A stretch of DNA of 64,000 bases from Alphaproteobacteria bacterium (GTDB lineage Bacteria; Pseudomonadota; Alphaproteobacteria; JAAXGF01). Positions 1 through 64,000 of the stretch are shown one piece after another. The stretch lies in assembly GCA_046582565.1 (NCBI GenBank), contig JAYGED010000241.1, positions 1,071 to 65,070 of the forward strand, written 5' to 3'. Within the stretch, counting starts at the first letter, position 1; every line of letters starts with the position of its first letter. A program made the position numbers and the translations under genes. The notes beneath the pieces were generated by a model. It worked only from the letters and a program-made list of their open reading frames with translations, ran no database searches and had not been told where the DNA came from.

Positions 1-363
1 CATGCGGTGTTTTTCGTCGATGACGTGGAAGCAATCGATATCGAATGGCTCGGGCCACACCTCGAACACAGCGCCCGCTTCCCCATGCGCACCAATGTGG
101 AGTTCGCCCAGATCACCGCGCCCGACAAGATCCGCATGCGGGTGTGGGAGCGCGGCGTTGGCATTACCCGGGCCTGCGGCACCGGGGCCTGCGCTACCGG
201 GGTGGCGGCGGCGCGGCGCGGCCTGACCGGGCGCGCCACCGACATCACCTTGGACGGCGGCGATCTGCATATCGAGTGGCGCGACGACGGCCATGTACTG
301 ATGATCGGCCCGACGGCGGTCAGCTTCCACGGCGAGCTGCCAGAATTCGTAGTACCATCATGA
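1..363 (+). CDS. dapF: diaminopimelate epimerase, C-terminal part (5' end outside window)
   Basis: Translation ...GITRACGTGACATGVAAA...HIEWRDDGHVLMIGPTAVSFHGEL matches DapF C-terminal active-site region (second catalytic Cys in GTGACA); stop TGA 361-363 overlaps next start (ATGA). Confidence 0.8.
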   Translation, partial: HAVFFVDDVEAIDIEWLGPHLEHSARFPMRTNVEFAQITAPDKIRMRVWERGVGITRACGTGACATGVAAARRGLTGRATDITLDGGDLHIEWRDDGHVLMIGPTAVSFHGELPEFVVPS

Positions 364-1601
364 GCGCGGAAATACTGACCTTCGGCTGCCGCCTCAATGC
401 CTATGAATCCGAGATCATGCGCGGCCATGCGGAGGGGCTTGAGAACACCATCATCATCAACAGTTGCGCGGTGACCGCCGAGGCCGAGCGCCAGGTGCGC
501 CAGGCGATCCGCCGCGCCCGGCGCAATTCTCCCGATGCCCGTATCATCGTCACCGGCTGTGCCGCCCAGATAGACCCGCAACGCTACGCCGCCATGACCG
601 AGGTCGACCTTTTACTCGGCAACGGCGAGAAGCTCGCGCCTGATGCCTTCGCTGGCAATCAGAGGGTCCGGGTCGGCGATATCATGACCGCCCGCGCGAC
701 CGCGCCCCATCTGGTCACCGGCTTCGAGGGCCGGGCGCGCGTCTTCGTCCAGGTGCAGAACGGCTGCGATCACCGCTGCACCTTCTGCATTATCCCCTAT
801 GGCCGGGGCAACAGCCGCAGCCTTGCGCTCGGCGAAATCGTTGAACAGACCCGCCGTCTGATCGATGGCGGGTACAAGGAAATTGTCCTCACCGGGGTCG
901 ATCTCACGTCCTATGACGCTGCCGATTTGAGCCTCGGCGCCATGGTCCGCGCCCTGCTCGACGCCGTGCCGGACCTGCCCCGCCTGCGTTTGTCTTCGAT
1001 CGATGTGGCCGAGATCGATGACGATCTGATGGAGTTGATCGCCCATGAGCCCCGGCTTATGCCGCATCTTCATCTCAGCCTCCAGGCCGGCGACGATATG
1101 GTGCTCAAGCGCATGAAGCGGCGCCATTGCCGGGCCGACGCCCTGGCCTTCTGCGCGCGCGTGCGCGCACTCCGGCCCGACATCGCCCTGGGCGCCGACC
1201 TGATCGCCGGCTTTCCCACCGAGACCGAGGCTATGTTCCAACGCAGCCTCGATCTGGTTGATCAGGCCGCTCTCGCCTTCCTGCATGTGTTTCCCTATTC
1301 GGCGCGGGCGGGCACCCCGGCGGCGCTGATGCCGCAAACCCCCAAGCCGGTGGCCAAGGCGCGCGCCGCCCGTCTGCGCGAGGCCGGCATGCGGTCTCAG
1401 GAGCGTTATCTCAAGGACCGCCTGGGCGAGACCCTGGAGGTGCTGATCGAGCGGGGCCGCGAAGGCCGCAGCCAGCATTACGCCCAGGTCCGCCTGGATG
1501 GCGGCGCGTACGCGACGTGTGATTATTCGCCTGGCGACCTGGTGCAAGCGACCGCGAGCGCGGTGGTTGACGGCGTCCTCATTGCGACGCCAAGCGTTTA
1601 A
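360..1601 (+). CDS. mtaB: radical-SAM methylthiotransferase, MtaB-like (tRNA t6A37 methylthiotransferase)
   Basis: N-terminal MTTase domain (ILTFGCRLNAYESE), radical SAM CxxxCxxC (NGCDHRCTFCIIPYGRG), TRAM-like C-term; ATG at 360 overlapping dapF stop. Confidence 0.75.
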   Translation: MSAEILTFGCRLNAYESEIMRGHAEGLENTIIINSCAVTAEAERQVRQAIRRARRNSPDARIIVTGCAAQIDPQRYAAMTEVDLLLGNGEKLAPDAFAGNQRVRVGDIMTARATAPHLVTGFEGRARVFVQVQNGCDHRCTFCIIPYGRGNSRSLALGEIVEQTRRLIDGGYKEIVLTGVDLTSYDAADLSLGAMVRALLDAVPDLPRLRLSSIDVAEIDDDLMELIAHEPRLMPHLHLSLQAGDDMVLKRMKRRHCRADALAFCARVRALRPDIALGADLIAGFPTETEAMFQRSLDLVDQAALAFLHVFPYSARAGTPAALMPQTPKPVAKARAARLREAGMRSQERYLKDRLGETLEVLIERGREGRSQHYAQVRLDGGAYATCDYSPGDLVQATASAVVDGVLIATPSV

Positions 1602-1629
1602 TGCCACAGAGCGGTATGAAGAGAGCGAT

Positions 1630-2559
1630 ATGAAGACTGAAGGCGGCTGGTTTTCCCGGCTCAAGGCGGGGCTCTCGCGGTCGTCGTCGAAACTCGCCGA
1701 CGGCATCGGCGGAATCTTCACCAAGCGCCGCCTGGACGCCGAAGCCCTTGAGGAGCTCGAAGAACTTCTGATCACCGCCGATCTCGGCGTCGAGACCGCC
1801 GCTTCGCTGACCGCCGAGCTGGCCCGCGACCGCTTCGACAAGGACATTAGCCCTGAGGAGGTGCGCCGCGCCCTGGCCGGCCAGATTGCCGACATCCTCG
1901 AGCCCGTGGCGCGGCCCCTGGCGCTCGATCCGGCACATTCGCCCCATGTGGTGCTGGTGGTCGGCGTCAACGGCACCGGCAAGACGACGACCATCGGCAA
2001 GCTCGCCAAACAGTGGCGCGATGAGGGCCATGGGGTCATGCTCGCCGCCTGCGACACCTTCCGCGCCGCCGCCATCGAGCAGCTTCAGGCCTGGGGCGAG
2101 CGCTCAGGCTGTGCGGTGGTCGCGGCCAAGCCCGGCGCCGACGCCGCCGGCCTCGCCTATGACGCGCTCATTCAGGCGCGCGAGGCGGGCGTGGACCTGC
2201 TGCTCATCGACACCGCCGGGCGGCTGCACAACAAGGCCGAACTCATGGCCGAGCTGGAAAAGATATCGCGGGTTCTCAAGAAGCTCGACGAAGGCGCGCC
2301 CCATGACGTCCTGCTGGTGCTCGACGCCACGGTCGGCCAGAACGCTCACGCCCAGGTCGAGACCTTCCAGCGCCTGGTGGCGGTCAGCAGCCTCGCCGTT
2401 ACCAAGCTCGACGGCACCGCGCGGGGCGGCGTCCTGGTGGCCCTGGCGCAAAAATTCGCCCTCCCGGTGATCGCCGTCGGCGTCGGCGAAGCCATCGAAG
2501 ACCTGCGCCCCTTCGAAGCCCGCCCCTTCGCGGCCGCGCTCATGGGCCTGGAGGATTAG
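1630..2559 (+). CDS. ftsY: signal recognition particle receptor FtsY
   Basis: NG domain with GVNGTGKTTTIGKLA P-loop, DTAGR, TKLDGTARGG motifs; ATG at 1630 preceded by GAAGAGAG RBS (ORF-track start at 1498 overlaps mtaB and is less likely). Confidence 0.88.
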   Translation: MKTEGGWFSRLKAGLSRSSSKLADGIGGIFTKRRLDAEALEELEELLITADLGVETAASLTAELARDRFDKDISPEEVRRALAGQIADILEPVARPLALDPAHSPHVVLVVGVNGTGKTTTIGKLAKQWRDEGHGVMLAACDTFRAAAIEQLQAWGERSGCAVVAAKPGADAAGLAYDALIQAREAGVDLLLIDTAGRLHNKAELMAELEKISRVLKKLDEGAPHDVLLVLDATVGQNAHAQVETFQRLVAVSSLAVTKLDGTARGGVLVALAQKFALPVIAVGVGEAIEDLRPFEARPFAAALMGLED

Positions 2560-2641
2560 GGGGAGTTCGTGTCCAAACGGTTTATCTACTAAGATACCGC
2601 TTGCAGAGAACTTGTTGGATGATGGGCACGGTGTTTTTTAG

Positions 2642-3133
2642 ATGTCGTCACGCCAAAGCAAAAATTTAAGCTGGGAAGAAATCGAGCTTCTTCGGCCTTG
2701 TATCGAAAACCTCCGAGAGTTGGAGCTGGGTAAACGCGCACCAACTACAAGTCTTCAAGTTCACTTTCTTGATGTTTGTAAAGGGAAGGTAGAAGCCTCG
2801 ACCAAGCACGCATTCGCCTATTTGAAATGGCGTCAAAACCCAGTTGATTTGAACCAACTTGTCATGAGCCAGGCTACAAGAGAAGAACTAGGGCAAGGTC
2901 CCAAAGAAGGAGCGAGGGAAATTGAAAGGAAAAAGGCAGAGAGAAACGCTCGCAATTCGGAAAAGCAAAAAAGAGAATTTAAGAAAATAAAGCGAGAGGC
3001 TACGGCGAGAACAACTCAAGATCGGAAGGCAAGTTTAGAGGGCCAGTCATATAAAAGGTTCATTGATGAACCTTTGGAAAGCCGAGAGGAATTCAAAAAA
3101 GATCGAGCAAGCTGGAAAAACTCACACAGCTAA
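2642..3133 (+). CDS. hypothetical highly charged (K/E/R-rich) protein encoded in AT-rich foreign DNA
   Basis: Only long ORF in a ~40-47% GC patch (2560-3165) in a ~65% GC genome; no recognisable domain; weak RBS. Confidence 0.4.
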   Translation: MSSRQSKNLSWEEIELLRPCIENLRELELGKRAPTTSLQVHFLDVCKGKVEASTKHAFAYLKWRQNPVDLNQLVMSQATREELGQGPKEGAREIERKKAERNARNSEKQKREFKKIKREATARTTQDRKASLEGQSYKRFIDEPLESREEFKKDRASWKNSHS

Positions 3134-3165
3134 AAAATAATATTTACCGCCATTATCCTGAAGGA

Positions 3166-3660
3166 TTAGGGGAGCGCCCTCCGGGCGTCCGCCAGCGGCA
3201 AGACCAAGACCAGCGGGTCGCCGGGGGAGGTGAGAAAATCGTTGCTCCGGTAAAAACCGGCGGCGGCTTCATCCAGGGCGTGGACCAGGAGGGCGCGGAT
3301 GCCGGCGATTTCGGCGGCGGCCAAGGATCGTACGATGGCGTCCTTGAGCATACCTTTCGCCAGCCCTCGGCCCTGCCAGCCGCTGTCGACGGCGAGGCGG
3401 GCGATGATCATGACGGGGATTGGGTCGGGCATGTTTCGCCGCACCCTGCCGGGCGCCGCTCGATGGTCAACCGAGCTTGCGGCCAGGCTATAGTAGGCGA
3501 CTACGCGGTCGTTCTCGCACACAACATAAGTCCGCGAAGCCCCGGCGGTCTGGTTTTTGACGGCTCTTTCCTTCAACCAGTCATCGAGCAGCGGCTGGCC
3601 GCAAATAAACTGTGTGTGATCGTTGTCTGCCGATAAGGGTCGCGGCGCTTGAATCGTCAC
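3166..3660 (-). CDS. GNAT-family N-acetyltransferase toxin (TacT/AtaT/KacT-like) of type II TA system
   Basis: 164 aa GNAT fold (RLAVDSGWQGRGLAKGML acetyl-CoA motif) immediately downstream (14 bp) of a DUF1778 RHH antitoxin gene; classic operon order antitoxin-toxin. Confidence 0.8.
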   Translation of the reverse strand: MTIQAPRPLSADNDHTQFICGQPLLDDWLKERAVKNQTAGASRTYVVCENDRVVAYYSLAASSVDHRAAPGRVRRNMPDPIPVMIIARLAVDSGWQGRGLAKGMLKDAIVRSLAAAEIAGIRALLVHALDEAAAGFYRSNDFLTSPGDPLVLVLPLADARRALP

Positions 3661-3674
3661 AAGAGTATCTTGAT

Positions 3675-3968
3675 CTAGTCCCAGGGCGCCGGCGTCGAGA
3701 GCAGTGTCTTGAGCGCCTTTGTCGGCCGGGCCGGAGCATTGAGACAGGCGGTGAATTTTTCGTAAGCCGCGTCGTCCAACAGGAACATCCGTTGATCGAG
3801 CAGGGTATTCACCGCTTCCTTGCGGGCGGACTCCAGCATGAATTCGGTGCGTGACTTGCCCAGACTGGCGGCGGCGCGGTCGATCAGCGCCTTCTGCTCG
3901 GCGGAGGCGCGGAGATTTATGGTCTCTCCCCGGGAAGCCGTTCCCGTTTGGCGCTCGATATCCGTCAT
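3675..3968 (-). CDS. DUF1778-family (TacA-like) antitoxin, ribbon-helix-helix
   Basis: 97 aa; INLRASAEQKALIDRAA...SRTEFMLESAR signature of DUF1778 antitoxins paired with GNAT toxins. Confidence 0.8.
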   Translation of the reverse strand: MTDIERQTGTASRGETINLRASAEQKALIDRAAASLGKSRTEFMLESARKEAVNTLLDQRMFLLDDAAYEKFTACLNAPARPTKALKTLLSTPAPWD

Positions 3969-3990
3969 GGTTCTCTCACAATGTTAGTAA

Positions 3991-4026
3991 TTACGTTGTA
4001 TATACATGACCGTGCGCACATTGTAA
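3991..4026. promoter_or_regulatory. putative TA operator: inverted repeat TTACGTTGT(N18)ACATTGTAA containing palindrome TGTATATACA
   Basis: Seen directly in sequence 25-60 bp upstream of antitoxin start, in divergent promoter region shared with methyltransferase gene. Confidence 0.4.
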
Positions 4027-4100
4027 AGACGTAGGTTGCGGGCCCGGCCCCCTGTTTTATGCTATTAGATGAGAATAATAGGGACGGTGGGGACCGGAAG

Positions 4101-4928
4101 ATGAATACGACAGCCATCAAATCCATGAAGCTCTATTCGCGGGTTGATCGCATTTATGACGATCTGCGGCATGCCGGTATTGGTCCTAACGATCCGCTCA
4201 CCGTCGCCGATCTGTTGCCGTTCGATCAGTATCATTATTTCGGCGCCGAAGCGGTCGATGAGGCGATCCGGGAGCTTGCCGTCAGAGCCGGCCACCGGCT
4301 TCTCGATGTGGGCTCGGGCCTCGGCGGCCCGGCGCGTTATCTGGCCGAGCAGACCGCCTGCCGGGTCACCGCCATCGAGCTGCAGGCCGACCTGAACGAC
4401 GTCGCCAGCTCGCTCACCGCGCGCTGCGACCTGGCCGGCCGCATCGAGCATCTGTGCGGCGATATCCTGACGGCTGCGATCGATCCGGGCGGCTATGATG
4501 CGGCGGTCAGCTGGCTGGCGTTCTACCATATCGCCGATAAGGACCGGCTGTTCGCCCGGCTGCATGACGCGCTCAGGCCCGGCGGTTCGATCTATATCGA
4601 GGATTTTTTCAGCCACGGCGATTTTGCTGACCGTGAGCAGCCCATCCTCTCCGAGGTGGTCTACGCCCAGAGCCTGCCCTCGCGCGACGCCTACATCGGC
4701 CTGCTCGAAGCCGCCGGCTTCAGCGACATCCGTTTCGAGGACATGACCGCCCAATGGATGCCGTTTGTCATCGAGCGCGCGAGCGCCTACCGCGCCCGCC
4801 TGCCTGAGCACCGGGCCCTCCATGGCCGGGATGTAACCGACGCCCTTGATGATTTTTACGACGGCGTCGCCAGCCTGTTTCGCGGCGGCAGCTTCGGCGG
4901 CCTGCGTCTGGTGGCGAAACGGGCGTAG
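4101..4928 (+). CDS. class I SAM-dependent methyltransferase
   Basis: Motif I LLDVGSGLGGPARYLA, post-I acidic residue, motif II/III region; ATG 4101 with GGAAG RBS (ORF-track start 4059 is upstream alternative). Confidence 0.7.
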   Translation: MNTTAIKSMKLYSRVDRIYDDLRHAGIGPNDPLTVADLLPFDQYHYFGAEAVDEAIRELAVRAGHRLLDVGSGLGGPARYLAEQTACRVTAIELQADLNDVASSLTARCDLAGRIEHLCGDILTAAIDPGGYDAAVSWLAFYHIADKDRLFARLHDALRPGGSIYIEDFFSHGDFADREQPILSEVVYAQSLPSRDAYIGLLEAAGFSDIRFEDMTAQWMPFVIERASAYRARLPEHRALHGRDVTDALDDFYDGVASLFRGGSFGGLRLVAKRA

Positions 4929-4990
4929 ATTTTATCGCGGATGGCGCAGGCGCGGCCTGCATCTTATATCCGGGAGCGATGGAAGCGGGG

Positions 4991-5176
4991 TCACTTCAGA
5001 CGCTTTTTACCCCAATCGGTCAGGCCGCGATCAGCCTGCAAGGCGGCCTCGATATGGACGCAGGATGCGTTTGCATCGCGGAATTTCATCAGCTTCTCGA
5101 TCGGAAACTCGACCTTGCCGATGTCCGACCGGTCTCTCAGGCGGTCTTTTTTGGATCCGTGTGTTCTACCAGTCAT
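4991..5176 (-). CDS. small hypothetical protein (61 aa)
   Basis: ATG at 5176 preceded by GGAGAA RBS; no recognised domain. Confidence 0.35.
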   Translation of the reverse strand: MTGRTHGSKKDRLRDRSDIGKVEFPIEKLMKFRDANASCVHIEAALQADRGLTDWGKKRLK

Positions 5177-5263
5177 GGCATTCTCCAATTCATCGGGACC
5201 GACATGTCCCCGACACCCACCAAATTCAGCAAGATCATACCACCGTTCCGTCACCGAGAGAAC

Positions 5264-5310
5264 TGGTGCGCCCGACAGGATTCGAACCTGCGGCCACCAG
5301 ATTAGGAATC
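5264..5310 (-). pseudogene. 3' fragment (anticodon loop to CCA end, 47 nt) of a tRNA-Arg gene; putative att-site direct repeat
   Basis: 39/47 identity to the 3' part of the intact tRNA-Arg(CCT) at 19469-19545 in the same orientation, including identical anticodon loop (CAGATTAGGAATC on + strand), T-loop TTCGAAT and acceptor CGGGCGC-A-CCA; compensatory changes in T-stem; 5' half absent. Confidence 0.7.
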
Positions 5311-5863
5311 ATAACACCGGCCGAGAAAATTTATTATATATCAATAGGTTGGTGTTCATAGTTTGCGTCTAGCAACGCCACAGCAACGGCCCGGCATCGT
5401 TATGCAGCATACCGGCACGTCGAATCACCTACATGTACTACTACCCTTTAGATTCTAATAAGAATGTGCCGTCCACACTGTCCGCGCCGTCCTCAAGCCA
5501 ATGAAAACATTTCCTTAGGCGAAAACGCTTTGCCGTCCGCATGTGTCTGCAACCGTCCGAATTGAGGGCGGTGTACAGCCTAATGTCCGCTTTCGGGGGT
5601 AAAGCAGACCTAATTCACTAGGTGCTGCAATGTCTGCTTATAGCTATAACCGGAAGTTTGTGATGCCGGCGCGGCTCATGGGCTCGTGGGCATCTTACTT
5701 GCTTGGAGGTGGATACACAGTCCACCTCGGCCGCTGCCACCTTGGCGATGGTGCCGTTACGCGAAATACCGGCTTTATCGGCTCCGAAATGCGCGGTGGC
5801 CGCGGACTTGCACACGGGGGCCTACGACCTGGCCCGCGACCTTTGGCGTTGAGCGCGCGCCGT

Positions 5864-7735
5864 TCAGGCGTGGCCGTCGACAGGCTGCTGATAGGCGGCG
5901 AGTTCGTCGATCTCGCGGTGGCAGTGAATGACATGGTCATCCCCCGCCTGACGTGCCGGCGGCGGCTCGCCATCGCAGATGCCGGGCATCATCAGCGGGC
6001 AGCGGGTGCGGAACGGGCAAGCGCTGTCGCGCGGCATGACTCCGGCAAACGCACCGCCACCCTTGGCCGCGTGATCTTCGAGTGCGGTATCGAGCCAGTC
6101 CAGCCGAAGCGCCGGTACCGAGGCAATCAGTAGCGACGTATAGGGATGGTGCGGCGCGGCGAACACCCGTTCGGTGGGGCCGATATCGACCACCCGTCCG
6201 GCGTAAAGCACGGCCACCCGGTCGGCGATGGTCGCCACCGTCGAGAGGTCGTGGGAAATAAACATGTAGGCGACCTGGAATCTCTGGCGCAGGTCGCGCA
6301 TTAAGTCGAGTACCGAAGCAGCGACGACGGTGTCCAGCGACGACAATACCTCGTCGCACAGCACCAGTTCCGGCTTGGCGGCAAAGGCGCGGGCCAGGGA
6401 AAGCCGCTGGCGTTCGCCACCCGACAGCTCGCCGGGATAGCGCCCGGCAAAGTCGGTGTCGAGGCCGACGCTTTCCAGCAGCTCGTCGACCCGGTCGCGG
6501 CGCTCGGCCGCGGTCATATCGAAATAGAGCTCGAGCGGCCGGCCCAGGGACTTTTCCACTAGATGTTCGGGATTGAGCGACAGGTCCGGGCTCTGAAATA
6601 CGATCTGGATTTTTCGTAAAGTGTCGAGCTGGCGGTCGGCAACACTGCCGCGCAGAGTCTCGCCGGAGAATTCAAGCTCGCCGGAGAGGGCCGGATGGAG
6701 GCCGGCGACAACCCGCGCCAGAGTGCTCTTGCCGCAGCCTGACTCGCCGACCACCGCGAGGACTTCCTGGGCCCGGACATCGAGAGTGACGTCCTGGAGA
6801 ACCTGCTGTTCGCGTTTGATGGTTCCAAACAGCGGCGGGCGTTCATACGTCGCACAGACAGATTTGATACGCAGCAGAACGTTGTCGGACTTCGCCTCCG
6901 TCTCCGCCTCCGGCTCGGCCACCGTGACCGGTTTCGCGCCGGTATTGGGCGGCGGCCGGACTGCTGATAGCAGCAGCTTGGTGTAATCGTCCTGGGGATT
7001 GTTGAGAATTTCGTCCGCCGTGCCTTCTTCGACCACGCGGCCGCCGTTCATGACCAATATGCGGTCGGCGACCTGGGCCACCACCGCGAGGTCGTGGGAG
7101 ACGTAGATCGCCGCCATGTGGCGGTCCTGAATGGCGTCCTTGATGGCCTTCAGAACTTCAATCTGGGTGGTAACGTCGAGCGCCGTGGTCGGCTCGTCGA
7201 GGACCAGCAGCTTGGGCCCGCAGCTCATCGCCATGGCCATCATGATGCGCTGCTGCTGGCCGCCGCTGGCCTGGTGCGGGTAACGCTCGACCAGGGCCGG
7301 CGGATCGGGCAGGTCGAGGGTGGTCAGCAGATCGATCACGCGGCGCTCGGCTTCCTCGCCGTCGGAGATGCCGTGAATGACCAGCCCCTCGCCGACCTGC
7401 TCGCCGATCGGGATCGCCGGATTGAGGGAGGCCTGGGCGCTCTGCGCCACGTAGGCGACGTCCTTACCGCGCAACTCGCGGCGCTGGCGAGAGCTGAGCT
7501 TGAGGACATCAACGTCGTCCAGGAAGACGCGGCCGCCGATAATTTGCGTACCGGGCCGCGCATAGCCGAGCGCGCTGAGCGCCACGGTCGTCTTGCCGGC
7601 GCCCGATTCGCCGATCAGCGCGACAACCTCGCGCGGACGGATCTCAAGGCTCACATTGTCGGCGATGGTGATAACGGCGCCGGTCGGCGTGCGTGCCTCG
7701 ACGACCAACTCCTCGATCCGCAGCAATGCGGTCAC
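5864..7735 (-). CDS. ABC transporter ATP-binding protein, fused double NBD (DppD/DppF-like, peptide/opine/nickel family)
   Basis: Two Walker A motifs ([18 protein letters not shown]), two LSGGQ signatures, C-terminal Cys cluster typical of Opp/Dpp ATPases; GTG start at 7735 overlapping upstream permease stop (GTGA). Confidence 0.8.
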
Positions 7736-8625
7736 TGGGTCAGCTCTTCCGAGATGCTGCGGCCAGACTGGCTCGACATCCAATCGACCAGAAGGTTGAC
7801 GCCGATGGTCAGGGTGCCGATGGCGACGGCCGGCAACACCGGGGCCATGGAGCCGAGCAGAATACCCGACAGGTTCTCCCGGACCATGCTGCCCCAATCG
7901 GCTGCGGGCGGCTGAATGCCGAGCCCGAGGAAGCTGAGGCTGGAAAGAAACAGAATGGCGAAGGTCAGGCGAAGGCCGAATTCCACCGCCAGGGGGCGGA
8001 GCGTATTGGGCAGAATTTCGCGCACCAGCACCGAGGTCAGCGATTCGCCCCGGGCCCGCGCCACCTCGACATAGTCGAGGACCACGACGTTCATGGCCAC
8101 GGCGCGGGCAATGCGGGCAATGCGCGGTGCGCTGACCACGGCGATGGTACCGATCAAGACATAGATATCGGTCCCCAGCGCGACGATGATGATCAGCGCC
8201 ATCATGATCGGCGGGAAGGAAATGAAGACATCGATCAACCAGGTGATGAAGTCATCGGTGCGGCCGCGGATCTCAGCGGCGGCGAAACCGACGATCATGC
8301 CCATGGCAAACCCGATGAGATTTGAAATTAAAGCAATGCCGATGGTCAGGTGAGCGCCGTGGAGCATGCGCGACAGCACGTCGCGGCCCAGGGCGTCACT
8401 GCCCATGAAGCTAATTTCATCGCCGGGCGGCGAGTAGGCCTTCCAGACCAGTATTTCGCCCGGATCGTGAGGCGCGATGAAAGGTCCGATAATCGCCACC
8501 AAAATCCCGAACCCGACGATGATGAGCCCGATCCAGCCGTTTAAATTGAGTTTGGGGCGCTCCCGCTTGCTGCGCTTGCGCGGCGCGGCGACAGTTTTGC
8601 CGCTGGTGCCGACCATCTCGGTCAT
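7732..8625 (-). CDS. ABC transporter permease (DppC/OppC family)
   Basis: BPD_transp_1 permease topology and EAA-like loop; start overlaps upstream permease stop (ATGA). Confidence 0.8.
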   Translation of the reverse strand: MTEMVGTSGKTVAAPRKRSKRERPKLNLNGWIGLIIVGFGILVAIIGPFIAPHDPGEILVWKAYSPPGDEISFMGSDALGRDVLSRMLHGAHLTIGIALISNLIGFAMGMIVGFAAAEIRGRTDDFITWLIDVFISFPPIMMALIIIVALGTDIYVLIGTIAVVSAPRIARIARAVAMNVVVLDYVEVARARGESLTSVLVREILPNTLRPLAVEFGLRLTFAILFLSSLSFLGLGIQPPAADWGSMVRENLSGILLGSMAPVLPAVAIGTLTIGVNLLVDWMSSQSGRSISEELTQ

Positions 8626-9665
8626 GAGGTGTATCTTATGCGCGGGTTGCTCATGATCGCGATCATGTCGGCCATGATGTTGAGCACGATGTAAGTGACG
8701 CAGAAAATCAACCCGGTGATTTGCACCAACGGCAAATCACGCATGCCGATGGCGTCGACCATCAGGCGGCCAAGTCCGGGATAGGTGAAGACCACCTCGA
8801 TGACGACCACGCCGCTGATCAGATAGCCGAGATTGAGCGCGATCACGTTGACAATGGGCGCCAGGGCGTTGGGCGCGGCGTGGCGCAGAATGATGCGGCT
8901 TTTGGAGGCGCCCTTGAGCAGCGCCATTTCAACGTAGGGTGAGCGCAGAACATCGAGAATGGTAGCCCGCGTCATGCGTATCATATGCGACAGCATGGTC
9001 AGCATCAGGGTCGCCACGGGCAGGGCCAAGGCGTGCATGGCGCCGCCGAAATCGCTGAAGTCGACCCGTTTCAGCATCATCGGGAACCAGCGCATCTCCA
9101 CCGAGAAAATGATGATCAGAATGATGGCGATCAGAAAATCCGGTATGGAAACCATGAACAAGGTGACGGCATTGACAACGCGGTCGAACAGGCTGTCGGG
9201 GAAGGCGGCGGATAACAGGCCAAGCGCGATGGCCAGTGGAACAGCAATTACCGCCGTTACGATGGCCAGATAAAGGGTATTGAGAACGCGTGGCGCGACA
9301 AGGCCGTCGACCGGGAAACCATTTGCCAACGAAACACCCAGGTCGCCCGATAGAATGCGGCCAAGCCAATCGAAATACCTTGTCAGCATGGGTCGGTCGA
9401 GACCCATCTGCGCCCGCAGGGCGGCCTTCAATTCCTCGGTCGCAGATTGACCGAGAACCGCCGAGGCCACGTCACCGGGCAGGATTTCCGTGCCCGCGAA
9501 GATCAGTGCGGTGATTGCCCACAGGGTTAGAAGGCTAAGCAGAAGCCGTCGCGCCAGGAACTTCGCCAACAAACCTCGGTGCCTCCTCCAGATGCGGAAA
9601 ACGGGCCGGTTGTCGCCGGACCACAATTGATTGACGGAGTATATCCGATCGCCGTGCCGCTTCAT
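8622..9665 (-). CDS. ABC transporter permease (DppB/OppB family)
   Basis: Typical N-terminal LLRRLLL...PGD motif of DppB; true start may be internal (N-terminus of ORF-track product is non-canonical). Confidence 0.75.
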   Translation of the reverse strand: MKRHGDRIYSVNQLWSGDNRPVFRIWRRHRGLLAKFLARRLLLSLLTLWAITALIFAGTEILPGDVASAVLGQSATEELKAALRAQMGLDRPMLTRYFDWLGRILSGDLGVSLANGFPVDGLVAPRVLNTLYLAIVTAVIAVPLAIALGLLSAAFPDSLFDRVVNAVTLFMVSIPDFLIAIILIIIFSVEMRWFPMMLKRVDFSDFGGAMHALALPVATLMLTMLSHMIRMTRATILDVLRSPYVEMALLKGASKSRIILRHAAPNALAPIVNVIALNLGYLISGVVVIEVVFTYPGLGRLMVDAIGMRDLPLVQITGLIFCVTYIVLNIMADMIAIMSNPRIRYTS

Positions 9666-9796
9666 AATGGACTTTCGCGATTTGCAATCCCATACTAATC
9701 TCGATCCATCAGAGGAAGACTTGAGACGAACTTGAGTTTGATGCTGGCGCGGATAATAATGCTGGCAAGCAAATGAACATTAAGGGAGCAGATCCA

Positions 9797-11389
9797 ATGA
9801 AAAAGAAGGACGTGTTGTGTCGGGAGTTCTTGCGCGGCAAGGTGTCGCGCCGTGATTTCAATGTCGGATTGTTGAATATGGGCCTGAGCGTGGCCGCCGC
9901 CGGCGCGCTGGTCAGCCAGACCATCGCCGAGTCTCAGGCCGCGACGCCTAAACGTGGTGGTCGCCTGCGCTTCGCTTCGGCGAGTTCGGGGCCCTCCGGC
10001 ACCATCGATCCGGCCAAGGTGACGAGCGGCGTGGACATCACCCGCGGCGTTTTACTCTACGACCGTTTCGTCGACCGCGACGTCGATGGCAATTTGGTGC
10101 CGGTATTGGCCGATTCGTGGGAAACCAACGATGCGGTCGATGAATGGGTCATTCATTTGCGCCAGGGCGTCGAGTTCCACAACGGCAAGACCATGACTTC
10201 CGCCGATGTCGTCTATTCGCTTCAGCGCGTCCTGGACCCGGATACGGGATCGCCGGCCCAGCCGCTGATCAGCGATATCGCCGAAGTTTCGGCGGATGGC
10301 AAATACACGGTGAGGCTGAAGCTCAGCCAGCCCAACGCCGACCTCATGTACGCCCTCAACGAGTATCACGTGGCGATCGTGCCCGAAGGTCAGGACGATT
10401 ACACGGGCACGCCCGCCGGTACCGGACCGTGGAAGGTGAAAACCTACGAGCCGGGCATCGGCTCGTTGTTTGTGCGCAACGAAAACTACTTCATCACCGA
10501 CCGGCCCTACATCGACGAGATCGAGATCTTCGGTATTCCCGATTCCACCGCGCGCATCAACGCCCTGCTGTCGGGCGAGACCGATATCATCGCCGGCGTG
10601 GACCCGCAGCTCATCGACCTGATCAACGATGCTCCTGATTCGGAGTTACTGACCATCGCCGGTTCGGCCCATCCAACCTATCCGATGCGGGCCGATATGG
10701 AGCCCTATTCCAACAACGACGTTCGCCTGGCGATCAAGAGTTCGATCGACCGCCAGAAGTTCGTCGACCTGGCGTTCAATGGCTTGGCCTCACCGGGCCG
10801 CGACCATCCGGTGCCGCAGCACGATCCCATGCATTGCGATGAAATTCCGATTCCGCAGTTCGACCCGGACAAGGCAAAGTTCCATCTCAAGAAGGCCGGG
10901 CACGAGAACACGGTGTTCGAGATCAGCGGCTCGGACGCCAACTTCGGCGGCCTCAACGCCACCCTGATTCTCGCCGACATGGCCAACGACGCGGGCGTCA
11001 ACGTCAAGGTCAAGCGGGTGCCGACCGACGGCTACTGGAGCGACGTGTGGCTGAAGGCGCCGTGGTGCGGCTCGTCCTGGTACGGCCGGCCGACGGCGGC
11101 GTTGGTCATGGGAATCACCCATTTCGCGGATGCGAAGTGGAACGAGAGCCACTGGTATCGCGAGGATTTCGATGCGTTGTTGGTCGAGTCCAACCGCACG
11201 GCCGATCCGGTCAAGCGCAAGGAGATCCTGTGCGAGGCCCAGTGGATGATCCACAACGAAGGCTCGACCGTGATTCCGGTCTTCAGCAACTGGATCGACG
11301 CCAACAGCACCCGCGTCAAGGACCTGGTGCCCCATCCCGACGGCTTCACGGGCTGGATGCAATGGGACAGCGTCTGGCTCGACAGCTAG
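9797..11389 (+). CDS. ABC transporter substrate-binding protein, family 5 (peptide/opine/nickel), with twin-arginine signal
   Basis: SRRDFNVGLL Tat motif followed by hydrophobic stretch; SBP_bac_5 fold length (~530 aa); ATG 9797 with GGAG RBS. Confidence 0.8.
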   Translation: MKKKDVLCREFLRGKVSRRDFNVGLLNMGLSVAAAGALVSQTIAESQAATPKRGGRLRFASASSGPSGTIDPAKVTSGVDITRGVLLYDRFVDRDVDGNLVPVLADSWETNDAVDEWVIHLRQGVEFHNGKTMTSADVVYSLQRVLDPDTGSPAQPLISDIAEVSADGKYTVRLKLSQPNADLMYALNEYHVAIVPEGQDDYTGTPAGTGPWKVKTYEPGIGSLFVRNENYFITDRPYIDEIEIFGIPDSTARINALLSGETDIIAGVDPQLIDLINDAPDSELLTIAGSAHPTYPMRADMEPYSNNDVRLAIKSSIDRQKFVDLAFNGLASPGRDHPVPQHDPMHCDEIPIPQFDPDKAKFHLKKAGHENTVFEISGSDANFGGLNATLILADMANDAGVNVKVKRVPTDGYWSDVWLKAPWCGSSWYGRPTAALVMGITHFADAKWNESHWYREDFDALLVESNRTADPVKRKEILCEAQWMIHNEGSTVIPVFSNWIDANSTRVKDLVPHPDGFTGWMQWDSVWLDS

Positions 11390-11526
11390 ACGCTGACAAC
11401 AGCGCGCACGACCTGGGCCGGCCCTGCGACAACGGGGCCGGCCCTTTGCGTTTGGCGGGAGCACCGGTCTGTACGAGTGCAAGATTGGGCGATTGAACGA
11501 AGTTTTCTCCAGGAAAGGACACAGCC

Positions 11527-12777
11527 ATGACCGGTGTCGGTTTGACCACGGGACCGTTCGATGCCGCCGCCTTCGGCGAGATCACTCTGCCGTTTAGCCG
11601 TGACGAATATCTCGGCCGGATCGCCAAGCTGCGCGGCGCCATGCGCGACGAGGGCATCGACTTGCTGTGGGTGACCACGCCCGAGGCGGTGTGCTGGCTG
11701 CATGGCTTCGCCTCCAGTTGGTACAAGGGCAATGCGCCGATGCGTTATCCCCAGTGCTACGGCACGGCGATCTGGGCTCATGACGAGCGCTTCATCTACT
11801 TCGACAACCCGACAGAGGAGCCGGTGGTGGCGCGGACTTCGATCAGTGAGGACAACCGCTGGCTGCCCGACCGTGAGGCCGAACCCAATCTGCGCTTTAT
11901 CTTGGACGAGCTCGAGCGCGAGGGCTGGCTCGGCGGCACCGTCGGCATGGAATTCTGGAGCTACGTGCCCAACCGGGCCATCAGCACCATGTTCGAGGGT
12001 GGGTTCCTGTCTCATGGTGGTCGGGTGGTCGACGCCAGCGCCATGGTGCGCCGCGCCCGCCGGGTCAAGTCGACGCAAGAACTCGTCTATGTGGAAAAGG
12101 CCATGGAGATTTGCGACATCGGCCATCAGACAATTGTGGAAAACCTCAGGCCGGGCATCACCGAGCTTGAGCTGTTTGGCCAGGTCATGGCGGCGATGAT
12201 GGCGGCTGGCGGCGAGTTTCCGGCGCTGATCCCGATCTTCAATACCGCGCCGGTGGTTGACGGCCATCCCCAGTCGAACGGACACGCTCTGGCGGGGCGC
12301 AAGGTGATCGAGGCGGGCGAGTTGCTGACCACCGATCTGTGTGGTGTTTTCAACCGCTATCATGCCAACGCCGAACGGGGCTACTACGTGGGCGACAACC
12401 CGCCGGCGGCATTGGTCGAGCGCTATAGGCTGGCGGCCGGAGTGTTTGACGTCATCGCCAGCGATGTCAAAGCCGGTATGACCGTGCGCGAGGTTAACAC
12501 TCGGCTACGGCGCTATTACGAAGACGTCGGCATTTGGACTGAGAGCGAGGGCTGGGCGCTGGGCTACGAACTCGGCCTCAGCTTTCCGCCCGACTGGGTT
12601 GGCGATTTTTACTTCCACCTGGGCGACGACAAGTATCTCGACCGGGTATTCGAGGAGAATATGGTGACCAACTTCGAAAGCCTGTTCAACACCGCCCTGA
12701 TCGATACCCTGATCTACGGCAAGGACGGGACGCGAGTGTTGTCGAAAACGCCACGCAAACTGATCGCCGTAGGTTGA
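11527..12777 (+). CDS. M24-family metallopeptidase/amidohydrolase (creatinase/prolidase N-domain + M24 catalytic domain)
   Basis: 416 aa; creatinase-N-like N-terminus and pita-bread M24 domain with conserved metal-ligand region (HGxGxxxHE-type); paralog of 12826-14088. Confidence 0.7.
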   Translation: MTGVGLTTGPFDAAAFGEITLPFSRDEYLGRIAKLRGAMRDEGIDLLWVTTPEAVCWLHGFASSWYKGNAPMRYPQCYGTAIWAHDERFIYFDNPTEEPVVARTSISEDNRWLPDREAEPNLRFILDELEREGWLGGTVGMEFWSYVPNRAISTMFEGGFLSHGGRVVDASAMVRRARRVKSTQELVYVEKAMEICDIGHQTIVENLRPGITELELFGQVMAAMMAAGGEFPALIPIFNTAPVVDGHPQSNGHALAGRKVIEAGELLTTDLCGVFNRYHANAERGYYVGDNPPAALVERYRLAAGVFDVIASDVKAGMTVREVNTRLRRYYEDVGIWTESEGWALGYELGLSFPPDWVGDFYFHLGDDKYLDRVFEENMVTNFESLFNTALIDTLIYGKDGTRVLSKTPRKLIAVG

Positions 12778-12825
12778 AGCACGCGATCAGCGCCCTGATT
12801 GAGGTTCTGAGAGGAGCGCCCGTTC

Positions 12826-14088
12826 TCAGCCGACGCCCTGCAGCTCGAGCGGAGTCTTGGACAGGATCCGGGTGGCGTCCGGGCCGTAGACGCAGGTGTC
12901 GACCAGCCAGGTATTGAACATGCTTTCGAAGTTGGTCACCATATTCTCCTCGAACACGCGATCCAGCCCCTGCTCGTCACGGACGTGGAAGTAGAAATCG
13001 CCGACCCAGTCGGGCGGCAGACTGAGGCCGAGCTCGTAGCCCAGCCCCCAGCCCGGCTTGTCCCACAGGCCGACGTCCTCGTAGTAGCGGCGCAGGATGG
13101 CGATGACCTGGCGCACGGTCATGCCCGCCTTGACCTCGTTGGCGATGACGTCGAAAACACCGGCCGCGGTGCGGACGTTTTCCATCATTGCCTTGGGCGG
13201 GTCGCCGACCACGTATCCGCGCTGCACATTGGCGTGGTAGCGATAGTAAACCCCGGCGATGTCGATCTTCAGGAAATCGCCGCTTTCGATGACTTTGCGG
13301 CCCATCATGGCGTGGCCGGCGGCAATCGGCCGGCCGTCGCGGATCGGCGACGAGGTGAAACTGTGGACCAGGGCGGGAGACTCACCGCCCGCCGCCATCA
13401 TCGCCCGCAAGGTCTCGCCATAAAGCTCGAGCTCGGTCATGCCGGGCCGGGCCAGGTCGCGGACCGTCGCATGGCCGATATCGGCGATCTCGGCGGCCTT
13501 CTCGATGTGAGCGATCTCGGCCGGCGACTTGACCAGCCGGAGGCGGCGCACCAGGGCGCTGGCGTCGACCATCCGGCACCCTTCGGCGAGAAAGGCGCCT
13601 TCCAGCATGGTGCTGACCGCCCGGTTCGGCAGATAGCTCCAATGCTCGAGCCCGACAGTACCGCCGAGCCATCCCTTGGCCCTCAACTCGTCCATGATGA
13701 AGGCCAGGCAGGGGCCGGCGTCGCGCGACGGGAAGAAGCGGTTGTCGGTTGACACCGAGGTCTTGCCGAGCACCGGCAACTCGGTCGGGTTGTCGAAGTG
13801 AATGAAGTCGTCGGAATCGACGCGGATCGCCGTGCCGTAGAGTTGCGGATAGCGCATGGGGCTGCTGGCCTTGTACCAGCTCGCCACATAGCCATGGAGA
13901 TAGGCGACATGGTCCGGTGCCGTGACATACAGCAGGTCGATGTTGTGCGCCGCCATGCCTGCCCGCAGCCTGCGGATGCGCTCGAGGTACTCTTCGCGCG
14001 GGAAGGCGAGATCGCGGTACTCGGCGGGCCATTCCTCGACAGCGCCAGGCGTCAATCCGGTATAGGCCTCGGTATCTACGGTCGTCAT
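12826..14088 (-). CDS. M24-family metallopeptidase/amidohydrolase, convergent paralog of 11527-12777
   Basis: 420 aa, ~55-60% identical to neighbour over full length (e.g. VFEENMVTNFES, LSKTP..L..VG* shared C-terminus); GGGGGAGG RBS. Confidence 0.7.
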   Translation of the reverse strand: MTTVDTEAYTGLTPGAVEEWPAEYRDLAFPREEYLERIRRLRAGMAAHNIDLLYVTAPDHVAYLHGYVASWYKASSPMRYPQLYGTAIRVDSDDFIHFDNPTELPVLGKTSVSTDNRFFPSRDAGPCLAFIMDELRAKGWLGGTVGLEHWSYLPNRAVSTMLEGAFLAEGCRMVDASALVRRLRLVKSPAEIAHIEKAAEIADIGHATVRDLARPGMTELELYGETLRAMMAAGGESPALVHSFTSSPIRDGRPIAAGHAMMGRKVIESGDFLKIDIAGVYYRYHANVQRGYVVGDPPKAMMENVRTAAGVFDVIANEVKAGMTVRQVIAILRRYYEDVGLWDKPGWGLGYELGLSLPPDWVGDFYFHVRDEQGLDRVFEENMVTNFESMFNTWLVDTCVYGPDATRILSKTPLELQGVG

Positions 14089-14198
14089 GTCGAAATGCCT
14101 CCCCCTTGGTCCACGCCACCTTGGCGCTTCGCGCGCCAGCGAAGGCGAGCACTATAGCACCGGGTTTTTCTAGCGAACGGAGCTGATCGGGCACTGCC

Positions 14199-15152
14199 CT
14201 AGAGGAGCTTGCCGATCTTGTTCCAGGCCTGGGCAATGGCGACAAGGCCCGCATCGCGTTCCTCTGACAAGGCCGAGAACGAGCGACCATCCGCCATATC
14301 ATCGCTACTCTTAATCAACTCGGCGCGGAGTTCCTCGGTCAATTCCGGGGCCTTAAGCCGGGTCCATGGAAATTTGAGGGCGGGGCCGAACTGATCGAGA
14401 CAGTAGGCCATGCCGCCTTCGCCGCCGCCTATATGGTAGGTCATGCACGGCCCGGCGAAGGCCCACCGGGGCCCAGGCCCGTTGACCATGGCGATATCGA
14501 TCTGTTCAGGCGTCGCTTCTCCGTTGTCGATCATGTGGAGCGCCTCGCGCCAGACCGCTTCCTGAAGGCGGGTGGCGACAAAGCCCGGCACCTCCTTGTC
14601 CATGATCAGCGGCGCCTTGCCGGTCAGGCGGTAGAAATCAGCGGCCCATTCGAGCGCCGCCCTCTCGGTCTTTGCGCCGCCGACCATTTCGACCAGCGGC
14701 AGTAAATAGGGCGGGTTGAACGGATGTGCCACGATTGTTCGCCCAGGCGTCGAACAATCTTTCTGTATGTCCGTCATGGAGAGGCCGGATGTACTCGACG
14801 CGATGACGACGTCATCGGGAACCAGCCGGCCCAGCTTCTCGTAGAGCGCCTGCTTTAGCGCGAGGTCCTCCGGTACGCACTCCTGGACGAATTCAGCATC
14901 GCGGACCGCCTCTTCCAAATCGCTGGTGCAGCGCAACCGGTCCAGCCCGGCGCCCTCGGCCAGCCCGATCTTTGACAGACATTGCCAAGCCGTATCGAGC
15001 AGGCTCATTAATTGCGCTTCTTCCGCCGGGTCATGGAGATAACAGGTCACGTCATAGCCCTTGGCGAGAAAATGCGCCGACCAGCCGCCGCCGATTGGAC
15101 CCGCGCCAATCGTTGTCACCTGGCGCACCTCATGAATGATCTTGCGTGCCAT
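14199..15152 (-). CDS. 3-hydroxyacyl-CoA dehydrogenase family protein, L-carnitine dehydrogenase-like (NAD+)
   Basis: N-terminal GAGPIGGGWSAHFLAKGYDV Rossmann motif and C-terminal QFGPALKFPWTRLKAPELT...GRS segment resemble stand-alone LcdH-type enzymes rather than FadB-type; 317 aa. Confidence 0.6.
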   Translation of the reverse strand: MARKIIHEVRQVTTIGAGPIGGGWSAHFLAKGYDVTCYLHDPAEEAQLMSLLDTAWQCLSKIGLAEGAGLDRLRCTSDLEEAVRDAEFVQECVPEDLALKQALYEKLGRLVPDDVVIASSTSGLSMTDIQKDCSTPGRTIVAHPFNPPYLLPLVEMVGGAKTERAALEWAADFYRLTGKAPLIMDKEVPGFVATRLQEAVWREALHMIDNGEATPEQIDIAMVNGPGPRWAFAGPCMTYHIGGGEGGMAYCLDQFGPALKFPWTRLKAPELTEELRAELIKSSDDMADGRSFSALSEERDAGLVAIAQAWNKIGKLL

Positions 15153-15168
15153 TGTTGTCTTTCTCCCG

Positions 15169-15981
15169 TTACCGGCCTTTGAAATTTGCCGGACGTTTTT
15201 CCATGAACGCGCGGACGCCTTCCACCGCGTCTTCGGATTTCAGCATCTTGCGATAAATTGGCAGATCGCCTGTGCGCATCTCGTGGAACGCGCCCTCGAG
15301 GCTGATTGCCTCAATGGTGCGCAACACTTCCTTGACGGTCTGCACGGCGAGAGGCGCCGATTGAGCCAGCTGATCCGCCCATTCCCTCGCCTTTTCCATA
15401 AGCTTATCGGCGGGCACGATCACATTCACCAAACCATAGTGGGCGGCCTCCTCTGCCGTCATGCGCCGGCCCAGAAACAGCATCTCCACGGCGATGTTAT
15501 AGGGAATACGGCGGGGCAGCCTTTGCAGCGCCCCCGCATCGGGCACGATGCCGAGCGGCATTTCCGGCAGGGCGAATTCGACATGCTCGGCGGCGACGAT
15601 GAGGTCGCAGGCCATGGCGATCTCAAATCCCCCGCCGATGGTCAAGCCGTTCAGTGCTGCAATAACCGGTTTGTTCAGAACCCAGTTTTCGGTCAATCCG
15701 GCAAAGCCGCCGAAAATATTTTCCTCGCCTTCCCACCAGTCATCCAATTGTTGATCGCCGCTGTCCAGCGCCTTCAAATCCCAGCCCGCCGAAAAGACTC
15801 GATCCCCCGCGCCGGTGATGATCCCGACCCGAAGATCGTTATCTTCATGGAGGAGACGGAACGCCTCCCCCAGCTTGGCGCTGGTGGCGTTATCGATGGC
15901 GTTCACCTTCGGCCGGTCGATGGTGATCTCAAGAACCCGGCCGCGCTTTTCGATTTTTATGTCTTCGTGCGCTTGCGTCAT
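15169..15981 (-). CDS. enoyl-CoA hydratase/isomerase family, CaiD-like (carnitinyl-CoA dehydratase/crotonobetainyl-CoA hydratase-like)
   Basis: Strong collinear similarity to E. coli CaiD: LEITIDRPKVNAID, LRVGIITGAGDRVFSAGWDLKA, GGFAGLTE, KPVIAALNG, GGGFEIA, FALPE..LGIVPD, SEDAVEGVRAFMEKR, C-terminal FKGR. Confidence 0.75.
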   Translation of the reverse strand: MTQAHEDIKIEKRGRVLEITIDRPKVNAIDNATSAKLGEAFRLLHEDNDLRVGIITGAGDRVFSAGWDLKALDSGDQQLDDWWEGEENIFGGFAGLTENWVLNKPVIAALNGLTIGGGFEIAMACDLIVAAEHVEFALPEMPLGIVPDAGALQRLPRRIPYNIAVEMLFLGRRMTAEEAAHYGLVNVIVPADKLMEKAREWADQLAQSAPLAVQTVKEVLRTIEAISLEGAFHEMRTGDLPIYRKMLKSEDAVEGVRAFMEKRPANFKGR

Positions 15982-16055
15982 GGCTATCTCTCTATGTTCA
16001 TACTGCGAATGCCCTCAGATGGGTATAATACGCATGAACGTGAAAAGCATGAGGC

Positions 16056-17222
16056 ATGGCGATGGATTATCAGTTGACCGAAGAACAACGAATGCTCGTC
16101 GACTCTCTCAGCACCTTCATCGAGCAGGAGCTTCTCCCCTATGAGGACGAGACCGACAAGGCCGGCGAAGTCCCGCCCGAGCTCGGGGAGCGGATCAAGT
16201 CCAAGGCCATCGAGATGGGTTTCTTTGCAGCAAACATGCCGGAGACCGTCGGCGGCGGCGGTCTCGATTATACCAGCCTGGCGCTGATGGAGAGGGAATT
16301 CGGCAAGACCACCTATGGCCTGCACGGCTTCGTTCATCGGCCTTCAGAAATCCTCATGGCTTGTGAAGGCGAGCAGGTCGAGCGTTACCTGCTGCCCTGC
16401 GTGCGCGGCGAGAAGATGGAATTCTTCGCCCTGACCGAGCCCGGTGCCGGTTCGGACATCATGTCGATGCAGACGCGGGCGGTGCGTGACGGCGGCGATT
16501 GGATTATCAACGGCTCGAAGCATTTCATATCGGCGCCCGTGGTGGCTGATTTTGCCATTCTGTTTGCCTGCACAGGCGTGGACGATACGCCGAGGGGAGA
16601 GCGCAAGCGCGTCACCGCCTTTCTGGTGGATGCGGGAGAGCCCGGCTTCACCATCGAGCGTGGCCCGCGCTCCGCAGCACAACGAGCCTATCCCACATTC
16701 CAGCTTTCGTTTGACGGCCTGCGCGTGCCGGACAGCCAAATTCTCGGCACGGAAGGCGCCGGCCTGGAACTGGCTGACAAATGGCTGCGCATGGGCCGGC
16801 TCTGGGTCGCCGCCGCTTGCTGCGGCAGGGCCGAGCGGTTGCTGCGCCTGGCGACCGAATGGGCGGCCAGCCGCAAGCAATTCGGCAAGCCCATAGGCAG
16901 GTTCCAGGGAACCGCCTTTAAGCTCGCCGACATGGCGACCGAATTGCGCGCCGCCGATCTGCTGGTGCTCGACGCCGCCCGCAAGGCGGATCTGGGCATC
17001 ATGGAGCCTAACGATGTCGCCATGGCCAAATTGTTCGCCTCGGAAATGGTCGGGCGGGTTGCCGATAATGCGGTGCAAATCTATGGCGGCATGGGCCTCA
17101 TGGAGGACCTGCCTATCGAGCGCTTGTGGCGCGATTCGCGCCTCGACCGCATCTGGGACGGCACCTCCGAGATCCAACGCCATATTATTTCGCGCTCCTT
17201 GTTGCGGCCGCTCGGCGCCTGA
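16056..17222 (+). CDS. acyl-CoA dehydrogenase
   Basis: ACAD N/M/C domains, FALTEPGAGSD motif, catalytic-base region near C-terminus. Confidence 0.85.
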   Translation: MAMDYQLTEEQRMLVDSLSTFIEQELLPYEDETDKAGEVPPELGERIKSKAIEMGFFAANMPETVGGGGLDYTSLALMEREFGKTTYGLHGFVHRPSEILMACEGEQVERYLLPCVRGEKMEFFALTEPGAGSDIMSMQTRAVRDGGDWIINGSKHFISAPVVADFAILFACTGVDDTPRGERKRVTAFLVDAGEPGFTIERGPRSAAQRAYPTFQLSFDGLRVPDSQILGTEGAGLELADKWLRMGRLWVAAACCGRAERLLRLATEWAASRKQFGKPIGRFQGTAFKLADMATELRAADLLVLDAARKADLGIMEPNDVAMAKLFASEMVGRVADNAVQIYGGMGLMEDLPIERLWRDSRLDRIWDGTSEIQRHIISRSLLRPLGA

Positions 17223-17230
17223 TTACGGCC

Positions 17231-19324
17231 ATGACCCCAGGGCAGCGCGAAAATCTCAAACGGTTGCTTGCACCGCGGCATGCGGCCTTCATCGGCGGCG
17301 ACAGCGCCGCCGCGGCCATAGCGCAATGTGTCGCGGGCGGCTTTGCGGGGGAAATCTGGGGGGTCAACCCGCGCCGTAATGAGCTCGGCGGACGTCCTTG
17401 TTATGGGCGCGTTGAAGATCTGCCACAGGCCCCGGATGCGGTGTTCCTCGCCGTACCGGTTGACGGCGCCATCGATACGGTCGCAGCGCTCGCCGCGATC
17501 GGCGCCGGCGGTATCGTCGGTTATACGGCGGGTTTCAGCGAGACCGGCGCCGAGGGTGCGAGCCTGGAGGAACGGCTGGTCGCGGCGGCCGGCGACATGG
17601 CCCTGATCGGCCCGAACTGTTCGGGCATTCTGAGTTACGCCCACAAGGCCGCCCTGTGGCCTTTCGACCATTCGGGGCATGGAGACGGCCGCGGTGTCGC
17701 CTTCATCACGCAAAGCGGCATGCTCGGCAATACGCTGACCATGAACCAGCGGTCGGTTCCACTCGCCTATGTCATCAGTTCCGGCAATCAGGCCATGTTG
17801 GGCGTCGAGGATGTTCTCGACGTTCTGATCGAAGACCCCAAAGTCAGCGCGGTCGGGCTCTATATCGAGGGCCTGCGGGATATACCCCGATTTGCCGATG
17901 TCGCCGCGCGTGCCCTTGAGCGTAACATTCCGATTGTCGCCTTCAAGGCCGGGAGTTCACAAATCGGATCGCAGCTGACGGTTACCCATACCGGTTCGCT
18001 CTCGGGCGATGACGAGCTATATAGCGCGTTGTTTGCGCGCAGCGGCGTTGTCCGGGTGGACTCTCCCGTTGTCATGCTGGAGACGTTGAAAATGATCACG
18101 GTGGCCGGCGCGCCGAAAGGACGGCGACTCGCTGCGCTCACCTGCTCCGGCGGCGATTCGGCGATGGTCGCCGATGCCGCCGAGAAGCTTGGCCTGATCC
18201 TTGCGCAACCGACGCCCGAGGTGGCGCGGAAGCTGGAAACCTTGCTGCCGTCGATTGCCACCGTGGCTAACCCACTGGACTACACGACACCTTTGTGGGG
18301 ACATGAGGATGCGGTGACGCAAACAATAGCGGCGTTGCTCGAAGACGGGTTCGATGCCGCGCTCATGGTGCAGGATTATCCTATTCATAATCCGGGACCG
18401 AGCTACGATCCCTATCTTGCCGATGCGCGGGCCTTCACCAAGGCGAGCAAGGCGGCAATGATCCCCGCGGCCATCTGCAGTGTGTTGCCCGACAATATCG
18501 ATCCCCAGACCCGCGCTACGATGATCGAGAACGGCATTGCCCCCTTGCAAGGCGTCAACGAGGCGCTTGCCGCCATCGCCGGCGCAGCCGTGTTCGGTGA
18601 GCGCCGGACCGGGCGAGCCGGCGAAGAAACACTGCGGCTTGCCCCGCTGCCGAAGCCTATCGATAAATCCCGCACGCTGGATGAATGGCAGGGAAAACGT
18701 CTGCTGGCCGAGGCCGGGATAACCGTTCCCAACGGGCGATTGACAACCGCTGCCGAGGCGCCTGACGCGGCGCAAGAACTCGGCTTTCCCGTCGCGGTCA
18801 AACTGGTCAGCGCGGCGTTGCCGCACAAGACAGAAGCCGGCGCGCTTCGCCTTGGCGTGACGGATAGCGCAGGCGTTGCGGCGGCCTGCGCCGACATTCA
18901 AAACTCGGTTCGTGATTTCTCGCCGGAGGCTGCCACCGACAGCTTTCTCGTGGAATGCATGGTCGAAGACCCGGTGGCCGAGATCATCGTCGGCATCAGC
19001 CGAAACGACCAGTTCGGCCTGGTCATGGTGCTGGGCAGCGGCGGCGTGTTGGTGGAGCTGGTACGGGATGCCAAATCCCTGTTGTTTCCCATCAGCCGCG
19101 ACGAGGTTTCCACCAGCCTTGATGGCTTGCGGGTCTCGGCGCTGATAGCGGGTTATCGAGGCCGCCCGCCTGGCGACCGGGAGGCCTGCATCGATGCAAT
19201 ACTGCAGATTGCCCACTTCGCTGAAAGCAACCGCGATGTGCTCGCCGGGCTCGACGTCAATCCGCTGATGGTATTGCCCTCTGAAGCCGTCGCTGCGGAT
19301 GTCTTGTTGCAGATGTCGGTGTGA
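17231..19324 (+). CDS. acyl-CoA synthetase (NDP/ADP-forming), fused alpha/beta subunits (CoA-binding + succinyl-CoA-ligase-like + ATP-grasp)
   Basis: CoA_binding N-term (AFIGGD...VNPRR), conserved phospho-His loop region, C-terminal ATP-grasp; ATG 17231 eight nt after ACAD stop. Confidence 0.75.
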   Translation: MTPGQRENLKRLLAPRHAAFIGGDSAAAAIAQCVAGGFAGEIWGVNPRRNELGGRPCYGRVEDLPQAPDAVFLAVPVDGAIDTVAALAAIGAGGIVGYTAGFSETGAEGASLEERLVAAAGDMALIGPNCSGILSYAHKAALWPFDHSGHGDGRGVAFITQSGMLGNTLTMNQRSVPLAYVISSGNQAMLGVEDVLDVLIEDPKVSAVGLYIEGLRDIPRFADVAARALERNIPIVAFKAGSSQIGSQLTVTHTGSLSGDDELYSALFARSGVVRVDSPVVMLETLKMITVAGAPKGRRLAALTCSGGDSAMVADAAEKLGLILAQPTPEVARKLETLLPSIATVANPLDYTTPLWGHEDAVTQTIAALLEDGFDAALMVQDYPIHNPGPSYDPYLADARAFTKASKAAMIPAAICSVLPDNIDPQTRATMIENGIAPLQGVNEALAAIAGAAVFGERRTGRAGEETLRLAPLPKPIDKSRTLDEWQGKRLLAEAGITVPNGRLTTAAEAPDAAQELGFPVAVKLVSAALPHKTEAGALRLGVTDSAGVAAACADIQNSVRDFSPEAATDSFLVECMVEDPVAEIIVGISRNDQFGLVMVLGSGGVLVELVRDAKSLLFPISRDEVSTSLDGLRVSALIAGYRGRPPGDREACIDAILQIAHFAESNRDVLAGLDVNPLMVLPSEAVAADVLLQMSV

Positions 19325-19468
19325 GGCCGGCAATCGGGTTCTTTGAAGAACGGAATCAGCAAGAATTACAGAGTAACATGCCGTAGCAGCCCGAAGCTAG
19401 AAACGGCCGAGTCTTCTAGTAATCAACTGATATATAATAATAAATAGTATTAAATCGTAGAAGGGAGT

Positions 19469-19545
19469 TGGCGCGCCCGGCGGGATTCGAACCCACGACC
19501 CCCAGATTAGGAATCTGGTGCTCTATCCTACTGAGCTACGGGCGC
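19469..19545 (-). tRNA. tRNA-Arg (anticodon CCT)
   Basis: Reverse complement GCGCCCGTAGCTCAGTAGGATAGAGCACCAGATTCCTAATCTGGGGGTCGTGGGTTCGAATCCCGCCGGGCGCGCCA folds as cloverleaf: acceptor GCGCCCG/CGGGCGC, anticodon loop TTCCTAA, T-loop TTCGAAT, encoded CCA. Confidence 0.9.
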
Positions 19546-19556
19546 GTGGGGCCTTT

Positions 19557-19679
19557 CTAGATCAATATCCGAAAGGATTGAACCCGTAAGGTTCAATCCG
19601 CTTGGGTAATTTTGATCTAGCTCTTTAAAAGCTAGAGCAGCTTTATCCGCCAATTCAATCGCTTAAAGCGATTGAATTG
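19557..19679. repeat. cluster of nested palindromes upstream (5') of tRNA-Arg: outer CTAGATCAA/TTGATCTAG enclosing GGATTGAACC-CGTAA-GGTTCAATCC, plus perfect 29-bp palindrome CAATTCAATCGCTTaAAGCGATTGAATTG (19651-19679)
   Basis: Seen directly; shared GATTGAA core in both hairpins; AT-rich. Confidence 0.6.
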
Positions 19680-19733
19680 AACGGATGATGCTCTAGGCGC
19701 GCCGCCCGGCCCGGTCAACTATGGCTCATGCGT

Positions 19734-20261
19734 TCAGAAAATTGGGTCGATGGGGAAGGCGTAGTTGAGCAGGATGGAATCAAGCGCCGGGCTGCTCGCA
19801 TAGACGCCGCCGTTCGAGATATGCGAATAGGTCACGCCGAGCCGGGCTTCGTTGTCGAAGATATAGGCGAAGGTCAGCGCGCCGTGGATTTCGAAGGTGC
19901 CGCCGAGGTCCTTGCCGTCGCCCGGCGTGAAGGCGCCGAGGCCGCCCTCGGGGCGGATGACAAGTGAGTCGCTGAAGAAAAAATCGCCATAGATCCCGGC
20001 ATAGCCAAAAACCCCGCCCTTGCCGGTGATGGTCAGCCCAATGAGCGGCCCGACGCCGCTGAACCAGGTGCCGTTGCCGAAGATCGTCCGGGCCCAGGAA
20101 TGTTCGATATTCGCCTCGACGGTGGGCTCGTCGAAATCGTCGATATCGGAATGGCCCACATTGAGGACGATGAGGTTGCGGTCCCTGGCCACGGCGGGGG
20201 AGAGGGCGGCGAAGATCAGGATAATCGCGCCAAACGCCGCCGTGACTTTATCAATCACCAT
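19734..20261 (-). CDS. outer-membrane acyloxyacyl hydrolase / lipid A 3-O-deacylase PagL-like protein
   Basis: Signal peptide, ~175 aa beta-barrel-like composition, C-terminal SHISNGG (His-x-Ser-Asn) motif characteristic of PagL family. Confidence 0.55.
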   Translation of the reverse strand: MVIDKVTAAFGAIILIFAALSPAVARDRNLIVLNVGHSDIDDFDEPTVEANIEHSWARTIFGNGTWFSGVGPLIGLTITGKGGVFGYAGIYGDFFFSDSLVIRPEGGLGAFTPGDGKDLGGTFEIHGALTFAYIFDNEARLGVTYSHISNGGVYASSPALDSILLNYAFPIDPIF

Positions 20262-20301
20262 GTCTCAAGGCCTCGTCATTGAATCTGTAAAAAAAGGGGC
20301 G

Positions 20302-20835
20302 TCACGGCGTGCCGCCGAGCGGGATAGAATAGCTCAGCACGATGGATTCCGTGCCCGGGTTGTTATCGCTGATGCTGGCGTTGGAAATATGTGAGATGGC
20401 GATACCCAGGCGCGCCTTGTTGCCGAAGCGGTAAGCGACTTCGATGCCGGATCGGAACTCGATGACCGAGCCAAGATCCTTTGCGGTTCCTCTGCGATAG
20501 CCGCCAATGGCGAAATTGGGCATCACCACCCAACTGTTGCCCAGGTAGATATCGAGATTGACCCCGCCATAACCGTAGATGCCGCCCTGGCTGTTGCCGA
20601 GCAGCCCGACCATCGGCTTGAGGAACAGATAGGTGCGGTTTGAGCGATATTCCATGCGGAATTCCACCGCGGTTTCGTTGTCGTTCACGTCGATTCCGCC
20701 GATGCTGAGGGTCAGAAAATCGGGATCGGCGGCGGCGGCTGTGGATGTGATGGTCAAGGCCTGGACAACCAGCAGGCACAGTATCAAAATCATACCCGGT
20801 GCCGCACCGACGCTGATTACGCTCATCCGCCCCAT
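20302..20835 (-). CDS. PagL-like outer-membrane deacylase, tandem paralog
   Basis: Paralogous to 19734-20261 (SHISNASISDNNPG motif, same length); ATG 20835 with GAAGGG RBS and signal peptide MILILCLLVVQALT. Confidence 0.55.
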   Translation of the reverse strand: MGRMSVISVGAAPGMILILCLLVVQALTITSTAAAADPDFLTLSIGGIDVNDNETAVEFRMEYRSNRTYLFLKPMVGLLGNSQGGIYGYGGVNLDIYLGNSWVVMPNFAIGGYRRGTAKDLGSVIEFRSGIEVAYRFGNKARLGIAISHISNASISDNNPGTESIVLSYSIPLGGTP

Positions 20836-20946
20836 ATGCCTAAACCCTTCAACCCCCTGCCTTGCGCTGCAGAGTGTAAGTAAAATCCACGCCCGCGCAA
20901 CCGGCCATGGTCTTCTTACCGCGCGCACCGTGATATAGTCGGAGCG

Positions 20947-21680
20947 ATGCGCTGCCTTGCTCACATCGCTATTATTCTGTGTTGCGCCCTGCCCGGCGCG
21001 CCGCTCCTGGCCGCCGCCCTTGAAGCAGGCGAGACCGGGCGCATCGAGAGCGTTGTCGATGGCGACACCGTGGCCCTGAAGAGCGGCACTATCGTGCGCC
21101 TAGTCGGCATTCAGGCCCCCAAGCTGCCGCTCGGGCGGCCCGGCTTTGTGGCCTGGCCCGCCGGGTCACCCTCTATTACGGCGGCGCCCGCCGCGACCGC
21201 TACGGCCGCGCCCTGGCCCATCTCTATCGCGACGACGGGCTGTGGCTGCAGGGCGAGATGCTGGCGCGCGGGCTGGCGCGGGTCTACAGCTTCGCCGACA
21301 ACCGCGCTATCGTTCCCGAAATGCTGGCCCGGGAAGGAGCGGCGCGGGTGCAGCGCCTCGGCATCTGGCGCAATCCGTTCTATGCGGTGCGCAGCGCCGA
21401 ACCGGCGACCATTCCCAGGGACGGATACGAGCTTGTCGAAGGCCGGGTGCGTGATGTGGCGACCGTGCGGGGTCGCACTTATATAAATTTCGGCGACGAC
21501 TGGAAAAGCGACTTTACCTTGAGTCTGGCGTCTAAAGTGCGCAGGCCGTTCGATCGCGAAGGCTATTCGCTTGAAAGCCTGAAAGGGCTTACCATCCGGG
21601 CGCGGGGCTGGATAAAATCCTATAACGGCCTGATGATCGAACTCACCCACCCCGAGCAGATCGAAATTATCGACCCATGA
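20947..21680 (+). pseudogene. thermonuclease (SNase-like) gene disrupted by internal deletion/frameshift near 21150-21160
   Basis: Signal peptide + SNase N-terminus (VVDGDTVALKSG..VRLVGIQAPK) in frame 1 up to ...GFVAWP; conserved continuation (RRVTLYYGGARRDRYGRALAHLYRDDGLWLQGEMLARGLARVY...) is in frame 0 with ~12-15 expected residues missing between. Confidence 0.6.
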
Positions 21681-23140
21681 TCATCCGCTTCCCTCATCTC
21701 GTCCTTGCAGCGTGGCTGCTCGCAGCAGCGCCCGGCTGTACGGTCAACCCGGCGACCGGTGACCAGGATTTCACGCCGTTCATGGACGCCGGCCAGGAAG
21801 CCGCCATCGGCGCCCAGGAACATCCCAAGCTGCTCGCGGCCTTCGGCGGCGCCTATGACGAGCGGGCGAGCCTGGCCGCCTATGTGGATTCCATCGGACA
21901 GCGCCTGCTGGCGGTTACCGAGACGCCCTCGGCGCGCTTCACCTTCACCATCGTCAACAGCGACGTGGTCAACGCCTTCGCCTTGCCCGGCGGCTATGTC
22001 TATATCTCGCGCGGTCTGATGGCCCTGGCCAACAACGAGGCTGAGCTCGCCGGGGTGATCGCCCATGAGATCGGCCATGTCACCGCCCGCCACTCGGCCC
22101 AGCGCTATAACCAGTCGGTGTTCGCCCAGCTCGGTGCGGCGGTGCTCGGCATCGCCACGCGCAACCGGGCGCTGGCCGATCTCGCCGGCCTGGGCGCCGC
22201 CGCCTATGTCCAGGGCTATTCCCGCGATCAGGAGTTCGAGGCCGACCAGCTCGGCATCCGCTATCTCGTGCGCGCCGGTTACGACCCCGGCGCCATGGCG
22301 GATTTCCTGGCAACTCTGAGCGCCGACAGCGCCCTGGCTGACAAGATCGCCGGCATCGAGGAGAGGCCCAAGCAGACCAGCCTGTTCGCCAGCCATCCGC
22401 GAACCCTTGATCGGGTTCGTCGCGCGGCGGAAGAGGCGCGGGGCCAGCAGAGCGGCGATCAGCGTCTGGCGGCTGACGAATATCTACTGGCGCTGGAACA
22501 GACCCTGTTCGGCGACGACCCGGAGGAGGGTCTGCGCCGGGGCCGGGAATTCTTTCATCCGGTCCTCGGCTTTCGCTTCAAGGTGCCGCCGGGCTTCGCC
22601 CTGCGCAACACGCCGAAGGCGGTTCTCGCGCGACATCCGAACGGCGCCCTGGTGGTCTTCGAAGGCGACAGGCTGGGGCGTAATCTCGACATGGGAGGTT
22701 ATCTGACCGACGTTTGGCTCGGCGGCGTGGGTTTGCGGGACGTCGAGGACCTCACCATCAACGGCATGGCGGCGGCGACCGGCACCGGGCGCCTGCGCAC
22801 CCGGGACGGGCCGCGTGATTTGCGTGCCGTTGCCGTGCGCTTCGAGGGCGACACGATCTATCGCTTTCTAATCCTCACGCCGCCGAAAATCACCGCGCAG
22901 CTGAGTGAGGAGTTGCGCCGCATGACCTACAGCCTGCGCCCGGTGACCGCCCGCGAGCTCGAAAACGCCGTGCCCCAGCGCATCCGCATCCATCGGGTCG
23001 AACCCGGCGAGACGGTAGACTCCCTGGCTGCCGCTATGCCTTTCGAAACCCTCAAGCCGGAGCGCCTGCGCGTGCTCAACGGCCTCGCCCCCACTGAAAC
23101 CTTACAGCCCGGCAGCTTGATCAAGCTAATCGGCAATTAG
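21677..23140 (+). CDS. M48-family zinc metallopeptidase, putative periplasmic lipoprotein
   Basis: HEIGH zinc motif (VIAHEIGHVTARH), signal/lipobox-like LAAAPGC; start overlaps previous stop (ATGA). Confidence 0.8.
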   Translation: MIIRFPHLVLAAWLLAAAPGCTVNPATGDQDFTPFMDAGQEAAIGAQEHPKLLAAFGGAYDERASLAAYVDSIGQRLLAVTETPSARFTFTIVNSDVVNAFALPGGYVYISRGLMALANNEAELAGVIAHEIGHVTARHSAQRYNQSVFAQLGAAVLGIATRNRALADLAGLGAAAYVQGYSRDQEFEADQLGIRYLVRAGYDPGAMADFLATLSADSALADKIAGIEERPKQTSLFASHPRTLDRVRRAAEEARGQQSGDQRLAADEYLLALEQTLFGDDPEEGLRRGREFFHPVLGFRFKVPPGFALRNTPKAVLARHPNGALVVFEGDRLGRNLDMGGYLTDVWLGGVGLRDVEDLTINGMAAATGTGRLRTRDGPRDLRAVAVRFEGDTIYRFLILTPPKITAQLSEELRRMTYSLRPVTARELENAVPQRIRIHRVEPGETVDSLAAAMPFETLKPERLRVLNGLAPTETLQPGSLIKLIGN

Positions 23141-23159
23141 AGAGTGATAGGATAACAGA

Positions 23160-24710
23160 ATGAAAAATGGACACGTAAAACTGGTTGGCAACAGTGCTCA
23201 GACCATTCGGCTCCACGCCGGCGATAATGTGGTGGTCGCGGTTGCGGATATTCCTCCGGGCGCTGAAATTCCTGCTGAAAACATCAGGGCGGCGGATCAC
23301 ATTCCCGCCGGACACAAAATATCGACCGCGCCGGTGGCGGTGGGGGACGCTTTACGAAAATACGGCCAGGTCATCGGCTTCGCCTGTGAGTCAATCACGC
23401 CGGGAGAGCATGTCCATTCCCATAATTTGAACTATGGCGATTTTGAGCGCGATTACGCGGCGGGCTCGGAGGCGCGCGACACCGCCTATGTGGCCGAAGC
23501 GAAGCGCGCCAGTTTCAAGGGCTACCGCCGGTCCGACGGCCGGGTTGGCACGCGCAACTATATCGGCGTGCTGTCGACGGTGAACTGCTCGGCCACGGTG
23601 TCGCGCTACGTTGCCGAGCGTTATGGCGGCGATGCGCTTGACGCCTATCCCAATGTGGACGGGGTTGTGGCGATCACTCATAGCACGGGCTGCGGCATGA
23701 ACGGTGGCGGCGCGGGCATGGATATGCTCAAGCGCACCCTGACGGGCTATGCCCAGCATCCCAACTTCGGCGCCGTTCTGTTCATCGGGCTCGGCTGCGA
23801 GGTCGCCCAGATGGGACATTTCGTGGATAGCGAAGGGTTCGAGCCGGACGCGTTGCAGCACACCATGACGATCCAGGATAACGGCGGTACGATGGCGACC
23901 ATCGAGGCGGCCTGTGCGCGCATCGATGAGATGCTGCCCGACATCGACCGCGCGCGCCGCGAGTCCGTACCTGCCAGCGAACTCATCCTGGGTCTCGAAT
24001 GCGGCGGCTCCGACGCCTATTCGGGCATCTCGGCGAACCCGTCCCTGGGGGCGGCGGTGGATATGCTGGTGCGTCATGGCGGCACCGGCATTCTCGCCGA
24101 GACGCCGGAGATTTACGGCGCCGAGCATCTGCTGACCCGCCGGGCGGTGAATGAGGATGTGGCTAAGCGGCTGGTCGATAAGATCCATTGGTGGGAAGAA
24201 TACGCCGCCAAACACGGCAGCGCCCTGGACAACAACCCGACGCCGGGCAACAAGGCCGGCGGCCTGACCACCATCCTCGAAAAATCACTCGGCGCCGCCG
24301 CCAAGGGCGGCACGACCAACCTGGTCGAGGTCTACGGCTATGCCGAGAGGGTCACGGCCAAGGGCTTCGTCTTTATGGATACGCCGGGCTATGACCCGGT
24401 CTCGGTCACCGGCATGGTGGCGGGCGGCGCCAACATGCTGTGTTTCACCACCGGGCGCGGATCGGTGTTTGGCTGTAAGCCTGTGCCCTGCCTCAAGCTC
24501 GCCACCAATTCACCCATGCATCACCGCATGACCAGCGATATGGACGTTAACTGCGGCTTGGTGGTGGACGGTGACGCCAGCATCGAGGAGATGGGCGAAC
24601 AAATCTTCCGCCTGGTGCTCGATGTGGCCAGCGGCGCGCCGTCGAAAAGTGAAGCCCTCGGTTTCGGCGACGATGAATTCATCCCCTGGCAAATCGGCGC
24701 CGTGCTGTAA
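23160..24710 (+). CDS. UxaA-family hydrolyase (altronate/galactarate dehydratase-like)
   Basis: N-terminal SAF domain and C-terminal altronate-hydrolase domain with conserved Cys/His metal-site region; 516 aa. Confidence 0.75.
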   Translation: MKNGHVKLVGNSAQTIRLHAGDNVVVAVADIPPGAEIPAENIRAADHIPAGHKISTAPVAVGDALRKYGQVIGFACESITPGEHVHSHNLNYGDFERDYAAGSEARDTAYVAEAKRASFKGYRRSDGRVGTRNYIGVLSTVNCSATVSRYVAERYGGDALDAYPNVDGVVAITHSTGCGMNGGGAGMDMLKRTLTGYAQHPNFGAVLFIGLGCEVAQMGHFVDSEGFEPDALQHTMTIQDNGGTMATIEAACARIDEMLPDIDRARRESVPASELILGLECGGSDAYSGISANPSLGAAVDMLVRHGGTGILAETPEIYGAEHLLTRRAVNEDVAKRLVDKIHWWEEYAAKHGSALDNNPTPGNKAGGLTTILEKSLGAAAKGGTTNLVEVYGYAERVTAKGFVFMDTPGYDPVSVTGMVAGGANMLCFTTGRGSVFGCKPVPCLKLATNSPMHHRMTSDMDVNCGLVVDGDASIEEMGEQIFRLVLDVASGAPSKSEALGFGDDEFIPWQIGAVL

Positions 24711-24727
24711 GCGTATCGGCCAGAGCC

Positions 24728-25603
24728 TCACTCGGGCCAGCGGCGGTGCAGCCATAGCCATTGTTCGGGGCGGGCGCGGATCCAGTCTTCGATCACGGCG
24801 TTGACCTGGCCCATGACGGCGGCTACGTCGGCTTTGCGGTCGCCGCTATCGGGCAGGGTCAGGGGCGGATAGACGGTGAGGCGGAAATGCGCGCCCTCGA
24901 GCCGCTCGACCCGCGCCGGCACTACCGGGCAGCCATATTTGAGCGCGAGCTGGGCCAGAGCCGGTGCGGTCATGGCGTCGCGGCCGAAGAACGGCACGGC
25001 GATGCCTTCGTTGAGTTTCTGGTCGATCAGCATGCCGAGATGGTCGCCGCGGGAGATCGCACGAATGAGTTGTTTGGCGCCGGCGGACCCCTTGGGGAAA
25101 TTGCTCCCGCCGACCGGGGCGCGGAGGGATTGCAGCACCGGTTCCATCAGGGGGTTATTGGGGCTGCGGTAGATCTGGGTCAGCGGAACGCCGTTCTGGG
25201 TCGCGCCGAGGGAAGCGATTTCCCAGTTGCCGAGATGGGCCGAGAAGAAGATGCCGGATTTCTGGTCGTCGCGTAAGAGTTCTACATTCTCCACGCCGAC
25301 CACGTCGACCCGCCCGGCCGGATCGGTCACGTCGATCTTGCCGAGATGGGCATATTCGGCGGCGACGCGGCCGAGATTATCCCACATGCCCTGGATAATA
25401 GCCTCGATTTCGCCGGATGATTTATCCGGGAAGGCATGGCCAAGGTTGCGCCGGGCGGTGTGGCTGACCGCCAGCCGGGGACCGATCGCGCGGGCCAGAC
25501 GGCCGCCGAGAGCCGACGCCCTGTCCAGCGACAGCATGGCGAACAGGCACAGCAGAAGCCGCGCCGAAGCCGCTTCCAAGGCATGCATCAGGCTTTTGAT
25601 CAT
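24728..25603 (-). CDS. lpxL: lipid A biosynthesis late (lauroyl/myristoyl) acyltransferase, LpxL/HtrB family
   Basis: N-terminal TM, HxxxxD-type LPLAT motif region (FSAHLGNWEI), family length 291 aa; operonic with lpxK/waaA. Confidence 0.8.
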   Translation of the reverse strand: MIKSLMHALEAASARLLLCLFAMLSLDRASALGGRLARAIGPRLAVSHTARRNLGHAFPDKSSGEIEAIIQGMWDNLGRVAAEYAHLGKIDVTDPAGRVDVVGVENVELLRDDQKSGIFFSAHLGNWEIASLGATQNGVPLTQIYRSPNNPLMEPVLQSLRAPVGGSNFPKGSAGAKQLIRAISRGDHLGMLIDQKLNEGIAVPFFGRDAMTAPALAQLALKYGCPVVPARVERLEGAHFRLTVYPPLTLPDSGDRKADVAAVMGQVNAVIEDWIRARPEQWLWLHRRWPE

Positions 25604-26568
25604 AGGCGGAACTCGTCGAGCAGACGATCCAGCGCCGAGGGGTCGCGCCAGGCGATTTCCACGGCCAGAGCCTCGACCATGGCTTTGGCCTCGATGGGCA
25701 GGCGCACATGATCTTTCTCCGTGGTCACCGCCACGGCGCCTTGCGCGGTTGCCGCTTCGACCAGGATCATGACGTCGTCGGCGCTATAGGGGTGATGATC
25801 GGCAAACTGCTGGGCGCCGATCAACGTGCATCCCATGGTCTCCAGGGTGGCAAAGAATTTCTGAGGATGGGCGATGCCAGCGAAGGCCAGCACCTTCTGC
25901 CCGGCCAGAGAGGCGCTATCGGCGGTCGGCGTCAGGGCGCCATGGAGTATCGGCTTGGAGAAACCGGCTAGACTGTCCTGCCAGCCTTCACCCTCGCCCA
26001 TAATCACGACCCCGTCGGCGCGGGCCAGTCCCGGGGCCACAGGCTCGCGCAGGGGCCCGGCGGGCAGCAGCCGGCCATTGCCGAAACCGTAATCGCCATC
26101 GATCACCACCAGGGACAAATCCTTGACCAGGGACGGGTTCTGAAAGCCGTCGTCCATGACGATGATCTCGGCGCCGTCCGCCACCGCGGCCTGCGCCCCA
26201 TGGGGTCTGTTGCGGGCCACCCAGGTCGGCGCGCGGGCGGCCAGCAGTAAAGGCTCATCGCCCACGGTTGCGGCGTCATGCTGGGCGGGATCGACCCGGA
26301 GCGGCCCAGCGGCGCTGCCGCCATAGCCCCGGCTGAGGAAATGTACCGACCGGCCGCGCTCGATCAGCCGTTGGCCGAGGCTGAGGGCGACCGGCGTCTT
26401 GCCCGCGCCGCCGGCTACCAGATTGCCGATACAGACCATCGGGCAGGCCGCCCTTTGCGGGCGGGCCAATCCGCGCCGGACAGAGGCCAGCGCCCCGTAG
26501 CTCCAGGCCAGCGGGCTGAGCAGTGCCGCCGCCAGCCCGTCGTAGCGCCAAAAATCCGGCGCGCGCAT
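25600..26568 (-). CDS. lpxK: tetraacyldisaccharide 4'-kinase
   Basis: P-loop GNLVAGGAGKTP, conserved LpxK core; overlapping start/stop with neighbours. Confidence 0.88.
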   Translation of the reverse strand: MRAPDFWRYDGLAAALLSPLAWSYGALASVRRGLARPQRAACPMVCIGNLVAGGAGKTPVALSLGQRLIERGRSVHFLSRGYGGSAAGPLRVDPAQHDAATVGDEPLLLAARAPTWVARNRPHGAQAAVADGAEIIVMDDGFQNPSLVKDLSLVVIDGDYGFGNGRLLPAGPLREPVAPGLARADGVVIMGEGEGWQDSLAGFSKPILHGALTPTADSASLAGQKVLAFAGIAHPQKFFATLETMGCTLIGAQQFADHHPYSADDVMILVEAATAQGAVAVTTEKDHVRLPIEAKAMVEALAVEIAWRDPSALDRLLDEFRL

Positions 26569-27851
26569 CAGGGCCCGCCGTCCTTGATCGTGGGGACAAG
26601 ATAGGGCTCGATCGCCGCCGCGATGCGCTCAAGCACCCCGGCCTCGGCCTCGGCCACGACGCGCGCCGCCGCCATGAGCCGCCGGCGCTCATCGCCATTA
26701 TCGAGCAGGCCGCCGACCGCCGTGGCCAGGTCCTTGCCGCCGGCGACTTCGATAGCGCCCCGGTTGGCGGCGAAGGCGGCGGTGAAGGCGGCGAAGTTCG
26801 CCATATGGGGGCCGTGCAGGATGGCGCAATCCAGGCGCGCGGGCTCAAGCAGGTTCTGGCCGCCATGGGGCACCAGGGAGCCGCCGACGAAAGCGATATC
26901 CGCGAGGCGATAGAACAGGCCGAGCTCGCCCAGGTTGTCGGCCATATAGATATCCGTAGCCTCGGTGATGGCGTCTCCCGCCGAGCGCAGGGCCACTGTC
27001 AGGCCGAGATTGCGAAGCCCCGCCGCGATGGTCGGCCCCCGCTCGGGATGGCGCGGCGCAATGATCGTCAGCAGCCCCGGGTGATCAGCCGCCAGGGCGC
27101 TATGACAGGCGGCGGCGATGGTCTCTTCGCCGGCATGGGTGCTGGCTGCAAGCCACCGGGGGCGCGTTCCCACCGCGCCTCGCAATGCATCGTACGCCGC
27201 CTCATCGACGGGCAGCGCCGGGCCCGCTGATTTCAGATTGCCGACGGTGAGAACCTGCGCCGCACCCAGGTCGCGCAGCCGCTCGGCGTCCTGTTCGCTC
27301 TGGGCGAGACACAGGGCAAATCCGCCGAGCAGGCGGCGGATCACGCCGCGCATGAGTAGCCAGCGCCGATAGGAGCGGTCCGACATGCGGCCGTTGACCA
27401 GGATCATCGGCACACCGCGCGCCTGGGTGTCGGCGAGCAGATTGGGCCAGAATTCGGATTCAATCCAGATCGCCAGGTCGGGCCGCCAATGATCGAGGAA
27501 GCCGCGCACCGCGTCGGGCCGGTCGATGGGGGCGTACTGGTGGAGTGCGCGCGCCGGCAAGCGCTCGGCCATGAGCTGCGCCGAGGTCACCGTGCCGGTG
27601 GTGACCAGCAGTTGCAGCTCGGGGTGAGTTTCCTGGATGCGCCCGATGAGGGGCAGGGCGGTGAGGGCCTCGCCGACGCTGGCCCCGTGTATCCATACCA
27701 GCCGCCCCTGGGGCCGTTCGGCGCCGGCGACGCCGAGGCGTTCGCGGAAGCGCTTGGGATCTTCCTTGCCAGCATCCTTTCGCCGCCTCAGATAAAGCGC
27801 GATAAGCGGCGTCGCCAGCACGGTCATGGCGCGGTACAGGCGTTGCATCAT
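26568..27851 (-). CDS. waaA: 3-deoxy-D-manno-octulosonic acid (Kdo) transferase
   Basis: N-terminal TM anchor, GASVGE motif and C-terminal GT-B glycosyltransferase region typical of KdtA/WaaA. Confidence 0.85.
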   Translation of the reverse strand: MMQRLYRAMTVLATPLIALYLRRRKDAGKEDPKRFRERLGVAGAERPQGRLVWIHGASVGEALTALPLIGRIQETHPELQLLVTTGTVTSAQLMAERLPARALHQYAPIDRPDAVRGFLDHWRPDLAIWIESEFWPNLLADTQARGVPMILVNGRMSDRSYRRWLLMRGVIRRLLGGFALCLAQSEQDAERLRDLGAAQVLTVGNLKSAGPALPVDEAAYDALRGAVGTRPRWLAASTHAGEETIAAACHSALAADHPGLLTIIAPRHPERGPTIAAGLRNLGLTVALRSAGDAITEATDIYMADNLGELGLFYRLADIAFVGGSLVPHGGQNLLEPARLDCAILHGPHMANFAAFTAAFAANRGAIEVAGGKDLATAVGGLLDNGDERRRLMAAARVVAEAEAGVLERIAAAIEPYLVPTIKDGGP

Positions 27852-28552
27852 GGCAGGGGCTCTGGCTCGATCGCTGTCTGGCCGACCAGCCGGTCGGCCT
27901 CGGCGGTGACCGCGTTGAGCGCCTGCTCGACGGCGCGCCGGGTGGCTTCGCCGGCGGCCTCGCCGCCGTCACGGGCCGGCGGCTCGATCGGGGCGCCCCA
28001 GACGAAGACCCCCCGGCTGAACGGCAGGGCGAGAATGAAACGATCCCAACTGCCCAGCACCCGGCGGCGCGAGGTGGCGTAGGCGACCGGCAGTATGGGC
28101 GCGCCCGACAGCCGGGCGAGATCGGCGATGCCGCCGCCCGCCCGCATGCGCGGCCCGCGCGGCCCATCCGGTGTAATGCCCACGGAGCCGCCCCCCTTGA
28201 GGCTGCGCAGCATGGTGCGCAAGGCCGCCGAGCCACCCCGGCTGGTCGACCCGGCGATGGTTCCAAGGCCGAAATAGCCCACGGTACGGGCGATGAGCTG
28301 GCCGTCGCGATGGTGCGAGACCAGCAGCTCGATGGGTTTTTCCCGCCGCCAGCTATAGGGCAACAGCAACAATCGGCCGTGCCAGAAGGCGACGATGAAA
28401 GGCTCGTCCCGGTCCCATAGGGCGGCGGCATGCTCTGCGCCTTCCACCCGCCAGCTGCTGGTGCCATGAACCAGTCGGATATACAGCGCCGCCATGGCGC
28501 AGAGGACGCCCCGTACCGCTTCGTTGCGCAACACCGGCTTGAGAAATTTCAA
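27848..28552 (-). CDS. DUF374/lysophospholipid-acyltransferase-like protein commonly linked to waaA in Alphaproteobacteria
   Basis: 234 aa; conserved FWHGRLLLLP / GITPDGPRGP segment; non-ATG (TTG) start in ORF track, start uncertain. Confidence 0.6.
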   Translation of the reverse strand: MKFLKPVLRNEAVRGVLCAMAALYIRLVHGTSSWRVEGAEHAAALWDRDEPFIVAFWHGRLLLLPYSWRREKPIELLVSHHRDGQLIARTVGYFGLGTIAGSTSRGGSAALRTMLRSLKGGGSVGITPDGPRGPRMRAGGGIADLARLSGAPILPVAYATSRRRVLGSWDRFILALPFSRGVFVWGAPIEPPARDGGEAAGEATRRAVEQALNAVTAEADRLVGQTAIEPEPLP

Positions 28553-28571
28553 GGCTTGATACTCTTCGCTT

Positions 28572-28834
28572 ATACCAGCTTGCGATGATAGGGACCCATT
28601 TCACCGGGATTATTTTGCCCGAAGGCAAGGCGCGCTTTGCGCCGTAGTGCCCCCCACTTCAAGCGAAGCGCAACGCGGCATTCGGGCAAAAGAACCCGGC
28701 CTCCGGTGGCATGAAACCGGCCATCGGGTGCGTTGCGACGCTTGCCCGATACGAGGTATCGCGCTGCGCAACGCGCCTGCCCGAATGGCCGGTTTGATGC
28801 CATGAAATGGGTTCCTATCATCGCAAGTTGGTAT
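28572..28834. mobile_element. MITE/REP-like structured element: 32-bp terminal inverted repeats (2 mismatches) flanking ~200 bp with at least three further nested inverted-repeat pairs
   Basis: Left arm ATACCAGCTTGCGATGATAGGGACCCATTTCA (28572-28603) vs reverse complement of right arm (28803-28834); internal pairs TTTTGCCCGAA/TTCGGGCAAAA and TGGCATGAAACCGGCCAT/ATGGCCGGTTTGATGCCA; fills msbA-DUF374 intercistronic gap and abuts msbA stop. Confidence 0.7.
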
Positions 28835-28835
28835 C

Positions 28836-30638
28836 TCAGGCTTGTGCGCGCGCGACGCTGTTGTCTTCCACATTGTCGGCATACTGCATGAGATACATCC
28901 GGGCATAGGCGCCGTTCTGGGCGATCAGCTCTGCGTGGCTGCCCTGTTCGGCGACGCGGCCATCGACGACAAAATAGATCACATCGGCCTCGACGATGGT
29001 CGATAGCCTATGGGCGATGACCAGGGTGGTGCGGCCTTTCATGAGGGTGGCCAGGGCGTCCTGTACGATGCGCTCGGACTCGGAATCGAGCGACGATGTG
29101 GCTTCGTCGAGCAACAGGATCGGCGAGTTTTTCAACATGGCGCGGGCGATGGAGATGCGCTGGCGCTGACCGCCCGACAGCTTGACCCCATGCTCGCCGA
29201 CGATGCTGTCGTAGCCGTCGGGCAGGGCGGTGATGAAATCATGCGCAGCAGCGCCGCGCGCCGCCGCGACGATCTCGTCGTCCGTGGCGGCGATCCGGCC
29301 ATAGGCGATGTTGTCGCGCACGGAGTCGTTGAACAGGCTGACTTCCTGGCTGACCAGGGCGAGGCAGGCGCGCAGGGATTTCAGGGTGACTTCGCGCAGA
29401 TCGACGCCGTCGATGCTCACCGCGCCCGAGGCGACGTCGTAGAACCGCGGGATCAGGTTGAGCACGGTGGATTTGCCGGCCCCCGAAGGTCCGACCAGCG
29501 CGGCCGTGCCGCCCGCCGGTACGGTCAGAGTGATGCCGTTCAGCGCGGGCGCGCCGCCGTGGTAGGTGAAATGCACGTCGTCGAAGGTGATGCTCCCCTT
29601 GGATACAGCCAGTTCGTCGGCGCCGGGCTTGTCGGTGATGTCCGGCTCTTCGTCGAGCAGGGCATAGACCCGCTGGGTGGCGGCCAGGCCTTCCTGCAGG
29701 TTGGCGTTGAGGTTGGCCAGGCGCTTCATGGGCTCGTAGGCGAGCAACAGGGCGGTGATGAAGGACATGAACACCGGCATGGTGGTGTTGCCGGCGATGA
29801 CTTGCGATCCGCCATAGAAGATCACCACGGCGATGGCGATACCGCCGAGGAACTCCATGATCGGGCTGGACAGGGAGCGCACGCGAAGCGCCTTGAAGAT
29901 GATGGCGAACAGGCCCTCGACGATCTCGCCGCCGCGCTTAACCTCGTGGGCCTCCATGCCATAGGCCTTCACATGGCGGGCACCCTGGAAGGTCTCATTG
30001 AGATAGGCGGTCAGCTTGGAGACCTGTTCAAGGCCGCGGGCCGAGACCTTGCGCATGCGTTTGCCGATCTTGACCACCGGCAGCACGGCGACGGGAAACA
30101 CGAAGAAGGCGATCAGGGCGAGCGCCCAATCTCGCCAAAACATCACGGCCACGAGAAACGCCACCTTGAGGAAATCCAGCGCAATGCCGGTGAGCGCCGT
30201 GGAGACCGCGGCGCGCATCATGTTCACGTCGTTGGTGAAGCGCGAGATCAGGGTGCCCGTCTCGGTGTTGTGGTAGAAAGCGAGGTCGGCGTCCATGAGA
30301 TGGGCGAACAGGCGTTTCTGCAAATCGGCGATGATGCGCTGGCCGACGTAATGCATGAGCACCGCCTGGCCGTAATTGGCCCCTGAGCTCAGGGCAAACA
30401 CCGCAACCACCGCCAGCGGTAGGGCTAGCAGCATGGCCTCGTCCTTGTTCTCGAAGACCTCGCTCAGCACCGGCTCGATGAGCCAGGCGAGCGCCGCCGT
30501 GGTCGCCGCGACCACCACCATGCAACAGCCCGCCAGCACCAGACGCCCCACATGGGGCCGCACTTCTTCGCGCACGATCCGCCCGACCAGGTCGCGGGTC
30601 GATAGATGCGCAGGGCTCGCTGGGGTCTCTTCAGTCAC
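28836..30638 (-). CDS. msbA: lipid A export ABC transporter permease/ATP-binding protein
   Basis: Six-TM ABC exporter domain + NBD (Walker A GPSGAGKST, LSGGQRQR, Walker B ILLLDEATS); position in lipid A late operon; GTG start. Confidence 0.85.
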   Translation of the reverse strand: MTEETPASPAHLSTRDLVGRIVREEVRPHVGRLVLAGCCMVVVAATTAALAWLIEPVLSEVFENKDEAMLLALPLAVVAVFALSSGANYGQAVLMHYVGQRIIADLQKRLFAHLMDADLAFYHNTETGTLISRFTNDVNMMRAAVSTALTGIALDFLKVAFLVAVMFWRDWALALIAFFVFPVAVLPVVKIGKRMRKVSARGLEQVSKLTAYLNETFQGARHVKAYGMEAHEVKRGGEIVEGLFAIIFKALRVRSLSSPIMEFLGGIAIAVVIFYGGSQVIAGNTTMPVFMSFITALLLAYEPMKRLANLNANLQEGLAATQRVYALLDEEPDITDKPGADELAVSKGSITFDDVHFTYHGGAPALNGITLTVPAGGTAALVGPSGAGKSTVLNLIPRFYDVASGAVSIDGVDLREVTLKSLRACLALVSQEVSLFNDSVRDNIAYGRIAATDDEIVAAARGAAAHDFITALPDGYDSIVGEHGVKLSGGQRQRISIARAMLKNSPILLLDEATSSLDSESERIVQDALATLMKGRTTLVIAHRLSTIVEADVIYFVVDGRVAEQGSHAELIAQNGAYARMYLMQYADNVEDNSVARAQA

Positions 30639-30680
30639 GTGCGTAACGTCCTAAGCACTTGATCCATGGCCGCATACATA

Positions 30681-31589
30681 TCACCTGCCCGCCCCGTCGG
30701 CAAAGTAGCCGCGGCAGTACTCGGCGAAGGTTTCCACCAGGCGGGTCGGGCGCGATTGGCCGAGGCGGGCGAGGACCACCCGGCCGGGCTCGACGTCATC
30801 GGCCAGCGGGCAGCAGACCAGGGGCTGCCCGTCATAGCTCTGATCGGACGCCGGGCGGGTGACCAGCAGGGAATAGCCGACGCCATTGCCGACCATGCCG
30901 CGCACGGTCTCGAACGACGGTGAGCGGAAGCGGATATCGGGCTCGAGCCCGCGCTTGAGGAACAGCGAGGTGAAATAATCGCGGCTCGGCGGCATGTCGA
31001 GCAGCACCATGGGCAGGGGCGCCAGCTCGGCGAGGGAGACCTTGCGGCGGCGCGCCAGCGGATGACCGCCGGGCAGCAGGGCATAGGGTGCCAGGTCCGC
31101 GAGCGGCTGGAGATCGAGATCGCCGGCCAGATCGAAGTCATAAAGCAGGGCGACGGTGAAGCGGCCGCTCGCCAGGCCGCTCAAAAGCTCGTCCTGATGG
31201 CCTTCATGGAGGCGGATATCGACTTTGGGATGAGCGTCGGTGAAGCCTCGGGCGATGGCCGGTATGAAACTCGGCGCAATGGTCACGAAGCAGCCCACAT
31301 CGAGGCGGCCGCGCACGGTCTCGCCCAGGCCCCGGGCATGTTCGGCGAGCTCACCGGCATGGGCGAGCAGGCTACGCGCCTCGGCGAGCAGGGGCAGGCC
31401 GGCGGGGGTCAGCGACACCCCATGGGCATGATGGCGCAGCAACAGGCGCACACCGAGCAGGGCTTCGAGCTTGGCGATGGCGGTCGAGATGGAAGGCTGG
31501 GAAATATTGAGCGCCCGCGCCGCGCCCGCGACGCTGCCATGATCGGCGGCGGCGACGAAATATTCCAGCTGCCTGAGCGTGTAATTCAT
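30681..31589 (-). CDS. LysR-family transcriptional regulator
   Basis: N-terminal HTH (LRQLEYFVAAADHGSVAGAARALNISQPSIS) and LysR substrate-binding domain; divergent from monooxygenase operon. Confidence 0.88.
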   Translation of the reverse strand: MNYTLRQLEYFVAAADHGSVAGAARALNISQPSISTAIAKLEALLGVRLLLRHHAHGVSLTPAGLPLLAEARSLLAHAGELAEHARGLGETVRGRLDVGCFVTIAPSFIPAIARGFTDAHPKVDIRLHEGHQDELLSGLASGRFTVALLYDFDLAGDLDLQPLADLAPYALLPGGHPLARRRKVSLAELAPLPMVLLDMPPSRDYFTSLFLKRGLEPDIRFRSPSFETVRGMVGNGVGYSLLVTRPASDQSYDGQPLVCCPLADDVEPGRVVLARLGQSRPTRLVETFAEYCRGYFADGAGR

Positions 31590-31622
31590 AAAACGCGGCT
31601 CTAAGTTATCAAAAAAAACTAT

Positions 31623-31658
31623 ATCTAATTTAGATAAATAATATTTTATCTAAGATAA
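31623..31658. promoter_or_regulatory. two LysR-type dyad boxes (ATCTAATTTAGAT 31623-31635; TTATCTAAGATAA 31646-31658) in divergent LysR/monooxygenase promoter region
   Basis: Perfect palindromes with T-N11-A architecture seen directly in the AT-rich 116-bp intergenic region. Confidence 0.55.
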
Positions 31659-31705
31659 CGATTCAAGCAGAATGGCTTCAATAAATCGATTAAAGGAGCG
31701 AGGTC

Positions 31706-33163
31706 ATGTTGAAAACCGGCGATGAATATCGCGAGTCCATCCGTGATGGCCGCGATGTCTGGATGAGCGGCGAGCGCATTACAGACGTTACCAGCCATCC
31801 GGCGTTCAAGCCCATCGTCGATGTACGGGCGCGCATCTACGACATGGCCCATGAGGACGCCACCCGCGACATCATGTCCTATACGGATGCGGACAGCGGC
31901 GAGGCCAACAGCATCGGCTACAAGCTGCCCTACACCCAGGAAGACTGGCACGCCAAGCGCACCGCTATCACTGCGGTGATGAACGATATCGGCGGCGTGG
32001 TGATCCGCATGGGCGACGAGACGGCGGGCGAGATGTGGTCGTTGTATGACGGCCGCGACGTGCTCGACGAGGTCGACCCGCAGTTCAGCGCGAACATCGA
32101 GCGCCATATTCAGCATGTGCTGACCAGCGACACTTTCCATGTCTCGGCCAACACCGACCCCAAGGGCGACCGCTCGAAACGGCCCCAGGACCAGGACCCG
32201 GACATGCTGCTGCATATGGTCAAGGAGACCGATGCGGGGATCATCGTGCGCGGCGCCAAATACGAGACCGCGGCGGCCTATTCGAACCAGGCCTTCGTCA
32301 AGCCGACCATCGCCAACTGGGGCGATGCGGACCTGTCGGACTATGCGCTCGGCTTCATCTGCCCGATGAACGCCGAGGGCCTCAAGCATATCTGCCGCAC
32401 CGGTTTCGCCGGCAAGGGCCCGATCGAAGATTACCCGCTCTCCAACCGCTTCGACGAGGTCGACACCCTGCTGGTGTTCGATAATGTGCTGATCCCCTGG
32501 GAAGACGTGCTGTTCTATCGCCACACCCGGGCGGCCAGCTTCATCCGCGGCACCCTGCACCGTTACAGCGCCATGGCCTTCGTTCAGCGCATCCTGCATA
32601 TCGCCGACATGCTGATCGGCGCCGCCCTGTTCAACGTGCGCCAGACCGGCCTGGATAAGCAGCAGGCGGTGCGCGAGAAGCTGGCCATGCTGGTCTGCTA
32701 CCGCGAGGGCATCGACGCCCATCTCATCGCCGCCATCGCCACTGCCAAACAGAGCCCCGGCGGTTTGCTCATGCCCAACCCGTCCCTGCTCTATACGGGC
32801 CGGGTACATGCCTGCAGCCGGTTGCCCGAGATGGTCCATCTGGCGCGCGAGCTTTGCGGCGGGCAAATCTGCGTCACCCCGGACGCCGCCGCCTTCGCCG
32901 ATGAGGAATCAGGCCATTGGCTCGAGAAATTTTATTCGGTGAACGAGAACTGGGTTGCCGACGACCGGCGCAAGCTGCTCGCCTTCGCCCGCGATCTGAT
33001 GAATTCCGACTATGCCGGGCACCGGCTGACCTTCCAGCTTTTCGCCCAGTCGCCGCCGTTTGCCCATCTCAACGCGGTCTATAACAACTTCGATTTCGAC
33101 GGGCCGCTCGATTTCGTGCGCAACGCCGCCGGTCTCTCCGACCGCGTCATGGGAAAGGAATAG
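31706..33163 (+). CDS. flavin-dependent two-component monooxygenase, oxygenase subunit (4-hydroxyphenylacetate 3-monooxygenase HpaB family)
   Basis: ~485 aa, HpaB N/C domain organisation and conserved C-terminal segment; followed 8 bp downstream by flavin reductase; GGAG RBS. Confidence 0.75.
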   Translation: MLKTGDEYRESIRDGRDVWMSGERITDVTSHPAFKPIVDVRARIYDMAHEDATRDIMSYTDADSGEANSIGYKLPYTQEDWHAKRTAITAVMNDIGGVVIRMGDETAGEMWSLYDGRDVLDEVDPQFSANIERHIQHVLTSDTFHVSANTDPKGDRSKRPQDQDPDMLLHMVKETDAGIIVRGAKYETAAAYSNQAFVKPTIANWGDADLSDYALGFICPMNAEGLKHICRTGFAGKGPIEDYPLSNRFDEVDTLLVFDNVLIPWEDVLFYRHTRAASFIRGTLHRYSAMAFVQRILHIADMLIGAALFNVRQTGLDKQQAVREKLAMLVCYREGIDAHLIAAIATAKQSPGGLLMPNPSLLYTGRVHACSRLPEMVHLARELCGGQICVTPDAAAFADEESGHWLEKFYSVNENWVADDRRKLLAFARDLMNSDYAGHRLTFQLFAQSPPFAHLNAVYNNFDFDGPLDFVRNAAGLSDRVMGKE

Positions 33164-33171
33164 GTAGCATA

Positions 33172-33678
33172 ATGACTCGCGATCGCTTTCTCGACGCCAT
33201 GAGCCAGGCCGCCACCACGGTCTCTCTGGCCACCACCGACGGGCCCGCCGGCCGGGCCGGCATGACCGTGAGCAGCCTCTGCTCCCTGTCCGCCGGTCCG
33301 CCGTTGATCCTGGTCTGCGCCCATCACAAGAGCCGCGCCGTGGCGGCAATCCTTGAGAACCGCCGCTTCTGCGTCAATGTACTGCGTGCGGATCAATCCG
33401 ATCTCTCCGACATCTTCGCCGGCCGCATAGAATTACCCCATGGCGACAAGTTCGACTGCGCCGAATGGGGCAGCCTGGAGACCGGCTCGCCGGTGCTGGA
33501 GAGCGCCCACGCCGCCTTCGATTGCGACCTCGCCCAGCATAACCTGTGGGGCACCCACTACGTGCTGGTCGGCGAAGTCCGCGACGTTGCCTGCCTGGGG
33601 GTCTCCCGGGGCATCGGCGGCCCGTTGATCTACGCCAACCGCGCCTACTGCGTCCCGGCGCCCCTGAACGCCGCTTAA
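33172..33678 (+). CDS. NAD(P)H-flavin reductase (HpaC-like flavin reductase domain protein)
   Basis: 168 aa Flavin_Reduct fold with conserved S..S/C and GDH region; partner of preceding oxygenase. Confidence 0.7.
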   Translation: MTRDRFLDAMSQAATTVSLATTDGPAGRAGMTVSSLCSLSAGPPLILVCAHHKSRAVAAILENRRFCVNVLRADQSDLSDIFAGRIELPHGDKFDCAEWGSLETGSPVLESAHAAFDCDLAQHNLWGTHYVLVGEVRDVACLGVSRGIGGPLIYANRAYCVPAPLNAA

Positions 33679-33694
33679 GCCAGAAGGATAGGCT

Positions 33695-34171
33695 CTATTC
33701 AGCGGGCAGGTTGCTGTTGAAAATGTCGGCCGAGACCTTCCAGATACCGTCGACCTTTTGCCACACGACGATATATTTGCCGTTGTCCTTGAAACGGCCG
33801 TTTTCCGTATCAAATTCGAATTTATACCAGCCGTAGTCAGAAGCCATATCGCCCGATGCCGAGACTTCGAGGCGATTGGTGCCGAAGGTTACCGAGACGT
33901 TGGGAAGCTCGCTCCAGCTCTTCCAGACGGCGGCAACTGCGGCCGGACCTTCGATCGGCGGCGAGTTTGACGGCAGCAACAATCCATTCGACGTGTAGAG
34001 CGCCTCAATCATGGCGAAGTCGCAATTTTTAAAAGCCGCGAGCCAGGCTGCATTTCTCTCAGCGATCTACGACTTCGCGCCGTGCGCCAAGACGGGGCTC
34101 GGTGAAACCATACCGACCGTTAAAAATGCCACCGCGAATACGCAGGGCAATAAGCTTCGAAAAGACAACAT
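33695..34171 (-). pseudogene. secreted SnoaL-like/DUF4440 (NTF2-fold) protein gene interrupted by in-frame amber codon
   Basis: ATG 34171 (AGGGGGG RBS) encodes signal peptide MLSFRSLLPCVFAVAFLTVGMVSPSPVLAHGAKS, then TAG at 34069-34067 in the same frame, then IAERNAAWLAAFKNCDFAMIEALYTSNG... (typical DUF4440 start) continuing to 33695. Confidence 0.6.
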
Positions 34172-34205
34172 TTGATCCCCCCTATGATGTTTTCAGATAG
34201 ATACG

Positions 34206-34997
34206 CTAATTGGCGTTTTCGGATAAGTCCAGCCGTTCAACCAACAGGGCGTGCAGGTCCGGCCCGGCGGCGACGATGTCCGGGAACTGGGTGTCCGGTT
34301 TGTTGAAGTTGAGACCCTCGCCGCGCGCGTCGGTGATCCGGCCGCCGGCCTCGGCCAGCAACAGAGCGGCGGCGGCGATGTCCCATTCACTCTTCGGATA
34401 GAGGGTGACGCAGGCGTCGTATTTCCCGGCGGCGACCAGGGCGAGCTTGTAGGCGATCGAGCTGATCGCCGTCACCGTCATGCCTGAGAGCTGGTTGCGC
34501 CATTCGTCGCAATCCTTTTCGGACCGGCTGGAAACCAGGCTGGCGCCTTCGATGGCCGCGGCCTCGCTCACCGCCATGGTCTCACCGTTGAGCCGCGCGC
34601 CGCCGCCAACAAGGGCTTCGAACATCTCGTCGGTGGCCGGGTTGAACAGCGCCGCAGACACGGTTGAGCCTTCTTCCACCAGGGCCGCCGAGATGGTGAA
34701 TTCCGCCCGGCCGGCGAGGAAAGCGTTGGTGCCGTCGATGGGATCGACGACCCACACCCGCTGTGCCGTGAGCCGCGCGGGATCGTCTTCGCTTTCCTCC
34801 GACAGCCAGCCGAATTCCGGGAACCGGTCGCACAGGGCGTGCTTGAGAAAATCGTTGGCGGCGTGATCGGCGTCGCTCACCCATTGGCCGGGAGACTTTT
34901 CCCAGGCCTTCGGCTCGTCTTGGAAAAAACTTAATGCCACGGCGCCGGCGGCGCGCACCGCGCTGGTCAAATGAGCATGAACGGCGGCTTCGATCAC
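34206..34997 (-). CDS. inositol monophosphatase family protein (CysQ/SuhB-like phosphatase)
   Basis: Conserved WVVDPIDGT and DAAAGLLLA-like motifs of IMPase superfamily. Confidence 0.8.
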   Translation of the reverse strand: MIEAAVHAHLTSAVRAAGAVALSFFQDEPKAWEKSPGQWVSDADHAANDFLKHALCDRFPEFGWLSEESEDDPARLTAQRVWVVDPIDGTNAFLAGRAEFTISAALVEEGSTVSAALFNPATDEMFEALVGGGARLNGETMAVSEAAAIEGASLVSSRSEKDCDEWRNQLSGMTVTAISSIAYKLALVAAGKYDACVTLYPKSEWDIAAAALLLAEAGGRITDARGEGLNFNKPDTQFPDIVAAGPDLHALLVERLDLSENAN

Positions 34998-36337
34998 GCG
35001 CCGGCAACCGTCATGCCGTCGATACGCACCGTGGGGGCGTCGATGCCGCGCCGGATGACCAGATCGTCGGCCGGGGTGAGATGAGCAAACATATCCGCAA
35101 GATTGCCGGCGACGGTCATTTCGCTCACCGGATGGGTGATTTCGCCCTGCTCGATCCAGAAGCCCGAAGCGCCCCGGCTGTAATCGCCGGTCAACGGATT
35201 GACCCCCATACCGATCAGCTCGGTGACCAGGAAGCCCTGCTCAATGGCGCCGATGAGCGCCTCGGGGCTGGCAGCACCGGGGCCCAGCGTGAGGTTCGTC
35301 GGGCCCGGCGAGGGCGGCGACGAGGTGCCGCGCGAGGCATGGCCGGTGGTCTCCAGCCCAAGCTGGCGGGCCGAGCGAGAATCGAGCAGCCATGTGGTCA
35401 GCACACCATCGTCTATGATGTTGCGCGCCGATGTGGCCACCCCCTCGCCGTCATAGGCCTTCGAGCGCAGGCCGCGCAGCCGGCGGGGATCGTCGGTGAT
35501 GACGATGCCGGGGGCGAACACCGCTTCGCCCAGGCGATCCTTGAGGAAGCTGGTGCCGCGCGCCACGGCGGGGCCGGAGATGGCGCCCGCCAGATTGCTC
35601 AACAGGCCGGACGCGATGCGCCAGTCATAGACCACCGGCATCTGGCCGCTCGACGCTTTCTTCGGGTTGAGCCTGCGCACGGCGCGCATCCCCGCGTTGC
35701 GCCCGATGGTCTCCGGGTCGTCGAGATCGGCGGCGAAGCGGGCGGTGGCGTAGTCGTAATCGCGCTCCATGGCGGCGCCCTCGCCGGCGATGACGCTGGC
35801 GCTGACGCTGTGCGAGGAAACCGCATAACCGGCGGCGAACCCGGCGCTGGTGACCAGGGATATTTTTGTGCTGCCCCAGCTCGCCCCGGCGCCCTCGGAA
35901 TTGCTGATGCCGGGAACCGCCCGGGCGGCGTCCTCGGCGGCGGCGGCGCGCAGGGTCAGGGTCTCAGGCGTCGGCTCATCATCGTCGCACAGCTCAAGTT
36001 CGGGAAATTCCGTCGCATAGCGCCCCGCATCGGCCAGGCCACAGTAGGGATCCTCCGGCGCCGCCGCGGCCATGGCCAGGGCGCGCTCGATAAGCTCGGA
36101 CAGGGCGCCCTCGCCGATGTCGGTCGAGGACACCATGGCTTGGCGCTTGCCGCGAAACACCCGCAGGCCGACATCCTGGGACTCGGCGCGCTCGATGCCT
36201 TCGGACTCACCGAGCCGCTGGGAGACCGACAAGCTGGCGCTCTCGAACATCACCCCATCGGCGGCATCCGCCCCGGCGGCGCGGGCGCGGGATATCAGAT
36301 CATCGAGCAGGTCGAGGGGATCGGGCGAGTGGGACAT
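34994..36337 (-). CDS. TldD/PmbA-family metalloprotease
   Basis: 447 aa, PmbA_TldD domain with conserved C-terminal GxxxxGD/HxxxE region; start overlaps downstream gene stop. Confidence 0.8.
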   Translation of the reverse strand: MSHSPDPLDLLDDLISRARAAGADAADGVMFESASLSVSQRLGESEGIERAESQDVGLRVFRGKRQAMVSSTDIGEGALSELIERALAMAAAAPEDPYCGLADAGRYATEFPELELCDDDEPTPETLTLRAAAAEDAARAVPGISNSEGAGASWGSTKISLVTSAGFAAGYAVSSHSVSASVIAGEGAAMERDYDYATARFAADLDDPETIGRNAGMRAVRRLNPKKASSGQMPVVYDWRIASGLLSNLAGAISGPAVARGTSFLKDRLGEAVFAPGIVITDDPRRLRGLRSKAYDGEGVATSARNIIDDGVLTTWLLDSRSARQLGLETTGHASRGTSSPPSPGPTNLTLGPGAASPEALIGAIEQGFLVTELIGMGVNPLTGDYSRGASGFWIEQGEITHPVSEMTVAGNLADMFAHLTPADDLVIRRGIDAPTVRIDGMTVAGA

Positions 36338-36401
36338 GGAGGGAACCTGGAGAGATGGGAGAGAATGCTGTGCGGAATATAGGTCCTGGGCGGCGCAGCG
36401 C

Positions 36402-37895
36402 CTAATCCCAAATCGGCTTACCGCTCCCCGGCAGGCCGAGCTTGGGCCATTTCTCGGTGACCGTCCGTATTACCTCGTCGTCCATGCGGATCAGGCGGCC
36501 CCATTGGCGGTTGGTTTCGGGCGGCAGTTTGTTGGTGGCGTCGAGGCCGATCTTGGAGCCCAGGCTGGGCTCGGGGCTGGCGAAATCGAGGTAATCGATG
36601 GGGGTGTTCTCGATCAGGGTGATGTCCCTCGCCGGGTCCATGCGCGTCGAGATCGCCCACATGACGTCTTTCCAGTCGCGGGCGTTGATGTCGTCGTCCA
36701 CCACGATGACCCATTTGGTGTAGGTGAACTGGCGCAGGAACGACCAGACCCCCATCATCACCCGCTTGGCGTGGCCGGGATAGGCCTTCTTCATGGAGAC
36801 CACGGCGATGCGGTAGGAGCAGCCCTCCGGCGGCAGCCAGAAGTCGGTGATCTCGGGGAACTGCTGGGTCAGCAGGGGGATGACGACCTCGTTGAGGGCC
36901 TCGCCGAGGATCGAGGGCTCGTCGGGCGGCCGGCCGGTATAGGTTGAGAGATAGATCGGATCGCGGCGCATGGTCATGGCGCTGATGGTGAACACCGGGA
37001 ATTTCTCCACCGCGTTGTAATAGCCGGTGTGATCACCGTAGGGCCCTTCGTCGCCGTAATCATCGAGGGAGACATGGCCCTCGAGCACAATCTCGGCCCC
37101 GGCGGGCACTTTCAGGGGCACGGTCTTGCATTCCACCAGATCGACCTTTTTGCCGCGCAGCAGCCCGGCGAACTGATATTCCGACAGGCTGTCGGGGATT
37201 GGCGTGACGGCTGCGAGGATGGTGCCCGGGTCGGCGCCGATGACCGCCGCAACGGGCAGGGGCTCGCGCTTCTCATCGGCCCAGCGGGCATGATGCTGGG
37301 CGCCGCCGCGATGCTTCAGCCAGCGCATCAGGGTTGTGTTGGGCCCGGTCACCTGCAGGCGGTAGATGCCCAGGTTGTAGCTGTCTTCGGGCCGCCCGCC
37401 CGGCCCCTTGGTGACCACCAGGGGCCAGGTGATGAGCGGCGACGGCTCGCCCGGCCAGCAGGTCTGGATGGGCAGTTTGGCGAGATCGATATCGTCGCCT
37501 GTGAGCACCACTTCCTGACAGGGCGCGGACTTAACTGTTCTGGGTTGCATGGCCATGGCCGTCTTGACCAGGGGCAGCATGGCCACCGCCTCGCGCAGGC
37601 CGCCGGGCGGTTTGGGCTGCTTGAGGAAGGCCAGGGTCTCGCCGACCTCGCGCAATTGGTCGGGCTCGCGGCCCATGCCCCAGGCGACCCGCTCGATGGT
37701 GCCGAACAGATTGACCAGCATCGGCATATCCGAGCCGATGACATTCTCGAACAAGACGGCCGGCCCGCCCTCGGCGATCAGCCGGGTCTGAATTTCGGTC
37801 ATCTCGAGATGGGGCGAGACCGGCTCGGTAACCCGCACCAGCCGCCCGTCGCGCTCGAGCCGGGCCATGAAGTCTCGCAAGCTGGAAAAAGCCAT
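36402..37895 (-). CDS. ubiD: UbiD-family (prenyl-FMN dependent) decarboxylase, 4-hydroxy-3-polyprenylbenzoate decarboxylase-like
   Basis: 497 aa; conserved UbiD core incl. metal/prFMN-binding residues region (..[25 protein letters not shown]..). Confidence 0.8.
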
Positions 37896-37907
37896 GACCG
37901 CCGCTCG

Positions 37908-38345
37908 TTACGCCTCCAGCTCGATCTTGAGGACCACGCCGTCGACGCCGACTACCTTGACCCGGGCGCCGGCGGGCTGGTCGTCGCCCTCGACCTTCCA
38001 ACTGGTGTCGTCGAGACGCACCTTGCCGACCCGGTTGACGATGGGATCATCCAGGGTGACCACCCGGCCGATATATTGCTCGCCGCGCCGGTTCAGGGTC
38101 GGAAGATCGGTCTCCGTGGGGTGGCTCCTTTGGTAGACCCGCCAGCCGACCACCGAGCCTACCGACAACACGGCGAAGATCAGAAGCTGATTTTCCCAGG
38201 ACAGCTCAGGCGCCGCCAGCAGGACCGCGCCGACCACCCCGGCCGAGACGCCGAGCCACAGGAAGATGGCGCCCGGCGCCAGGGTCTCGATGATGATCAG
38301 GACCACGGCGGCCACCCACCAGTGCCAGAACTCAATGAGCTCCAT
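37908..38345 (-). CDS. NfeD-family membrane protein (partner of SPFH protein)
   Basis: N-terminal TM helices + C-terminal OB-fold-like domain; immediately downstream of SPFH gene. Confidence 0.75.
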   Translation of the reverse strand: MELIEFWHWWVAAVVLIIIETLAPGAIFLWLGVSAGVVGAVLLAAPELSWENQLLIFAVLSVGSVVGWRVYQRSHPTETDLPTLNRRGEQYIGRVVTLDDPIVNRVGKVRLDDTSWKVEGDDQPAGARVKVVGVDGVVLKIELEA

Positions 38346-38348
38346 GAA

Positions 38349-39293
38349 TCAGCTTTCCTTCTGGCTCATGGCCTCGCGGGCAATCTCGGCGATGCCGCTG
38401 ATCGAGCCGATCACGCTGGCCGCCTCCAGGGGCAGGAACAGGGTCTTCTGATTGTTGGATTCAGCGAAGGCGGTGAGCGTCTCCATGTAGCGCTGGGCGA
38501 TGAAATAATTTATCGCCTGCACGTCACCCTTGCCGACCGCCTCGGAGACCATGGCGATGGCCTTGGCCTCGGCCTCGGCCTCGCGCTCGCGCGCCTCGGC
38601 GTCGCGGTAGGCGGCCTCGCGGCGGCCCTCGGCATCCAGGATGACCGCCTGTTTCTCGCCCTCGGCCTTGAGGATTTCGGCCTGGCGGAAACCCTCGGCG
38701 TCGAGGATGTTGGCGCGTTTTTCGCGCTCGGCCTTCATTTGCCGGGCCATGGCTTCGACCAAGCTGGGCGGCGGCGCGATATCCTTGATCTCGATTCGCG
38801 TCACCTTGATCCCCCAGGGCGTCGTCGCCTCGTCGACCACGGTGAGGAGCTGGGCGTTGATCGTATCGCGCTGGGACAACAACTGGTCGAGATCCATCGA
38901 GCCCATCACGGTGCGGATATTGGTCATCGTCAAATTCAGGATGGCGTTAATCAGATTGTTGACCTCATAGGCCGCCTTGGCGGCTTCGAGTATCTGAAAG
39001 AAGACCACCCCGTCGACCGCCACCATGGCGTTATCGCGGGTGATGATTTCCTGGGTCGGCACGTCGAGCACGGTTTCCATCATGTTCATCTTGGCGCCGA
39101 TCCGATCGACAATCGGCACGATGAGATGAAGCCCGGGCCTCAGCGTGCGGGTATAGCGGCCGAACCGCTCGGTGGTGTACTCCATGCCTTGGGGCACGGT
39201 CTTGACGCCGCCGAACAGCAGGGCAACGGCGAGCAGCATGAACGCCACAACAAAGATCGAAAAACCGTCCAGGACTAGGGCTTCCATGATCAT
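38349..39293 (-). CDS. SPFH/band-7 (stomatin-like) protein
   Basis: TM anchor + SPFH domain and C-terminal coiled-coil (EAE repeats); ATG 39293 with GAGGAG RBS. Confidence 0.8.
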
Positions 39294-39398
39294 ACTCCTC
39301 TTCGATGAAGTCTTTTGCCGCCGCAACAGCTTATCACTCGATTAACCTCATTGTGATATTAATGCGGTGCCGAATGCGACCAATTGGGACCGACATTC

Positions 39399-40223
39399 AT
39401 GAGTGTCACCGACGAAGAGCTGAAACTTGAACGGGCCAAGGGCTATCCCTATCATACCCCGGCCTATTCCTATCTGTTCATCAACGGGACCGATCATGAA
39501 ATCGTCGAGGCCCAGGGCGATCCCGTGCTGGATGGTGAAATCTTCGCGGGCGACGAACGCATGACGACGACCAAGTTCCTGCGCCGCATCGGTATCCATA
39601 ACCCGCAAGGCCTGGAGGCGCGCACGCCGGTCATCGCGCATGGCTCGAATGCGTCGCCTGCCCAGCTTGCCCGCAAGTTCAACGGTGTCGACGACGATGT
39701 GATCATCCCGGTGCTGCGCGGCGGTCTGGTCGACTTCGACGTGGTCTATGCGGCGCATTTCACCGCCTATGGATCGATCCCGGCCACCCTGGCGGCCTCG
39801 CCCGGAACCACGGCGGAGATTGCCGTTGTCTATCTGACCGATGGGCAATTGGCGCGTATGCACAAGACCGAAGGTCTCGGGGTGAGCTATGTCTATGGCC
39901 GCATCGGCGGAATATTTCTCGACGTCGACGGGCTCGATCCCCTGTTGGAGGCCTTCGTCTATATCACCCTGCGCGGCGCCGCCATGCTGAGCGGCTCTCC
40001 CCTGGCTCTGTCCAGCGTCACCGCCCACCAGCGGCGCTTCAAGTCGCAGCCCATGTCGGCCATGCTGGCTCTGGCGCGCGACCGGTTTGCCCCCGATCTC
40101 GGCCTCGACGCCTTCATACTGGAAACCATTGCCGACGAAGCCCTACGCGCCGAGCGCACCGCCGCCCTGCACAGCAGCGCCCAACGCCCCCAATTCGCAG
40201 ACTTCGACGTGCTGATGGGCTGA
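39399..40223 (+). CDS. hypothetical protein, possibly gamma-glutamylcyclotransferase-like (AIG2 fold) N-terminal domain
   Basis: VIAHGSNASPAQL resembles the YGSNL signature and MHKTEGLGVSYVYGRI a catalytic-Glu segment of GGCT-like proteins; weak. Confidence 0.35.
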   Translation: MSVTDEELKLERAKGYPYHTPAYSYLFINGTDHEIVEAQGDPVLDGEIFAGDERMTTTKFLRRIGIHNPQGLEARTPVIAHGSNASPAQLARKFNGVDDDVIIPVLRGGLVDFDVVYAAHFTAYGSIPATLAASPGTTAEIAVVYLTDGQLARMHKTEGLGVSYVYGRIGGIFLDVDGLDPLLEAFVYITLRGAAMLSGSPLALSSVTAHQRRFKSQPMSAMLALARDRFAPDLGLDAFILETIADEALRAERTAALHSSAQRPQFADFDVLMG

Positions 40224-40373
40224 TAAAAAATTAACGTACCCGAGTGGGCACGGCAGCATTCTCCGACCGTAATGGTCGGAGAAGCAAGCCCGCAAAGCGG
40301 GCCGCCGGCTTACTCGGCGTAAGCCTGCGTGGCGTTTGAACGCAGGGAGCCCTTGGGCGACCGCATAACCCCC

Positions 40374-42005
40374 CTACCGATCCTGTTTGATCATGGCGGC
40401 GGCTTTTTCGCCGATCATGATGGCCGGGGCGTTGGTGTTGCCCGAGGTAACCGTCGGCATGATCGCGCAATCGGCGACGCGCAAGCTCTCGACGCCGCGC
40501 ACCCGCAGCCGCTCATCAACCACCGCGGCGTCGTCCTGGCCCATCTTGCAGGTCCCGACCGGGTGAAAGATCGTGCCGCCGGTGTCGCGGATATAGGCGA
40601 GGATGTCGTCGTCGCTGGTGACCTCGGGGCCGGGCGTATGCTCCTCGACAATATGGCTGGCAAAAGGCGGTTGGGCGGCAATTCGGCGGGCCAGCTTGAT
40701 GCCGTCGATCATGGTGCGCCGGTCGGTCTCGGTGTCGAGATAATTGGGCCGGATCGCCGGCGGCGCGGCGCCATCGGGCGAGGCGATCGTCACCGTGCCC
40801 CGGCTTTCCGGGCGAAGCTGGCAGACCGACGCGGTGACGCCGGGGAAACGGTCCAGATCGAGCCCCGATCCCTGGACGCCGGCCAGGGCCTTGTTGGTGC
40901 TGAGCGGTAGGAAATGGATCTGCACATCGGGGGTCTCAAGCTCGGGCCGGGTGCGCGCGAAGACGCCGACCTGACCGGCGCTGATGGTCATCGGCCCCTT
41001 TCTGAACAGGGCGAAGCGCAAGGCAATGGCGATCCGGCGGTGAAGATAGCGGGTGTCGTCGTTGATGGTGATCGGCTGGTTGCAGCGGTACATGCATTTG
41101 ACCTGCAGATGATCCTGCAGATTGGCGCCGACGCCGGGCAGCTCATGGATCGGCTCGATGCCGTGTTCGCGCAACAGCGCGCCCGGGCCGATGCCGGAAA
41201 GCTGGAGCAGTTGGGGCGAGTTGATCGCGCCGCCCGAGAGGATAATCTCAGCCGCCGCCCGCGCCACGCGGGGCTGTCCTGAGGCGCGGTATTCGACCGC
41301 GACGGCGCGCCGGCCCTCGAAGACAATCCGGGAGGCCAGGGCGTTGACCTCGATATGCAGGTTCGGGCGCCCCTTCGCCGGCTTGAGATAGGCGACGGCG
41401 GCGGAACAGCGCCAGCCATTGCGGGCCGTCACCTGGAAATAACCGGCGCCTTCCTGCTCGGGCCCGTTGAAATCCGCATTCCTGGGGATACCGGCCTCGA
41501 CCGCCGCCTCGATATAGGCTTTGCAGATTTCCCTATCGTCGGTCATGTTCGCAACCCTGAGCGGCCCGCCGACGCCGTGCAGATCGTCGGCCCCGCGCTC
41601 CTGATCCTCGGCGCGTTTGAAATAGGGCAGCACATCGTCCCACGACCAGCCCGCATTGCCGAGCTGGCGCCAATGGTTGTAATCCTGCTGCTGGCCGCGC
41701 ATGTAGATCAGGCCGTTGATCGAGCTTGAGCCGCCGAGCACCTTGCCGCGCGGCCAGACCAGAGTGCGCCCGTTGAGGCCGGGGTCGGGCTCGGTGTTAT
41801 AGCACCAGCTCAGGTTCGGATCGAACATGGTGCGGAAATAGCCGACCGGAATATGGATCCAGGGATTGCGGTCCCGGCCCCCCGCTTCGAGCAGCAACAC
41901 GTGGATGCCCGGGTCCTCGGTCAACCGCGCGGCCACGGCGCATCCCGCCGACCCGGCGCCGACAACGATGTAATCGTAAGTTTGCTCGTTGATGTTCTCG
42001 GGCAT
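40374..42005 (-). CDS. GMC-family FAD oxidoreductase (choline dehydrogenase-like)
   Basis: N-terminal YDYIVVGAGSAGCAVAARL FAD motif, GMC_oxred_N/C signatures; ATG at 42005. Confidence 0.85.
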   Translation of the reverse strand: MPENINEQTYDYIVVGAGSAGCAVAARLTEDPGIHVLLLEAGGRDRNPWIHIPVGYFRTMFDPNLSWCYNTEPDPGLNGRTLVWPRGKVLGGSSSINGLIYMRGQQQDYNHWRQLGNAGWSWDDVLPYFKRAEDQERGADDLHGVGGPLRVANMTDDREICKAYIEAAVEAGIPRNADFNGPEQEGAGYFQVTARNGWRCSAAVAYLKPAKGRPNLHIEVNALASRIVFEGRRAVAVEYRASGQPRVARAAAEIILSGGAINSPQLLQLSGIGPGALLREHGIEPIHELPGVGANLQDHLQVKCMYRCNQPITINDDTRYLHRRIAIALRFALFRKGPMTISAGQVGVFARTRPELETPDVQIHFLPLSTNKALAGVQGSGLDLDRFPGVTASVCQLRPESRGTVTIASPDGAAPPAIRPNYLDTETDRRTMIDGIKLARRIAAQPPFASHIVEEHTPGPEVTSDDDILAYIRDTGGTIFHPVGTCKMGQDDAAVVDERLRVRGVESLRVADCAIMPTVTSGNTNAPAIMIGEKAAAMIKQDR

Positions 42006-42053
42006 AGCGCGATGATGGAACGGGAGGCTCTGGAAGGCTACCGGAAAGTGGCC

Positions 42054-42130
42054 GTCAGCCATCAGCCATCAAGCCATCAGCAGTCAGCCATCAGCCATCA
42101 GCCATCAGCCATCAGCCATCAGCAGTCAGC
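42054..42130. repeat. tandem heptanucleotide repeat (ATCAGCC/GTCAGCC, 11 units, two variants ATCAGCA, one 8-nt unit) ~50 bp upstream of GMC oxidoreductase start
   Basis: Seen directly: gtcagcc atcagcc atcaagcc atcagca gtcagcc atcagcc x4 atcagca gtcagc. Confidence 0.9.
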
Positions 42131-42168
42131 TTAAAACTTTCTCGCTGACAGCTGACGGCTGATCGCTT

Positions 42169-42414
42169 CTAGGCCATGTCGAGGGCGCGCTGATAGAGGT
42201 CCAGCAGGGCCTCCTGCTCGTTCCGCTCGCTCTGGTCGAGCTTTCTTAAGGAGACGATCCGGCGCATGGTCTTGGAGTCGAAGCCGTTGCCCTTGGCCTC
42301 GGCGTAGATGTCGCGAATATCGGAGGCTAGCCCCGCCTTTTCCTCTTCGAGCCGCTCAATGCGATCGATGTAGGACCGCAGATGCTCCGAAGCGATGCCG
42401 CCGACTTCCACCAT
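42169..42414 (-). CDS. gapR: GapR (DUF2312) nucleoid-associated protein
   Basis: SYIDRIERLEEEKAGLASDIRDIYAEAKGNGFDSKTMRRIVSLRKLD..EQEALLDLY closely matches Caulobacter GapR core; ATG 42414 with AAGGA RBS. Confidence 0.8.
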   Translation of the reverse strand: MVEVGGIASEHLRSYIDRIERLEEEKAGLASDIRDIYAEAKGNGFDSKTMRRIVSLRKLDQSERNEQEALLDLYQRALDMA

Positions 42415-42583
42415 TCTTATGTCCTTCCCATGAGCCAATTCCCGGCGCATGCCGGGCCAGCTTGTATAGCGGCGGGGCGGAGCACGCGCAACAGCGCCTT
42501 TAGACTCGTCTGCTTAGGTTTCCTAAACTACCATCGAAAGCCTTCCCAGGCGCCAAGTCCCATTCCTCTTGAACGAGCAAAAA

Positions 42584-42997
42584 ATGAGTTCTGTGATTCA
42601 AAGCTTTTGGGCCGGATATCCCATCATGATGCTGCACTCCTCGGTGACGCTCGCCATGCTGCTGGCGGCGGTTTTCGTCTATATAAAGATCACCCCCTAT
42701 GACGAGATAAAGCTTATCCGGGACGGCAATACGGCTGCCGCGATTTCCTTGGCGGGGGCGATTGTTGGCCTAGCACTTCCCCTATCCCTCAGCATGGCGA
42801 GCAGTATCAGCGTTTGGGAAGTGCTGATCTGGGGTCCGGTTACCCTGTTTCTGCAATTAATCGCCTACCGCTTTACAGACATTCTCCTCAAAGATCTGCC
42901 CAAGCGTATAGAGAATGGTGAGACAGGGCCTGCTGTCTTACTCGTCTCCATCAAACTCGGCGTCGCGATGATTAACGCCGCGGCCGTCACCGGCTGA
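42584..42997 (+). CDS. DUF350-family small inner-membrane protein
   Basis: Two hydrophobic repeats characteristic of DUF350; lower-GC (~48%) segment. Confidence 0.55.
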   Translation: MSSVIQSFWAGYPIMMLHSSVTLAMLLAAVFVYIKITPYDEIKLIRDGNTAAAISLAGAIVGLALPLSLSMASSISVWEVLIWGPVTLFLQLIAYRFTDILLKDLPKRIENGETGPAVLLVSIKLGVAMINAAAVTG

Positions 42998-43018
42998 TCG
43001 CAAAAGCATTCCGCCGTT

Positions 43019-43912
43019 ATGCGTAAACTGGAATGGGTCGCTTTAATTCTTGTCATCATCGTCGCAATCGGCGGCGGAATTTTGCGATCCGGTGATGCGG
43101 TGCCCGAAAATCACTCCCCGAGGCGGCCGGGCCCGGAACTTTTCGAGCCGATATACTGGGATGCGGAAACTCGAGCCTGGCTCAAAGAGGGCGCGAAAAA
43201 CTTACGCCCCAAAGCGCCTGGCGCCCCTACATATTTGACGGAAGGCTACATGAAAGAGGGCGATGTAGAGGGATCGTCGACAGGGTCGGCTTTTTCAGTG
43301 TCTTCCAAGGGTTATTGGCTGACCGCGCGACATGTTATCGAGGGATGTGATGAGGCTTTTCTGCAAACCGGCAATCAGGAGGCGGCAAGAATTTTAGACT
43401 ACTACCTCCATCCCGGGGCTGACGTTGCCTTGTTGGCAACACGGCGCGCCCCTGTGGGGCTTCCCCTATCGCAGTTGGGCGTGAAAACACGTGATTCATT
43501 CAATGTCGGTTTTCCCAAGGGCAGCCCCGGCGCCGTCCATGGATTGTATCTCGGTGAAATGACCATGCGCCATACGGGGCGGCTGCGGTACCGGGAGCGG
43601 GTTGACGCCTGGAGCATCGTTTCCGAGATCCCCCGGAAATTTAATTCTCTCGGCGGTTTGAGTGGGGGTGCGGTGATCAATGACAGCGGAGAGATCGTCG
43701 GCATCGTACAGTCTGAATCGCCGCGTCGGGGCCGGTTCATGACGGCGCGGCCGGAAGTTTTACAAAATATGTTCGAAGTGGCGGGTATCAAAATTCCAAT
43801 GAATTCCAAGCCCGCTTCCAGCACAGAAATATCCGAGGCGAATTATCAAAATATGGCCCGCGAACTGATCGTCACGCTGCGAGTCTCTAAGGTGTTGTGT
43901 TTTGTAGATTGA
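43019..43912 (+). CDS. membrane-anchored trypsin-like (S1/chymotrypsin-fold) serine protease
   Basis: N-terminal TM helix; catalytic triad context TARHV (His), DVALL (Asp), GLSGGAV (Ser); 22 bp after DUF350 gene; ~48% GC. Confidence 0.65.
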   Translation: MRKLEWVALILVIIVAIGGGILRSGDAVPENHSPRRPGPELFEPIYWDAETRAWLKEGAKNLRPKAPGAPTYLTEGYMKEGDVEGSSTGSAFSVSSKGYWLTARHVIEGCDEAFLQTGNQEAARILDYYLHPGADVALLATRRAPVGLPLSQLGVKTRDSFNVGFPKGSPGAVHGLYLGEMTMRHTGRLRYRERVDAWSIVSEIPRKFNSLGGLSGGAVINDSGEIVGIVQSESPRRGRFMTARPEVLQNMFEVAGIKIPMNSKPASSTEISEANYQNMARELIVTLRVSKVLCFVD

Positions 43913-43936
43913 AGCCTTGATGCGCTATCCCCATGG

Positions 43937-44806
43937 TCATCCCTGGCCGTCGATGAAGGCCGCAATGTCATCCAACAGCGGCGCCAGGTCCCGGAACGGC
44001 CTGGCGAGAGAGAACAAAATCTCGATATGGCCGATGTCCGGATAGATGATGTGGCGCGCGCGGCCCCCGGCGTCGACAACCGCTTGCGACAGATTGAGCG
44101 TGTTGAACGGGAACACCGTATCGTCGTCGTCGCCATGCAACAGCAGCAGGGGTGCTTCATCGCCGTCGACGTACACCAGGGGCCGCGCCTCGTTCTCGTC
44201 GGCGAGATGGGCGAAGATCGGCGCGACGTTGGCGGTTCGCGAGGGGTAGAAAGCATGCGGCCCGGCGAGAGCAATGGTTCCCCGGAGCTGGTGCGAGTCC
44301 AGGCCCTCGGCCGCCAGATAACGCTCATCCAGGGTCAGCATGCTAGCAATATGGCCGCCTGCCGAGTGTCCCGTGAGGTAGAGCCGCTCAGGATCGCCGC
44401 CAAGGGAGGTGATGTTGTCCACCACCCAGCGCACCGCTTTTGCGCCGTCTTTCACGAAGGCCGGGAAGCGGACCTCGGGGAAGGTGCGGTAGTCGGGCAC
44501 CACCGCAATGTAGCCGCGGCTGGTCAAAGCCTCGGCCACGAAAAGATAGTCGGCGCGCTCGCCCCCCCGCCAGCTTCCGCCATAGAAGAAAATCACCACG
44601 GGAATCGGCCCACCGCTCAGCCTGGGGCGATAGACATCCAGCTTCTGGCGGGCCTCCGGGCCATAGGAAATGCCGGATTGCACGGCCAGATCGTCTTCCC
44701 CAATCACCGTGTTGAGTATCGATAAGGGGGACCAGGCCGAGAGCGCGAGCACCGCGACCATGAGCAACGACAAGCGCCAGGGCTTCAAACCGAGAGGGAT
44801 CATCAT
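43937..44806 (-). CDS. alpha/beta-hydrolase fold esterase/lipase (Abhydrolase_3-like), secreted
   Basis: Signal peptide, HGGG-like oxyanion region (FFYGGSW) and nucleophile elbow GHSAGG. Confidence 0.75.
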   Translation of the reverse strand: MMIPLGLKPWRLSLLMVAVLALSAWSPLSILNTVIGEDDLAVQSGISYGPEARQKLDVYRPRLSGGPIPVVIFFYGGSWRGGERADYLFVAEALTSRGYIAVVPDYRTFPEVRFPAFVKDGAKAVRWVVDNITSLGGDPERLYLTGHSAGGHIASMLTLDERYLAAEGLDSHQLRGTIALAGPHAFYPSRTANVAPIFAHLADENEARPLVYVDGDEAPLLLLHGDDDDTVFPFNTLNLSQAVVDAGGRARHIIYPDIGHIEILFSLARPFRDLAPLLDDIAAFIDGQG

Positions 44807-44989
44807 GCCTATACCGAACCCGGATCCGTGAAATCAGCCGCCATTGTGACAAACCATTTTGACAAAGATTAAACAGTTTGCCGAACCTATCACTCAAAAC
44901 GCGGGAATGAGAGGTAAGCCCTGCCCGTATGCTTATGGTTAATGCCACGGGAACTTAAAACAATCATTCCGATGCAAGGAGCCTGAACC

Positions 44990-45178
44990 ATGAGTGAAAT
45001 TACCGCCGCAACCACAGAGTTGAAACTGCCCTCAAAGCCCGAGAAACACTATCAAATCCATCGTGATGGCGTGCTCTATTCGTTGTTCCTCGGCACCAGG
45101 GCCAAGGCGAGCGGACATGTTCAAAGCCTGTTCAACATAAATCCATCGTTGAATTGGGATTACGAACTCGCGGCCTAA
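44990..45178 (+). CDS. small hypothetical protein (62 aa)
   Basis: Strong AAGGAG RBS 8 nt upstream of ATG; low-GC locus; no known domain. Confidence 0.45.
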   Translation: MSEITAATTELKLPSKPEKHYQIHRDGVLYSLFLGTRAKASGHVQSLFNINPSLNWDYELAA

Positions 45179-45186
45179 TTTTTGAT

Positions 45187-45519
45187 CTAGACTGGCTTGT
45201 CGTACCAGTCTTCGCCGGCTTCGCCGTGCTCGGCAAGGCCGTCCTTGTATTCCTGCACCTTCTCAGGCGAGGTCTCGGTCTGGTGGCGCTCCTTCCAGTC
45301 GGCGTAGGTCATGCCGTAGACCAGGGTGCGGGCATCGTCGTAGCTCATCTCCAGGTCTTGATCGCCAGCGGCGGCGCGATACCATTTTGCCAGGCAGTTG
45401 CGGCAGAAGCCGGCCAGATTCATTAAATCGATATTCTGTACGTCGCTGCGCCCCCGGAAGTGATGAACCAGGCGGCGGAAGGCAGCGGCCTCGATTTCGG
45501 TGCGGGTCTTGTCGTCCAT
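45187..45519 (-). CDS. DUF1244-family protein
   Basis: 110 aa MDDKTRTEIEAAAFRRLVHHF...NLAGFCRNCLAKWY...; AAGGAGG RBS; longer ORF-track version (to 45705) is an upstream extension. Confidence 0.65.
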   Translation of the reverse strand: MDDKTRTEIEAAAFRRLVHHFRGRSDVQNIDLMNLAGFCRNCLAKWYRAAAGDQDLEMSYDDARTLVYGMTYADWKERHQTETSPEKVQEYKDGLAEHGEAGEDWYDKPV

Positions 45520-45536
45520 GAAGAACCTCCTTTGGT

Positions 45537-46676
45537 TTATTCGAGGCCGAGAACGGTCTCGGATATGAGTAAATCGACAACCGCGTCGAGCGCCTCGCGC
45601 TGATCGGCGCCGGCATCGATGGCCGCGGCGTAAGCCCGGCATTGGCGGTCGGCGCTGGTGCCGTTCGCGGCGATCTGGCGGGTGTGGGCGACCTCGGCGA
45701 CGCAATCGAGGCGTTCGGCGTCTTCAGCCACCAGCTCGATGAGCTCGTCGAGCAGGTCGACAAACGGCACCAGGGCACCCTTGCCGAAATCGATCAGCTC
45801 GCCTTTCACGCCGTATCGCTGGGCGCGCCAGCGGTTCTCGTTGACCAGGATGCGCGGATAGGTGCGCCAGCGCTGGTTGGAGCGCCGCAGACGGTAGAGC
45901 ATGCTGACGATGCATTGGGTCAGGGCGGCCACGGCGGCGGCGTCTTCAAGGCGGGTGCAGACATCGGCAATGCGCATTTCCAGGGTCGGGTAGCGGGCGC
46001 TCGGGCGCAAATCCCACCACAGCTTGGTGGCGTCGGCCATGAGCCCGCCCTGGATCAATTGCGCCACCACGCGCTGATATTCGCCGTAGCTTTCATAGTA
46101 ATCCGGCAGGCCGGTGCGCGGCAGGGCGTCGAACACGGTGAGCCGGTAGGATTTGAGCCCGGTGTCTTCGCCGGTCCAGAACGGCGACGAGGTGGTCAGC
46201 GCCAGCAGGTGCGGCAGGAAGTAGCTCATCTGATTCATCAGATCGATGCGCAGGTCGTCGTCCTCGACCCCGATATGTATATGCATGCCACAGATCAGCA
46301 GCCGCCGGGCCACGGCCTGCAGATCGCGGGCCAGGGTCTGATAGCGGTCCTTGTCGACAAATTGCTGCTCCTGCCATCGCGCGAAGGGATGGGTCGAGGC
46401 GGCGATGGGCGCCAGGCCGTAGTCATTCGACACCTTGGCGACCGTGGCCCGAAGATCGGCGAGGTCATCGCGCGCCTCGCGCACGGTGGCGCGGGGATGG
46501 GTGCCGACCTCGATCTGGGCGCGCAGAAATTCAGGCGATACCCGGCCCTCCAGCATGGCCGCGCACTCACTCAGCATGGCCTCGGGCGGCTCGATGGCGA
46601 GATCGCGGCTGGCTTGGTCGACGAGGAGGTATTCCTCTTCTATGCCGATGGTCAGCGCTGGTGGGTTGAGCGGCAT
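45537..46676 (-). CDS. carboxylate-amine ligase, glutamate--cysteine ligase family 2 (YbdK-type)
   Basis: GCS2 signature N-terminus (IGIEEEYLLVD) and conserved core; 379 aa. Confidence 0.8.
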   Translation of the reverse strand: MPLNPPALTIGIEEEYLLVDQASRDLAIEPPEAMLSECAAMLEGRVSPEFLRAQIEVGTHPRATVREARDDLADLRATVAKVSNDYGLAPIAASTHPFARWQEQQFVDKDRYQTLARDLQAVARRLLICGMHIHIGVEDDDLRIDLMNQMSYFLPHLLALTTSSPFWTGEDTGLKSYRLTVFDALPRTGLPDYYESYGEYQRVVAQLIQGGLMADATKLWWDLRPSARYPTLEMRIADVCTRLEDAAAVAALTQCIVSMLYRLRRSNQRWRTYPRILVNENRWRAQRYGVKGELIDFGKGALVPFVDLLDELIELVAEDAERLDCVAEVAHTRQIAANGTSADRQCRAYAAAIDAGADQREALDAVVDLLISETVLGLE

Positions 46677-46677
46677 G

Positions 46678-47451
46678 TCACAGCACCTTGGTCAAGGCCG
46701 CCGCCAACCGTTGCGCCCATATCTCGACGCCGTGATGGGTGTCGATAAGGTCCTGGCGGAGTTCCACGGTGACATGGCGAAGCCCCCGCACCTCCGCATG
46801 GCGCGGTGTGGAAAAAGGCGGCGGCGTCCGGCCCGAATAGGGCTCGTTGTCGCCGACATTGATCAGGGGATCAGCGGCAAGAGCGGCCATCAAGGGCTTG
46901 GACAGCCGGTCATCCTGGTCCCACAGAATGCCGATATGCCAAGGCCGCTCGAAGCCGTCGAACAGCGGCGTGAAGCTGTGCATGGAGATAAAGGCGGGTT
47001 GGTCGCGCTTATCAAGCATCTCCTCGACGGCGTCGTGATAGGGCGCGAAGCAGGCGTCGCTGCGGGCGGCGGCGTCCGGCCCGTCCAGGGCGGCGTTGCC
47101 GGGAATGGTCACCCCGTCGCTGACCGTCGCAATCGAGCTCGGCGCGCCGATCGGGCGGTTGCAATCGATGACTAGCCGAGAATAGCCGGCGAGCAGGGCG
47201 GGCGCATCGAGCAGGGCGGCAAGCCGGCGCGTCACATCGGCGGCGCCGATATCCCAACCGATATGACGCTTGAGCATGGATTCATCCAGCCCCAGCCCTT
47301 GCAGCGCGGCCGGAACCGCATGGCTGGCGTGATCGCAAACCAGCAGAAGAGCAGCCGCGCCGTCTGGATTCACCGGCTCGAAAGGCGGCGGATCGTCGGG
47401 CCCGAGCAACGCCGGGCGAGGGGCCTTAAGAGGATGAACTGAAGCGGTCAT
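46678..47451 (-). CDS. N-formylglutamate amidohydrolase family protein
   Basis: FGase fold with conserved CDHASH and SMHSF metal-binding segments; 1-nt spaced from YbdK gene. Confidence 0.75.
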   Translation of the reverse strand: MTASVHPLKAPRPALLGPDDPPPFEPVNPDGAAALLLVCDHASHAVPAALQGLGLDESMLKRHIGWDIGAADVTRRLAALLDAPALLAGYSRLVIDCNRPIGAPSSIATVSDGVTIPGNAALDGPDAAARSDACFAPYHDAVEEMLDKRDQPAFISMHSFTPLFDGFERPWHIGILWDQDDRLSKPLMAALAADPLINVGDNEPYSGRTPPPFSTPRHAEVRGLRHVTVELRQDLIDTHHGVEIWAQRLAAALTKVL

Positions 47452-47674
47452 GGCTCTGAATATAACGGAAAGTCGATCTGCAAAAATACCGATTTAACGC
47501 GCCCGGTCATTTCACCGGCGGCGACAAGCCGGGCCTGTACCGTCCGACGGTCGCCCGGCTCAGAGACAACCATAATCTGGCGAGCGGTGATGGGTCATCC
47601 TATACCTTCACCATTGTCATGGAATAAGATGACCATGCCGTAAATTCAGTGGGCGGCGCGCATGAGGGGGGCCA

Positions 47675-49120
47675 ATGACAGATATCTTGATCACTGACGC
47701 CACCATCGTCACCATGGATGCGAGCCGACGCGTCATCGAGGCGGGCGCCATCGCGGTCGCGGGCAGCCGCATCGCAGACATCGGCGCCTCGGATGAGTTG
47801 GCGGAAAGACACCCGGCGGCACAGCGTATCGACGGCTCCGGCATGGTCGTCATGCCGGGTCTGATCGATTGCCACGCCCATGCCGGCCACGGCCTGGTCA
47901 AGACCATGGGCGGCGACGGGGCGAGCTGGACCGACGCTTGCGAGATCATCTATACGACCGGCTCCAGCGCGGCCTTTTGGCGCGCCGAGGCCCATTTGTC
48001 AGCGCTTGAGAGGGTCAAATGCGGCGTTACCTGTGGGGTCTCCCTGCTGGGCGGCGGCAACGACATCATGCGTACCGACGAGACGGCCTATGGCGATCAG
48101 CATTGCCAGGCGGTCAGCGAGGTCGGCATCCGATCGGTGCTTGCCGTCGGCCCCTGCCGGCCGCCATTCCCCCGACAGTTCACGCGCTGGCAGGGCGATG
48201 TCGCGACGCCCCTCACCATCGATTTTGCCGACCAGCTTCGCTGCTGTGACGCCCTTATCGATCGCTGGCATGGCGCGGGCGAAGGGCGCATCGAGATCGC
48301 CATGAATTTGCCGGTTTTCCGCAAGGCCGACATTGACGCTGGGCCTGCGGCGTTGGCGGAACTCGTCGAACAATCCACGGCGGCGCGCGACCTCGGCCGT
48401 GATCGGGGCGTGCGGCTCACCCAGGACGGCCATCGCGACGGCAGCATCGAGATTGCCGACCGATTGTTCGACCTGCTCGGTCCCGATCTCTATCTGTCCC
48501 ACTGCATCGACATGACCGATCACGAGATTGCGCGGTGCCGGGAAACCGGAACCAAGATCGTCCATAACCCCAGCGCCGTTGCGGCCATCATGGGGCGCTG
48601 CCCGGTTCCGGAGCTCATCGAGGCGGGCGTTACGGTCGCCATTGGATCCGACGGCGCGGCGCCCAACCGAAGCCTCGATATGTTCCGCCATATGTTCCAG
48701 TGCATGCATTATCACCGGACCTATTTCAAGGATCCGAGTATTTTGCCGCCGGGAAAGGTCATGGAGATGGTGACCATAGATGCAGCGATTGTCCTCGGCC
48801 TGGAAGACCAGATCGGTTCTCTCGAAGTCGGCAAGAAGGCGGATATAATTCTCATCGACATGACAAAGCCGCATCTTTACCCGCCCAATATGCCGCTCTA
48901 TCGAATTCCCTACTACGCCAACGGCGCCGATGTGGATACGGTCATCGTCGATGGCCGCGTATTGATGGCGGGGCGTGTCGTCTCCACCGTCGATGAGGCG
49001 GCGCTGCTTGCCGCCGCCGCCGAGGAGACCGAGACCATGATCGAACGCACCGGCCTTCAGGCCCAGCTCGAAACACCCGAGGGATTTTGGCATGCCGCCA
49101 AATACCCCGAGAGGGGTTAG
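47675..49120 (+). CDS. amidohydrolase-superfamily hydrolase (TRZ/ATZ / cytosine-deaminase-like)
   Basis: HxH metal motif (IDCHAHAGHG), conserved downstream His/Asp positions (SHCIDMTDHE, GSDGAA). Confidence 0.75.
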   Translation: MTDILITDATIVTMDASRRVIEAGAIAVAGSRIADIGASDELAERHPAAQRIDGSGMVVMPGLIDCHAHAGHGLVKTMGGDGASWTDACEIIYTTGSSAAFWRAEAHLSALERVKCGVTCGVSLLGGGNDIMRTDETAYGDQHCQAVSEVGIRSVLAVGPCRPPFPRQFTRWQGDVATPLTIDFADQLRCCDALIDRWHGAGEGRIEIAMNLPVFRKADIDAGPAALAELVEQSTAARDLGRDRGVRLTQDGHRDGSIEIADRLFDLLGPDLYLSHCIDMTDHEIARCRETGTKIVHNPSAVAAIMGRCPVPELIEAGVTVAIGSDGAAPNRSLDMFRHMFQCMHYHRTYFKDPSILPPGKVMEMVTIDAAIVLGLEDQIGSLEVGKKADIILIDMTKPHLYPPNMPLYRIPYYANGADVDTVIVDGRVLMAGRVVSTVDEAALLAAAAEETETMIERTGLQAQLETPEGFWHAAKYPERG

Positions 49121-49134
49121 GCTGAGATAAAGCG

Positions 49135-50421
49135 ATGCCCCCTGACATTCATGCCGATCCCCGCAATTTGCTGCGTGCCCTGTTCGACGCCGCCGTTGAG
49201 GCCGCACAAGCGGGGCGCTGCCTAGCCCCCCATCTGCCGTTGCCGCCCAGGGGGCGCTGCGTTGTCGTCGGCGCCGGCAAGGCGGCGGCGGCCATGGCGC
49301 GCAGCGTCGAGGACAATTGGGCCGGTGATTTGGGCGACCTCAGCGGTCTGGTGGTTACCCGCTACGGCCACGGCACAGCGACCCGGCGCATCGAGGTCGT
49401 CGAGGCCGCCCATCCGGTGCCCGACCGGGCCGGGCGCGAGGCGGCGCAGTCCATCCTCGGGCTGGTCGAACCCCTCGGGCCCGACGATCTTGTCCTCTGT
49501 CTGATTTCGGGCGGTGGATCGGCCTTGCTCGCCCTGCCGGCACAGGGCGTTTCCCTGGAGGACAAGCAGGCGGTCAACCTGGCGTTGCTCAGCGCCGGGG
49601 CGACGATTACCGAGATGAATACCCTGCGCAAGCATCTCTCAGCCATCAAGGGCGGCCGCCTTGCCGTGGCGGCGGCCCCGGCGCGCCTGGTCAGCCTGTT
49701 GATCTCCGATGTTCCCGGCGACGATCCGGCGGTGATCGCCTCGGGCCCGACGGTGGCCGATCCGACGACGTTCGCTGACGCCCGCGCGGTGCTTGATAAA
49801 TACGCTATTCCCGCGCCTGCCACGGTGGCCGCCCATTTGGCGGCGGCTGCCGACGAGACGCCGAAACCGGGCGATCCGCGCCTTGCCGCCAGTGAGGTCC
49901 ATCTCATCGCAACCCCGGGGGCGTCGCTCGATGCGGCGGCGGCGCTCGCCCGCGAAGCGGGTTTCGAGACGATCATCCTCGGCGACAGTCTGGAAGGGGA
50001 GGCCCGCGAACTCGGCGCTTTGCATGGCGCCATGGCGCGCGGACGCCTCATTGATGCGCCCCTGATCATCCTGTCCGGCGGCGAGACCACGGTGACCATG
50101 TCCGATGCAGGCTCCAGCGGCGGGCGTGGCGGGCGCAACGCCGAATACCTGCTGGCCCTGGCCATCGCCCTCCATGGCGCTCCGGGGGTTTATGCCATTG
50201 CCTGCGACAGCGACGGCATCGACGGCAGCGAGGACAATGCCGGCGCGATCATCACGCCTGAAAGTCTGGCGCGGGCGCGGGCTGGCGGGCTCGACCCGCG
50301 CGCCCGGCTCCTGGACCACGACGCCTACGGCTTCTTCGAGGCGCTCGGCGATCTCGTGGTCACCGGACCGACCCTGACCAACGTCAATGATTTTCGCGCG
50401 ATACTGATTACAGCAGGCTAA
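49135..50421 (+). CDS. glycerate kinase, MOFRL family (glycerate 2-kinase/TtuD-like)
   Basis: DUF4147 + MOFRL domains, VVVGAGKAAAAMA and GGETTV motifs. Confidence 0.8.
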   Translation: MPPDIHADPRNLLRALFDAAVEAAQAGRCLAPHLPLPPRGRCVVVGAGKAAAAMARSVEDNWAGDLGDLSGLVVTRYGHGTATRRIEVVEAAHPVPDRAGREAAQSILGLVEPLGPDDLVLCLISGGGSALLALPAQGVSLEDKQAVNLALLSAGATITEMNTLRKHLSAIKGGRLAVAAAPARLVSLLISDVPGDDPAVIASGPTVADPTTFADARAVLDKYAIPAPATVAAHLAAAADETPKPGDPRLAASEVHLIATPGASLDAAAALAREAGFETIILGDSLEGEARELGALHGAMARGRLIDAPLIILSGGETTVTMSDAGSSGGRGGRNAEYLLALAIALHGAPGVYAIACDSDGIDGSEDNAGAIITPESLARARAGGLDPRARLLDHDAYGFFEALGDLVVTGPTLTNVNDFRAILITAG

Positions 50422-50492
50422 ATACGGCTTCCTAAGTCTCCTGTGGCGCTTGTGCGCATCCCGCGTTAAGCTAGCGAAAACAAAGGGAAATT

Positions 50493-51911
50493 ATGCGCCG
50501 CCATCGTAATGCCAAGATTGTCGCGACCCTCGGACCGGCGAGTTCGGACGCGGCGGTGATCCATGGGCTTTTCGATGCCGGCGTCGATGTCTTCCGCCTC
50601 AATTTCAGTCACGGCGACCATGCCGACCACAAGGCGCGCTATGACATCATTCGTGCGCTTGAGACTGAGATCGGCCGCCCGATCTGCGTGCTGCTCGATC
50701 TTCAGGGCCCCAAGCTGCGTATCGGACGTTTCAAGCGCGGTGCAATCGAACTTGCCGCCGGTCAGAGCTTTCGTCTCGATCTCGCCAAGGGGCTGGGCGA
50801 CGACAGCCGTGTCGCCTTGCCGCATCCTGAGATTTTTGCCGCTATCGAGCCCGGCACCGAGCTGCTGCTCGACGATGGCCGCATTCGGCTGCGCATCGTG
50901 AAATGCACAAAGAGCCATGCCGAAACCGAAGTCGTCGCCGGCGGCAGCCTGTCTGACCACAAGGGGGTCAACCTGCCCGGCGTTACCCTGCCGATTGCGG
51001 CGATGACCGACAAGGACCGGCGCGATCTGGCGTTCGGTCTCAATCTCGGCGTCGACTGGGTCGCCCTGTCTTTCGTCCAGCGGCCCGAGGACATCGCCGA
51101 AGCCCGCAAGCTTGTCGCCGGGCGCGCGTCGATCATGGCCAAGCTCGAAAAACCCTCGGGCATCGACCAGCTTGACGGAATCATCGAGATCGCCGACGGC
51201 ATCATGGTGGCGCGTGGCGACCTCGGCGTGGAAATGGCGCCCGAGAGCGTGCCGGGGCTGCAGAAGGAAATCATCGCCCGGTCGCGGAGCGCCGGCAAGC
51301 CGGTGGTGGTGGCTACCCAGATGCTCGAATCCATGATCGATGCGGCGACGCCGACCCGCGCCGAGGCCTCCGATGTGGCGACGGCGGTTTATGATGGGGC
51401 CGACGCCCTCATGCTGTCTGCTGAGTCCGCCGCCGGCTCCTATCCGATTGAGGCCGTGGCCATGATGAACCGTATCATCGCCGAAACCGAGCGCGACCCA
51501 CGCTATCGACGGTTTCTCAATGTTGAGGGATCAAACCTCGAATCGACCGCCGCCGACGCCATCACCGCGGCTGCCGATCAGGTTTCGCGCACGGTGCGCG
51601 CTGTGGCGATCTGCACCTATTCCATGTCCGGCTCGACCACCCTGCGCGCCTCGCGCGAACGGCCCGAGGTGCCGATCCTGGGCTTGACGCCGAAGATCGG
51701 TACGGCGCGCCGCCTGGCCATCGCCTGGGGTGTTCATAATGTGCAGACCCCCGACGCCACCAGCTTCTCGGACATGGTCGAGAATGCAGGCTCCGTGGCC
51801 CTGGCCGAGGGCTTCGCCAAGCCCGGCGACCGCATTGTCATCACCGCCGGCGTTCCCTTCGGCACGCCGGGCTCGACCAACACCTTGCGCATCGCCTGGG
51901 TCGACGGCTAA
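50493..51911 (+). CDS. pyk: pyruvate kinase
   Basis: KIVATLGPAS start, barrel + C-terminal domain, conserved MVARGDLGVE motif. Confidence 0.9.
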   Translation: MRRHRNAKIVATLGPASSDAAVIHGLFDAGVDVFRLNFSHGDHADHKARYDIIRALETEIGRPICVLLDLQGPKLRIGRFKRGAIELAAGQSFRLDLAKGLGDDSRVALPHPEIFAAIEPGTELLLDDGRIRLRIVKCTKSHAETEVVAGGSLSDHKGVNLPGVTLPIAAMTDKDRRDLAFGLNLGVDWVALSFVQRPEDIAEARKLVAGRASIMAKLEKPSGIDQLDGIIEIADGIMVARGDLGVEMAPESVPGLQKEIIARSRSAGKPVVVATQMLESMIDAATPTRAEASDVATAVYDGADALMLSAESAAGSYPIEAVAMMNRIIAETERDPRYRRFLNVEGSNLESTAADAITAAADQVSRTVRAVAICTYSMSGSTTLRASRERPEVPILGLTPKIGTARRLAIAWGVHNVQTPDATSFSDMVENAGSVALAEGFAKPGDRIVITAGVPFGTPGSTNTLRIAWVDG

Positions 51912-51922
51912 TCGGCCAGGCG

Positions 51923-52681
51923 ATGGATAGTTACCTACTGGCATTGCATTTTGCGGTGTTCGCGGCAGCGCTGCTTCAGGCCGCTACGGGCATCGGTTTC
52001 GGCATTATCGCCGGGCCCATTATCCTGATTGTGATGAACAGCGGATCGGCCATACAGGTCTCGATCCTGCTCAATCTCCTGATCGCCCTGGTGCTGGCGC
52101 CCCGGCTCTATGGCCTTGCCGACAAGGCCCTGCTGGTCCGCCTGCTATGGGGCACTCTGGCGGGGATGCCCCTGGGGATTATCATCTTTACCCAGATCGA
52201 CATCGATATGCTCAAGCTGCTGGCCGGCGTCGCCGTGATGTTTATGGCGTTGATCATCATGGGCGTGCTGAAGTTCAAACGCCAGGGCGCGGCGCCTTCG
52301 GAAGAACGCGTCCCGGCTGATGGACGTGTTCCGGACCTTCTGGTCGGCGTCGTTTCCGGCGCCATGTGTTCGAGCCTGGCCATGCCCGGCCCGGTGGTCG
52401 CCGCCCGTATGATGGCTCTCGATGCGGCCAAGGAAACCGTGCGCGCGACGGTCCTGGTGATGTTCGTCTTTTCCTATTTTGCCGCCCTCGCTACGCAGGC
52501 GCTGATGGTGGGCATTTCCACAGACAGTCTGACCCTGTCGGCCAGCCTAGCGCCGGCCACCCTTGTGGGTGTCTTTGTGGGTCGCTATTCAGTGGCCTGG
52601 ATCAGCCAGCGCGGCTTCCGCTGGATCCTCTCCATCATCCTCACCATCACCGCTCTCGGCCTGTTGTGGTCGGTGGTATAA
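51923..52681 (+). CDS. TauE/SafE (DUF81) family sulfite/anion exporter
   Basis: Two-repeat polytopic membrane protein with GxGGG-like motifs (GIGFGIIAGP). Confidence 0.75.
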   Translation: MDSYLLALHFAVFAAALLQAATGIGFGIIAGPIILIVMNSGSAIQVSILLNLLIALVLAPRLYGLADKALLVRLLWGTLAGMPLGIIIFTQIDIDMLKLLAGVAVMFMALIIMGVLKFKRQGAAPSEERVPADGRVPDLLVGVVSGAMCSSLAMPGPVVAARMMALDAAKETVRATVLVMFVFSYFAALATQALMVGISTDSLTLSASLAPATLVGVFVGRYSVAWISQRGFRWILSIILTITALGLLWSVV

Positions 52682-52808
52682 TTCCCTCGCCCACGAATTT
52701 GTGATTTGGCATGGAATTTCAATAGCCTATTATGTTTTCAGGGAGCGGCGCCCTGCGGGGCGCTCCATGGGAGGGGGACTTTTTCCATTTAACTTACGGA
52801 AACAACCC

Positions 52809-53234
52809 ATGAAATCCATAGTTGGAACTATTTTCGGGGCGATGCTCACGCTCGCCCTGGGCGCCGGTACGGCAGCCGTCGAACGGGTCACTGTCACCGG
52901 CGAAGTCATCGATACCTGGTGCTATCTGTCCGAGATCATGTTCCCCCTGGGCACGGCCCATCATCAATGCGCCATCTGGTGCGCCGCCGGCGGCATTCCC
53001 GTGGGACTCCTCGATGAAGATGAGCGGGTCTATATCATCCTCTCCATCGAGAACGACAGCGACAACGTCGCCAACCCGACGATGCTGGAAATCCAGAGCC
53101 ACCAGGTGACCGTTGAAGGCGAGGTCTTTGAGCGCGACGGCATCACCTATCTGACCATCGACAAGCTGGTCAACGACGAGGGTGTCGTCAATCGCACCGC
53201 CGACGCATACGGCATTCAGCCGTTCGGGGAGTAG
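52809..53234 (+). CDS. secreted hypothetical protein with CxnCx3C motif (paralog 1)
   Basis: Signal peptide; VTVTGEVIDTWCYLSEIMFPLGTAHHQCAIWCAAGGIPVGLLDE; homologous to following gene. Confidence 0.5.
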   Translation: MKSIVGTIFGAMLTLALGAGTAAVERVTVTGEVIDTWCYLSEIMFPLGTAHHQCAIWCAAGGIPVGLLDEDERVYIILSIENDSDNVANPTMLEIQSHQVTVEGEVFERDGITYLTIDKLVNDEGVVNRTADAYGIQPFGE

Positions 53235-53238
53235 GGCC

Positions 53239-53772
53239 ATGAAAAAATTATTACTCACAGCATTGATCGCGGCTCTGTTCACCCTGCCGAGCACCGCCGA
53301 CGCGGCGCAAGGGTGGGGCTTGATCAACGAAGAAATTGTGCGCTTCGACGCCAAGGTCGTCGATGTGCTTTGCGAGTTGACCGGCAACTGCCCGGATAAT
53401 TGCGGCGGCGGAAAACGGCAGCTCGGCCTGATCGACGCCTCGGGCAAGCTTATACCGGTGTTCAAGAATGCCGTGGCCTTCGCTGGGGGCGTCGCCGAGC
53501 TGATCGATTTTTGCGGCAAGACGGTGACCGCCGACGGCTTGTTTACCACCAACCGCGAAACCACCATCTTCGCGCTTCAGTTCATCCGTGAGGCGCCCGA
53601 TGGGAAATGGCGCAAGGCCAACCGCTTCCTCAATAGATGGGCCGAAACCAATGGCGTTGCCGTCAACAGCAACATGGCGAAATCCTGGTTTCGCAATGAT
53701 CCGCGCGTCAAGGCGCTGATCGCCGCGCAAGGAAAGATCGGGCTCGGACCCGGTGTGCTGCCGGTGGAGTGA
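53239..53772 (+). CDS. secreted hypothetical protein with Cx5Cx3C motif (paralog 2)
   Basis: Signal peptide MKKLLLTALIAALFTLPSTADA; KVVDVLCELTGNCPDNCGGGKRQLGLIDASG aligns with paralog 1 (V.G.V.D..C.L...C...C..GG..GL.D); GGGGAG RBS; 4-bp gap to paralog 1. Confidence 0.5.
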   Translation: MKKLLLTALIAALFTLPSTADAAQGWGLINEEIVRFDAKVVDVLCELTGNCPDNCGGGKRQLGLIDASGKLIPVFKNAVAFAGGVAELIDFCGKTVTADGLFTTNRETTIFALQFIREAPDGKWRKANRFLNRWAETNGVAVNSNMAKSWFRNDPRVKALIAAQGKIGLGPGVLPVE

Positions 53773-53777
53773 GTGCA

Positions 53778-54388
53778 ATGAAACCGCTGGTCCGTCTGTT
53801 CGGGCTGGCGATCCTTCTCGCCCTGGCCGCGCCGACGGCCCTGGCTCACGATACGAGCCAGGGACATGGTTCGGGCATCGCTGCCGTATCGCGGGGCGAT
53901 GATATTCCCTTCGCCCTCGGCGGCCCCTGGTCCTTGATCGACCACACTGGTCAACCACGGACGCGCGAGGATTTTTGCAGGCAATACAGGATCATCTATT
54001 TCGGCTACACGAGCTGCCCCTATAGCTGTTCGACGGCGGCGGCCAATATCGCCACCGTGCTCGATGAGCTGGCCGATGGCGGTGATGTTATGGGCGCCCT
54101 CTACATCACCATCGACCCGACATTTGATACCCCGGAACGGCTCGCCGATTTCGTCCCGCGCATCCATCCGCGCATGCTCGGCCTGACCGGCGCGGTCGCC
54201 GAGATCGAGCGGCTGCAGAAGAGCTTTCAGGTTCATGCCCAGGAAGCCGCCGACAAGGGGGGCACCAGCGATTGTTCGACCATCAGCCCCTGGCGTTCCT
54301 GATGGGACCTGAAGGCGATATCCTGACCCTGTTCCCGCCGATTCTGCCGCCTTTCGAGATCGCCAGGATCGTCCGCGGCTATCTTTGA
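53778..54388 (+). pseudogene. senC: SCO1/SenC copper chaperone gene with -1 frameshift in G6 homopolymer (54257-54262)
   Basis: Signal peptide, thioredoxin-like CxxxC (FGYTSCPYSC); after AQEAADKGG the conserved C-terminus (..RLFDHQPLAFLMGPEGDILTLFPP..RGYL*) continues in the +1 frame; inserting one G restores a full-length 203-aa Sco protein ending at 54388. Confidence 0.65.
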
Positions 54389-54461
54389 AGCAGGCTTGAA
54401 TCAGGCTGGTGAAAGTACGATTATCGCCGCCCAGCCAAATCAAGTGCGGATCAGGATTATC

Positions 54462-55976
54462 ATGCAGGACCTCAACAAGCTTTTTCAGGCGCTCGGAATT
54501 GACGGCGTAACTCAAGCCGACGGCGCCCTGGCCGTTCATTCGCCAACGGACGGCGGTGAAATCGCCCGTCTCGCCACCCATTCGGCGGCCGATGTCGAGG
54601 CTCAGGCCCTGCGCGCGGTCAGCGCCTTTGACGCCTGGCGACAGGTGCCAGCGCCCCGCCGGGGCGAGCTGATCCGCCTGTTCGCTGAGGAATTGCGCGC
54701 CCATAAGGACGACCTCGGCGCCCTGGTCACCGTGGAATGCGGCAAAATCCTCGAGGAAGGCAAGGGCGAGGTTCAGGAGATGATCGACATCTGCGACTTC
54801 GCCGTCGGCCTGTCGCGTCAGCTCTACGGCCTGACCATCGCTTCCGAGCGGCCCGGCCACAAGATGATGGAGACCTGGCATCCCCTGGGCCCGGTCGGGC
54901 TGATCACGGCGTTTAATTTTCCCGTCGCCCCCTGGGCCTGGAACTTCGCCCTGGCCATCGTCTGCGGCGATCCGATGATCTGGAAGCCGTCGGAACTGAC
55001 GCCCCTGACAGCCCTCGCCTGCGCCAACATCTTCGAGAAAGCGGTGGCGCGCTTCGGCGATGCCCCCGCCGATCTGTTGCAGGTGACCATCGGTGACAAG
55101 GCGGTCGGCGAGGCCCTGGTCGATCATCCCCGGCTGCCGCTGATCAGCGCCACGGGAAGCTGCCGCATGGGCCGCGAGGTCGGGGTGCGCGTGGCGCAGC
55201 GCTTGGGCCGCTCCCTGCTGGAGCTGGGCGGCAATAACGGCATGATCGTCGCCCCCTCCGCCGATCTCAAGCTTGCGGAGCGGGCGATCCTGTTTTCCGC
55301 TGTCGGCACCGCCGGTCAGCGCTGCACCTCCTTGCGCCGTCTGATCGTCCATGAGGAGGTCTATGATGCGCTCATGCCGGGGCTCAAGCGGGCCTATGGT
55401 TCGGTCGCGGTCGGCGATCCGCTGGACGCCGGCGTGTTGATCGGGCCGCTGATCCATGCGGCGTCGTACGAAGCCATGCAGGCCACCCTGGCAACCGTGG
55501 CCACAGAGAGCGGTGGCAGCGGCACGGTGACCGGCGGCGAGCGGGTGCTGGCCGATGCGTATCCCGACGCCTATTACGTCAAGCCGGCGATTGTCGAGAT
55601 GACGCAGCAAACCGACACCGTGCGCGAGGAAACCTTCGCGCCGATCCTCTATGTGATGAAATACCGCGACCTTGCAGACGCCATCGCCATGCATAACGAC
55701 GTGCCCCAGGGCCTGTCGTCCTGCATTTTCACCACCGATCTGCGCGAGGCGGAGACCTTTACATCGGCGGCGGGCAGCGATTGTGGCATCGCCAATGTCA
55801 ATATCGGGCCCTCAGGCGCCGAAATCGGCGGCGCATTCGGCGGCGAAAAGGACACCGGCGGCGGTCGTGAGTCGGGCTCTGACGCTTGGAAAGCCTACAT
55901 GCGCCGCGCCACCAACACGGTCAATTATTCCAACGATCTGCCCCTCGCCCAGGGCATCAAATTCGGCGAAGATTAA
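54462..55976 (+). CDS. aldehyde dehydrogenase, ALDH7/antiquitin-like (piperideine-6-carboxylate / aminoadipate-semialdehyde dehydrogenase family)
   Basis: Catalytic Cys region (GQRCTSLRR), Glu region (ELGGNN), C-terminal NIGPSGAEIGGAFGGEKDTGGGRESGSDAW typical of ALDH7. Confidence 0.75.
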   Translation: MQDLNKLFQALGIDGVTQADGALAVHSPTDGGEIARLATHSAADVEAQALRAVSAFDAWRQVPAPRRGELIRLFAEELRAHKDDLGALVTVECGKILEEGKGEVQEMIDICDFAVGLSRQLYGLTIASERPGHKMMETWHPLGPVGLITAFNFPVAPWAWNFALAIVCGDPMIWKPSELTPLTALACANIFEKAVARFGDAPADLLQVTIGDKAVGEALVDHPRLPLISATGSCRMGREVGVRVAQRLGRSLLELGGNNGMIVAPSADLKLAERAILFSAVGTAGQRCTSLRRLIVHEEVYDALMPGLKRAYGSVAVGDPLDAGVLIGPLIHAASYEAMQATLATVATESGGSGTVTGGERVLADAYPDAYYVKPAIVEMTQQTDTVREETFAPILYVMKYRDLADAIAMHNDVPQGLSSCIFTTDLREAETFTSAAGSDCGIANVNIGPSGAEIGGAFGGEKDTGGGRESGSDAWKAYMRRATNTVNYSNDLPLAQGIKFGED

Positions 55977-56158
55977 TATTTTCTTCACCATAAACCGTGA
56001 CAATGCCGAGACGTACAGAGGCTAGACCCGGAAGTCATTGAATTCTATTGACAATAAGGGTCTCGCAACGCATTCTTCGCCGGCTGTGGGAGACGGCGAG
56101 GTAAGAATCATTAAAATTCTCTCACGGCCGGTTTTTGAGTGCGGGAGACGGGTGCTTC

Positions 56159-59008
56159 ATGAAGTTTGTCTGGATAGCGCCGAGAGGATTGACGAAGGTC
56201 CTCGCGGTGCTGGGGTTAATCGTGAGTGGTTTGGCGTCGGCTGCGTCGGCTGGCTCCGCATGGGCGGGCATCTTCCCGCTTGTGCCGGAAAGCTCGCTGA
56301 TCGTTCCCGTCGCGCTCACCAGAAAAGCCGCTCCGGACGCCGACACGGCGACCGGCCCGGAAAGCCGTCTGGTGGTGCGCGAGATGACCGTCTCCTCGGG
56401 CGATACCCTGGCGGCCATGCTCGCCGTTGCCGCCATCGACCGGCGCGACGTGGCGGCGGCCATGAGCAAGCTTCGCAAGCGCTTCAATCCGCGTAAACTG
56501 GTCGTTGGCCAGAAGCTTTTCGTGATTGTCGAGACCGGGCATCGCGGAGCGAATCGGCTCGCCGCCCTCAGCCTGGAACTGGGCAAGGCATCCTATCTCA
56601 TCATCGAGCGCCAGGGCGGGCGTCGTTTCGCCTCCCGTTATATGACCGGTCCGCTGCTGCTTGACGCCGGCGACATCCATACGGCCGGGGCGGTAGAACA
56701 GGCCTTGCGCGTGCGCGCGGGCGACACCCTGACCGGCATGATGGTTCGCGCCGGGGCTCATATCGACGACGCCGACAAGGCGTCCCGCGCCATCGGACGG
56801 CTGGTCAATCTGCGGCGGCTGCAAATCGGCCAGGAAGTGATCCTGTCATTCGAGCCGAACGGCGGCATTCGCGCCGCCCTCTCCGCGGTCAGCCTGAAAA
56901 TCGCCCGCGACGTCTATGTGACGGCCACGCGCGGCGGCAAAGGCACATTCACCGCCCGGCGCGCGGAAAGCCCGGCTATTCCCGATCCCGTAGAGGCCGC
57001 TCCCGCCGCTGTCACGGCCCCCACCGACGTTGCCGTGGAAACACCGCCGAAAGCTCAGCCCGAAGTCCCATTGGAAGCCAAAGTACTGGAAGAAGCCGAG
57101 CTGGAGCCTGATCTCGACGACGAATATCGCCAGACCTACCGCATCGGTAGGGGCGACACCCTGTCCGGGGTGTTGGTGCGGGGCGGCGTGAAGCTCAAGC
57201 TGGCATACCTGGTATCGGGCGCGCTGGGCACGCAATACAATCTTCGCAAGCTGCGAGTCGGCCAGGATCTGACCCTGGTGTTCGATCCCGGCTCGGCGAC
57301 GCGAAAGGGCGGTCTCGCCGCCGTCAGCCTCAAGCTCAAGCGCGGCAAATATATCGTGGCGGGCCGCGATGAGGCCGGTGGGTTCTTCGCCCAGGCCGCT
57401 ACAGCGCCGCTGATTCCCAGCTTCCGTAATGAAGATCTATTGGTTGCCGATGGCAGTCTAGGCGTGGCGCCGCCGTTGCAGCTCACCGCCGGCGCCGTCT
57501 TCAAGGCCTTGCAGTTGCGGCAAGGCGATACTCTGACGACCGCCTTGCTGCGTATCGGCGGCGCCTGGAGCGAGAGCGATGCGATCATTGCCGCCCTGGC
57601 GCGCCATGTTAACCCGCGCCGTCTGACGGCCGGACAGGAACTATCGGCCGTGTTGGACAAACCAGCGCCCGGCTCGGTGCGGCCCCGGCTTGTCGCCGTC
57701 AGCCTGACCGTGAGCGAAGGTTCATACGTTGTCGCCCGCCGCAATGACGACGACAGCTTCACCGCCTGGCAGGAGCGCAATCCTCTCGATGCCATATACG
57801 ACGAGGCGATCCTCTTGGCACCGCCGCCGCCGATCGAACTGGCGGCGATCCCGGAGGACGCCGTCAACAAGCGGATCGACGTGCGCGCCGGCGATACGCT
57901 GATGAAGGCGTTGCTCAAGGCGGGCAGCGAGTCGCGTGACGCTGAGGCCGCCATCGCCGTGCTCAAGACCCTGTTCGATCCCCGCAAGCTGCGCGCCGGA
58001 CAGCGGCTCGACGTTGCCCTCGTGCCCAATGCCGACAGCGGCAAGCCTATGCTGCATCGCCTGACCATCGCTATCTCTCCCGGGCGCGACATCGAAGCGG
58101 GACGCCTTGCGGACGGCAGTTTTGCCGTGCGCGTCGTCGAGGCGCCGCTTGAGCGGCTCTTGGTCCACGCCGGCGGAACGATTCAATCGAGCCTCTATAA
58201 GGCTGCCGCCGGTGCCGGGGTTCCGGTGCCGGTGCTGTGGGAGCTGATCCGCGCCTTCAGCTACGATGTGGATTTCCAGCGGGAAATCCAGCGCGGCGAC
58301 GGCTTCGAGGTTCTGTTCGAGCGCTATCTCGACGACACCGGCGAGCCGGTGCGCGAAGGCAATATCATCTATGCGGCGCTCACTTTGAGCGGCGCGCCGC
58401 TTGCCATCTATCGCCATGTGGGGCGCGACGGCTTCGCCGATTATTACAGCAATGACGGCCAGAGCGTGCGCAAGGCGCTGCTGCGCACGCCAATTGACGG
58501 CGCCCGCCTGACTTCGGGCTACGGTAAGCGCAAGCATCCGGTGCTGGGCTATACCAAGATGCATCGCGGGGTTGATTTCGGCGCCAGCCGGGGAACCCCC
58601 TTCATGGCGGCGGGCGACGGCGTGGTGGTCGCCGCCGGCTGGAACGGCTCTTATGGCAAATACATCCGCATCCGCCATCGGGGCTCCTATTCGACGGCCT
58701 ATGCCCATCTCAGCCGCATCGCCTCGGGCGTGCATAAGGGCCGCCGGGTGAAGCAGGGCCAGGTGATCGGCTATGTCGGCACCACCGGGCGCTCGACCGG
58801 GCCGCATCTGCATTACGAGGTTCTGCGCTCCGGCAAGCAGATGAACCCGCTCAAGGTCAAGCTGCCGGCCGGCGCCAAGCTCAAGGGGAGCGCGCTCGCC
58901 GCCTTCCAAAAATCGCGGATCGAGATCGAACAGCAGCTCGTCGCCTTGCCCCTGGTCAAGCGCGTCGCCGACGCCATGCTGCCCCCGGCGGAGCCCGTCA
59001 GCCCCTAA
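56159..59008 (+). CDS. M23-family (LytM) peptidoglycan endopeptidase with five N-terminal LysM-like repeats (DipM-like)
   Basis: Signal peptide; five ~100-aa repeats each containing GDTL...L..GQ LysM-like core; C-terminal M23 domain with HxGVD and HLHYE zinc motifs. Confidence 0.8.
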   Translation: MKFVWIAPRGLTKVLAVLGLIVSGLASAASAGSAWAGIFPLVPESSLIVPVALTRKAAPDADTATGPESRLVVREMTVSSGDTLAAMLAVAAIDRRDVAAAMSKLRKRFNPRKLVVGQKLFVIVETGHRGANRLAALSLELGKASYLIIERQGGRRFASRYMTGPLLLDAGDIHTAGAVEQALRVRAGDTLTGMMVRAGAHIDDADKASRAIGRLVNLRRLQIGQEVILSFEPNGGIRAALSAVSLKIARDVYVTATRGGKGTFTARRAESPAIPDPVEAAPAAVTAPTDVAVETPPKAQPEVPLEAKVLEEAELEPDLDDEYRQTYRIGRGDTLSGVLVRGGVKLKLAYLVSGALGTQYNLRKLRVGQDLTLVFDPGSATRKGGLAAVSLKLKRGKYIVAGRDEAGGFFAQAATAPLIPSFRNEDLLVADGSLGVAPPLQLTAGAVFKALQLRQGDTLTTALLRIGGAWSESDAIIAALARHVNPRRLTAGQELSAVLDKPAPGSVRPRLVAVSLTVSEGSYVVARRNDDDSFTAWQERNPLDAIYDEAILLAPPPPIELAAIPEDAVNKRIDVRAGDTLMKALLKAGSESRDAEAAIAVLKTLFDPRKLRAGQRLDVALVPNADSGKPMLHRLTIAISPGRDIEAGRLADGSFAVRVVEAPLERLLVHAGGTIQSSLYKAAAGAGVPVPVLWELIRAFSYDVDFQREIQRGDGFEVLFERYLDDTGEPVREGNIIYAALTLSGAPLAIYRHVGRDGFADYYSNDGQSVRKALLRTPIDGARLTSGYGKRKHPVLGYTKMHRGVDFGASRGTPFMAAGDGVVVAAGWNGSYGKYIRIRHRGSYSTAYAHLSRIASGVHKGRRVKQGQVIGYVGTTGRSTGPHLHYEVLRSGKQMNPLKVKLPAGAKLKGSALAAFQKSRIEIEQQLVALPLVKRVADAMLPPAEPVSP

Positions 59009-59076
59009 CCGCTTGGTTCCGCGCTGATACCCGACCGAGCCAGGACCGCCCTATCTCCGATCTGGGACACTGATCT

Positions 59077-59586
59077 ATGACTGAGCTTGAATTCGAGCAG
59101 TGGATACAGGACCCCTATCTCATCAGCACCGACCAGGAACGCCTTGATGTTGCCTTCATTCACGGCTACATCACCGCCGCTTACTGGGCCAGGGGACGCT
59201 TTTGCGAGCAGGTGCAGCGCTCCATAGAAGGCTCAATCGCCTTCGGCCTGTATCACAACACCGAGCAGATCGGCTTCGCGCGGGTCATTACAGACTACGC
59301 TACGACCGCCCATCTCGCCGATGTCTTCGTCATCGACGCCCACCAAGGCAAAGGCCTCGGCAAGAGGCTCATCGAAGCCGCGCTCAACCATCCGCGAGTT
59401 CGGTCAATTCCAAAATGGACCCTGTCATCGTCGGACGCCCAATCGCTCTACTACCGATACGGCTTTAAACCCCTGTCGGACCCGGGCTCCCTGATGGAAC
59501 GGGTGAGCGCAAACTCTGATACATTATCGACGATAATAAGGGGCGAGCCCGGCGAGGCCCGCCCCTATTTCCAATCTTCGAGCTGA
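59077..59586 (+). CDS. GNAT-family N-acetyltransferase
   Basis: Acetyl-CoA binding motif (QGKGLGKRLIEAA) in 169-aa protein. Confidence 0.75.
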   Translation: MTELEFEQWIQDPYLISTDQERLDVAFIHGYITAAYWARGRFCEQVQRSIEGSIAFGLYHNTEQIGFARVITDYATTAHLADVFVIDAHQGKGLGKRLIEAALNHPRVRSIPKWTLSSSDAQSLYYRYGFKPLSDPGSLMERVSANSDTLSTIIRGEPGEARPYFQSSS

Positions 59587-59594
59587 TGAAGTCT

Positions 59595-59753
59595 TTAGCG
59601 GCTGCTGTTGTCGAAGCCGATGTCTTTTAGGGTGTCTTCGTCGAGTTCCGGGCAGCGGTTGCGGCGCGGCGCGGCGGAGATCATGCGGGCGACCTCGACG
59701 GCGTCCAGGCCCCGGATGCTCTGGCGATCAATAGTGGCGTCGAAATTCCTCAT
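59595..59753 (-). CDS. DUF1127-family small protein (52 aa), not in ORF track
   Basis: ATG 59753 with strong AAGGAGAT RBS; MRNFDATIDRQSIRGLDAVEVARMISAAPRRNRCPELDEDTLKDIGFDNSSR* has the C-terminal L.D.GL/F signature of DUF1127. Confidence 0.55.
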   Translation of the reverse strand: MRNFDATIDRQSIRGLDAVEVARMISAAPRRNRCPELDEDTLKDIGFDNSSR

Positions 59754-59845
59754 GTCATATCTCCTTTACGGACTGGCTTTAGGTTAGGTTTTTTCTGTCT
59801 GAGTAGAGATATAGGTATTCTCGTTACATGAATCAAATTCGTTGT

Positions 59846-59872
59846 ATTCAGTAATTTACTGAATATAATTCA
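59846..59872. promoter_or_regulatory. overlapping palindromes ATTCAGTAATTTACTGAAT and TGAATATAATTCA just upstream of LysR gene (divergent from DUF1127 gene)
   Basis: Perfect 9-1-9 and 5-3-5 dyads seen directly 5-30 bp upstream of ATG 59877; LysR-type autoregulatory box candidate. Confidence 0.5.
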
Positions 59873-59876
59873 GCCC

Positions 59877-60812
59877 ATGTATGCCACCCTGAGACCCCGG
59901 CTTGAGGTTCGACATCTGCGCATGCTGGTCGCCATCGACGAGGCGGGCAGCGTTGCCGACGCCGCCGATTTGCTGGGGGTCTCGGCCTCGGCCCTGACCC
60001 ACCGCATCCGCGAAGCCGAGCGCCGCCTCGGCGTTGCTCTCTACAGCCGCGTCAAGGGCCGCCTGCGCCCGACCCCGGCGAGCGACGTGCTGCGCCAGTC
60101 GGCCGAGCGCCTGCTTACCGACCTAGACCGCTCCGAGGCGGTTGCCCGGGCCTATTTCAGCGGCGTCGAGCATGTGGTGCGGCTCGGCATCGGCTTCTAC
60201 ACCGCCTATCACTGGCTGCCCTGGTTTCTCAAGCGGCTGCGCGCCCAAGCGCCCGACCTGGATGTGGAGATCGTCGCCGGCGCCGCGCGCAGGCCGCTCG
60301 ACATGCTGGGCGAGGGCGGTATCGATCTGGCCATTGTCGGCGGCGAACCGAACCAGGCCGGTATATCCGGGGTGCGCCTGTTCAACGATGAGCTGGTGGC
60401 CATCATGGCGCCCGAGCATCGCCTCGCCGGCAGGGCCTATGTGGTGGCCGAAGATTTTATCGACGAGGATTATCTATCCTATTCGCGGACCGTCATGCCG
60501 GGCCATGAGCACGACCGCTTGTTCCGCCCGGCGGAAGTCCATCCCCGGCGCTATATCACCGTGGAGCTTCCCGAGGCCATCGTCGAGCTGGTCGCCGCCG
60601 GCTTCGGGGTCAGCGTCCTGGCCGGATGGGCGGTGGCGCCGCAGGTGCGCTGGGGCGCCATTGCCTCTTCAAGGCTGACCGAGAATGGACTCGACATCGA
60701 CTGGTATGCCGCGGTGCGCGAGACCGAGGGCGCTGACTCGCCCGGCCGCCGTCTGGCGAGCGCCCTCGCTGCCTGGTGCCGCGAGACGCCCGATGCTTTC
60801 GCCATTCGATAG
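59877..60812 (+). CDS. LysR-family transcriptional regulator
   Basis: HTH (LRMLVAIDEAGSVADAADLLGVSASALTHRIREAE) + LysR_substrate domain. Confidence 0.85.
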   Translation: MYATLRPRLEVRHLRMLVAIDEAGSVADAADLLGVSASALTHRIREAERRLGVALYSRVKGRLRPTPASDVLRQSAERLLTDLDRSEAVARAYFSGVEHVVRLGIGFYTAYHWLPWFLKRLRAQAPDLDVEIVAGAARRPLDMLGEGGIDLAIVGGEPNQAGISGVRLFNDELVAIMAPEHRLAGRAYVVAEDFIDEDYLSYSRTVMPGHEHDRLFRPAEVHPRRYITVELPEAIVELVAAGFGVSVLAGWAVAPQVRWGAIASSRLTENGLDIDWYAAVRETEGADSPGRRLASALAAWCRETPDAFAIR

Positions 60813-60880
60813 CGGGCCTTGCCGCGCGGCCATGAAGTCCTATACTGCGCGCCGCTTCGATACATCTTGGGAATAATGAC

Positions 60881-62089
60881 ATGAGCGGCGACGTGAAGAA
60901 GGTGGTGCTGGCCTATTCCGGGGGACTCGATACCTCGGTCATCCTGAAATGGCTGCAAATCGAATATGCTTGCGAGGTTATCGCTTTCACCGCCGATCTC
61001 GGCCAGGGCGAAGACCTGGAGCCGGCGCGCAAGAAGGCCGAGATGCTGGGTTGTTCTGAGATCTACGTTGAGGACCTGCGCGAGGAATTCGTGCGCGACT
61101 TCGTCTTCCCGATGTTTCGCGCCAATGCGCTCTATGAGGGCGTCTATCTGCTCGGCACTTCCATCGCCCGGCCGCTGATCGCCAAGCGGCAGATCGAGAT
61201 CGCCCGAGAATGCGGCGCCGACGCAGTGGCCCATGGCGCCACCGGCAAGGGCAATGACCAAATACGCTTCGAGCTTACCTACTACGCCCTGAATGCGGAT
61301 ATCCGGGTGATTTCGCCCTGGCGCGAATGGGATTTGAATTCGCGCACCCGGCTGCTCGAATTCGCCGAGAGCCACCAGATCCCCATTGCCAAGGATAAGC
61401 GCGGCGAGGCGCCCTATTCGGTCGACGCCAACCTGTTGCATCTGAGCACCGAGGGCAAGGCGCTGGAAGACCCCTGGGTCGAGGCCGAGGAGTATGTCTA
61501 CCAGCGCACCGTGGCGCCCGAGGCGGCGCCCGACGAGCCCTGCTACATCGAGATAGGCTTCGAGGTCGGCGATCCGATTTCGGTGGATGGCGAGACCCTG
61601 TCGCCGGCCAGCCTGCTCACGAGGCTCAATGAACTTGGCGGCGCCCACGGGATCGGTCGCCTCGATTTGCTGGAGAACCGCTTCATCGGCATGAAGTCGC
61701 GGGGCATCTACGAGACCCCCGGCGGCACCATATTGCTCGCCGCCCACCGGGCCATGGAGAGCATTACCCTGGAACGCGGCGCCGCCCACCTCAAGGACGA
61801 GCTGATGCCGCGCTACGCCGAGCTGATCTATAACGGTTTCTGGTATTCGCCGGAGCGCGAAATGCTTCAGGCGGCGATCGATCAGAGCCAGTCAAACGTC
61901 ACCGGCACGGTCAGGCTCAAGCTCTATAAGGGCTCGGTTGCGGCCGTCGGGCGCAAGGCTCCCGGCAGCCTCTACAGCCGCGCTCATGTCACCTTCGAGG
62001 AAGACGATGTCTATAATCAGCAGGACGCCGAAGGCTTCATCAAGCTCAACGCCCTGCGTCTGAGGCTGCTGGCGCAACGGCGAAGCTAG
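60881..62089 (+). CDS. argG: argininosuccinate synthase
   Basis: [11 protein letters not shown]-loop, conserved core throughout (e.g. [13 protein letters not shown], SxDxNL); 402 aa. Confidence 0.92.
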
Positions 62090-62094
62090 GAGCC

Positions 62095-63006
62095 CTACCC
62101 ACCGTTTTGGCCGGCCACGGCGATCATCACGCCGTCCCAGGTGATATCGCCCGTATCGTTCTGTATGGGATTTGCGGTGTTTCGGATCCATACCGCCTTG
62201 CCCGCCGGATCGACGATGCGATATTCGACATCGATAGGCGTGAGGTAATCCGTCGATTTATTCCACGCGGTATGCCAAATACCGCCATCGTCAGGATGGT
62301 TGGTCGTGCCCGAGATAACGGCCTCACGAATCAGAACGCGATCCTCGATATCCCTCCCGAAGCCGGGCAGCAGACGGCGCAGGCCGTTGATATAGGGATA
62401 GGATACGGTTCCATCCGCCTTTCGCACCCGCCTGTATAGGGCGCAGGGGACATTAGAGAGGATACTGGAAAGCCGTGCCAAATCGCCGCCGAGCGCTTTG
62501 CTGGCGATCATGGTATCGCTGATGTCGGACGCCGCGAAGATGACCAGCGACCAGTCTTCCAGATGGTTTTGGTGTATCACCGCACGGTTGCGGACCCACA
62601 GCGGTTTGCCGTCGAAGCATTGCTCTTGATCCTCGGTCATGAAGGCGGTCTTGCCCGACGCAAAGGCGACCACCTGATCGCGAAACGCGCTGAGTTCGTG
62701 TTCGCCCATGGACATGCCCTCGGTGGTGTCGATCAACGCCTGCTTATTCGGCGCTCGGTAAAGGGTCACGCTCGTCCAATTGACATCGTGAACCTCAATC
62801 AGGCTGGCGAGGTCTTTGAGCTGCTCCGGATAGTCGATAAAATAGGCCCATAAGTCGACGATGCCGCGCCGCTTCAAGTCGTCGGTGAATCGTTTGGCCG
62901 CCGACCAGTCCTCGATCCAGATCGAGACCGGCACGGATTCGTAAATATCCCGGTAGCTGAAACTGTCGTTCAGGCCGGCAGGGCCCTGAAAATCATCCAT
63001 CACCAT
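62095..63006 (-). CDS. PAS-domain sensory protein (two PAS-like folds, no output domain)
   Basis: PAS_3/PAS_4-like segments (...WIED..., ...VEYRIVDPAGKAVWIRNTANPIQND...). Confidence 0.55.
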   Translation of the reverse strand: MVMDDFQGPAGLNDSFSYRDIYESVPVSIWIEDWSAAKRFTDDLKRRGIVDLWAYFIDYPEQLKDLASLIEVHDVNWTSVTLYRAPNKQALIDTTEGMSMGEHELSAFRDQVVAFASGKTAFMTEDQEQCFDGKPLWVRNRAVIHQNHLEDWSLVIFAASDISDTMIASKALGGDLARLSSILSNVPCALYRRVRKADGTVSYPYINGLRRLLPGFGRDIEDRVLIREAVISGTTNHPDDGGIWHTAWNKSTDYLTPIDVEYRIVDPAGKAVWIRNTANPIQNDTGDITWDGVMIAVAGQNGG

Positions 63007-63077
63007 AGTACAATGATGTTACGGAGAGAGACGGGCTCGCAGCTTATCAATTCGCTGATTTGAGCGGTAGTAATCTA

Positions 63078-63770
63078 TTAAGGAATTAGCGGAGAGACCC
63101 CGATCACCGTCTGATGGCCGAGCAGCAGCACCCCATAAAGTGCAACACCGCCGGCGATTCGCCAGACGCCGATTTGGCCCAGAGTCACCCTGGCGCGGCC
63201 GGACATGATGGCGGCAAAGGGCACCATCGATGTGCCCGCCTCGAAGGACTGCCAGGCTTCGCCCATCATCGCCCGGCGGCGGTCGATGGCCGGCATACCG
63301 GCCAGAGCGAGGCCGGCGAAGGCGCCGAAGAAGATCAACGAGGCCGCATCTCCATTGGGGATCATATGGGCCAAGGCCCAGAGCGTGATCGCCCACATCA
63401 CCGGATGGCGGGTTACCAGGAGAATACCGGGGATGGACTCGACCGACTTAGGCTTGTTCCAATACATCGCCGTTGGGTTGCGTCCGCTTAACCCCGCGAC
63501 CAGTAAGATTGCGGCAAACGGCATAAGGCTCAGGGTGACGTGGCGCGTCCAGGCCGCTGCTGGCCATAGCTCCCAATAAGGCGCCGCGCCATAGGCTTTC
63601 ACCAACCACACCAAGGCGCCCAGGGCAACGACGCCATGGACCGCCCTAAACGCCTTTTCGCCGAGCCGCGAAACCAACAGCGCGCGCCCCCGCGGATGGG
63701 AGAGGGCGAAATGGCTGGCGATGAAAAAGACCGCCGCCATGGCGAGTCCGGTCATGGCTAAAGCCGTCAA
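63078..63770 (-). CDS. NnrU-family integral membrane protein
   Basis: Polytopic membrane protein with conserved HP..W and RHP segments typical of NnrU/NnuR (PF07298-like). Confidence 0.55.
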
Positions 63771-64000
63771 TCAACCAACGGGCGGTCGACGCCGCGCCGC
63801 CGGCAGGCGGCGGTCACCGTGTTGTGCAACAGACAAGCGATGGTCATGGGGCCGACTCCACCGGGCACCGGAGTGATCGCACCGGCGACGCTCTGCGCCT
63901 CTGCGAAAGCGACATCGCCGACCAGCCGGGTCTTGCCGTCCTCTTTCTCAATGCGGTTGATGCCGACATCGATCACCGTGGCGCCCGGCTTGATCCAGTC
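63767..64000 (-). CDS. folD: bifunctional methylenetetrahydrofolate dehydrogenase/cyclohydrolase, C-terminal part (5' end outside window)
   Basis: ...[20 protein letters not shown]...[22 protein letters not shown] matches FolD C-terminus. Confidence 0.8.

Follow-up and report, generated by a model that had tools for sequence, protein, structure and literature searches.

The locus raises the question of what two small exported proteins, encoded directly upstream of a SCO1/SenC gene, do in the cell envelope. In the 64,000-nucleotide stretch of DNA analyzed here (the window), the gene P1 occupies positions 52809-53234 of the plus strand (ATG to TAG, 141 aa) and P2, encoding a divergent paralogue, occupies positions 53239-53772 of the same strand (ATG to TGA, 177 aa), with an intergenic gap of 4 bp. 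Both products are secreted. The first-pass annotation had described two small signal-peptide proteins encoded 4 bp apart upstream of SenC, and this arrangement was found. Its statement that the P2 stop overlaps the senC start region holds for the GTG at 53769 but not for the other candidate start, the ATG at 53778, which lies 5 bp after the stop. From sequence comparisons and structure models, we tentatively favor the view that P1 and P2, a conserved pair, would bind a soft metal in the periplasm, most likely Cu(I), and work with SCO.

Both N-termini display one or two Lys residues, a hydrophobic stretch of 12-15 residues and a small-x-small site. In P1, a Sec-type signal peptide was read from the sequence at about residues 1-24 (52809-52880, plus strand), and the AlphaFold model placed a helix at residues 5-17 with low confidence. 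Since the signal peptides are of the Sec type, any cofactor would be acquired in the periplasm. Lipoprotein, Tat-exported or haem c identities were rejected for both proteins, as no lipobox Cys, twin-Arg, CxxCH or related motif was present. A promoter-like site TTGGCA-16-TATTAT (52706-52733, plus strand) falls in the 127-nt gap between a TauE-family gene and P1; it is a weak candidate, with 10 of 12 matches and about 0.9 such sites expected by chance in the stretch. A regulatory hairpin in the P1 leader was not significant (z = -1.36), and an Rfam search of the region returned nothing.

The two proteins had been said to align clearly with each other. Their paralogy was supported, although the clarity was not: BLASTP yielded 23% identity over 64 residues (E 0.035), whereas hhalign of the P1-family against the P2-family alignment gave a probability of 90% (E 1.6e-6, 106 columns) and paired the P2 motif residues with C38, C54 and C58 of P1. 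A profile built from distant family members only matched P1 at 8.7e-31 and P2 at 3.6e-4, and the P2 profile matched distant family members at 5e-8. At the sequence level, the homology of P1 and P2 is visible with profiles only, the pairwise similarity being weak.

P1 is a typical member of an Asp/Cys3/His OB-fold superfamily of about 1,776 clusters at 50% identity, with the signature D-x2-C...H-x2-C-x3-C; P2, for which the profile support is moderate, probably belongs to it too. C38, C54 and C58 (P1 numbering) are invariant across the superfamily, and the conservation of D35 and H51 reaches 90% or more. The pattern C-x(9-16)-H-x2-C-x3-C was present in 230 of 265 sequences. Conservation of the cysteines among homologues had been named as a test of the metal-handling idea, and they were invariant down to about 26% identity (26-30%). 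Exactly three Cys were counted in 174 of the 194 full-length members; being odd, this number is at variance with structural disulfides. P1 has all of the superfamily features, namely the signal peptide, TGEV[IV]D-x2-C, H-x2-C-x3-C, and G-x-P-x-G followed by the barrel; its C-terminal YGIQPFGE tail is clade-specific. Based on conservation, its motif D35-x2-C38 ... H51-x2-C54-x3-C58 (52911-52982, plus strand) is the proposed metal site. Invariant Trp-Cys pairs also occur in the P1 clade, and a Trp-Cys motif is reported to stabilize Cu(I) (ref 317 of PMC7558416). P2 keeps the D-x2-C and C-x3-C of the superfamily within the motif D42-x2-C45-x5-C51-x3-C55 (53362-53403, plus strand), which is invariant among P2 relatives. 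Compared with P1, it lacks the motif His, its loop is 10 residues shorter, and it has an invariant fourth Cys, Cys92 (53512-53514, plus strand), located directly before strand 4 and aligning near Q96/H98 of P1.

The family had been considered unrecognized, and our searches agreed. Pfam and NCBIfam models gave only noise for P1 and P2, and neither single sequences nor a profile had a meaningful match in the PDB. The Pfam models CusF_Ec (PF11604), PCuAC (PF04314/DUF461) and CopC (PF04234) did not match P1 or P2 at E values up to 1, and no Pfam match of YHS/TRASH (PF04945 and relatives) with the motif region was obtained in any member. Seven of 34 distant members matched Pfam DUF5818 below threshold (best 23.6 bits versus 27); these matches cover the C-terminal half of the barrel only, and P1 and P2 gave no match. 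Some homologues bear the JGI name 'type 1 fimbria pilin', which was rejected because the sole PDB-profile pilin match lay within the first 45 or so positions, at the signal-peptide end. No description of the superfamily or of CNPC repeats was found in the literature. Judged by these searches, the superfamily is large, bacterial and previously undescribed, and it merits a domain definition and a structure even if its function is redox.

AlphaFold predicted a five-stranded OB-fold barrel in which strands 1 and 2 are separated by a helical hairpin that bears the cysteines. This inserted hairpin contains the conserved residues of P1. The same barrel was predicted for P2 (pLDDT 74.2), where it contains no His and no Met, and the P2 C-terminus forms a helical extension of about 60 aa that is not in P1. 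The remark of the first-pass annotation that this is not a CusF fold can be kept for the sequences, which have no similarity, but not for the fold class, since the predicted OB barrel is like that of CusF. Assignment to an unrelated structural family with no linkage to sco had been named as an outcome contradicting the proposal; an OB fold was predicted, yet the sco linkage is conserved in other genomes.

The collections searched contained at least 1,455 relatives of P1 and at least 436 of P2, and a P1 relative was present in 229 species genomes. Among 80 sampled loci, P2 directly followed P1 in 78 of 79 evaluable ones, and SCO directly followed P2 in 58 of 76, about a quarter being without an adjacent SCO. 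The median gaps in the P1-P2-SCO loci were estimated at about 3 nt. This order persisted in a relative with P1 and P2 only 39-43% identical to those of the window, and the other window neighbors of P1-P2-SCO were not conserved across loci. Recurrent neighbors in relatives were MsrP, which followed SCO in at least 11 loci, an OmpR-type two-component system, an ECF sigma factor with an NrsF-like anti-sigma, Dps and TlpA-like reductases; a cytochrome c was encoded directly upstream of P1 in six or seven loci. According to PMC9302797, MsrP repairs oxidized periplasmic copper chaperones. The linked two-component system could not be classified as a specific heavy-metal type, its scores being far below the CusRS/CopRS cut-offs. 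In the sampled loci, cox, cco, nos and copA genes were not recurrent near the pair, and the suggested link to copper delivery for cytochrome oxidase found no support, as no evidence tied the pair to oxidase genes. A hidden PCuAC nearby was rejected, since no ORF with the PCuAC motif was detected in the 80 loci or in the window. The recurrent neighbors are at least as compatible with periplasmic copper or oxidant stress as with oxidase assembly.

The SCO gene of the window is itself interrupted. Its N-terminal part (frame 0, 174 aa; 53778-54302, plus strand) has a signal peptide and matched PF02630 SCO1-SenC (E 1e-31, 110.1 bits, cut-off 22.8), so SenC was correctly placed after P2; however, it is not intact to 54388, because frame 0 ends at 54302. 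The frameshift site AAG GGG GGC (54255-54263, plus strand) includes a G6 run (54257-54262), and the C-terminal part follows in the -1 frame (42 codons; 54263-54388, plus strand). The CxxxC motif (residues 80-84, 54015-54029) is in frame 0 and the conserved copper-ligand His (FDH, 54281-54283) is in the -1 frame only, after the G6 run; the triad of CxxxC and distal His is absent from any single polypeptide of the window SCO. The frameshift sequence was identical in four independent metagenome assemblies (L081-L084). The SCOs of relatives are in one frame throughout, a repaired SCO of 202 aa aligned with homologues across the junction, and CxxxC and the copper-ligand His were kept in 60 of 60 linked SCOs. 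Programmed -1 frameshifting was considered. Formally, G GGG GGC conforms to the X XXY YYZ heptamer, but downstream structure is lacking (z = 0.57) and the Y triplet departs from the usual A or U. A mutational origin of the frameshift is more likely. With the adjoining SCO frameshifted, the pair would either function in its absence or rely on another SCO gene that lies beyond the 64-kb window.

The contexts of distant superfamily members came from seven annotated loci and 80 metagenome loci, the latter sought by a degenerate DNA pattern scan and many of them too short to show neighbors, so that the sample is small. Three of the seven annotated members were directly upstream of an OEP-CusB/CzcB-CusA/CzcA operon. 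In the only pump open to this check, Met occupies the sites equivalent to CusA M573 and M623, and the HME-RND adaptors scored equally as CusB and CzcB. Three of the seven were directly after a ResA/TlpA-like reductase, one of them (L095) with CcdA, MerTP-like and CopZ-N-like genes nearby. A TlpA-like fusion protein was encoded directly downstream in 12 of the 80 metagenome loci, and CcdA/DsbD was among the thioredoxin-linked partners. One distant member (P0305) is fused to a separate, C-terminal YHS domain, several possess His-rich tails, and a plasmid-borne member has a CopD-family neighbor; plasmid searches gave one weak match for P1 (Rhizobium binae) and none for P0466. Many distant members adjoin cytochromes c or P460, with a cytochrome P460 10 nt upstream in L222 and P460-domain fusions in FGE-type loci. 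The Cus-type pump, the MerTP/CopZ-like genes, the YHS fusion, the His-rich tails and CopD favor the metal-handling idea.

The fixed Cys3 (plus His) motif and the usual adjacency to SCO suggest that P1 and P2 are most likely copper-handling proteins of the cell envelope, and from them we infer metal binding, the identity of the metal, a P1-P2 complex and transfer to SCO. After Sec export, P1 and P2 would each fold into a five-stranded OB-type barrel, and the two-helix hairpin would present a thiolate-rich site, composed of Asp35/Cys38/His51/Cys54/Cys58 in P1 and of Asp42/Cys45/Cys51/Cys55 plus Cys92 in P2. The pair, probably as a heterodimer, would capture Cu(I) in the oxidizing periplasm. Ligand swapping would then move the metal between the pair and the CxxxC/His site of SCO, the thioredoxin-fold protein encoded with it, and SCO could also keep the cysteines of P1 and P2 reduced. 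The role of the pair might be that of PCuAC, which elsewhere passes copper to SCO, or of CusF, which passes it to an efflux pump; the pair would deliver or buffer the metal, probably when copper or oxidants stress the cell. Several points argue against copper. A Cys3His/Asp site suits Zn(II), Cd(II) or Hg(II) no less than Cu(I), and P2, with four Cys and without the His, could form two disulfides. Thioredoxin-fold partners and MsrP, Dps, ECF-sigma/NrsF and two-component neighbors would be just as likely if the function were in thiol redox or oxidant stress, and copper handling does not explain the cytochrome c and P460 neighbors of distant members. Moreover, the window SCO is broken while P1 and P2 are intact, about one locus in four has no adjacent SCO, sequence similarity to CusF, PCuAC, CopC and YHS is absent, and cox, cco, nos and copA do not recur.

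The main rival is a purely thiol-redox role, which we consider unlikely. P1 and P2 would then be thiol-disulfide redox proteins without metal, such as relays, sensors or HOCl/peroxide scavengers, with reactive Cys cycled by the adjoining thioredoxin-fold protein, SCO here and TlpA/ResA/DsbD-like proteins elsewhere. A thioredoxin-fold protein is indeed the most consistent partner across the superfamily (SCO, ResA/TlpA-like reductases, the TlpA-like fusion and CcdA/DsbD, at the frequencies given above), and the stress-type neighbors MsrP, Dps, the OmpR-type two-component system and the ECF sigma with its NrsF-like anti-sigma are consistent with such a role. However, it explains neither the conserved His and Asp beside the cysteines nor the Cus-type RND, MerTP/CopZ-like, CopD and YHS links and the His-rich tails. 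The copper-ligand His kept by the linked SCOs would be needless for a pure reductase, and the predicted fold is an OB barrel, which to our knowledge is no redox-catalyst fold.

Binding of another metal, or of structural zinc, seems distinctly unlikely. The Asp/Cys3/His site could hold Zn(II), Cd or Hg, either in a chaperone for divalent or thiophilic metals or as a stabilizer of the hairpin while the OB barrel binds another ligand. In its favor are the Cys3His and Cys4 ligand sets, both classic for zinc, the equal CusB and CzcB scores of the adaptors, the MerTP-like neighbor in L095, and the Cd(II) observed in ribosomal protein L24e at a TRASH site of related appearance (PMC4626032). On the other hand, the linked SCO is a copper protein that keeps its triad in all 60 cases, the one checkable pump has the CusA methionines, and the YHS and CopD neighbors are copper-associated. 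The invariant Trp-Cys pairs of the P1 clade also point to copper, as this motif is reported to stabilize Cu(I).

A role in electron transfer or as a haem accessory, with a Cys/His redox centre or in the maturation or partnering of cytochromes c and P460, appears very improbable. It would account for the cytochromes c upstream of P1 and beside distant members, for the P460 gene in L222 and the P460-domain fusions, and for the ResA/CcdA-type neighbors, which are also cytochrome c maturation components. P1 and P2 are, however, without CxxCH or a related haem-attachment motif, Sec export speaks against Fe-S clusters, we know of no precedent for an H-x2-C-x3-C haem site, and the RND, MerTP and YHS links are not explained. 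That P1 and P2 are spurious or decaying genes with a fortuitous SCO adjacency, for which the frameshifted SCO of the window organism might speak, has practically no likelihood and is refuted by two intact ORFs, 58-83% identity to sampled relatives, P1 relatives encoded in 229 species genomes and the conserved gene order.

Periplasmic copper trafficking, as known so far, depends on a few chaperone families, CusF, PCuAC, Sco, CopC and CueP among them. If P1 and P2 handle copper, they would add a new thiolate-based player and account for the supply of SCO where a linked PCuAC is missing. A broader and more doubtful proposal is that the superfamily forms a third, thiolate-based class of bacterial periplasmic Cu(I) metallochaperones beside the Met/His-based CusF and PCuAC. 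Its members would carry an Asp/Cys3/His site, similar to that of TRASH domains, on an OB barrel, and dedicated thioredoxin-fold partners would keep this site reduced. In Rhodospirillales and Kiloniellales without linked PCuAC, the P1-P2 heterodimer would then be the missing copper donor of SCO; in Ignavibacteria, Deltaproteobacteria and other phyla, single-copy relatives would supply Cus-type pumps. The family is widespread and secreted, and its genes recur beside those of SCO, TlpA-like reductases and Cus-type pumps. The prediction lends itself to direct testing, as the proteins are small and soluble and there are several cultured carriers: Ferruginivarius sediminum, whose SCO is intact, Pelagibius marinus, Aestuariispira insulae and Magnetospirillum sulfuroxidans.

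Among known systems, CusF/SilF, which serves the CusCFBA efflux system as its periplasmic Cu(I)/Ag(I) chaperone, resembles P1 and P2 in their predicted five-stranded OB barrel. The metal site of CusF, Met2-His with a Trp cap, is on the barrel, whereas the proposed Asp/Cys3/His ligands of P1 and P2 are on the hairpin between strands 1 and 2. The family profiles scored about 0 bits against E. coli CusF. CusF is encoded in a CusCBA-type operon; P1 and P2 are linked to SCO and no pump, and pump linkage was seen in three of seven distant members. CusF has been reviewed as an OB-fold Cu(I) chaperone (PMC7558416). The YgiW/BOF OB-fold stress proteins and the C-terminal domain of NlpE (CutF) are similar to P1 and P2 at the fold level only, being without sequence or Pfam relationship and without the Cys-bearing hairpin.

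PCuAC (PcuC/PccA) is a soluble periplasmic partner, commonly linked to sco, that exchanges copper with Sco, to which it donates the metal (PMC7558416), and this is one of the two roles proposed for P1-P2. The P1-P2-SCO loci contain no gene bearing the PCuAC motif, which leaves that role vacant there. PCuAC differs in fold, and its H(M)x10Mx21HxM motif is absent from P1 and P2, which gave no match to its Pfam model; its chemistry is of the Met/His type, and that of P1 and P2 would be thiolate-based.

YHS/TRASH domains have a similar ligand pattern, (D/C)-x2-C-x(n)-C-x3-C, in which a helix carries the last two Cys (PMC4626032). The order and the x2 and x3 spacings agree, but the resemblance is at the motif level only; their middle spacer is about 22 residues (19-22), compared with 15 in P1, 5 in P2 and 12-19 in the superfamily. 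The superfamily has an extra conserved His and its motif is embedded in an OB barrel; its members are exported, whereas YHS/TRASH domains are described as cytosolic (PMC4626032).

The TlpA-ScoI/CoxB pathway of Bradyrhizobium likewise combines a periplasmic thioredoxin-like protein with a Cys-based copper-binding client, TlpA reducing the copper-binding cysteines (PMC7558416), and distant members are similarly encoded beside TlpA/ResA-like and CcdA genes. The difference is that the putative client here would be an OB-fold protein, and that in the P1-P2 clade the thioredoxin-fold neighbor is SCO itself.

Two small secreted Cys-motif proteins, P1 (52809-53234, 141 aa) and P2 (53239-53772, 177 aa), are encoded on the forward strand directly upstream of a SCO1/SenC gene (SCO). 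Both carry Sec-type signal peptides, and inspection of the two sequences found no lipobox cysteine, twin-arginine motif or CxxCH. The tight packing described in the first-pass annotation was confirmed, the P1 to P2 gap being 4 bp. The overlap it described between the P2 stop and the SCO start exists if SCO begins at GTG 53769, but not if it begins at ATG 53778. P1 and P2 indeed lie outside recognised families, with zero Pfam or NCBIfam matches, and searching solved-structure sequences with both returned nothing. A promoter-like site was located at 52706-52733, though chance alone would yield one of this kind, and an Rfam search found nothing. The GC-rich imperfect inverted repeat in the P1 leader 3' of this site (52743-52766) was rejected as a regulatory hairpin, its folding energy resembling that of shuffled sequence (z = -1.36, not significant). 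Elsewhere within the 64-kb window neither another SCO nor a gene with the PCuAC motif nor a further paralogue of P1 or P2 was present.

The gene following P2 belongs to the SCO1-SenC family as originally read (Pfam SCO1-SenC match, 1e-31), but it is interrupted and not a single intact ORF to 54388. The frame-0 part (174 aa) ends at 54302, while the C-terminal part (54263-54388, forward strand, 42 codons), containing the conserved copper-ligand His, is in the -1 frame; the CxxxC and this His fall in different frames. The shift is located at AAG GGG GGC (54255-54263, forward strand), a G6 run, and a -1 repair yields a 202-aa protein aligning with homologues through the junction. It is not an assembly error, because four independent metagenome assemblies carry the same sequence, and three of these differed from the window by just two substitutions over the 1,580-nt region. 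No stimulatory RNA structure was found 3' of the site. Mutation is more likely than programmed frameshifting, and in this population SCO has probably become a pseudogene, with P1 and P2 still intact.

P1 and P2 had been said to align clearly. Plain pairwise similarity is weak (BLASTP, 23% identity over 64 residues, E 0.035), but their paralogy was upheld by profile-profile comparison (probability 90%, E 1.6e-6, 106 columns), which paired C38, C54 and C58 of P1 with C45, C51 and C55 of P2. Distant family members were retrieved by the P2 profile, and a profile built from these members alone matched P1 (8.7e-31) and P2 (3.6e-4). These sequence comparisons indicate that P1 and P2 are homologous and that P2 is probably a divergent superfamily member; its loop is 10 residues shorter than in P1, the His is absent and an extra invariant fourth Cys (C92) is present.

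The P1 profile, run against the full set of 1.84 billion cluster representatives, detected 1,776 clusters (E up to 1e-3). The distant members, the named ones from Ignavibacteria, Deltaproteobacteria and Eisenbacteria, are mostly secreted, 120-135 aa long and all annotated as hypothetical. Conservation of the cysteines was borne out, since C38, C54, C58 and one Gly were the sole invariant residues among P1, P2 and 32 distant members, with G31, E32, D35, G48, H51, A55, G62 and G111 at least 90% conserved in the same set. The family signature reads TGEV[IV]D-x2-C-Y ... G-x-x-H-x-x-C-A-x-x-C-A-K-x-G-x-P; with a DNA pattern covering part of it, 80 metagenome loci were retrieved, all 80 encoding a member. 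The arrangement C-x(9-16)-H-x2-C-x3-C was present in 230 of 265 collected sequences, and 174 of 194 full-length sequences had exactly three cysteines in the mature protein. Because this Cys count is odd and invariant, with conserved His and Asp adjacent, the Cys3/His/Asp cluster looks like a binding or reactive centre rather than structural disulfides. Below-threshold matches to Pfam DUF5818 (7 of 34 distant members, C-terminal barrel half only) are uninformative on function.

Collection-limited searches detected 1,455 relatives of P1 and 436 of P2, all unnamed proteins, the named sources being mostly Kiloniellales, Rhodospirillales and other alphaproteobacterial MAGs. The window P1 is identical to a protein from an uncultured alphaproteobacterium. 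With each species represented by one genome, a scan detected a P1 relative in 229 genomes; among the cultured organisms with one are Pelagibius marinus, Ferruginivarius sediminum, Aestuariispira insulae, Paramagnetospirillum kuznetsovii and Magnetospirillum sulfuroxidans. P2 directly followed P1 in 78 of 80 retrieved loci, the exceptions being one contig end and one genuine case. The predicted sco linkage was also conserved: SCO followed P2 in 58 of the 76 loci with enough downstream sequence, with an estimated median gap of about 3 nt at both junctions, and the CxxxC and His were kept in all 60 linked SCOs. The triad persists in a relative with only 39% (P1) and 43% (P2) identity to the window proteins, while the window flanks (TauE-family membrane protein, pyruvate kinase, aldehyde dehydrogenase, M23 peptidase) are not conserved. 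None of the 80 loci contained a PCuAC-motif ORF. Since SCO is frameshifted here and about a quarter of the loci have no adjacent SCO, the pair has no strict need of this copy.

Other neighbours of the pair differed between clades. In one clade an OmpR-type regulator, a short-loop histidine kinase and a small secreted CNPC-repeat protein precede P1 and P2, with SCO usually next and then MsrP (394 bits, cut-off 207). The locus of F. sediminum (L055, 2008-7650) is ordered Dps, regulator, kinase, CNPC protein, P1, P2, SCO and MsrP; the periplasmic loop of its kinase is just about 30 residues, and no MsrQ was evident after MsrP. In another clade (L011, L013, L018, L022, L065, L072) a periplasmic FGE-sulfatase-domain protein is encoded directly upstream, with YeeE/YedE and DUF302 downstream. 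A further clade has a cytochrome c gene directly upstream of P1. Magnetospirillum-type loci encode an ECF sigma factor, an NrsF-like anti-sigma factor and DUF6969, with an HD-GYP protein downstream instead of SCO; in M. sulfuroxidans (L061, 1433-7859) a multihaem cytochrome c also lies 5' of P1-P2, the anti-sigma factor is of the DUF1109 type and the HD-GYP protein is sensor-like. No cox, cco or nos genes recurred near P1-P2 in the relatives. The suggested link to cytochrome oxidase was not borne out by gene neighbourhood, the recurrent neighbours pointing to envelope stress, redox and metal physiology rather than oxidase clusters.

Small secreted proteins consisting almost wholly of CNPC/CNPCNPCAAKK repeats were encoded directly upstream of P1 in 12-13 relatives (L055 4463-4891; L019, L030, L033, L036, L051, L054, L057, L059, L063, L064, L069) and somewhere in 20 of the 80 loci. 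They had no Pfam or NCBIfam match, no literature description was found, and none is encoded in the window. They may serve as a cysteine-rich buffer for metal in the periplasm or as a modification substrate. Longer proteins in seven loci (L011, L013, L018, L022, L023, L025, L065) have CNPC repeats at the N-terminus and, C-terminally, a cytochrome-P460-like domain with a C-x-x-C-H close to the end; they lie upstream of P1, in most on the opposite strand. FGE is a copper-dependent enzyme; CNPC resembles its target motif CxPxR but lacks the Arg.

Contexts of distant members were compared in seven annotated and 80 metagenome loci. Three of the seven members lie directly upstream of an OEP, a CusB/CzcB-like adaptor and a CusA/CzcA-family pump (TIGR00914, 761 bits, above cut-off), and the sole pump long enough for the check has Met at the CusA M573 and M623 positions. 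Three others lie 30-70 nt downstream of a ResA/TlpA-like thiol reductase, and in one of these three CcdA and genes resembling MerTP and the CopZ N-terminus are present too; the seventh adjoins cytochrome c. Among the metagenome loci, the gene directly downstream encodes in 12 cases a ~450-aa protein whose C-terminal domain is TlpA-like, cytochrome-c-like neighbours occur in about 20, and 4-5 have an OEP and an adaptor with a heavy-metal-binding domain. Eleven soil loci (L113, L114, L125, L129, L140, L143, L153, L156, L167, L170, L177) have a single-copy member with a DUF442-like protein (HCxxGxR) upstream, and in most the ~450-aa protein with its thioredoxin domain (WASWCDPC) downstream. A YHS domain is fused to one member, and His-rich tails occur in several. 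On Rhizobium binae plasmid p2 (NZ_CP071606.1; L223, 5539-6309) a 256-aa membrane-anchored member carries GEICDGKC...HKACANLC in its C-terminal domain, between genes for a Rieske 2Fe-2S protein and a CopD-family protein. In L222 the P1-like gene has no P2 partner and is separated by 10 nt from a plain cytochrome P460 gene upstream of it.

The idea that P1 and P2 handle periplasmic metal survives its own refutation tests, among them Cys conservation and sco linkage, and still stands as a candidate. On the reading with the most support, at slightly less than even odds, they may be thiolate-based periplasmic soft-metal binders, most likely for Cu(I), working with a thioredoxin-fold partner. P1 and P2, probably as a heterodimer, would bind Cu(I) and exchange it with SCO, or SCO would keep them reduced. 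Trp-Cys pairs are invariant in the P1 clade, and Cys/Trp motifs are reported as Cu(I)-stabilising in a source cited for this point (reference 317 of PMC7558416). A purely thiol-redox or oxidant-stress function would fit the thioredoxin-fold partners and stress neighbours, but is unlikely given the pump, MerTP, YHS and CopD links and the conserved His and Asp. Binding of Zn, Cd or Hg, or a structural zinc site, would also be compatible with the sequence and is somewhat less probable again. The cytochrome neighbours suggest a part in electron transfer or another cytochrome-related role, but this is very improbable, as P1 and P2 contain no haem or Fe-S motif and Sec export conflicts with it.

P1 and P2 belong to an undescribed protein family, but the system, handling of metal or thiols in the periplasm around SCO, is of a known kind and not a new one. 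The relevance of the family to specialists in bacterial copper homeostasis is moderate to high, given its size, its sharp definition and the ease of testing it. Copper is donated to Sco by PCuAC, TlpA reduces copper-binding cysteines so that copper uptake is possible, and CusCBA is fed by CusF, a periplasmic Cu(I) chaperone with an OB fold (PMC7558416); P1 and P2 would fill the role held elsewhere by PCuAC or CusF. By motif, no CusF fold had been recognised in the first-pass annotation. The AlphaFold models (pLDDT 79.8 for P1, 74.2 for P2; b1, two helices, b2, b3, short helix, b4, b5) predict an OB-type barrel, the fold class of CusF, with the cysteines on a helical hairpin inserted between strands 1 and 2; the putative site is elsewhere than in CusF, however, and CusF has no sequence relationship to the superfamily. 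The L055 layout resembles the hprRS-msrPQ logic of E. coli with extra genes inserted, and a passage of PMC9302797 describes repair of oxidised periplasmic copper chaperones by MsrPQ during copper stress. At the motif level only, the D-x2-C...C-x3-C of the superfamily mirrors the YHS/TRASH metal site D178/C181/C204/C208 (PMC4626032).
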